IMG/VR virus record: IMGVR_UViG_3300032024_000072
Coordinates: 1 to 24,000 of that record
DNA from: a virus
Lineage: Duplodnaviria; Caudoviricetes
Direction: 5' to 3' (one strand)
DNA length: 24,000 bases
Below the pieces are notes generated by a model. It saw only the letters and a list, made by a program, of their open reading frames with translations, was not told the origin of the DNA and made no database searches. The translations under genes were made by a program, and so were the position numbers. This document shows positions 1-24,000 of this stretch, piece after piece (within the stretch, counting starts at the first letter, position 1; the number at the start of each line of letters is the position of its first letter).

Positions 1-132
1 GTGCACCCATAGGACAAGCTCTGCAAAAGCTCCTAGAAATTTATGCCATTGTTTGAGATGCGTCTTCTTAAGGTCAGTCTTGAGAAGCTCAGGAAAATAT
101 TCATACAGCAGTTGGAAGTTGGTATCATTCAC
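1..132 (-). CDS. Hypothetical protein, 5' part only (runs off window edge)
   Basis: Read by eye: GTG at 132 opens MNDTNFQLLYEYFPELLKTDLKKTHLKQWHKFLGAFAELVLWVH to position 1 with no stop; AAAAGG lies upstream and a TGaTATAAT element at ~176-184. Not in the ORF track. Confidence 0.45.
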   Translation of the reverse strand, partial: MNDTNFQLLYEYFPELLKTDLKKTHLKQWHKFLGAFAELVLWVH

Positions 133-203
133 ATATTTTGCCTTTTATCGCGTAATACATATACTATAAACATCCATTATATCATTATTTGTGAGAAAAA
201 GAT

Positions 204-677
204 ATGCGAATTTTGTCAGACAAGGCCATCAATCCAGAAAGAATCGTACTGCCCGTTGTAGAATACTTTCCTGACAACCCTATCATTGGCGAAATGGTGT
301 ATTTCAACAGAGCGCCACGTCAGGCGGTGTATCTGTTTAATGGAGAGGGTTGGGTATCACTCTACTCCACACGAAACAATCACTGGGAAACAATCATAGC
401 GGAGCCACAACAGAAGGTTTTTGAATTAAAACAAGAATACGACTGTGATGGTAATAGTTTAATTGTATACAAAGATGGCGTAAAGTTACACCCTAATGAT
501 TATGTTGAAGCGGGTCGTAACTTGGTCACATACCGCGGGAAAGATAAAGAAGGTGAGGACATTGACATTGAGGGTGGTGAAGAGTTTCAATTTCAAGTCT
601 TCAATATTCGTCAGACTGGCACCTTCAATGTGAAATCATTCAACAGAAGAAAAGGCATTAGCCATGACGACATCTAA
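204..677 (+). CDS. Putative virion structural protein (tail/baseplate-type beta domain)
   Basis: 157 aa. FPDNPIIGEMVYFN...VYLFNGEGW and QKVFELKQEY...NSLIVYKDGVKL..DYVE resemble recurrent motifs of large-phage tail proteins. TATAAACA (165-172, one mismatch to the T4 late promoter) lies upstream. Only credible plus-strand gene. Confidence 0.55.
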   Translation: MRILSDKAINPERIVLPVVEYFPDNPIIGEMVYFNRAPRQAVYLFNGEGWVSLYSTRNNHWETIIAEPQQKVFELKQEYDCDGNSLIVYKDGVKLHPNDYVEAGRNLVTYRGKDKEGEDIDIEGGEEFQFQVFNIRQTGTFNVKSFNRRKGISHDDI

Positions 678-1117
678 AGTCTAGCAAACTCTTTCTGGCC
701 TGCCTCGATTAACTCTTCTTGACACGCAAGAATGTCTCTATTCTTAAAATGTGATTTAATTATTTGAAGAGCATCTCTAACTCGAGTATTTTGGCCTGGA
801 CCAATTGATGCATTAAGAATACGAGGGGTCCTTTTCATTTTCAAAAATGAAAGTAGCGGGCCTTTATATTCATAGGATAGAGATATACCTGCTCTTTCAG
901 GTATGTCAACGTATTTGTCAATATGAGAAAGATTAAGTTTTGGCATTCTTAATAGGTTTAAGTTGCCTTCATCGCCCATAATCTTACTAGGTATTCCTTC
1001 TAATGATGAAACATTACATTCATATGCACTACCAAAAGCAGATTGAAATACATTGATTTTGGTTTGACGCCATATTTCGTCTGGAAAGTTTTTGAATGAT
1101 TTCAATTCATCTCCCAT
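674..1117 (-). CDS. Hypothetical protein, paralogue family with conserved C-terminal motif and one LRR-like repeat
   Basis: 147 aa; contains SSLEGIP; ends DILACQEELIEAGQKEFARL, closely matching the end of 1366..2118. Confidence 0.7.
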   Translation of the reverse strand: MGDELKSFKNFPDEIWRQTKINVFQSAFGSAYECNVSSLEGIPSKIMGDEGNLNLLRMPKLNLSHIDKYVDIPERAGISLSYEYKGPLLSFLKMKRTPRILNASIGPGQNTRVRDALQIIKSHFKNRDILACQEELIEAGQKEFARL

Positions 1118-1138
1118 ACAGTATATTTCAAGGGCATG

Positions 1139-1369
1139 TCATCTCCAAAACTTAATTGGTAATTCACCTTGCTCATTCAACATAAATGGGAAGATGTAAA
1201 GTATCTTGCCTTTATGATGAATTCCATTAGGAGTTATCTCATAATTACCGAAAGTCGTTTTAAGATACTTTGCATAATCTTTATAAGGCTGTCTCCAACT
1301 TCTAATGAGCGCATGAATCTCTTTATCAGATTGCTTATCTTCACGAAGCAATTCATATATCGTCGTCAT
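1139..1369 (-). CDS. Hypothetical protein
   Basis: 76 aa ORF; ATGA start/stop overlap with the upstream gene. Confidence 0.65.
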   Translation of the reverse strand: MTTIYELLREDKQSDKEIHALIRSWRQPYKDYAKYLKTTFGNYEITPNGIHHKGKILYIFPFMLNEQGELPIKFWR

Positions 1370-2118
1370 ATCTTAGCAAACTCCTTCAATCCTGCTTCTA
1401 ATAAATCATCTTGGCACTGCAACATATCACCATTGCTTTTATTGACAATCTGTAGTGCTTGCCATAATTTTGGAAAGGTTTGAGCCAATGAGCCTGTGGT
1501 AAAGAATTGAGTTTTACCGCCGTTGGCCTTAGATATCCGACATAGGTTTAACAAGCCGCCATGCTCTAACAACTTTATGACCTCAGCTTCATACAATATA
1601 ACCTTGTTGCATTTGAATTGAAACTCTTGCCAATCTTTTAAGATAGAGTAATTACCGAAATTTCCAATTGTTAATTCATCGCATTTAACAGGACCAGTTT
1701 TTAATTCTTTAAGATTTGCAGTATTAATGAATATTTCACCTGATACTTCTGGAGTTATATGCTCAAGGTTGTCAAGATGATAGCAATTGATGGCCAAGTA
1801 TTCACAGAAATCTGGCACTCCCCAAATGGACTCAAGTCTTTGTGTGCTAATCACCTGAAAACGTTTAGCTCGTCTAAACTTCACCATTATGACTTTCTTA
1901 CCTTCACCTACACCACCAATATCACCGTACACTCCAGTTGGGGCATAGTCAGATGATGTAGCATTTACAGTGCCATCTTTATTCGCTTTACACTTACTGC
2001 CATAACCATTTGAGCCCTCAAGAAATCGGCGGAGCTTATCAGGGTCACGTATGTGCCAAGGAGCAAAATCTATTGCTCCTGCTTCGTTAAGATACTGTTT
2101 GAAGCTTTTAGATGCCAC
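1366..2118 (-). CDS. LRR-like repeat protein, paralogue family; probable start GTG 2118
   Basis: AAGGA precedes GTG 2118 (MASKSFKQYLNEA), which avoids a 95-nt overlap with the upstream gene. Repeats LESIWGVP / LDNLEHIT / LKELKTGP; ends DMLQCQDDLLEAGLKEFAKI. Confidence 0.7.
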   Translation of the reverse strand: MASKSFKQYLNEAGAIDFAPWHIRDPDKLRRFLEGSNGYGSKCKANKDGTVNATSSDYAPTGVYGDIGGVGEGKKVIMVKFRRAKRFQVISTQRLESIWGVPDFCEYLAINCYHLDNLEHITPEVSGEIFINTANLKELKTGPVKCDELTIGNFGNYSILKDWQEFQFKCNKVILYEAEVIKLLEHGGLLNLCRISKANGGKTQFFTTGSLAQTFPKLWQALQIVNKSNGDMLQCQDDLLEAGLKEFAKI

Positions 2119-2131
2119 GTGCCATAATCCT

Positions 2132-2788
2132 TTATAAAAACTCTTTAAACCAAGAATGAATGAAACCCTCTTTTCCACAAGGGAATTGACGAGGGTCGTA
2201 TAACCAAATTCCACCATCTTTTGCACTTAGTGCGATATTGATTTTCAATTGATAGCTATCACTTACCAACACCGGGCTAATTGCTGTAATGAAGTGAGGC
2301 CCTGCTGGCCAAATAACTAATGTCCCACGTTGAGGCACTAAGCTTAAGTCATATGCAGGAAACTCTAACTTCCCACCATATACCTCAAAGCGAGGGTCTA
2401 GAGGCACTTGGTCTTGATAGTCTTTTAGCCATACAGTAGCTGTTAAATCAATGTCTTTCGTTTTTACCCATTTACGTCTCACAAATTGAGCGCTTTCACA
2501 ACCAGGAGCTTGAGCTACAAGCTTCTCATTTTCGGGAAAATGAGAGATGGTTATTGGCTCAGTGCCTCGATATTCAGCATTATAGCGCTCTTCAATTAGC
2601 GGAATAAGAGGTCTAAGTTTTTCCAGAATGATAGCTTGCCCTTTATCAGGAGTGAGCTGCTTCTCTAACTTAGTAGGTCTTCCATCTTGGTCTAAATTAG
2701 GAGCTCTAACTTCATATTGAGAAATTAACTCTTCGCACATTTTACCTGACAGAAAGTCCTGCACAACAAAAAATGGTGATTTTACCAT
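2132..2788 (-). CDS. 2OG-Fe(II) oxygenase-fold protein (prolyl-4-hydroxylase-like), metal ligands apparently lost
   Basis: FFVVQDFLS..MCEELI, DLTATVWLKD, YGGKLEFP and PQRGTLVIWP match the fold; no HxD motif at the expected position. Confidence 0.7.
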   Translation of the reverse strand: MVKSPFFVVQDFLSGKMCEELISQYEVRAPNLDQDGRPTKLEKQLTPDKGQAIILEKLRPLIPLIEERYNAEYRGTEPITISHFPENEKLVAQAPGCESAQFVRRKWVKTKDIDLTATVWLKDYQDQVPLDPRFEVYGGKLEFPAYDLSLVPQRGTLVIWPAGPHFITAISPVLVSDSYQLKINIALSAKDGGIWLYDPRQFPCGKEGFIHSWFKEFL

Positions 2789-2829
2789 GGTATTCCTCTA
2801 GTATTATAAATTATTTTTAGCTTTATTGT

Positions 2830-4314
2830 TTATTCTTCTTCATTACCTGAAGAAGATACATCACTTATAGTTGCTAGCTCTTCAGTATTAGCATCAGTTG
2901 AAGTTAATCCTGCTGCAGGATTAACTAATACCCCAGCGGCTGCTAATGTTTGACGACCTAATAGGACTTCATATTCCATATGCTCTCTATCGGTTACTGT
3001 CATTTCAACATTACGAAGAGTGGTGCCATTCAATACCAAATCAACACGAATAACAGGTCTTTCAGCTGCTTCATCATTATCAGATTGTTTCACTTTCATC
3101 TGTTTCAACAAATGAAACTTGTAAGTGATGTCATTGAATTTGAATTTAATGATAGGACCATCTATCTGAATATCAGACCCATGCAATGAGCTAAGATGAG
3201 CGCCAGTATCAACGCGAGCTTCAATTGGCTCTTCATTGTTAAACATCTTAATGACAACATGCGTGATGGTGCCAATAATGGTATCTTCTGTATTGTGAGG
3301 GGCTATTTCAACTTCACTTTCAGAAGCTGGTGCTTCTGCTTCAGGAGCTGGTAATTCTACAATTGGCTCAATAGGTGCATCATCCTCAATAGCAACTCCT
3401 GAAGGCTCTACAGGAGTTGAAGGCACATCTTTTTGCTGTTGCCCAGCTAATTCAGAGCAATACTCAATAATCTTTTCTGCGATATCAATATTAGTGATAA
3501 CCTTCTGCATGGCTTCAAATCCTGGAGAGCCATTTACTTCAAGCATAATCACTTCACCATCTGAAAGAATGTAATCAACTGCTGCCAGATTGATATTCAG
3601 GATTTGCGCGGATTTGATAGCAGCATCTAGCTCAGCTTGGGATGGCTCATGGACTTTCAGCTCTGCACCCTGATGCGCATTAGAGCGGAAATCACCATCA
3701 GGAATTGACCTCATAACGGCTGCAAGTGGAATGCCATTCAAGATAAGCACTCGAGCTGATTCAGAATGCTCAATAAACTCTTGCACCATAAACTGCTCAC
3801 CTGATTTTACCAACTGCTGAATGATTGAGCGAGCTGAAGGAAGACTGTCTGCGCGGATTACTCCAACTCCATGTGTCCCTCTAATCGTTTTGATGATGAT
3901 AGGAAACTTACCACCAATAGCTTCAATAGCTTTTTCAGCTTGGTCCTCATTAGTAAAGACTGCTGAGCGTGGAGTTTTGATACCGGCATTGTTAAGCAAG
4001 ATTTGAGTTTCAACCTTATTGCTTGCAGCTCGTAATGATTGACCAGAGTTAAGAACCTTTACACCCATCTTTGCTAAATGGTCAATCATTGCAACTTTGT
4101 ATTCCAAATTGTCTTCTGATAAACGTGGAATACAGACATCCGCTCCAGTGAAACGAGTGCCATCATGCGCAATGAATGGGTCTTCAGTTAGAGAGATGTA
4201 AGCATTATCAGGGTCAATAACTTGGACATCAAAGCCAGCGGCTTTCGCTTTCTTCTCGAGCTCTTTAGGAGCCCAATTTTCTGGCTCGGTTGTTAGTAAG
4301 ATAAACGTGCTCAT
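2830..4314 (-). CDS. rimK: RimK-family ATP-grasp ligase fused to a C-terminal retropepsin-like (RimB-type) protease
   Basis: ATP-grasp motifs PIIIKTIRGTHGVGV, MVQEFI, DFRSNAHQG, AVD, LEVNGSPGF; an acidic Pro-rich linker; protease motifs ARVDTGAHLSSLH, RPVI, DREHMEYEVLLGR. Confidence 0.88.
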   Translation of the reverse strand: MSTFILLTTEPENWAPKELEKKAKAAGFDVQVIDPDNAYISLTEDPFIAHDGTRFTGADVCIPRLSEDNLEYKVAMIDHLAKMGVKVLNSGQSLRAASNKVETQILLNNAGIKTPRSAVFTNEDQAEKAIEAIGGKFPIIIKTIRGTHGVGVIRADSLPSARSIIQQLVKSGEQFMVQEFIEHSESARVLILNGIPLAAVMRSIPDGDFRSNAHQGAELKVHEPSQAELDAAIKSAQILNINLAAVDYILSDGEVIMLEVNGSPGFEAMQKVITNIDIAEKIIEYCSELAGQQQKDVPSTPVEPSGVAIEDDAPIEPIVELPAPEAEAPASESEVEIAPHNTEDTIIGTITHVVIKMFNNEEPIEARVDTGAHLSSLHGSDIQIDGPIIKFKFNDITYKFHLLKQMKVKQSDNDEAAERPVIRVDLVLNGTTLRNVEMTVTDREHMEYEVLLGRQTLAAAGVLVNPAAGLTSTDANTEELATISDVSSSGNEEE

Positions 4315-4328
4315 AATGCGTTAGGTCC

Positions 4329-4817
4329 TTAGACGTAATTTTTTGGGTGAGAAATACCAGCCAACTCTAACATACGTTGAGTTTGTGAGCGTTTTGCAGG
4401 GACTTCTTCTTCTTGTTTGCTTTCTACAAAAGTAGCTTGACTTGATAAGTAAGCATCTTTATCGAGCGCTTGTTGAGCTAGACTTTGTTTGCAGAATTTG
4501 ACTCTCTTTACCAGCTTAACATTCTTTTCTGGGCATCCAACATACATCTCAATATCAACAAAGAAGTCATTATCAACGGCTGGATTAGGATTTGGATTGC
4601 CAGCACCATCAACAGCATGTATATTGCCATAGCTTGTTTGTGTAGCACCAACTACAGAAAAATAATATTTAGACAAGTCAATTTCAACTGGAGTTTCAAT
4701 TTCAACTGGAGCCGGTTGCTCATAAGAAACTGCTGGCTCGACTTCAGGAGCCGGATATTGACCAGTCATATCAATAACAGATGGTGCGCTCATAGCGCCA
4801 AATGCGTAATTATTCAT
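4329..4817 (-). CDS. Hypothetical protein, possibly head-associated
   Basis: 162 aa; GAGAG SD; near-terminal RMLELAGI motif and FVES site of the kind seen in large-phage head proteins. Confidence 0.7.
   Translation of the reverse strand: MNNYAFGAMSAPSVIDMTGQYPAPEVEPAVSYEQPAPVEIETPVEIDLSKYYFSVVGATQTSYGNIHAVDGAGNPNPNPAVDNDFFVDIEMYVGCPEKNVKLVKRVKFCKQSLAQQALDKDAYLSSQATFVESKQEEEVPAKRSQTQRMLELAGISHPKNYV
4678..4711. repeat. 16-bp direct repeat with 18-nt period inside a CDS
   Basis: tcaatttcaactggag at 4678-4693 and 4696-4711, encoding PVEIE/PVEID. Confidence 0.8.
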
Positions 4818-4844
4818 TTGTGTAATCTCTCTAGTGTGTGAAGT

Positions 4845-5507
4845 TTATATCTGACTATTTAGCTGCTCATAGAATATATCCACTCTTTCAGCAAGTGGCA
4901 ACCAGTATTCATCAAAGGTGAAGTTAAACTCCATCGGGAATCCTGTAGCAGCAGTCATAAGGACAACGCCATCATTGATGGGAATATCAAACCTTTCAGT
5001 GAAAGCGATTCCGTAGAAAGCGCACTGAAGTTTATAATCATAAATCTCTTTCTTAGTCTTTAACCTGGTAGAAGTCTTGAAATCGATAATAGACAGTTTG
5101 CCTTTATAGATACCGATACAATCACATGTGCCTGCTATTTGAAGAGCATCAGAATACAGTGCCACTTCTTGACCGACTACCTCGGTTATTGATTTGAGTT
5201 TCAATTTGAGCGCAGTGAATGAATTGACATCTTCAACACTGAATTGATTGAGCTGAAGGTCTTCACCTTTAAGGTGTCGCTCGATAAGTAGATGGACATT
5301 AGTCCCCCTATCTGCAGCAGCTTTGGTAATTGATGCCGCTTTTGTAGCACCTAGTGAGTTTTGCCAATTGGCGAGGGATTGCTTCTTTTCTTCAGGCGCT
5401 GAAATGCCGAGCATTGTTGTAATACTCGCATAGTGTTGTCCTTCAGGCGTCTTGTAAAAGCGCATCCCCCTGAAATCCACTCTTGGCATATCAGGGAAAT
5501 GTATCAT
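4845..5507 (-). CDS. PD-(D/E)XK exonuclease (phage exonuclease family)
   Basis: RFYKTPEG..YASITTML, RGTNVH, QEVALYS, IAGTCDCIG, IIDFKTS, LQCAFY motifs. Confidence 0.88.
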   Translation of the reverse strand: MIHFPDMPRVDFRGMRFYKTPEGQHYASITTMLGISAPEEKKQSLANWQNSLGATKAASITKAAADRGTNVHLLIERHLKGEDLQLNQFSVEDVNSFTALKLKLKSITEVVGQEVALYSDALQIAGTCDCIGIYKGKLSIIDFKTSTRLKTKKEIYDYKLQCAFYGIAFTERFDIPINDGVVLMTAATGFPMEFNFTFDEYWLPLAERVDIFYEQLNSQI

Positions 5508-5508
5508 A

Positions 5509-7398
5509 TTAAAATAGTGCTAAAAATGTCTCAACTGATTTTTTAGTGAATAGTATTCCGTCAGGATAGGTATCCAAATCATCTTGACAATATACTGCAT
5601 ATTCTCTACCATGGTCAATCGGTTTGAAATCATAATTGTCAGCGCCAGATTTTACAATTGTTTCAAATCCATTCTCAAGGGCTCTTGCCAATTGTTGAGT
5701 ATCATGATGACTCAATTGTATTTTGACATCCTCAACTGACAATTCACATTTATCATTCAATTTAGCAATATTCCAATCACCTAAATTTTCAGCTCTTGCG
5801 CGCCTGCGTATTGCATCTTCTCTGATAGTAAGCTCCTCATTCGCTTGTTGTTGCTCAGGGTTTGCTACTAAAAGTTTAGCCAATTGAATTAATCGAGTTT
5901 TTATCACTGCAACATTTACAGTTTTCTGTTTCTCACGTAATGACCTGATTAATGTGCTACGTTTGTAGTTTATATTTTCATCAGGCACACCCAATCTTGT
6001 CAATACAGCAGACACTAATTGGATATAAGCATCATTCCCAAGTTTAACATCTTCAGTAATTTCTTCTTCATTTTTCTTATGTGGCACTAACATATCATGG
6101 AAAGCATGGACATATTGGCGTAGCTTAGAATGCTGCAATATACGTTTAGCTGTATGACGCAAATGTTGTCTCAGAGCTGTTTTTCTTGTTTCTAATACCA
6201 TTGAAGGCACACCTAAATGCTTCAATAACTCAATCAGCATTTCGACTACAGATGAAATCTGTTTAGAATGCAAATCGGATTCTTTCAAATCTTCTTTATT
6301 ATGACCGCCAGCTAATTCTTTTTCTTTAGCAGCATGAGATGACATGTCAGTAGAAGCATCCAATTCATTCACAATTCTGTTTAGCAATTGGCGACCTTTA
6401 GATGTATGCATCAAAACTAATGATGCTTCTCTAACACCTCTTCTAAATGCTGTTTTCTGTTGAAGCAATCGTTGCACTGGGATATCCAAATGGATAATCA
6501 GCTTTACGATTTTGCGTTGAAGCGCAGTCCTGAAAATGTCTTCAAGTTTCAATTCAAGCTTGTGGTCTTTATCAGCTTCACCTAAGAAAGAAGAGAATGC
6601 CCAAAGTGGGTCATTATCGTCGAAAGCTTCTTTTACGTCTTTCTTTTTAGGGGCTGGTGCTTTCTTTTTAGCTTTTGGCTTTTTCGGTTTGCCATCTTCG
6701 TCTTCTTCTTCTTCACCAGCATCTTCAGTGTCGTCTCCTTCTTTATCGAAGTCTTTATCTTCTAAATCACTGTCAGGTTTTTCTTCATCACCCAAATCTA
6801 AGTTGTCTGCCTCGTCTTCGCTATCACCTTTTTCTTTATCATCTTCGCCATTTCCTTCGCCATTTCCTTCGCCCTTCTTCTTATTCAGTTTAAAGCTCAA
6901 TTTGATTTTAGATTCTTTAGGGGGCTCTTCATTTCCATCCAATTCACCGTCGCCCTCTTCAGCACCTTCTTCAGGTTGGCCTTGGTCATTAGCATTTGCT
7001 TGACGTTGCTCTGGCCATTCAACTGATACGATATCAAACTGTCCTGATAATTGGTCAATAGCTTCTTCAATGTCATCTTCTTTACCCAACATTTCGCTCA
7101 TAGCTTTCTCAAAAGCTTCTGCTTGGTCTGCAGCTACATAAACCTTGACTATCTCGCCATCATTTAACTCTAGACCAAATGCAACGGTATCAACTTCTTC
7201 AGAAGCGTCATGTGCTTGCTGAATAAGATTAGCTGCATCACGTTGAGACATTTCCTTCTTATCATCAAATGGAATGTTTCTAGCAAAAAAAACATGATTG
7301 ATAACTTTAGTTGGAGCAGCAGTTGTTGTAGATGCCTTAGCTGATGGGGTAGCAGCATCTTCTGCTAGTGCTGCTAATTCTTGTAGAAAGTTATTCAC
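5509..7398 (-). CDS. Large acidic protein, putative prohead core/internal head protein
   Basis: 629 aa; GTG start with GGAG SD; long D/E/K low-complexity tract; several hydrophobic-x-E sites (LAE, VKE, LGE, LKE, ITE, IRE) separating helical modules. Confidence 0.6.
   Translation of the reverse strand: MNNFLQELAALAEDAATPSAKASTTTAAPTKVINHVFFARNIPFDDKKEMSQRDAANLIQQAHDASEEVDTVAFGLELNDGEIVKVYVAADQAEAFEKAMSEMLGKEDDIEEAIDQLSGQFDIVSVEWPEQRQANANDQGQPEEGAEEGDGELDGNEEPPKESKIKLSFKLNKKKGEGNGEGNGEDDKEKGDSEDEADNLDLGDEEKPDSDLEDKDFDKEGDDTEDAGEEEEDEDGKPKKPKAKKKAPAPKKKDVKEAFDDNDPLWAFSSFLGEADKDHKLELKLEDIFRTALQRKIVKLIIHLDIPVQRLLQQKTAFRRGVREASLVLMHTSKGRQLLNRIVNELDASTDMSSHAAKEKELAGGHNKEDLKESDLHSKQISSVVEMLIELLKHLGVPSMVLETRKTALRQHLRHTAKRILQHSKLRQYVHAFHDMLVPHKKNEEEITEDVKLGNDAYIQLVSAVLTRLGVPDENINYKRSTLIRSLREKQKTVNVAVIKTRLIQLAKLLVANPEQQQANEELTIREDAIRRRARAENLGDWNIAKLNDKCELSVEDVKIQLSHHDTQQLARALENGFETIVKSGADNYDFKPIDHGREYAVYCQDDLDTYPDGILFTKKSVETFLALF
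6843..6873. repeat. 12-bp tandem repeat (2.6 copies) encoding GEGN repeats
   Basis: cttcgccatttc twice, then cttcgcc. Confidence 0.85.
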
Positions 7399-7401
7399 TT
7401 A

Positions 7402-10164
7402 TTATTCTCCGAATACAGATTTTAGATTAGCAGTAATAAACTCTTTAGACGAGCCATATTCTGATAATAGAAACTTTTCTAATTGGTCTTTAGGGCCAAC
7501 TAATTCAACTGATGGCCATTTACTAGAAGTATTTTCATCAATTAGTTTGCTAACAATACCATACTGTTTGCGCAGATATTTGAAACCGTCATCAGACGCA
7601 GGGTCTCCTGAATAATCAAGGTCTGTCCATTCTAGTGTAATTGAATGTAGCTCTTCAGTCATTTTAGCAAACATATTCTTAGCAACTGGCACTGACGGGA
7701 TAATGCGTTTAATAGTGCGTTTTTTCTTACCATTCTTACCTGTAAAGAGGCGTTGTGGATAAGTTGCGATATCACTGGAGCTTGTTGTAGTTGCTGCTAC
7801 TGGAGCTACATCGCCTTCATCTTCTTTTACTTCCTGTCTTGATTCTTCTGGATAACGAGCAAATTTGTTTTTACGATTAAAATCACGTTTCTTTCTAACG
7901 ATTGGTTTTCCATTCATAAACTTTAGAGCCTGAGTTGGTATGGTAGGTTTATTTTTATTGGCGGAATTTCCCTTATTTACTGAGGTTGAATTAGCAGATG
8001 AGGCATCCATCTGAGTGCCAAAATCAGCGAAGGTTGCGACATCACTAGAAGACAATGCATTGCCCATAGTTGTCAAACCCATTTCGCTTTCAGCCAAATT
8101 TGATAGATTTAGTAATAAGTTTTCATTCATATCAGCCACTGAGTGTTTGTCAAGATTGTTTTCTTTACTCGCTGCCATTAGCGTTGCATTAGCCAGAATA
8201 CGAATTCTGGAAAGTAAAGGTGATGACGGTGAATGTTGTTGAAGATAATAAAACACTTTAGCAATAATTGTATTCTTATCACTTAAAGAAATATCATCCC
8301 AATGTCTAATACCGACTATAGCCATATTTATGGCTTGTCCGCGAGTATCTAATCTAACGGCAATCAATTTAGCTGTTTCTTCTTGAAACTCCCAATCTTG
8401 AATCAAATTTGAGCTGGTTGATAAACTCTGATGGAGCTTTTTAACCCGTGGTGCAGTCAATCTTCCTGCCAGCTTTTTCAAGGTTGGAGCTACTTTAGGA
8501 GATAACAATCCTTTCATATCAGCCAAGAATGAATTGAATACCACATGCCCCCAAAAGTTAAGTGGGCTCATAGATTGACTATGAGTCTTCATTGACGCAT
8601 GAGCAGTATCACGAAGCATTGATGCAGCTTGTCTATCTTTAGCACGTATTAGCAGTTGAGCAGCAAGAAGAGTAGCAGTATATGCATGGCATATGTCTTC
8701 AGCCGTTAGACTTTTAAGAGTCTGCAGTGGAGGATTGCCAATGCTTTCTCCTAAGAAGCTTTCTTGAAGCTTTCTGCCATGAAGTTTGTAAATAATTGGT
8801 CCGTATAGTGCCAATACCAAATCTGTAAAATCTCGACTACGACCGACTTCTGAAATCTGGTCGTCTAAGTCAGATAACGTTTGAGCAAATACCAAAAGAT
8901 TCTGTTTGATAGATTCTGGAGTTTGAGCAACTTTGTCTCCATCGCCAGTAGTCAATTCGAAACTTGTTGCGGACTGTTTGAATTCGTCTCTCTTAATCAG
9001 TATCTGCTCTTTAGAATACGTTAGGATGGCTTGTATCTTGGTGCGCACTCCATTGAAGTTGAGTTGGTCTAACTGTTTAGCAAAGGCTGCGGCAGTGGCA
9101 CGTGGGTTAGCACCTCGTAATAGCTTGAAGACCTTAGTAGCTGATTGATACAGCGATAACTCAGGCACTCCAATAAAGTCTGCAATACGTTGTTGAGCAA
9201 TCCCCATTATACCACCTCTATCTTCTAATGAGGCGTGTTTGTCATTAGAGCGTTGAAAGCCAGAAATCTCTCGTTTAGCTATTGTATCAAATTTTGAGGT
9301 GGCTGTAAAATCATCTGACGCTATCCATACCGCATCAGAGCCTTTATGTAAAAGACCTGCACCTGTAGAAAAGTTGTCTTCTATTTGAGCAAGTAATTCT
9401 GATTTGATAGGCAGTTTGTATTTGACTGTGATTTGCTTGTTTATCTTCTCACGTGCAGCTTTAATGGCCTCTCGTTTTGGCATTGGTATTTTAGTCAAAT
9501 CTGCAGCTGCAACATCCATATTGGTGATTTCAAGACCCACCCGTCCTGCTGCTTCACTTGGCTGTGCTAAGAATGATTGGAGTTTCTTAATGATTGAGTT
9601 AAGTTTTGGTGTTGAAAGCATGTGACCAGTTTCGGCTTTGGCGTGTTTGATTTGCCATTTGACCAACTCTTCTCTCACTTCTAATGCTTCACCATCCTGG
9701 GTAACCAACAGTTTAACTCGAGCTTGGATATCTTTGCTACTTAGTTTTTCAGCTAAATTCAATGCTGCTTTCTTATCAGGAGCACCTATTTCTCCAACAA
9801 CTCCTCTTACCAAATAGATAACGTTTTTAGCAGAGTCCATTGCTTCTGGTGGCAATGAAACTATTTGAGCTTCAATTGCTTGTCCTGATTCAACAAACTC
9901 TTTGACTGTATTAGCAACTTTTAATAGAGCGGCATGAGCTGATTTGAAAGAATTGCTCTGTGCATCTTGAGGATAGTCAGATACCTTGTATGAAAACTTA
10001 GTCCTTTTTTCAGGAGAGAATGGGCTCGTATAGAAGTTGCCATCTGAATCGATGCCAATGAATAATGTCAGACCATCTGCTTGCGCCGTGATAGTATATT
10101 CACCAAGCTTTTTAAGTTGTTTCAGAAAATCCTTAATTGGGACATCTTCTAATTGTGTTGCCAT
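7402..10164 (-). CDS. Large multi-module protein, putative virion-internal; N-terminus resembles a ligase-type nucleotidyltransferase fold
   Basis: 920 aa; first gene after a late-promoter motif; N-terminal LED...TITAQADGLTLFIG.D..G.FYTS; internal LQE, LGE, MNE, LAE, VKE, MTE sites. Confidence 0.6.
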   Translation of the reverse strand: MATQLEDVPIKDFLKQLKKLGEYTITAQADGLTLFIGIDSDGNFYTSPFSPEKRTKFSYKVSDYPQDAQSNSFKSAHAALLKVANTVKEFVESGQAIEAQIVSLPPEAMDSAKNVIYLVRGVVGEIGAPDKKAALNLAEKLSSKDIQARVKLLVTQDGEALEVREELVKWQIKHAKAETGHMLSTPKLNSIIKKLQSFLAQPSEAAGRVGLEITNMDVAAADLTKIPMPKREAIKAAREKINKQITVKYKLPIKSELLAQIEDNFSTGAGLLHKGSDAVWIASDDFTATSKFDTIAKREISGFQRSNDKHASLEDRGGIMGIAQQRIADFIGVPELSLYQSATKVFKLLRGANPRATAAAFAKQLDQLNFNGVRTKIQAILTYSKEQILIKRDEFKQSATSFELTTGDGDKVAQTPESIKQNLLVFAQTLSDLDDQISEVGRSRDFTDLVLALYGPIIYKLHGRKLQESFLGESIGNPPLQTLKSLTAEDICHAYTATLLAAQLLIRAKDRQAASMLRDTAHASMKTHSQSMSPLNFWGHVVFNSFLADMKGLLSPKVAPTLKKLAGRLTAPRVKKLHQSLSTSSNLIQDWEFQEETAKLIAVRLDTRGQAINMAIVGIRHWDDISLSDKNTIIAKVFYYLQQHSPSSPLLSRIRILANATLMAASKENNLDKHSVADMNENLLLNLSNLAESEMGLTTMGNALSSSDVATFADFGTQMDASSANSTSVNKGNSANKNKPTIPTQALKFMNGKPIVRKKRDFNRKNKFARYPEESRQEVKEDEGDVAPVAATTTSSSDIATYPQRLFTGKNGKKKRTIKRIIPSVPVAKNMFAKMTEELHSITLEWTDLDYSGDPASDDGFKYLRKQYGIVSKLIDENTSSKWPSVELVGPKDQLEKFLLSEYGSSKEFITANLKSVFGE

Positions 10165-10203
10165 TGTATATAAATCCTAAATAGAGGGCATATTATTAAT
10201 TGA

Positions 10204-10211
10204 TATTTATC
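10204..10211 (-). promoter_or_regulatory. T4-like late promoter motif (GATAAATA)
   Basis: ATAAATA just downstream of a terminator and 40 nt upstream of the 920-aa gene; T4 gp55 consensus is TATAAATA. Confidence 0.65.
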
Positions 10212-10218
10212 ATACCCC

Positions 10219-10244
10219 AAAAAGGGGGTCAATAAACCCCCTTT
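10219..10244 (-). terminator. Intrinsic terminator after the primase/helicase unit
   Basis: 9-bp stem aaagggggt / acccccttt, 6-nt loop, U-run on the minus strand. Confidence 0.8.
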
Positions 10245-10266
10245 ATAGTATCTTTAAATAAAAAGA

Positions 10267-10542
10267 TTATTCAGCAGGTGCCGCTTCTACCGGAGCTTCT
10301 TGAGCTACAGCTTCTTCTGTAGGAGCCGGAATTTCACGTTTCAATTTTTCAATCAAATCACGATTCAATTCACGAACGGCTGATTCAGCGCGACCAGCTT
10401 CCAATCTAGCTTCTTGAGCTTTTTGCTCCCAAAGACGGTGAATACCAACTAAGTTTTGGACTTCTGGAGAGAAGATACTCAATTCATATACAACGCCATC
10501 AACAGTGATAGTTGGAGCAGCGGCTTGTGTTACTTCAGACAT
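10267..10542 (-). CDS. Small coiled-coil hypothetical protein
   Basis: 91 aa; GAGG SD; TITVDGVVYEL followed by a helical segment (DUF6447-like from memory). Confidence 0.75.
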   Translation of the reverse strand: MSEVTQAAAPTITVDGVVYELSIFSPEVQNLVGIHRLWEQKAQEARLEAGRAESAVRELNRDLIEKLKREIPAPTEEAVAQEAPVEAAPAE

Positions 10543-10571
10543 GTTTATACCTCTAGGTTATGTTTACAAAA

Positions 10572-11939
10572 TTATTTGCGATGGACCAAATCTAGAAGAT
10601 TTGGTTTTTCTGATGATGAATTGTTAAACTTTTCAGCACCAAAAAATGAGTTATTCGTATTTAAAATAGTATTTATAGGTTGACTTTTAGCAACAAGAGT
10701 CAACCTTTTATCAGGGTCATCTAAGGTAGTTACTCGTAATGCAATAGGGTCCCATTTCAGGGCTGTTTGAGAGCCAACACCACCAGAGTTTCTTGTTTTG
10801 ACAAACTCAAACATGTATTCTCCAGCAGCTCTCATCTGCTCTGATTGTATAATGGCAATCATTGAATCACATGTTTGGATTTTAGAAATACCACCTTGGA
10901 TATGCTGCTGACCAATTCGCTCAGCTTCCCAAGATGCTCTTCCTAACTGAGAAGCTGTAATAACTGCACAATCTTCTTCTGCACCAATTGCTCTCAATTC
11001 TTCTGATTTGTATTTGTCTGCTAACCAAATATTATCACCTGAGATACCACGATTAGTAGCCATCAAATCAACATAATCCACCGCAATAAAGTCAAGCTTA
11101 ATCTGTGGATGGGCCTGTCTAAACTCTTTGATGTAGGCTCTAATGTGATTAGCTGTTGTGACAGATTCAGGCATTCTCTTAATAAACAATTCACCGATAT
11201 TGCCATTGTTTTTATATCGATTCACTCGAGCTGCTACTTCTTCGATATTCTTTAGAATATCGCCTTGACTCATCTTAGTAACCATTGAGTCAAATCGTTT
11301 TGCAACAACTCTATCTGCTAATTCTAATGAGAAATAAATCCCATTATATCCCTGTTCAACAAGATTGACTGCAAGATTGGCCATACAGATAGACTTGCCA
11401 ACACCAGAAGCTGCAGCAAACAACAACATTTCCTGTCTAGCAATACCACCACCGAGAGCTTCATCAACATCTGCCCAGCCTGTAGACATTGTTGGAGAGT
11501 TGTCAAGTAGGTCTCGTAATCTAGATGAGACATTGTCAAAGTACGATATGCCCAAATCTTTATTGAGCGAAATAGATGCAGCGGCTTTGATATTCTGCCA
11601 AACAGTTTCTAAGTCGCCTTTCTCAATTAAGTCAGGACCTGCAAATACAGCATCAATTGCTGCTGATACTTGGCAAAACTTTTCTATCTCAACTGAGACA
11701 TATTCTTGCTCAGCTTTAGTGATTGACGTAATATCTGCCGATAGCCCAGTTTCTGCTTTTACAATATTTGGCTTTGGTATCTCCTTGTAAGTTTCAAAAA
11801 AGTCTTGAATAAATGCAACAGACTTTTTAAGAGATGGGTCAAAATAATTCGGTTTTATAATGCTATTACATCGTGCAAATAATTCAGCATTTCCTAGCAA
11901 TAATTCAATAAGTATTTTTTGCTTTTCGATATCGAACAT
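10572..11939 (-). CDS. gp41: Replicative DNA helicase (DnaB / T4 gp41 family)
   Basis: MSTGWADVDEALGGG, Walker A ASGVGKS, YFSLEL, Walker B IAVDYVDLM, ITASQLGR, KTRN. Confidence 0.95.
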   Translation of the reverse strand: MFDIEKQKILIELLLGNAELFARCNSIIKPNYFDPSLKKSVAFIQDFFETYKEIPKPNIVKAETGLSADITSITKAEQEYVSVEIEKFCQVSAAIDAVFAGPDLIEKGDLETVWQNIKAAASISLNKDLGISYFDNVSSRLRDLLDNSPTMSTGWADVDEALGGGIARQEMLLFAAASGVGKSICMANLAVNLVEQGYNGIYFSLELADRVVAKRFDSMVTKMSQGDILKNIEEVAARVNRYKNNGNIGELFIKRMPESVTTANHIRAYIKEFRQAHPQIKLDFIAVDYVDLMATNRGISGDNIWLADKYKSEELRAIGAEEDCAVITASQLGRASWEAERIGQQHIQGGISKIQTCDSMIAIIQSEQMRAAGEYMFEFVKTRNSGGVGSQTALKWDPIALRVTTLDDPDKRLTLVAKSQPINTILNTNNSFFGAEKFNNSSSEKPNLLDLVHRK

Positions 11940-12924
11940 TATTATCCTGTATGAAGTTTAGTTTCAATTTAGCTTTAGTTTCATCATTTATTTTCCCTCG
12001 TAGAAGCTCGTAAACGGTCCAGATTTTACCATTCTGGACAACACTATCGCACACATCACCTTTAATTATTGGGACAAATGTAATGCTTCCTAATTTTTCT
12101 CGTATCACTCTTTGACCAAGAGCTTTACCTTTTATGTCTTGGTCAATGACAAATATCAATTCGCGCTCGGTTTTTTGTAGTAATTCTATTTTGGCATCAG
12201 ATAATGTGCTGCCCAATAAACCAATTCCTCCCAAGTGAAGCGCATCGAATACGCCCTCACACACAAATAGTGGAAGTCCTCGATTTCTGAATAGCTCATC
12301 GGAGTTGAATAACACTGCGGATTTCGATACCTCACAGTTTAGGTATCGTGGATTGGCATTGTCAATTGACCGAGCCTGCCAGTATATGATTTTACCTTGA
12401 CGATAATAAGGTATTATAACACGTCTTGCAAACTTTTTGTTAGTCAGAGAGGCGAAGAACGGATAGTCGTGAATGGATAATCGTCGTCCTTCAAGATACT
12501 TAGCAATAGGATTAGACAATTCAGATGGGCAATTGACGCCATCTACCCTGATGACTCCCTCTGGTAATTGGACTTCAGGAGTAAAGAGACTGACCTTTTG
12601 GAGTGATTCAGACGTGATAACCTTATCGCCATTCTCATGCTGATTGATTAGCAATGTCGTTCGTGTCTCATTCAACTCTCTATCTGATACTCCAAAGTCT
12701 TTGAGTATCTGGATAAAAGTTTTAGACATTAGTTTGCCTGATGACGAATCAAATCCACCACGCGTAGGGCAATTGAAACACGAATAGAATACAGAATCGC
12801 CTTCAATCTTCCAACCTCCTCGCTCCTTATAATCATTACAACAAGGGCATTTAACCTGATAGAAGCCAGTATTAGACTGACGACCTAGTGGTATTTTAGA
12901 CAGTATAAGGTCTTGAATCTTCAT
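11905..12924 (-). CDS. gp61: DNA primase (T4 gp61-like)
   Basis: Zn-binding CPCC...CFNC; RVIIPYY..GKIIYWQARSI; TOPRIM VCEGVFDA and DQD; adjacent to the helicase. Confidence 0.92.
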   Translation of the reverse strand: MKIQDLILSKIPLGRQSNTGFYQVKCPCCNDYKERGGWKIEGDSVFYSCFNCPTRGGFDSSSGKLMSKTFIQILKDFGVSDRELNETRTTLLINQHENGDKVITSESLQKVSLFTPEVQLPEGVIRVDGVNCPSELSNPIAKYLEGRRLSIHDYPFFASLTNKKFARRVIIPYYRQGKIIYWQARSIDNANPRYLNCEVSKSAVLFNSDELFRNRGLPLFVCEGVFDALHLGGIGLLGSTLSDAKIELLQKTERELIFVIDQDIKGKALGQRVIREKLGSITFVPIIKGDVCDSVVQNGKIWTVYELLRGKINDETKAKLKLNFIQDNNVRYRKAKNTY

Positions 12925-12940
12925 AGTGTATAAATGGAGA

Positions 12941-12975
12941 AAGAAATGGGAAAGCTAATCACTTTCCCATTTCTT
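12941..12975 (-). terminator. Perfect 14-bp hairpin between transglycosylase and primase (terminator or processing site)
   Basis: aagaaatgggaaag / ctttcccatttctt with a 7-nt loop; pyrimidine-rich 3' side on the minus strand. Confidence 0.7.
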
Positions 12976-12979
12976 CACA

Positions 12980-13648
12980 TTAGCTCAGTGTTGTGCTAAA
13001 TTGATGACGGTTAATATGACCTCGTACTAACTTAACGTATGGTAGATTCCACGGCTTCTTTAAGTTTGCTGCTCCGCCAGGGCCAAGGTTGTAGGCGGCT
13101 ATAACAGTATCATCATTGTGATATATGTCATACATCCATTTTACATACTTGCTTGCAACGGCTAGACTGAATTTGTCGTTTGTTGCAAGAGCTGAGTAGA
13201 GATTTCTATCGGAAACTCCAAATTGTTGTTTTAGTTCTGGATATTTTGTGAGGATTGCTAAGGCAGTTTTGACCTTCATCTGACCTAGTCCAACGGTTTG
13301 GTCACATGCCTTTTTATGCTTGGCTGTTCTAAAGTTTTTAGCAGCACCAGCAGCACTCTCCTGCATAATTATGCCTGATAATATCTCTGGTTTTTTGATC
13401 CCGTCATGCTCAGCTTGTTTATATGCCGTCATGAGGATGGACCGTTGATAATCAGAAAGCGGTTTTTTGTCAATACTATTTGTTGATTTTGTTGCATGAC
13501 CACCACTTTCACCCTGGTGCTTCGTTTTTACCACTTTCCCAACATGTCCTGCCTTCTTCATGACGTGATAAACGTGTTGCACCTTTGCCGAGCTTGCTGA
13601 TGACCATAAGGCCATTAACAACACGGTTAAGGTTAACGTGTTTTTCAT
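12980..13648 (-). CDS. Lytic transglycosylase (SLT domain) with signal peptide; T4 vs.1-like; start revised to ATG 13648
   Basis: MKNTLTLTVLLMALWSSASSA signal-like N-terminus; IIMQES, GLGQM and AAYNLG motifs; GAGGG SD before ATG 13648. Confidence 0.88.
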   Translation of the reverse strand: MKNTLTLTVLLMALWSSASSAKVQHVYHVMKKAGHVGKVVKTKHQGESGGHATKSTNSIDKKPLSDYQRSILMTAYKQAEHDGIKKPEILSGIIMQESAAGAAKNFRTAKHKKACDQTVGLGQMKVKTALAILTKYPELKQQFGVSDRNLYSALATNDKFSLAVASKYVKWMYDIYHNDDTVIAAYNLGPGGAANLKKPWNLPYVKLVRGHINRHQFSTTLS

Positions 13649-13913
13649 TTTTCCCTCTCTATACAAGGTTTAGAGCATCAAGCTAAGGGTCATTCTCAAC
13701 AGATAAATCAGCAGACTGAGTCCTTACCTAATGGGGTATCTTTCCTTCGGGGTTTTGGAGATACCGCATCACCTTAGAGTTGTAGGAGAATAAGAAGCTT
13801 TGAATGCTTCTCCACTCTAAGGTCAAAGATCGAAAGACATTTTAAGCCCTTCTGTTTTGGCTAATTAGGTAGCCGCCTTACTTACTATTCCCAAACTTTT
13901 CAGCATAGGAATA
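13649..13913 (-). ncRNA. Candidate structured 5' leader / cis-regulatory RNA
   Basis: Non-coding; at least five stems (13886-13913, 13859-13874, 13771-13823, 13735-13765, 13657-13675) plus 8-nt long-range complementarity (13864-13871 with 13725-13732). Confidence 0.55.
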
Positions 13914-13915
13914 AG

Positions 13916-13923
13916 TATTTATA
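13916..13923 (-). promoter_or_regulatory. T4-type late promoter TATAAATA
   Basis: Exact consensus on the minus strand, just downstream of a terminator. Confidence 0.75.
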
Positions 13924-13945
13924 GTGGTTTTTTCTTAAGAAGCAG

Positions 13946-13980
13946 AAAAAGCTATAATTCTACTTTGTTAGAATTATAGC
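13946..13980 (-). terminator. Intrinsic terminator after the Thg1-like gene
   Basis: 12-bp stem gctataattcta / tagaattatagc followed by UUUUU on the minus strand; a second 10-bp hairpin at 14002-14027 overlaps the stop codon. Confidence 0.8.
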
Positions 13981-14022
13981 GATATTCCATTCAGATTACT
14001 GTTTAATACTACCCTAATAGTA

Positions 14023-14814
14023 TTAAAGGTTGAGAATTGGCTCGGCCTTTTCACCATCAAACAAAACACCAACCTTGTTAAAGACTTTTGTTAGCTGAGG
14101 TATATCCAGCCTTTGGATTTCGGACCTTCTAACTGGGCCGTTAGGTCGATGGTTAGCCGGAATAGTTTCCATTTCTTCTTCAGTCAATTCTCTAAAGACT
14201 TTAACCTTCGTAAAGATTGAGCCACGTTTCAATCTCGGCTCAAGTTTATTCCAGTAAAATCCAGCTTCAGTTTCAAGTAGTGCAATCCTAGCAACTGTTG
14301 ACATGTTATCAATCTGAGATTGATGGAAGAGTGCATGAGCTGCCATATTGACACTATTCTTAGAAGCGTCCATTTCTCTCCACATCACATTCTCGGCTAC
14401 AGTTTTCAAGTCAGCCACTTGCCAAATACGGCAATCAAATGTTGGCACAACTTCAGTAACCCATTCACGTGAGAAGATTACTGAGGCATATGCAGACATT
14501 GAAGATGTCAACTTTTGGACACGGCCATCAAACATGTCAAGTAATTTCCAACCGAGAGTTATTTCATCTGATTGGACATATGCGAATGACGCATTAAACT
14601 CTTGAAGCAACGCTTTCGCCGTCTTTTCCATCGCCGTAATAAAACCGAGGTCATACGGCTTTTCACAAGTCCTCGTCAGAGTATGAAAGGCTCTACCGTC
14701 AAGACGCGCAATAACTGGCACTCCTGGAATAAGATTGCTTTCAGACATTCCTTCAAGTTTCTTATGTTTATCGCCAAGTGCATCAAAATCTAAACTTTGT
14801 TTTTCATTACTCAT
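14023..14814 (-). CDS. thg1: tRNA(His) guanylyltransferase Thg1-like protein (3'-5' RNA polymerase); start revised to ATG 14814
   Basis: ARLDGRAFHTLT, YVQSDEITL, FDGRVQKLTS, FDCR, WREMDASKNS; ATGA overlap with the upstream stop. Confidence 0.92.
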   Translation of the reverse strand: MSNEKQSLDFDALGDKHKKLEGMSESNLIPGVPVIARLDGRAFHTLTRTCEKPYDLGFITAMEKTAKALLQEFNASFAYVQSDEITLGWKLLDMFDGRVQKLTSSMSAYASVIFSREWVTEVVPTFDCRIWQVADLKTVAENVMWREMDASKNSVNMAAHALFHQSQIDNMSTVARIALLETEAGFYWNKLEPRLKRGSIFTKVKVFRELTEEEMETIPANHRPNGPVRRSEIQRLDIPQLTKVFNKVGVLFDGEKAEPILNL

Positions 14815-14990
14815 TTTCTTAATACTCCCCAAGATGAGCCTACTGGCTGAGTATCAAAACCATTCTTTCTTAATTGATTTGCAACCCATACAGCTATTTG
14901 CTCATTCGTTTTACCGACAAACCAAGCATTATTAGCCACAGTCATAGCAATCTGGAATGTTATATCAATCAGTTCCTGTTTTTTGCCCAT
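14811..14990 (-). CDS. Small hypothetical protein; probable start ATG 14990
   Basis: GGAG SD before MGKKQELIDITF; coupled to thg1. Confidence 0.7.
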   Translation of the reverse strand: MGKKQELIDITFQIAMTVANNAWFVGKTNEQIAVWVANQLRKNGFDTQPVGSSWGVLRK

Positions 14991-15394
14991 TGTATTATTC
15001 TCCATATTTTGCTTTTAGTCTGTCTAATTCAGCCAATTCTTTTTCTCGAAGTGCTTCAGCTTGCGCTATCTTCTTTGATTGACCACGAGCAGCCTTATCT
15101 TTCCTAGCTTCAAACTCGTCATTAGATTCTTCACGAGTGCCAACACAAATTACTCGAGAGCTGCCATATAAAGACGGTGAAATCGTTAGGTGTAGATTTT
15201 CATGTTGAGAGCCCGCCTCATTGAAACGACTCATTTGTGCAATGACATCATCTGGCGATGAGTCGTTAAGCCAGTCAATACTCATAACTGCAATAGTTTC
15301 AGTAATTTTGTGCTTTACCATTTTACTGTCAACAAGTGCTCGGCGCTCTGCATATGACAGTTTCACTTTATCTTTGCCCATCGTATTATTCTCC
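14982..15394. repeat. 22-bp direct repeats (21/22 identical) flanking the 128-aa gene
   Basis: tttgcccat(t/c)gtattattctcc at 14982-15003 and 15373-15394. Confidence 0.85.
14995..15381 (-). CDS. Hypothetical early protein
   Basis: 128 aa; AGGAG SD; directly downstream of an early promoter; charged helical C-terminus. Confidence 0.8.
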   Translation of the reverse strand: MGKDKVKLSYAERRALVDSKMVKHKITETIAVMSIDWLNDSSPDDVIAQMSRFNEAGSQHENLHLTISPSLYGSSRVICVGTREESNDEFEARKDKAARGQSKKIAQAEALREKELAELDRLKAKYGE

Positions 15395-15416
15395 TACATC
15401 ATTAGTATATGAGTCT

Positions 15417-15446
15417 ATCATATCAAACTTTATTGTAAAAGTAAAC
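15417..15446 (-). promoter_or_regulatory. T4-like early (sigma70) promoter
   Basis: gTTTACT-17 nt-TATGAT with extended -10 TG and an A-rich upstream tract. Confidence 0.8.
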
Positions 15447-15510
15447 ATTTATTTTGTTAACTACTTAACATTTTCTGTATGTATAATACTAATCAGAAGC
15501 TTAATCCTAA

Positions 15511-15696
15511 TCACCCAGTTTTAATACAGGTGCTTTTAGTAATTGAAATGTTAGGTCCAATTGCCTTCAGATTCTCAATCACCTGGGATGACCCTGATTG
15601 ACACAGCGCCTCGCTCTTAAAGTCGCCGATTGTGATTGATGCTATGTCTGTATGAAATTGGCTAGCTATAACATAAAGGACGATAAGTGAATACAT
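15511..15696 (-). CDS. Small hydrophobic/exported hypothetical protein; probable start ATG 15696
   Basis: MYSLIVLYVIAS hydrophobic start and two Cys; begins just after the upstream stop (15698-15700). Confidence 0.65.
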   Translation of the reverse strand: MYSLIVLYVIASQFHTDIASITIGDFKSEALCQSGSSQVIENLKAIGPNISITKSTCIKTG

Positions 15697-15697
15697 G

Positions 15698-16075
15698 TTA
15701 TACCGTAATAAAGTCAATCGTTGGTGCATCGGCGTCGAATGACCTGGCATCATCGCAAAGCACATCACCAGGGCCCATCATTGTGAGTTTCTTTTGCATA
15801 TGCTCATCTTCCTTCATATGCACATGGTTACCTTCTGCATCAATAAGCCAAAACAGGTCAGAAGCTTGGTCATCAAACATAAAGTTTGGTATCAGCAGGT
15901 TGAGAGTATGGTAAATCTCATTCGGTTTCAACTCTTTGATTAGTGCTTCTACTGCCCTATCATAATGATAGTTGTATGTGGCAAAAATAACAGGAAAGAA
16001 AGAGTCGATAAAATTCGCATTATCAATTCCATCAGGAATTCGGCCAAAGTAAATTCTTGGGGCAGTATTGCTCAT
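15698..16075 (-). CDS. Hypothetical protein
   Basis: 125 aa ORF tightly packed in the operon. Confidence 0.75.
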   Translation of the reverse strand: MSNTAPRIYFGRIPDGIDNANFIDSFFPVIFATYNYHYDRAVEALIKELKPNEIYHTLNLLIPNFMFDDQASDLFWLIDAEGNHVHMKEDEHMQKKLTMMGPGDVLCDDARSFDADAPTIDFITV

Positions 16076-16079
16076 ATGT

Positions 16080-16862
16080 TTAATCTCTCACTTCAATTAG
16101 TTTAACAAATTCATCTTGCGTTATTTCACCATTCTTTACCTTCTCAAAGAGCTCAGCAGCATTAAGCTTTTTCGCTTTTCTAGGTTTAGGAGAAACAGAT
16201 TTTAATATCGAATTGAGAGATACTATCTCAAATGGATATTCTACGTCATTCATCAATACATCACAGATGTAAATCTTTCTGTTAGATTGATATTCAGATG
16301 GCACTACTTTCCATGAAACTCGTCTGTTGAAAAGCTTCACAATTTTATCTAATTCTTTGGCATCAGTCTTAGTCATTGTGCTAAAACCGAAGCCGTATCG
16401 GCCAACTCCGCCCTGAAAAGAATAATTGTTTAGATTGGTAGATAGGTTATGGTGTTTGTTATAGGCTTCGATATAATCTTTTGGACGATAATCATATAGC
16501 GCATCAGACGTAGTTGATATGTTGCTGATAGTCTTTTCATGGTCATATGACACTGGATTACTGTAAGAAACAAAATACTGATACACACGAGATGCTTGAT
16601 GGACATTGAATGCGTTAGTCTCATCTGGGATATCTTCCCATCTCCAGTTGTTGTCAAGTTGGAAAGCCAGACCGCATCTCGATATGATTTCTTCTACAAT
16701 ACTTCAATACTTCAAAAAATTGACACGAGAAGTAGAAAATGAAACCCTTGCCCAAGTTGATGTAGCCCCGTAATACTCAAGCTTGATTTGGCCAGTGCAG
16801 TAAAGCTGTCTAAGCTCTGCGTTTTCTTCTGTGATTTCTCTTATCATCGATGCAAACGGCAT
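16080..16862 (-). pseudogene. Hypothetical gene interrupted by one in-frame TGA (16704-16706)
   Basis: ATG 16862 has a GGAG SD and its own promoter. Reading through the TGA gives SIVEEIISRCGLAFQLDNNWRWEDIPDETNAFNVHQASR, in frame with track ORF 16080..16586, whose GTG lacks an SD. Confidence 0.6.
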
Positions 16863-16886
16863 TTCTTTATCTCCAAAATTTAGTAA

Positions 16887-16916
16887 ATTATACACTGCAA
16901 CGTAAGGAATGTAAAC
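16887..16916 (-). promoter_or_regulatory. T4-like early (sigma70) promoter
   Basis: gTTTACA-17 nt-TATAAT. Confidence 0.85.
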
Positions 16917-16947
16917 TGTAGAAAGTGTTAACCAGTTATCAGAAACT

Positions 16948-16973
16948 ACAAAGGGGCTCTTCAGCCCCTTTGT
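16948..16973. terminator. Intrinsic terminator after the 153-aa gene
   Basis: 11-bp stem acaaaggggct / agcccctttgt with a 4-nt loop. Confidence 0.8.
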
Positions 16974-16998
16974 TTCCTTCAATATGGAAGTTGGATAC

Positions 16999-17460
16999 TT
17001 ACCACTGCTTTGTGGCACCATCCATATTGACTTCTGCTGGATTAGCAAAATCAGAGCCAATGAAAGTATCTGATGCTAAATTTGAATTAATGCTTGACAA
17101 GGTATCTTGTGTCAAACGAGCGCCTTTAGGACGTTTCATTTTAACAAAATTCGTATGCATATAATCTAGGCCGTTTAAGCCATTAGAAAACTTAGCATGT
17201 GAAAGCAATTCGTAAAGAGGATATTTGTCAGCATGTTGAGAAGTTACAACTTTTTTCAAACGTGCTTTATCGATTGGGTGAAGCGTATCGATAAGGATAT
17301 AAGCAAGTGAGCCGTCGTCGAATTCATTAACAACTGCGCATTCTCTTAAAAGACCAGTATCATCAATGTCAATTAAGAAGATGTGTTTTAAGTTGGTAGC
17401 TTTCTTTTCAACTTTAGTTGAAGCTGACTTTCTAGATGTAGCAGAGGCTTGTTCGGCCAT
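16999..17460 (-). CDS. Conserved-looking hypothetical protein, probably late-expressed
   Basis: 153 aa; AGGAG SD; bracketed by an ATAAATA motif and a terminator. Confidence 0.8.
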   Translation of the reverse strand: MAEQASATSRKSASTKVEKKATNLKHIFLIDIDDTGLLRECAVVNEFDDGSLAYILIDTLHPIDKARLKKVVTSQHADKYPLYELLSHAKFSNGLNGLDYMHTNFVKMKRPKGARLTQDTLSSINSNLASDTFIGSDFANPAEVNMDGATKQW

Positions 17461-17553
17461 AAATAATTCTCCTAAGTTGGGGGTATACGTATAACGTTTT
17501 AAAAACCCCGTATAATAATGGTAGGCGTTTAACCTTTTAAGGTCAGACGTTAT

Positions 17554-17561
17554 TATTTATG
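17554..17561 (-). promoter_or_regulatory. T4-like late promoter motif (CATAAATA)
   Basis: Intergenic ATAAATA about 95 nt upstream of ATG 17460. Confidence 0.55.
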
Positions 17562-17589
17562 GCGATGAAAAAGCGAATTTCTCTCTCTG

Positions 17590-17805
17590 CTAGTTAGATG
17601 TCCAATGCTCCGTCATTATGTTTGCAATCAAATACCCCACTTGGTCCTGTAATATCTGACCATCTTCAAGATACTGGATGCGGCCCCAGCCTCTTACTTC
17701 TAGCACCATATTGCCATCATCAAACACATACCCACCCATCTCGTCAAATCTGAATGGGGCTTTATAAAGGTCTTTGACCTTCTGTTTCAATTCTTCGTTT
17801 ATCAT
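17590..17805 (-). CDS. Hypothetical protein
   Basis: 71 aa; starts just after the rnh stop; contains VRGWGRIQYL. Confidence 0.75.
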   Translation of the reverse strand: MINEELKQKVKDLYKAPFRFDEMGGYVFDDGNMVLEVRGWGRIQYLEDGQILQDQVGYLIANIMTEHWTSN

Positions 17806-17807
17806 GG

Positions 17808-18764
17808 CTAGAATACCAATGCGCCAACTCTTTTCTTTTCGCCAACAGCTGGCGGTTTACAAGATAGCAGTTTAACAAACTTATCAGTGTTATCAGCTAT
17901 CTGTTTCAACTCATGTTGTCCTAAAAACTTAGCAAAAGCAAACAGTGAAAACTTGCCATGGGTTGATAGCCCTTCATCAATCGTGTCATCAATGAGTTTT
18001 TTAATGTTATCAGGTTGTCTTTCAAGGTCCATCAACAATCTGTTTTCTTCATACAAATCTCTCACTGTGAATACTGTTTCTTCCAATGTATCAGGATTAG
18101 TGAAAGTCCACTGCTCATTCAGTAATTGGGTCAATTCGTAGGGGTCATTGAAAGCTTTTTGCAATCGAGTTGAGCGCACTCGTGGATATGCAGACCTAAC
18201 ATTATCGCCAGAATCCCCGCGGAAACACTTCTCGAAGATGAAATAGTCAGGGTCTTCATGAGTGCGAGGCTTACCTTTTTCAGGGTCGAGCAGCGTGATG
18301 TTAGGGTATTTCAGAATTTGTGTGAAGTCTTTATCACCGCTCAACAAAGTTACTTCATCGCCCTGTTTAGCAAATCGAATAGCCGCGCCCGCAAGTAGGT
18401 CATCACCCTCAAGCTCTTCATGAGAAAGACAGACAATAGATGTGTGCTCTCGTGCAAGCTTTTCAAAGTCCGATAACACTTGAAAGAGATGGTCCATTGA
18501 AGGGTCTCTAACACGATTGCCTTTATATAAGACTTTGGAAACAGCATTGGGGGATTGAGTGTAAGCCTTTCGCCAATTCTTACTACCCTCAAAGGTCACA
18601 ATGATTTGGTCTGGTTGGATTCTATTATACCACTTATTCATCACATACAAACAAGAATGAAGTGCGAGCCCCGCTTTATCTTCAGGGCTTTCATTGTATT
18701 TTGAATTGTGGGCGGCGACAGTGCGAAAGAAAATGTTGGCAGTATCAACTACTAAACGTTTCAT
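17808..18764 (-). CDS. rnh: RNase H / 5'-3' flap exonuclease (T4 rnh family)
   Basis: LVVDTANIFFR, WRK, YKGNR, LEGDDL, LSGDKDFTQ, GDSGDNV motifs. Confidence 0.92.
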   Translation of the reverse strand: MKRLVVDTANIFFRTVAAHNSKYNESPEDKAGLALHSCLYVMNKWYNRIQPDQIIVTFEGSKNWRKAYTQSPNAVSKVLYKGNRVRDPSMDHLFQVLSDFEKLAREHTSIVCLSHEELEGDDLLAGAAIRFAKQGDEVTLLSGDKDFTQILKYPNITLLDPEKGKPRTHEDPDYFIFEKCFRGDSGDNVRSAYPRVRSTRLQKAFNDPYELTQLLNEQWTFTNPDTLEETVFTVRDLYEENRLLMDLERQPDNIKKLIDDTIDEGLSTHGKFSLFAFAKFLGQHELKQIADNTDKFVKLLSCKPPAVGEKKRVGALVF

Positions 18765-18765
18765 A

Positions 18766-19107
18766 TTATCCTTTATTGAGATGTTTGTCTAAACCTCGAA
18801 GCAGTTGATTTACTTTTTCAGGTTTATATTTTTCTAAGAATGCTTTATTGGTAGCTTCTAACAATTTTGGCCAATTCTCTAAGATATCTCTTCTAACAAA
18901 AGTCATTCGAAGATATCCAATTGTCACTAATGTGGGCTGCACTGAAACCAACGGAATAGCAGCGGCCAGCAGATAATCGAGAATCTTTGTTGATTCTCGA
19001 TTATGAGCCATATCTTCTTCTGAATTTGAAGTGCGATAATCAAAGACCAGCCCTGATATCACACCTGCAAATGCATGATAATCTTTATCAGATATTTTAT
19101 CTAGCAT
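18766..19107 (-). CDS. Hypothetical protein
   Basis: 113 aa; 1-nt gaps to both neighbours. Confidence 0.75.
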   Translation of the reverse strand: MLDKISDKDYHAFAGVISGLVFDYRTSNSEEDMAHNRESTKILDYLLAAAIPLVSVQPTLVTIGYLRMTFVRRDILENWPKLLEATNKAFLEKYKPEKVNQLLRGLDKHLNKG

Positions 19108-19108
19108 T

Positions 19109-19414
19109 TTATCGCTTCAGTTTGTTTGTCTCAGATGTTAAGAAAGGGTGAGCATCTGAAGTAATCTCCTGCTCGATATCATCAAAGAAGCCCTTAGGTG
19201 CCATTATCGACCCGAATAAGAAGTTTTGCACTGTCTCCTCATCAGAAGCCCCAGCCAATCCCTGAAGAGACAAGTTTTTGATGAAGGCTTTGTTATATGC
19301 CATATCAAATCTTACCTGGCCATCATCTGTAATGCCACTTACAATAAAGCGAGCCCAAGGTTTTTTACTAGCGCGCATTAGCACTTCAGCCAACCAGTTT
19401 AGAAGTCTTACCAT
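19109..19414 (-). CDS. Hypothetical protein
   Basis: 101 aa; GGAG SD; overlaps the upstream stop. Confidence 0.75.
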   Translation of the reverse strand: MVRLLNWLAEVLMRASKKPWARFIVSGITDDGQVRFDMAYNKAFIKNLSLQGLAGASDEETVQNFLFGSIMAPKGFFDDIEQEITSDAHPFLTSETNKLKR

Positions 19415-19770
19415 TGGTTACGCTCCTGCATTTGCTCTATGTTTCTTTTAATGGGAGTAACTTTACCAAGAAGCTGAGCTTGCAGCTCTTGAGTATAAAT
19501 GAGCGACAGCTCATCGCTAATCATTTTTGATATCTCATACTCGTCATAATAATCTAAATCTTGTTTAATAATATGACAGAGCTGTAGTTTGCCATTCTGT
19601 TTCAATTCGATTGAGAGCTTCCTATCATCATAATCGAATTCTAAATTAATTTCAGGTTTATACTTAGCTAGCTCAGTCCTGAGAAGTTGCGTTTCAGCAA
19701 GCAACTTCTCAACTGTTTCGCTAAGCATTAATATTTCATTTAATGTGCTTATTGAATTTGTGTTTGACAT
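19408..19770 (-). CDS. Hypothetical protein
   Basis: 120 aa ORF within the operon. Confidence 0.75.
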   Translation of the reverse strand: MSNTNSISTLNEILMLSETVEKLLAETQLLRTELAKYKPEINLEFDYDDRKLSIELKQNGKLQLCHIIKQDLDYYDEYEISKMISDELSLIYTQELQAQLLGKVTPIKRNIEQMQERNQW

Positions 19771-19777
19771 TTTGTGT

Positions 19778-20500
19778 TTAATCTATATCCATTGGACTTA
19801 AAAGTGTGAGCGGATAACCATTAACATCTATGATTGCACTACCTTCAAATACCATTACTTCAACTTCAGGACGTTCTGCTGCTGCAGCTCTCAATACTGG
19901 AGAGAATACATCAGTAAAGTAATAGTTAACGAAAGCATCATTGTCATCACCGACTGATGTGGCTTTATTGACTAGTGCGACAGAGAAGACATCATTGCTT
20001 TTGTCAGAAAACTCAACGACAACGTCATTATTTTTCTTAACATTGATGGTAATCTTTTCTGCGCCCATTGCTTTTTCAGCATTCAAAATCAATTGAGCTT
20101 CTTCACGAGTGATGATAATACTTTTTCTTGCAGTATCTTCAATCGCAACTGGAGCTTTGATGGAGTTTGCAACTGCAGTCCTGAATTGGACACTAGCATT
20201 AGAGCCCTTAATATCAAGGTTTGAAAAATCGCCATTAGGTTTTTGCTTCGCATCGATGGAAATTTTCGGGTCTGTTTTAAACAAATCCATACGCTGTTTC
20301 AAAGTGCGAAGTTTGCTTAAACCTAATTGAGCTTCACCTTCAATTTGAGGTAAGTTTTTATCAGTTAGAAATGCACAAGACCTTGCTGCATTTACGCCAC
20401 GAAGCCCCTTGGCTGAAATAATAACGGCATCAATGTCAACCAGAGAGCAAATATTCAAGATGTTATTCAAATGGCTAATATCGGTTTGTGTAAATTTCAT
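19778..20500 (-). CDS. Probable DNA polymerase sliding clamp (T4 gp45-like)
   Basis: 240 aa two-domain alpha/beta pattern, MKFT..DI..L start, located directly downstream of the polymerase; inferred from size, pattern and synteny. Confidence 0.6.
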   Translation of the reverse strand: MKFTQTDISHLNNILNICSLVDIDAVIISAKGLRGVNAARSCAFLTDKNLPQIEGEAQLGLSKLRTLKQRMDLFKTDPKISIDAKQKPNGDFSNLDIKGSNASVQFRTAVANSIKAPVAIEDTARKSIIITREEAQLILNAEKAMGAEKITINVKKNNDVVVEFSDKSNDVFSVALVNKATSVGDDNDAFVNYYFTDVFSPVLRAAAAERPEVEVMVFEGSAIIDVNGYPLTLLSPMDID

Positions 20501-20535
20501 ATAGTTTTATCTCTTATAGTATTATAGAATGTTAT

Positions 20536-20565
20536 ATTATACACCATTTATTCAATGTTGTATAC
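20536..20565 (-). promoter_or_regulatory. Early-type (sigma70) promoter
   Basis: gTATACA-17 nt-TATAAT with an upstream A-tract; same architecture as the promoters at 15417 and 16887. Confidence 0.75.
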
Positions 20566-20581
20566 TTTTATTTTTATGCTG

Positions 20582-23209
20582 CTAAAATTTCAAAACTTTA
20601 CTAACATGAGCTAAAAACTGCGTAGGCACTTCATGACCCCAAGCTGAGAAAATACCCTCAAGTTTGTTATCAATCAGTTTTTCTTCAGTTAGTTTGAAAT
20701 CGATTTCAAAATGCTCTTCCATCCATTCAGGAAATTGAGATGATTCTGCTGGAATAGCAATTGTTTCAAATTCAAACTCATTCGGCTTCAAGTTATACAC
20801 TTTGACTTTATCGCCTGATGAAATGAATACTGCATCTAGTCCATCGAAATGCTCAGCTATTTTGTTATAATTGATAGCAGCACGACAATGACCTGGAATA
20901 GTTAGTTTGGACTTTCCGTTTGATGCTAACATTGGTTTACCGGCTAATTCAGCTTCATACGCTTCAGTAAACTTCTCAAGATTGTTTGTAGCTTTTGCTA
21001 TACCCATCAACAACTTATCTTCTGCATCTAAATGTGCATTGAATAAAGTCCTACGTTGTTGATTTATATATGTTGTCAATTCTTGATAATCTTTACCACC
21101 CAAAATCCTATCAACAACTTCTTTAAGAAACTTCTGAATGACTTTTGGCGTATCAGATTTCTTAATCTCGGAGCCCATAGCTTTCATTTTATTAACAGCA
21201 AAACCATCAAGGTCAATGACTTTCAGCATATACTTCTTGCGAGCTTGGAATAATCCACGCTCAGCTACAACTTCACGACCTGCTTTGATTAGACAATCAA
21301 ATTCAGGTTGGCAATTGAAAGCATCTTTCATAAACTGTTGAAAGCTTTCATTGATAATGTCAGCAACACCATCCGCTATCTCAATTGCTTCTTCCTTATT
21401 AGAAGCCATTGTCATAAAGTATGCAGAGTCAGTATCAGAATAGATTATCTCTGGGACAGGAGAGTGATATACGTTTTGGATTTCACCTTTAGGATTCACC
21501 TTATAGGATTTTTCCAATTCGATTTTCTTACCGGTCAATACTTCAGCAGCAACAGAGCACATATGAGAAGTGATAGCACGACCTGAATATGTGGTAGAAG
21601 CACCAATCAATTCCTCAACACCCCATCTAAAGCCTTTAGCTAATAGCGCGCCATAAGCTGAGTTTAATTGGATTTTCTTGGTCAACTGCAACAACTCATA
21701 ATGAGCTTCTTGTTTCTCAGCTTCATCATGTTTGCTATCTTTGCCATCAAGACTTTTCAAAATCTTAATCCACTTCTTCTTCTCGGCTTGCAACCTTTTT
21801 CTTTCTGAAAACCAGAATGATAGAGTTTGTGGCAGAATACCATGGCCTTGACTTTGGTCTAAGACTGTGCCATATGCCGAGATAGCCCAACGATTCTCAA
21901 TTAGCGTTTGTTTCCATTCAGCCCCTGACATTGTGATACCTTCATGGCTACCATATATCATAAGTGTATGAGGATAGTGGTCTTCATTAATCATGATACC
22001 ACGCCAATCTTCTTCATGCGACATGGCTTTTATGAAGTCATGTGCATCATTACCTTTCTTCGCTGACGCTTTTACAATGTCAATAATTTTCGGGTTTTGC
22101 ATCAACCTTTCAATAGTTTCATCAGTCTTGAATTGACCGATAACTTTTTCAGGTGAAAGATTCAATGACCTAATTACTGACGGATACAGAGAGTTGATAT
22201 CAACAGAGCCAATCCATTCATGAAGTCCAACATTAGGTGTCAATACAATCGCACCCTCAACTTTGCCATGACTCGATACTACGTCTTTGTCCTTAACCCT
22301 AACCCCTAAGTTATTGATTGCAAAGTTACTTATTCCAGAATCCACATATTTAGTGGTGCCAAGAATGGCTTCAAAAGTGACAGTATTTTCATGTGCCATC
22401 TGATTGACAAGTTGCACAAATCTAAACTTATCATCAAGAAGTTTAATCAAGACAACGTCAATGATGTTATAATGGACAAACTTTATGAAGTCTTCTAGAT
22501 AAAGTTTTTCCAATGTGCCATCATATTCTAACTTCTTAAATCCTAATTCTTCATGAGCGATCGCATCCAATCGAAATGACTCACGACCTTCAAAAGTAAA
22601 CTTCTTAAACATATCTTGATAGTCAAGATGTGCCCTACCTTGAAGTTGGATGACCAATTCTTCTTTGCCAAATCGAGTAACTGTCTTCTCACGAATCCAA
22701 CTAACACCTGGGAAATTAAGACGAGCTGTTTGTTTCTCACCTAATACTTCGTAAATACGTTTGTAGATATACGGTAAGTCATAAAACTCTGAATTCCATC
22801 CTGAAATAAAATCAACATCTTCTAATTCATCTAGAAACAGACCTAACAATTCTGACTCTGTATCAACCAAAATCAATCGACATTTTATCTCATTGAAACC
22901 ATACTGGCTAACATTTATTTCAAATGGCTTGAATGATTGCCCTTCAGGGATGACGGCAATACAGACATATTCATCTAACCATTGTTTGTAGACAGTGATA
23001 GCATTGATATATGCAAATGGATTTGATGGCCTAGAAAAACCGTAGTTTCGCTTTGCATATGAAGATTTATCGTATGAAACCCACTGTTTATTTTCAGGGT
23101 CTAAAACTTCAATTTTACTCCTACTCTCATTGGGAAGATTTCGCAATTCTCCTAATGTGATTTCTTCAATTTGGTTTGTATTGTTTGACAAATTCAACTT
23201 TTCTCCCAT
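20582..23209 (-). CDS. polB: Family B DNA polymerase, C-terminal fragment (ExoII/III plus polymerase domain)
   Basis: GWNSEFYDLPY (ExoII), YNIID (ExoIII), SVDINSLYPS (motif A), KIQLNSAYG (motif B), YSDTDS (motif C); AAGGA SD 10 nt before ATG 23209. Confidence 0.95.
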   Translation of the reverse strand: MGEKLNLSNNTNQIEEITLGELRNLPNESRSKIEVLDPENKQWVSYDKSSYAKRNYGFSRPSNPFAYINAITVYKQWLDEYVCIAVIPEGQSFKPFEINVSQYGFNEIKCRLILVDTESELLGLFLDELEDVDFISGWNSEFYDLPYIYKRIYEVLGEKQTARLNFPGVSWIREKTVTRFGKEELVIQLQGRAHLDYQDMFKKFTFEGRESFRLDAIAHEELGFKKLEYDGTLEKLYLEDFIKFVHYNIIDVVLIKLLDDKFRFVQLVNQMAHENTVTFEAILGTTKYVDSGISNFAINNLGVRVKDKDVVSSHGKVEGAIVLTPNVGLHEWIGSVDINSLYPSVIRSLNLSPEKVIGQFKTDETIERLMQNPKIIDIVKASAKKGNDAHDFIKAMSHEEDWRGIMINEDHYPHTLMIYGSHEGITMSGAEWKQTLIENRWAISAYGTVLDQSQGHGILPQTLSFWFSERKRLQAEKKKWIKILKSLDGKDSKHDEAEKQEAHYELLQLTKKIQLNSAYGALLAKGFRWGVEELIGASTTYSGRAITSHMCSVAAEVLTGKKIELEKSYKVNPKGEIQNVYHSPVPEIIYSDTDSAYFMTMASNKEEAIEIADGVADIINESFQQFMKDAFNCQPEFDCLIKAGREVVAERGLFQARKKYMLKVIDLDGFAVNKMKAMGSEIKKSDTPKVIQKFLKEVVDRILGGKDYQELTTYINQQRRTLFNAHLDAEDKLLMGIAKATNNLEKFTEAYEAELAGKPMLASNGKSKLTIPGHCRAAINYNKIAEHFDGLDAVFISSGDKVKVYNLKPNEFEFETIAIPAESSQFPEWMEEHFEIDFKLTEEKLIDNKLEGIFSAWGHEVPTQFLAHVSKVLKF

Positions 23210-23585
23210 TTATGAGTATTCCTTGATGTCGTTTAATTCTATATTTTATATCAGAATAGGTAAATGATGTTATTTTTTCGCAGTCTAATGAATTAAATTC
23301 TTCTAAGGTATCACAAAATCGCAAGGTTGAGCTTTTAGCAATCTTTATACTATGTGCGCGTTTTTCTTCATTATTGCCAAATGAGTTTTTCATTCGAAAT
23401 TTTAATTCATCTTGATTTAAAGTGCTAATAAAATGCTCTCTGAGAGTAAGTAATACCAAATTTTTGGCATCATCACTTCCGCCTAAACAAGATGGAATAA
23501 TATGATGTTTTTCTGAATAACCTTCAATATTATCCCGAGTTTTTGCATTCGAAATTAAAAGTTGATAGTGTTTATTATAATTCAA
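23166..23585 (-). mobile_element. Free-standing HNH homing endonuclease gene (MobE-type), possibly degenerate
   Basis: MNY.KHY..LI..AK.R...GYSEKHHIIPSCLGGSDD..NLV.LT.REHF; TTG start overlaps the upstream TGA. Confidence 0.88.
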
Positions 23586-23971
23586 AGCTTTAATCTAATT
23601 TTGACTTTCTCTTGTGAATCTCCAGCCATTGAAAATACGCGAGCCTCAATGTCGAAGAAAGCGTAATTCAGTTTTGGGATAGGTCTATTGTAATAGACAT
23701 CCATTAATACGCGTTGGAGTGGAGAGATGTCAGATTCAAACTTTTTCTTGAATCCGGCTTTTGCTATCTTAAACTCTTCCTTATCATCAAAAGAAAGTTT
23801 TTTAAGTGGGGTGCCATACATTGATTTGTATTCACCCTCAGAGTCCTCAATAAAGAAATAACGAGGTGGAGTGTATGAAACCGGATGGCGTCCTTGCTCA
23901 TCCCGCTCCCAAACTATGACCTTGTCGCTATCGTAAGAGTCAGCGATACCTACATAGTTTGCTTGTGTCAT
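23582..23971 (-). CDS. polB: Family B DNA polymerase, N-terminal fragment (N-domain plus ExoI)
   Basis: VIVWER, YFF, YKSMYG..LKK, FESDI and LNYAFFDIE (ExoI), then a 20-aa tail and TGA. Confidence 0.88.
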   Translation of the reverse strand: MTQANYVGIADSYDSDKVIVWERDEQGRHPVSYTPPRYFFIEDSEGEYKSMYGTPLKKLSFDDKEEFKIAKAGFKKKFESDISPLQRVLMDVYYNRPIPKLNYAFFDIEARVFSMAGDSQEKVKIRLKL

Positions 23972-24000
23972 AGATTATTGACCGTCCTTAGGCTCAAACA

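Follow-up and report, generated by a model that had tools for sequence, protein, structure and literature searches.

The tails that HNH endonuclease elements add to the two halves of a split phage gene have been published for MobE in nrdA (PMC3045599) and for MobA in a topoisomerase gene (10.1101/2022.08.31.505936). For the Aeh1 nrdA/mobE locus, a degenerate-intein origin was raised by the authors (Crona et al., PMC3045599). Split gp43 genes are also known in Aeromonas phages (PMC2677866; PMC2988022), and the PolB of MIJ3 carries a split intein (PMC6892783). Furthermore, the atypical split inteins VidaL and PolB16, with N-terminal pieces of 16 and 15 aa, are cut after strand beta-2 (PMC13014065). 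A literature search that took in few subscription journals returned nothing on an element at the ExoI motif of PolB or on a non-splicing half-Hint clasp, and the accessible portion of PMC7824862 holds nothing on a PolB cassette element.

The DNA analysed here (the window) is a 24-kb virus record with T4-like replication genes, namely those for a DnaB helicase, a Toprim protein and a 5'-3' exonuclease. Its polB gene is split by a cassette made up of a tail, an HNH gene and a head, which is likely to be a homing element. Tail and head would together form one domain that likely re-joins the two polymerase chains non-covalently and without splicing, a reading that we regard as fairly probable. The first-pass annotation of this DNA had proposed an undescribed route to gene fission, and the published MobE and MobA tails overturn that proposal. 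What is new is the ExoI target in PolB, the prediction that the two tails make up a single domain, and the presence of a further copy of the target codons in front of the HNH promoter.

Organisation of the split polymerase locus

The features of the locus are collected in Table 1, and the best cultured relative of the window PolB is found in the jumbo phage RsoM2USA (42%). PolB-N ends in DIE-ARVF-SMAGDSQEKVKIRLKL and a stop codon, placing the break four residues past the ExoI DIE motif. The TTG start of the 139-aa HNH reading frame overlaps the PolB-N stop by 4 nt, PolB-C opens with an ATG that leaves a 44-nt overlap with the 3' end of the HNH gene, and a head of 53-56 aa precedes GFSRP in PolB-C. 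The ExoI acidic pair (D107, E109) lies on PolB-N, and ExoII, ExoIII and all polymerase motifs lie intact on PolB-C (catalytic motifs at residues 137, 247, 337, 511 and 590), so that the proofreading site is divided between two chains.

Table 1. Features of the split polB locus, in window positions
Feature	Position	Strand	Evidence
PolB-N, N-terminal domain and ExoI strand, 129 aa	23582..23971	-	Open reading frame; PHROG 262 DNA polymerase, E 2.9e-9; residues 1-110 match RsoM2USA PolB
ExoI DIE codons (D107-E109), likely within the putative endonuclease target	23645..23653	-	Spacer copies of these codons in 9/9 relatives examined
Tail of 16 aa, basic, with the conserved V-K-I-R strand; N-terminal half of the module	23585..23632	-	Strand E9-14 in model of contiguous relative
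MobE-like HNH endonuclease gene, ~100 codons deleted near 23426	23166..23585	-	PHROG 655 homing endonuclease, E 1.4e-23, residues 1-53; aligned to cassette HNHs of 242-329 aa
Acidic PolB-C head, C-terminal half of the module, with a conserved core at 23051-23173	23051..23209	-	Sequence; head profile
PolB-C: ExoII, ExoIII and entire polymerase domain, 875 aa	20582..23209	-	Pfam DNA_pol_B, E 3.5e-24; exo1, E 2e-10; catalytic motifs intact

The first-pass annotation had stated that related polymerases run from DIE to GFS.P in fewer than about ten residues, and had counted some 70 extra residues over the two reading frames. Both the short gap and the excess are borne out: of 83 related loci, 80 have an unbroken ExoI loop in which 6-9 residues lie between DIE and the following G (the remaining three stop short of the loop), and the nearest relatives have seven (DIE-SEVIKGA-GFS). 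The segment is thus not a normal loop, and the window carries 16 extra residues on PolB-N and 53 on PolB-C, 69 in all. The basic tail and acidic head that had been pointed out are likewise there, with net charges of +2 and -2. A Logan contig covers positions 22521-23845 with zero differences, one contig in each of two runs; as both runs may be source data, independent support comes from recurrence in other phages. No RNA holder is listed for the window. The polB insert is real, and is one instance of a recurring mobile cassette.

The tail and head as a protein family

The arrangement of tail, HNH gene and head is also present in 10 other metagenomic phage loci. Searching with a pattern made of DIE and the V-K-I-R strand, the order PolB-N, HNH, PolB-C was found in 10/10 IMG/VR matches (8 distinct), in 2 of 16 JGI matches (one being the same locus as L206) and in 1 of 22 matches from a genome collection, the other JGI and genome-collection matches being unrelated. 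In addition, two ENA proteins that are 65% and 58% identical to PolB-N end in a tail of equal length. A search for the same module, split or contiguous, in other phage genes had been suggested, and it is indeed found in other PolBs: a profile built from 11 heads matched 71 proteins among 4849 candidates (the window's own protein and training members included), all of them PolB, of which 63 start with the head and 8 are contiguous, with tail and head in one chain.

In the 7 contiguous forms measured (of 8), DIE and the next landmark are 64-67 residues apart. One contiguous form reads KIRK-TMEILEK and so retains the start of its split relatives, and this suggests that re-fusion followed the loss of the HNH gene. 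Conserved elements are V-K-I-R in the tail and, in the head, the motifs ITV.EL, YEVWD and WV, and the charge pattern is uniform, with net-negative heads in 63/63 and net-positive tails in 9/9. The extensions on both halves persist after decay or loss of the nuclease. Within one clade (six pairs), pN was 0.12-0.16 for the module, 0.11-0.15 for the polymerase body and 0.18-0.38 for the HNH gene, and in three pairs of a second clade it was higher in the module (0.17-0.26) than in the body (0.11-0.17), i.e., the module was less conserved there. Purifying selection on the module is shown.

The window head alone, searched against 5.8 billion proteins, retrieved just itself among nine candidates; for head or module, nothing of use came from Pfam, NCBIfam, PHROGs, PDB sequences or the ESM Atlas, and a GenBank cultured-phage set gave no module match (three queries, best E 3). 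The Kelch matches span one hairpin only. The tail columns of the module profile rest on contiguous rows, the N-fragment rows being misplaced in the alignment.

The HNH gene and spread of the cassette

The window HNH protein resembles general MobE-like proteins over residues 1-54 only. Its C-terminal part matches the HNH proteins of other cassettes as well as a single GIY-YIG gene that sits immediately upstream of an intact polB, and on the strength of this shared occurrence the C-terminal part likely binds polB DNA. Compared with relatives of 242-329 aa, about 100 residues are missing just past REHFI, including the next conserved His, and the window HNH is therefore likely to be inactive.

Upstream of the HNH gene, a spacer of 48-55 nt carries a copy of the ExoI codons in 9/9 relatives examined (15-20 of 24 bases, shuffle P <=0.021), followed by TAAATA; the window is without a spacer. 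The layout is that of the I-TevI operator (PMC2988022), and the copy would also be explained by a leftover target duplication. No clear DNA difference was seen at four loci as to whether the copy is closer to the intact allele or to its own gene. The spacers contain promoter- and SD-like signals, and no excess of promoters was found near the cassette.

Intact and split alleles lie close together. The best 80 relatives of one split polymerase (L209) among the matches listed are 78-92% identical to it and all intact, and another (P0056) is 99.7% identical over 776 aa to the intact L297. A quick IQ-TREE search on 74 PolB bodies (module excluded; L008 and P0045 left out) requires 13 changes for the split alleles, at least 7 of them forced by starred branches, with gains and losses of the split state indistinguishable on this tree. 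The window clusters there with the intact L005 and L011. An AU test on 34 of the 74 rows rejected a single carrier clade (p-AU 5e-49), and the carriers are scattered across the tree in the pattern expected from homing. The near-identical pairs of split and intact alleles favour recent homing, by which the cassette likely spreads.

Splicing residues and introns

The first-pass annotation had read an intein block A (S-x-A-G-D-S) in the tail. This does not serve as evidence, since the motif is unconserved and AGDS is confined to the window, where it overlaps the native AGFS of the intact L005 at the DNA level. The Cys/Ser/Ala of intein position 1 is not conserved across the tails examined: S stands there in three tails of the window clade, whereas nine further split loci have P or A and the contiguous forms have P or T. 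The reported lack of block B (TxxH) and of a terminal HN holds for the window head, and it extends to the 71 head-profile proteins, where TxxH occurs in 0/71 within the first 55 residues, the terminal (H)N followed by C/S/T is absent, and position +1 is S in 1/71 and never C or T. The module ends in LE, KG, YD and similar, with a boundary uncertain by 1-3 residues.

A pattern for an intact intein at the insertion site (C/S/T-x-x-G-D) gave two IMG/VR matches, both unrelated to PolB, and a stricter tail pattern gave none. Similarly, no Rfam group I intron match was obtained in the window at 22500-24000 or over the cassette in four relatives. A group I intron does occur elsewhere in L210, outside its cassette. 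Judged by these residues, which are unconserved across the family, the module is non-splicing, as had been proposed, and the window element is not an intein.

Fold and possible intein origin

Structural analysis used the 59-aa module of a contiguous relative, P0073, rather than the two halves from the window. AlphaFold2 folded it with a pLDDT of 84.7 into strands at 9-14 and 20-23, a helix at 24-28, and strands at 36-40 and 45-48. The natural break falls in the turn after the first strand (residue 15-17), and the tail thus corresponds to one strand of the predicted fold. Against 48,161 chains in VIA, the model had no match with Z >=5. Among the best 50 rows, 16 were Hint domains (Z 2.2-4.3), 11 of them aligned from intein residue -2 to 2; NrdJ-1 had Z 3.8, and VidaL had Z 3.3 with an rmsd of 2.6 and 54 aligned. 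A further 11 rows were BRK/GYF domains, level with Hint at Z 2.4-4.1, two U5-52K rows being presumably GYF. As a control, a genuine phage intein was cut down to its first 58 residues and folded. It gave the same strand-strand-helix-strand-strand order as the module, with Hint in the top 14 VIA rows (best Z 7.0, rmsd 1.6) and BRK/GYF at 3.0 or below. The control has the advantage that AlphaFold has seen inteins.

Foldseek returned no match for the model at E<=0.001. At the sequence level the signal is weak: the head profile found no intein among PDB sequences at E<=10, and Pfam gave neither a Hint family nor a BRK/GYF match for the module. An hhalign comparison with 18 phage inteins reached a probability of 2% over seven columns, above 200/200 shuffles. 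With a module HMM, the 18 intein N-termini outscored their own reversed copies (p 0.002), the top two (7.7 and 7.2 bits) exceeded all 608 scored controls, and 6 of the 18 lay above the 95th percentile of those controls. The Hint likeness claimed from the sequence is suggestive only: the structural matches are in register with inteins, at a Z of only 3-4 and in a tie with BRK/GYF.

As the module matches at Z 3-4, level with BRK/GYF, and a true intein fragment reaches Z 7, the chances are about even that the module corresponds to the N-terminal ~55 residues of a Hint domain, divided at the S1 site; this is the likeliest of the origins considered. The complete reading is more tentative: we consider it possible, and somewhat doubtful, that a split intein shed the two-thirds that were catalytic, that the remaining 58 residues became a domesticated clasp without splicing, and that this clasp, together with an HNH gene, homes into the PolB proofreading site across distant phage clades. 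The principal competing explanation accepts the same mobile cassette and clasp, and takes the domain to be a small beta-beta-alpha-beta-beta one of other than intein descent, BRK/GYF-like or captured in some other way, with a Hint likeness that reflects a shared simple fold. It is a serious contender, if somewhat short of an even chance. It would account for the equal standing of the BRK/GYF rows, for a fit to inteins far looser than that of a true fragment and for the unconserved Cys/Ser1, TxxH and HN; it sits less easily with the register at intein residue 1, the break at the S1 position, the preference of the module HMM for intein N-termini over reversed copies and controls, and the true inteins carried by the same polB genes.

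Proposed mechanism and the role of the module

In the mechanism that we propose, the HNH protein would cut an intact polB gene close to its ExoI codons, and the cassette would be copied in during repair. By supplying a stop, a promoter and a new start, the cassette would cause two chains to be made, PolB-N and PolB-C being separate translation products of one operon. The basic strand of the tail may then complete the sheet of the acidic head, tethering the ExoI-bearing chain at the break point and holding it on the rest of the proofreading site. Subsequently, the HNH gene would decay, as in the window, or be lost with re-fusion, the domain remaining in place.

The module likely clasps the two polymerase pieces. 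This role does not follow from conservation, as the Aeh1 halves bound each other without their tails (PMC3045599). The module might instead be unneeded for joining: the halves would assemble via the polymerase body, and the module would be kept as a target breaker, a source of the start signal or a binder of another partner. We think this unlikely. The survival of the Aeh1 heterodimer after tail deletions (PMC3045599) speaks for it, as do the insert's disruption of the DIEVDFDPER target region and the provision of the start codon by the head, and it has to be set against a protein-level constraint equal to that of the polymerase body in one clade, opposite charges preserved in all cases counted, and a tail that is a core strand of the predicted fold.

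A dead pseudogene, or else an artefact of assembly, is a very unlikely account of the window allele. Its HNH gene carries a deletion and its spacer is gone, and it comes from a single 24-kb record for which both bridging runs may be the source; nevertheless, both polymerase reading frames are open with catalytic motifs intact, the family residues are retained in tail and head, and two relatives of 58-65% identity terminate at the same tail. That the two frames yield a single chain, whether through trans-splicing of the proteins, RNA splicing or ribosome bypass, is likewise very unlikely, for although contiguous forms exist, the genes overlap and bypass is present in MobA elements (10.1101/2022.08.31.505936), there is no +1 nucleophile (S in 1/71, no C/T) or HN end, neither the window nor four relatives have a group I intron across the cassette, and 71/71 matches start with M or V, with promoter- and SD-like signals in the spacers.

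Significance

PolB becomes the third essential gene on the short list of those that HNH elements divide with no splicing involved. The module exists in split, decayed and contiguous states and is absent from other genes, some of these states occurring in near-identical genes, and the tails can be studied as a family. With all four states available, the descent of such tails from split inteins becomes testable. If that descent were true, the cassette would be an intein-like selfish element that is never removed from its host protein, and the degenerate-intein origin that has been proposed for tails of this kind would have its first concrete example. There are also potential applications, as the predicted self-assembling pair of 16 aa and 42 aa could serve as a compact protein tag. 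Moreover, polB genes of this kind look broken in annotation and are likely functional.

Comparison with known systems

The I-TevI operator offers a parallel for the spacer, being a copy of the homing site beside the late promoter of the endonuclease gene (Edgell et al., PMC2988022). Unlike I-TevI as described there, the cassette has a free-standing HNH and a putative operator only, and the window has lost its spacer.

Fractured split-intein genes (Dassa et al., PMC2677866) and the PolB of MIJ3 (PMC6892783) resemble the locus in that two gene halves flank a free-standing endonuclease gene, the 3' end of which runs into the start of the downstream half. However, those described in these sources retain blocks A, B, F and G and splice, whereas the module is without B, F and G. 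Similarly, VidaL and PolB16 share the N-terminal piece of 15-16 aa cut after strand beta-2, and the structural match is in register (PMC13014065); the module differs from the inteins of that account in having about 58 aa in total and no catalytic residue.

The window element is of the gene-splitting HNH type with terminal extensions (MobA/MobE type), with an HNH gene inside a split essential gene, near-identical element-free alleles and a patchy phylogeny. Like Aeh1 nrdA/mobE, it has a MobE-type HNH between the halves, a basic C-terminal tail, an acidic N-terminal tail and no splicing (PMC3045599). The Aeh1 tails, by the published account (PMC3045599), have no database matches and aid tetramer assembly, whereas the tails of the cassette belong to a family that includes contiguous forms and has a predicted fold.

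MobA in the phage topoisomerase gene 39/60 is likewise an HNH element inserted repeatedly at one site, with a metal-binding site split over two reading frames, conserved C- and N-terminal extensions, decay or excision with re-fusion, and swaps of the nuclease domain (GIY-YIG, Vsr) (Manning and Atkins, 10.1101/2022.08.31.505936). The polB cassette differs from MobA as portrayed in that source in having no visible bypass cassette, a tail of 16 aa in place of about 44, the ExoI motif of PolB as its target, and a tail and head that are predicted to form one domain.

Nuclease genes and further breaks at related loci

A second break turns many PolBs bearing the module (basic tail plus acidic head) into three-piece polymerases: either the YGD/DTD motif is interrupted by a split intein of the Ser-1 kind, or the protein ends near residue 460-490 (head-profile matches P0006, P0010, P0051, P0072 and P0074; related phage loci L208 and L209). 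At L024, the GIY-YIG gene directly upstream of an intact polB represents a nuclease-domain swap; the C-terminal domain it has in common with the cassette HNHs is likely a polB-binding domain.

At L203, L206 and seven further cassette loci, and also at L337, the ExoI codons (F-x-D-I-E-V) are duplicated in the spacer 5' of the HNH gene, with TAAATA adjoining; the two together are a candidate operator for autorepression. Cassette locus L210 has an intron match just past the PolB-C ORF end. Within the window, neither long ORF found a convincing family in Pfam or PHROG.

Coordinates of features in the window and at related loci
Location	Positions	Feature
Window	2830-4314	RimK-type ATP-grasp ligase fused to putative protease domain
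Window	5509-7398	Long ORF, 629 aa
Window	7402-10164	Long ORF, 920 aa
Window	14023-14832	Phage-encoded Thg1 tRNA-His guanylyltransferase
L024	1950-2660	GIY-YIG gene
L120	around 2161-3400	Split intein enclosing a MobE-like HNH gene
L203	2621-2668	Spacer with ExoI-codon copy
L206	4079-4129	Spacer with ExoI-codon copy
L210	1-186	Group I intron match (Rfam RF00028)

At L120, two halves of a split intein flank the HNH, an arrangement that is a classic fractured gene.
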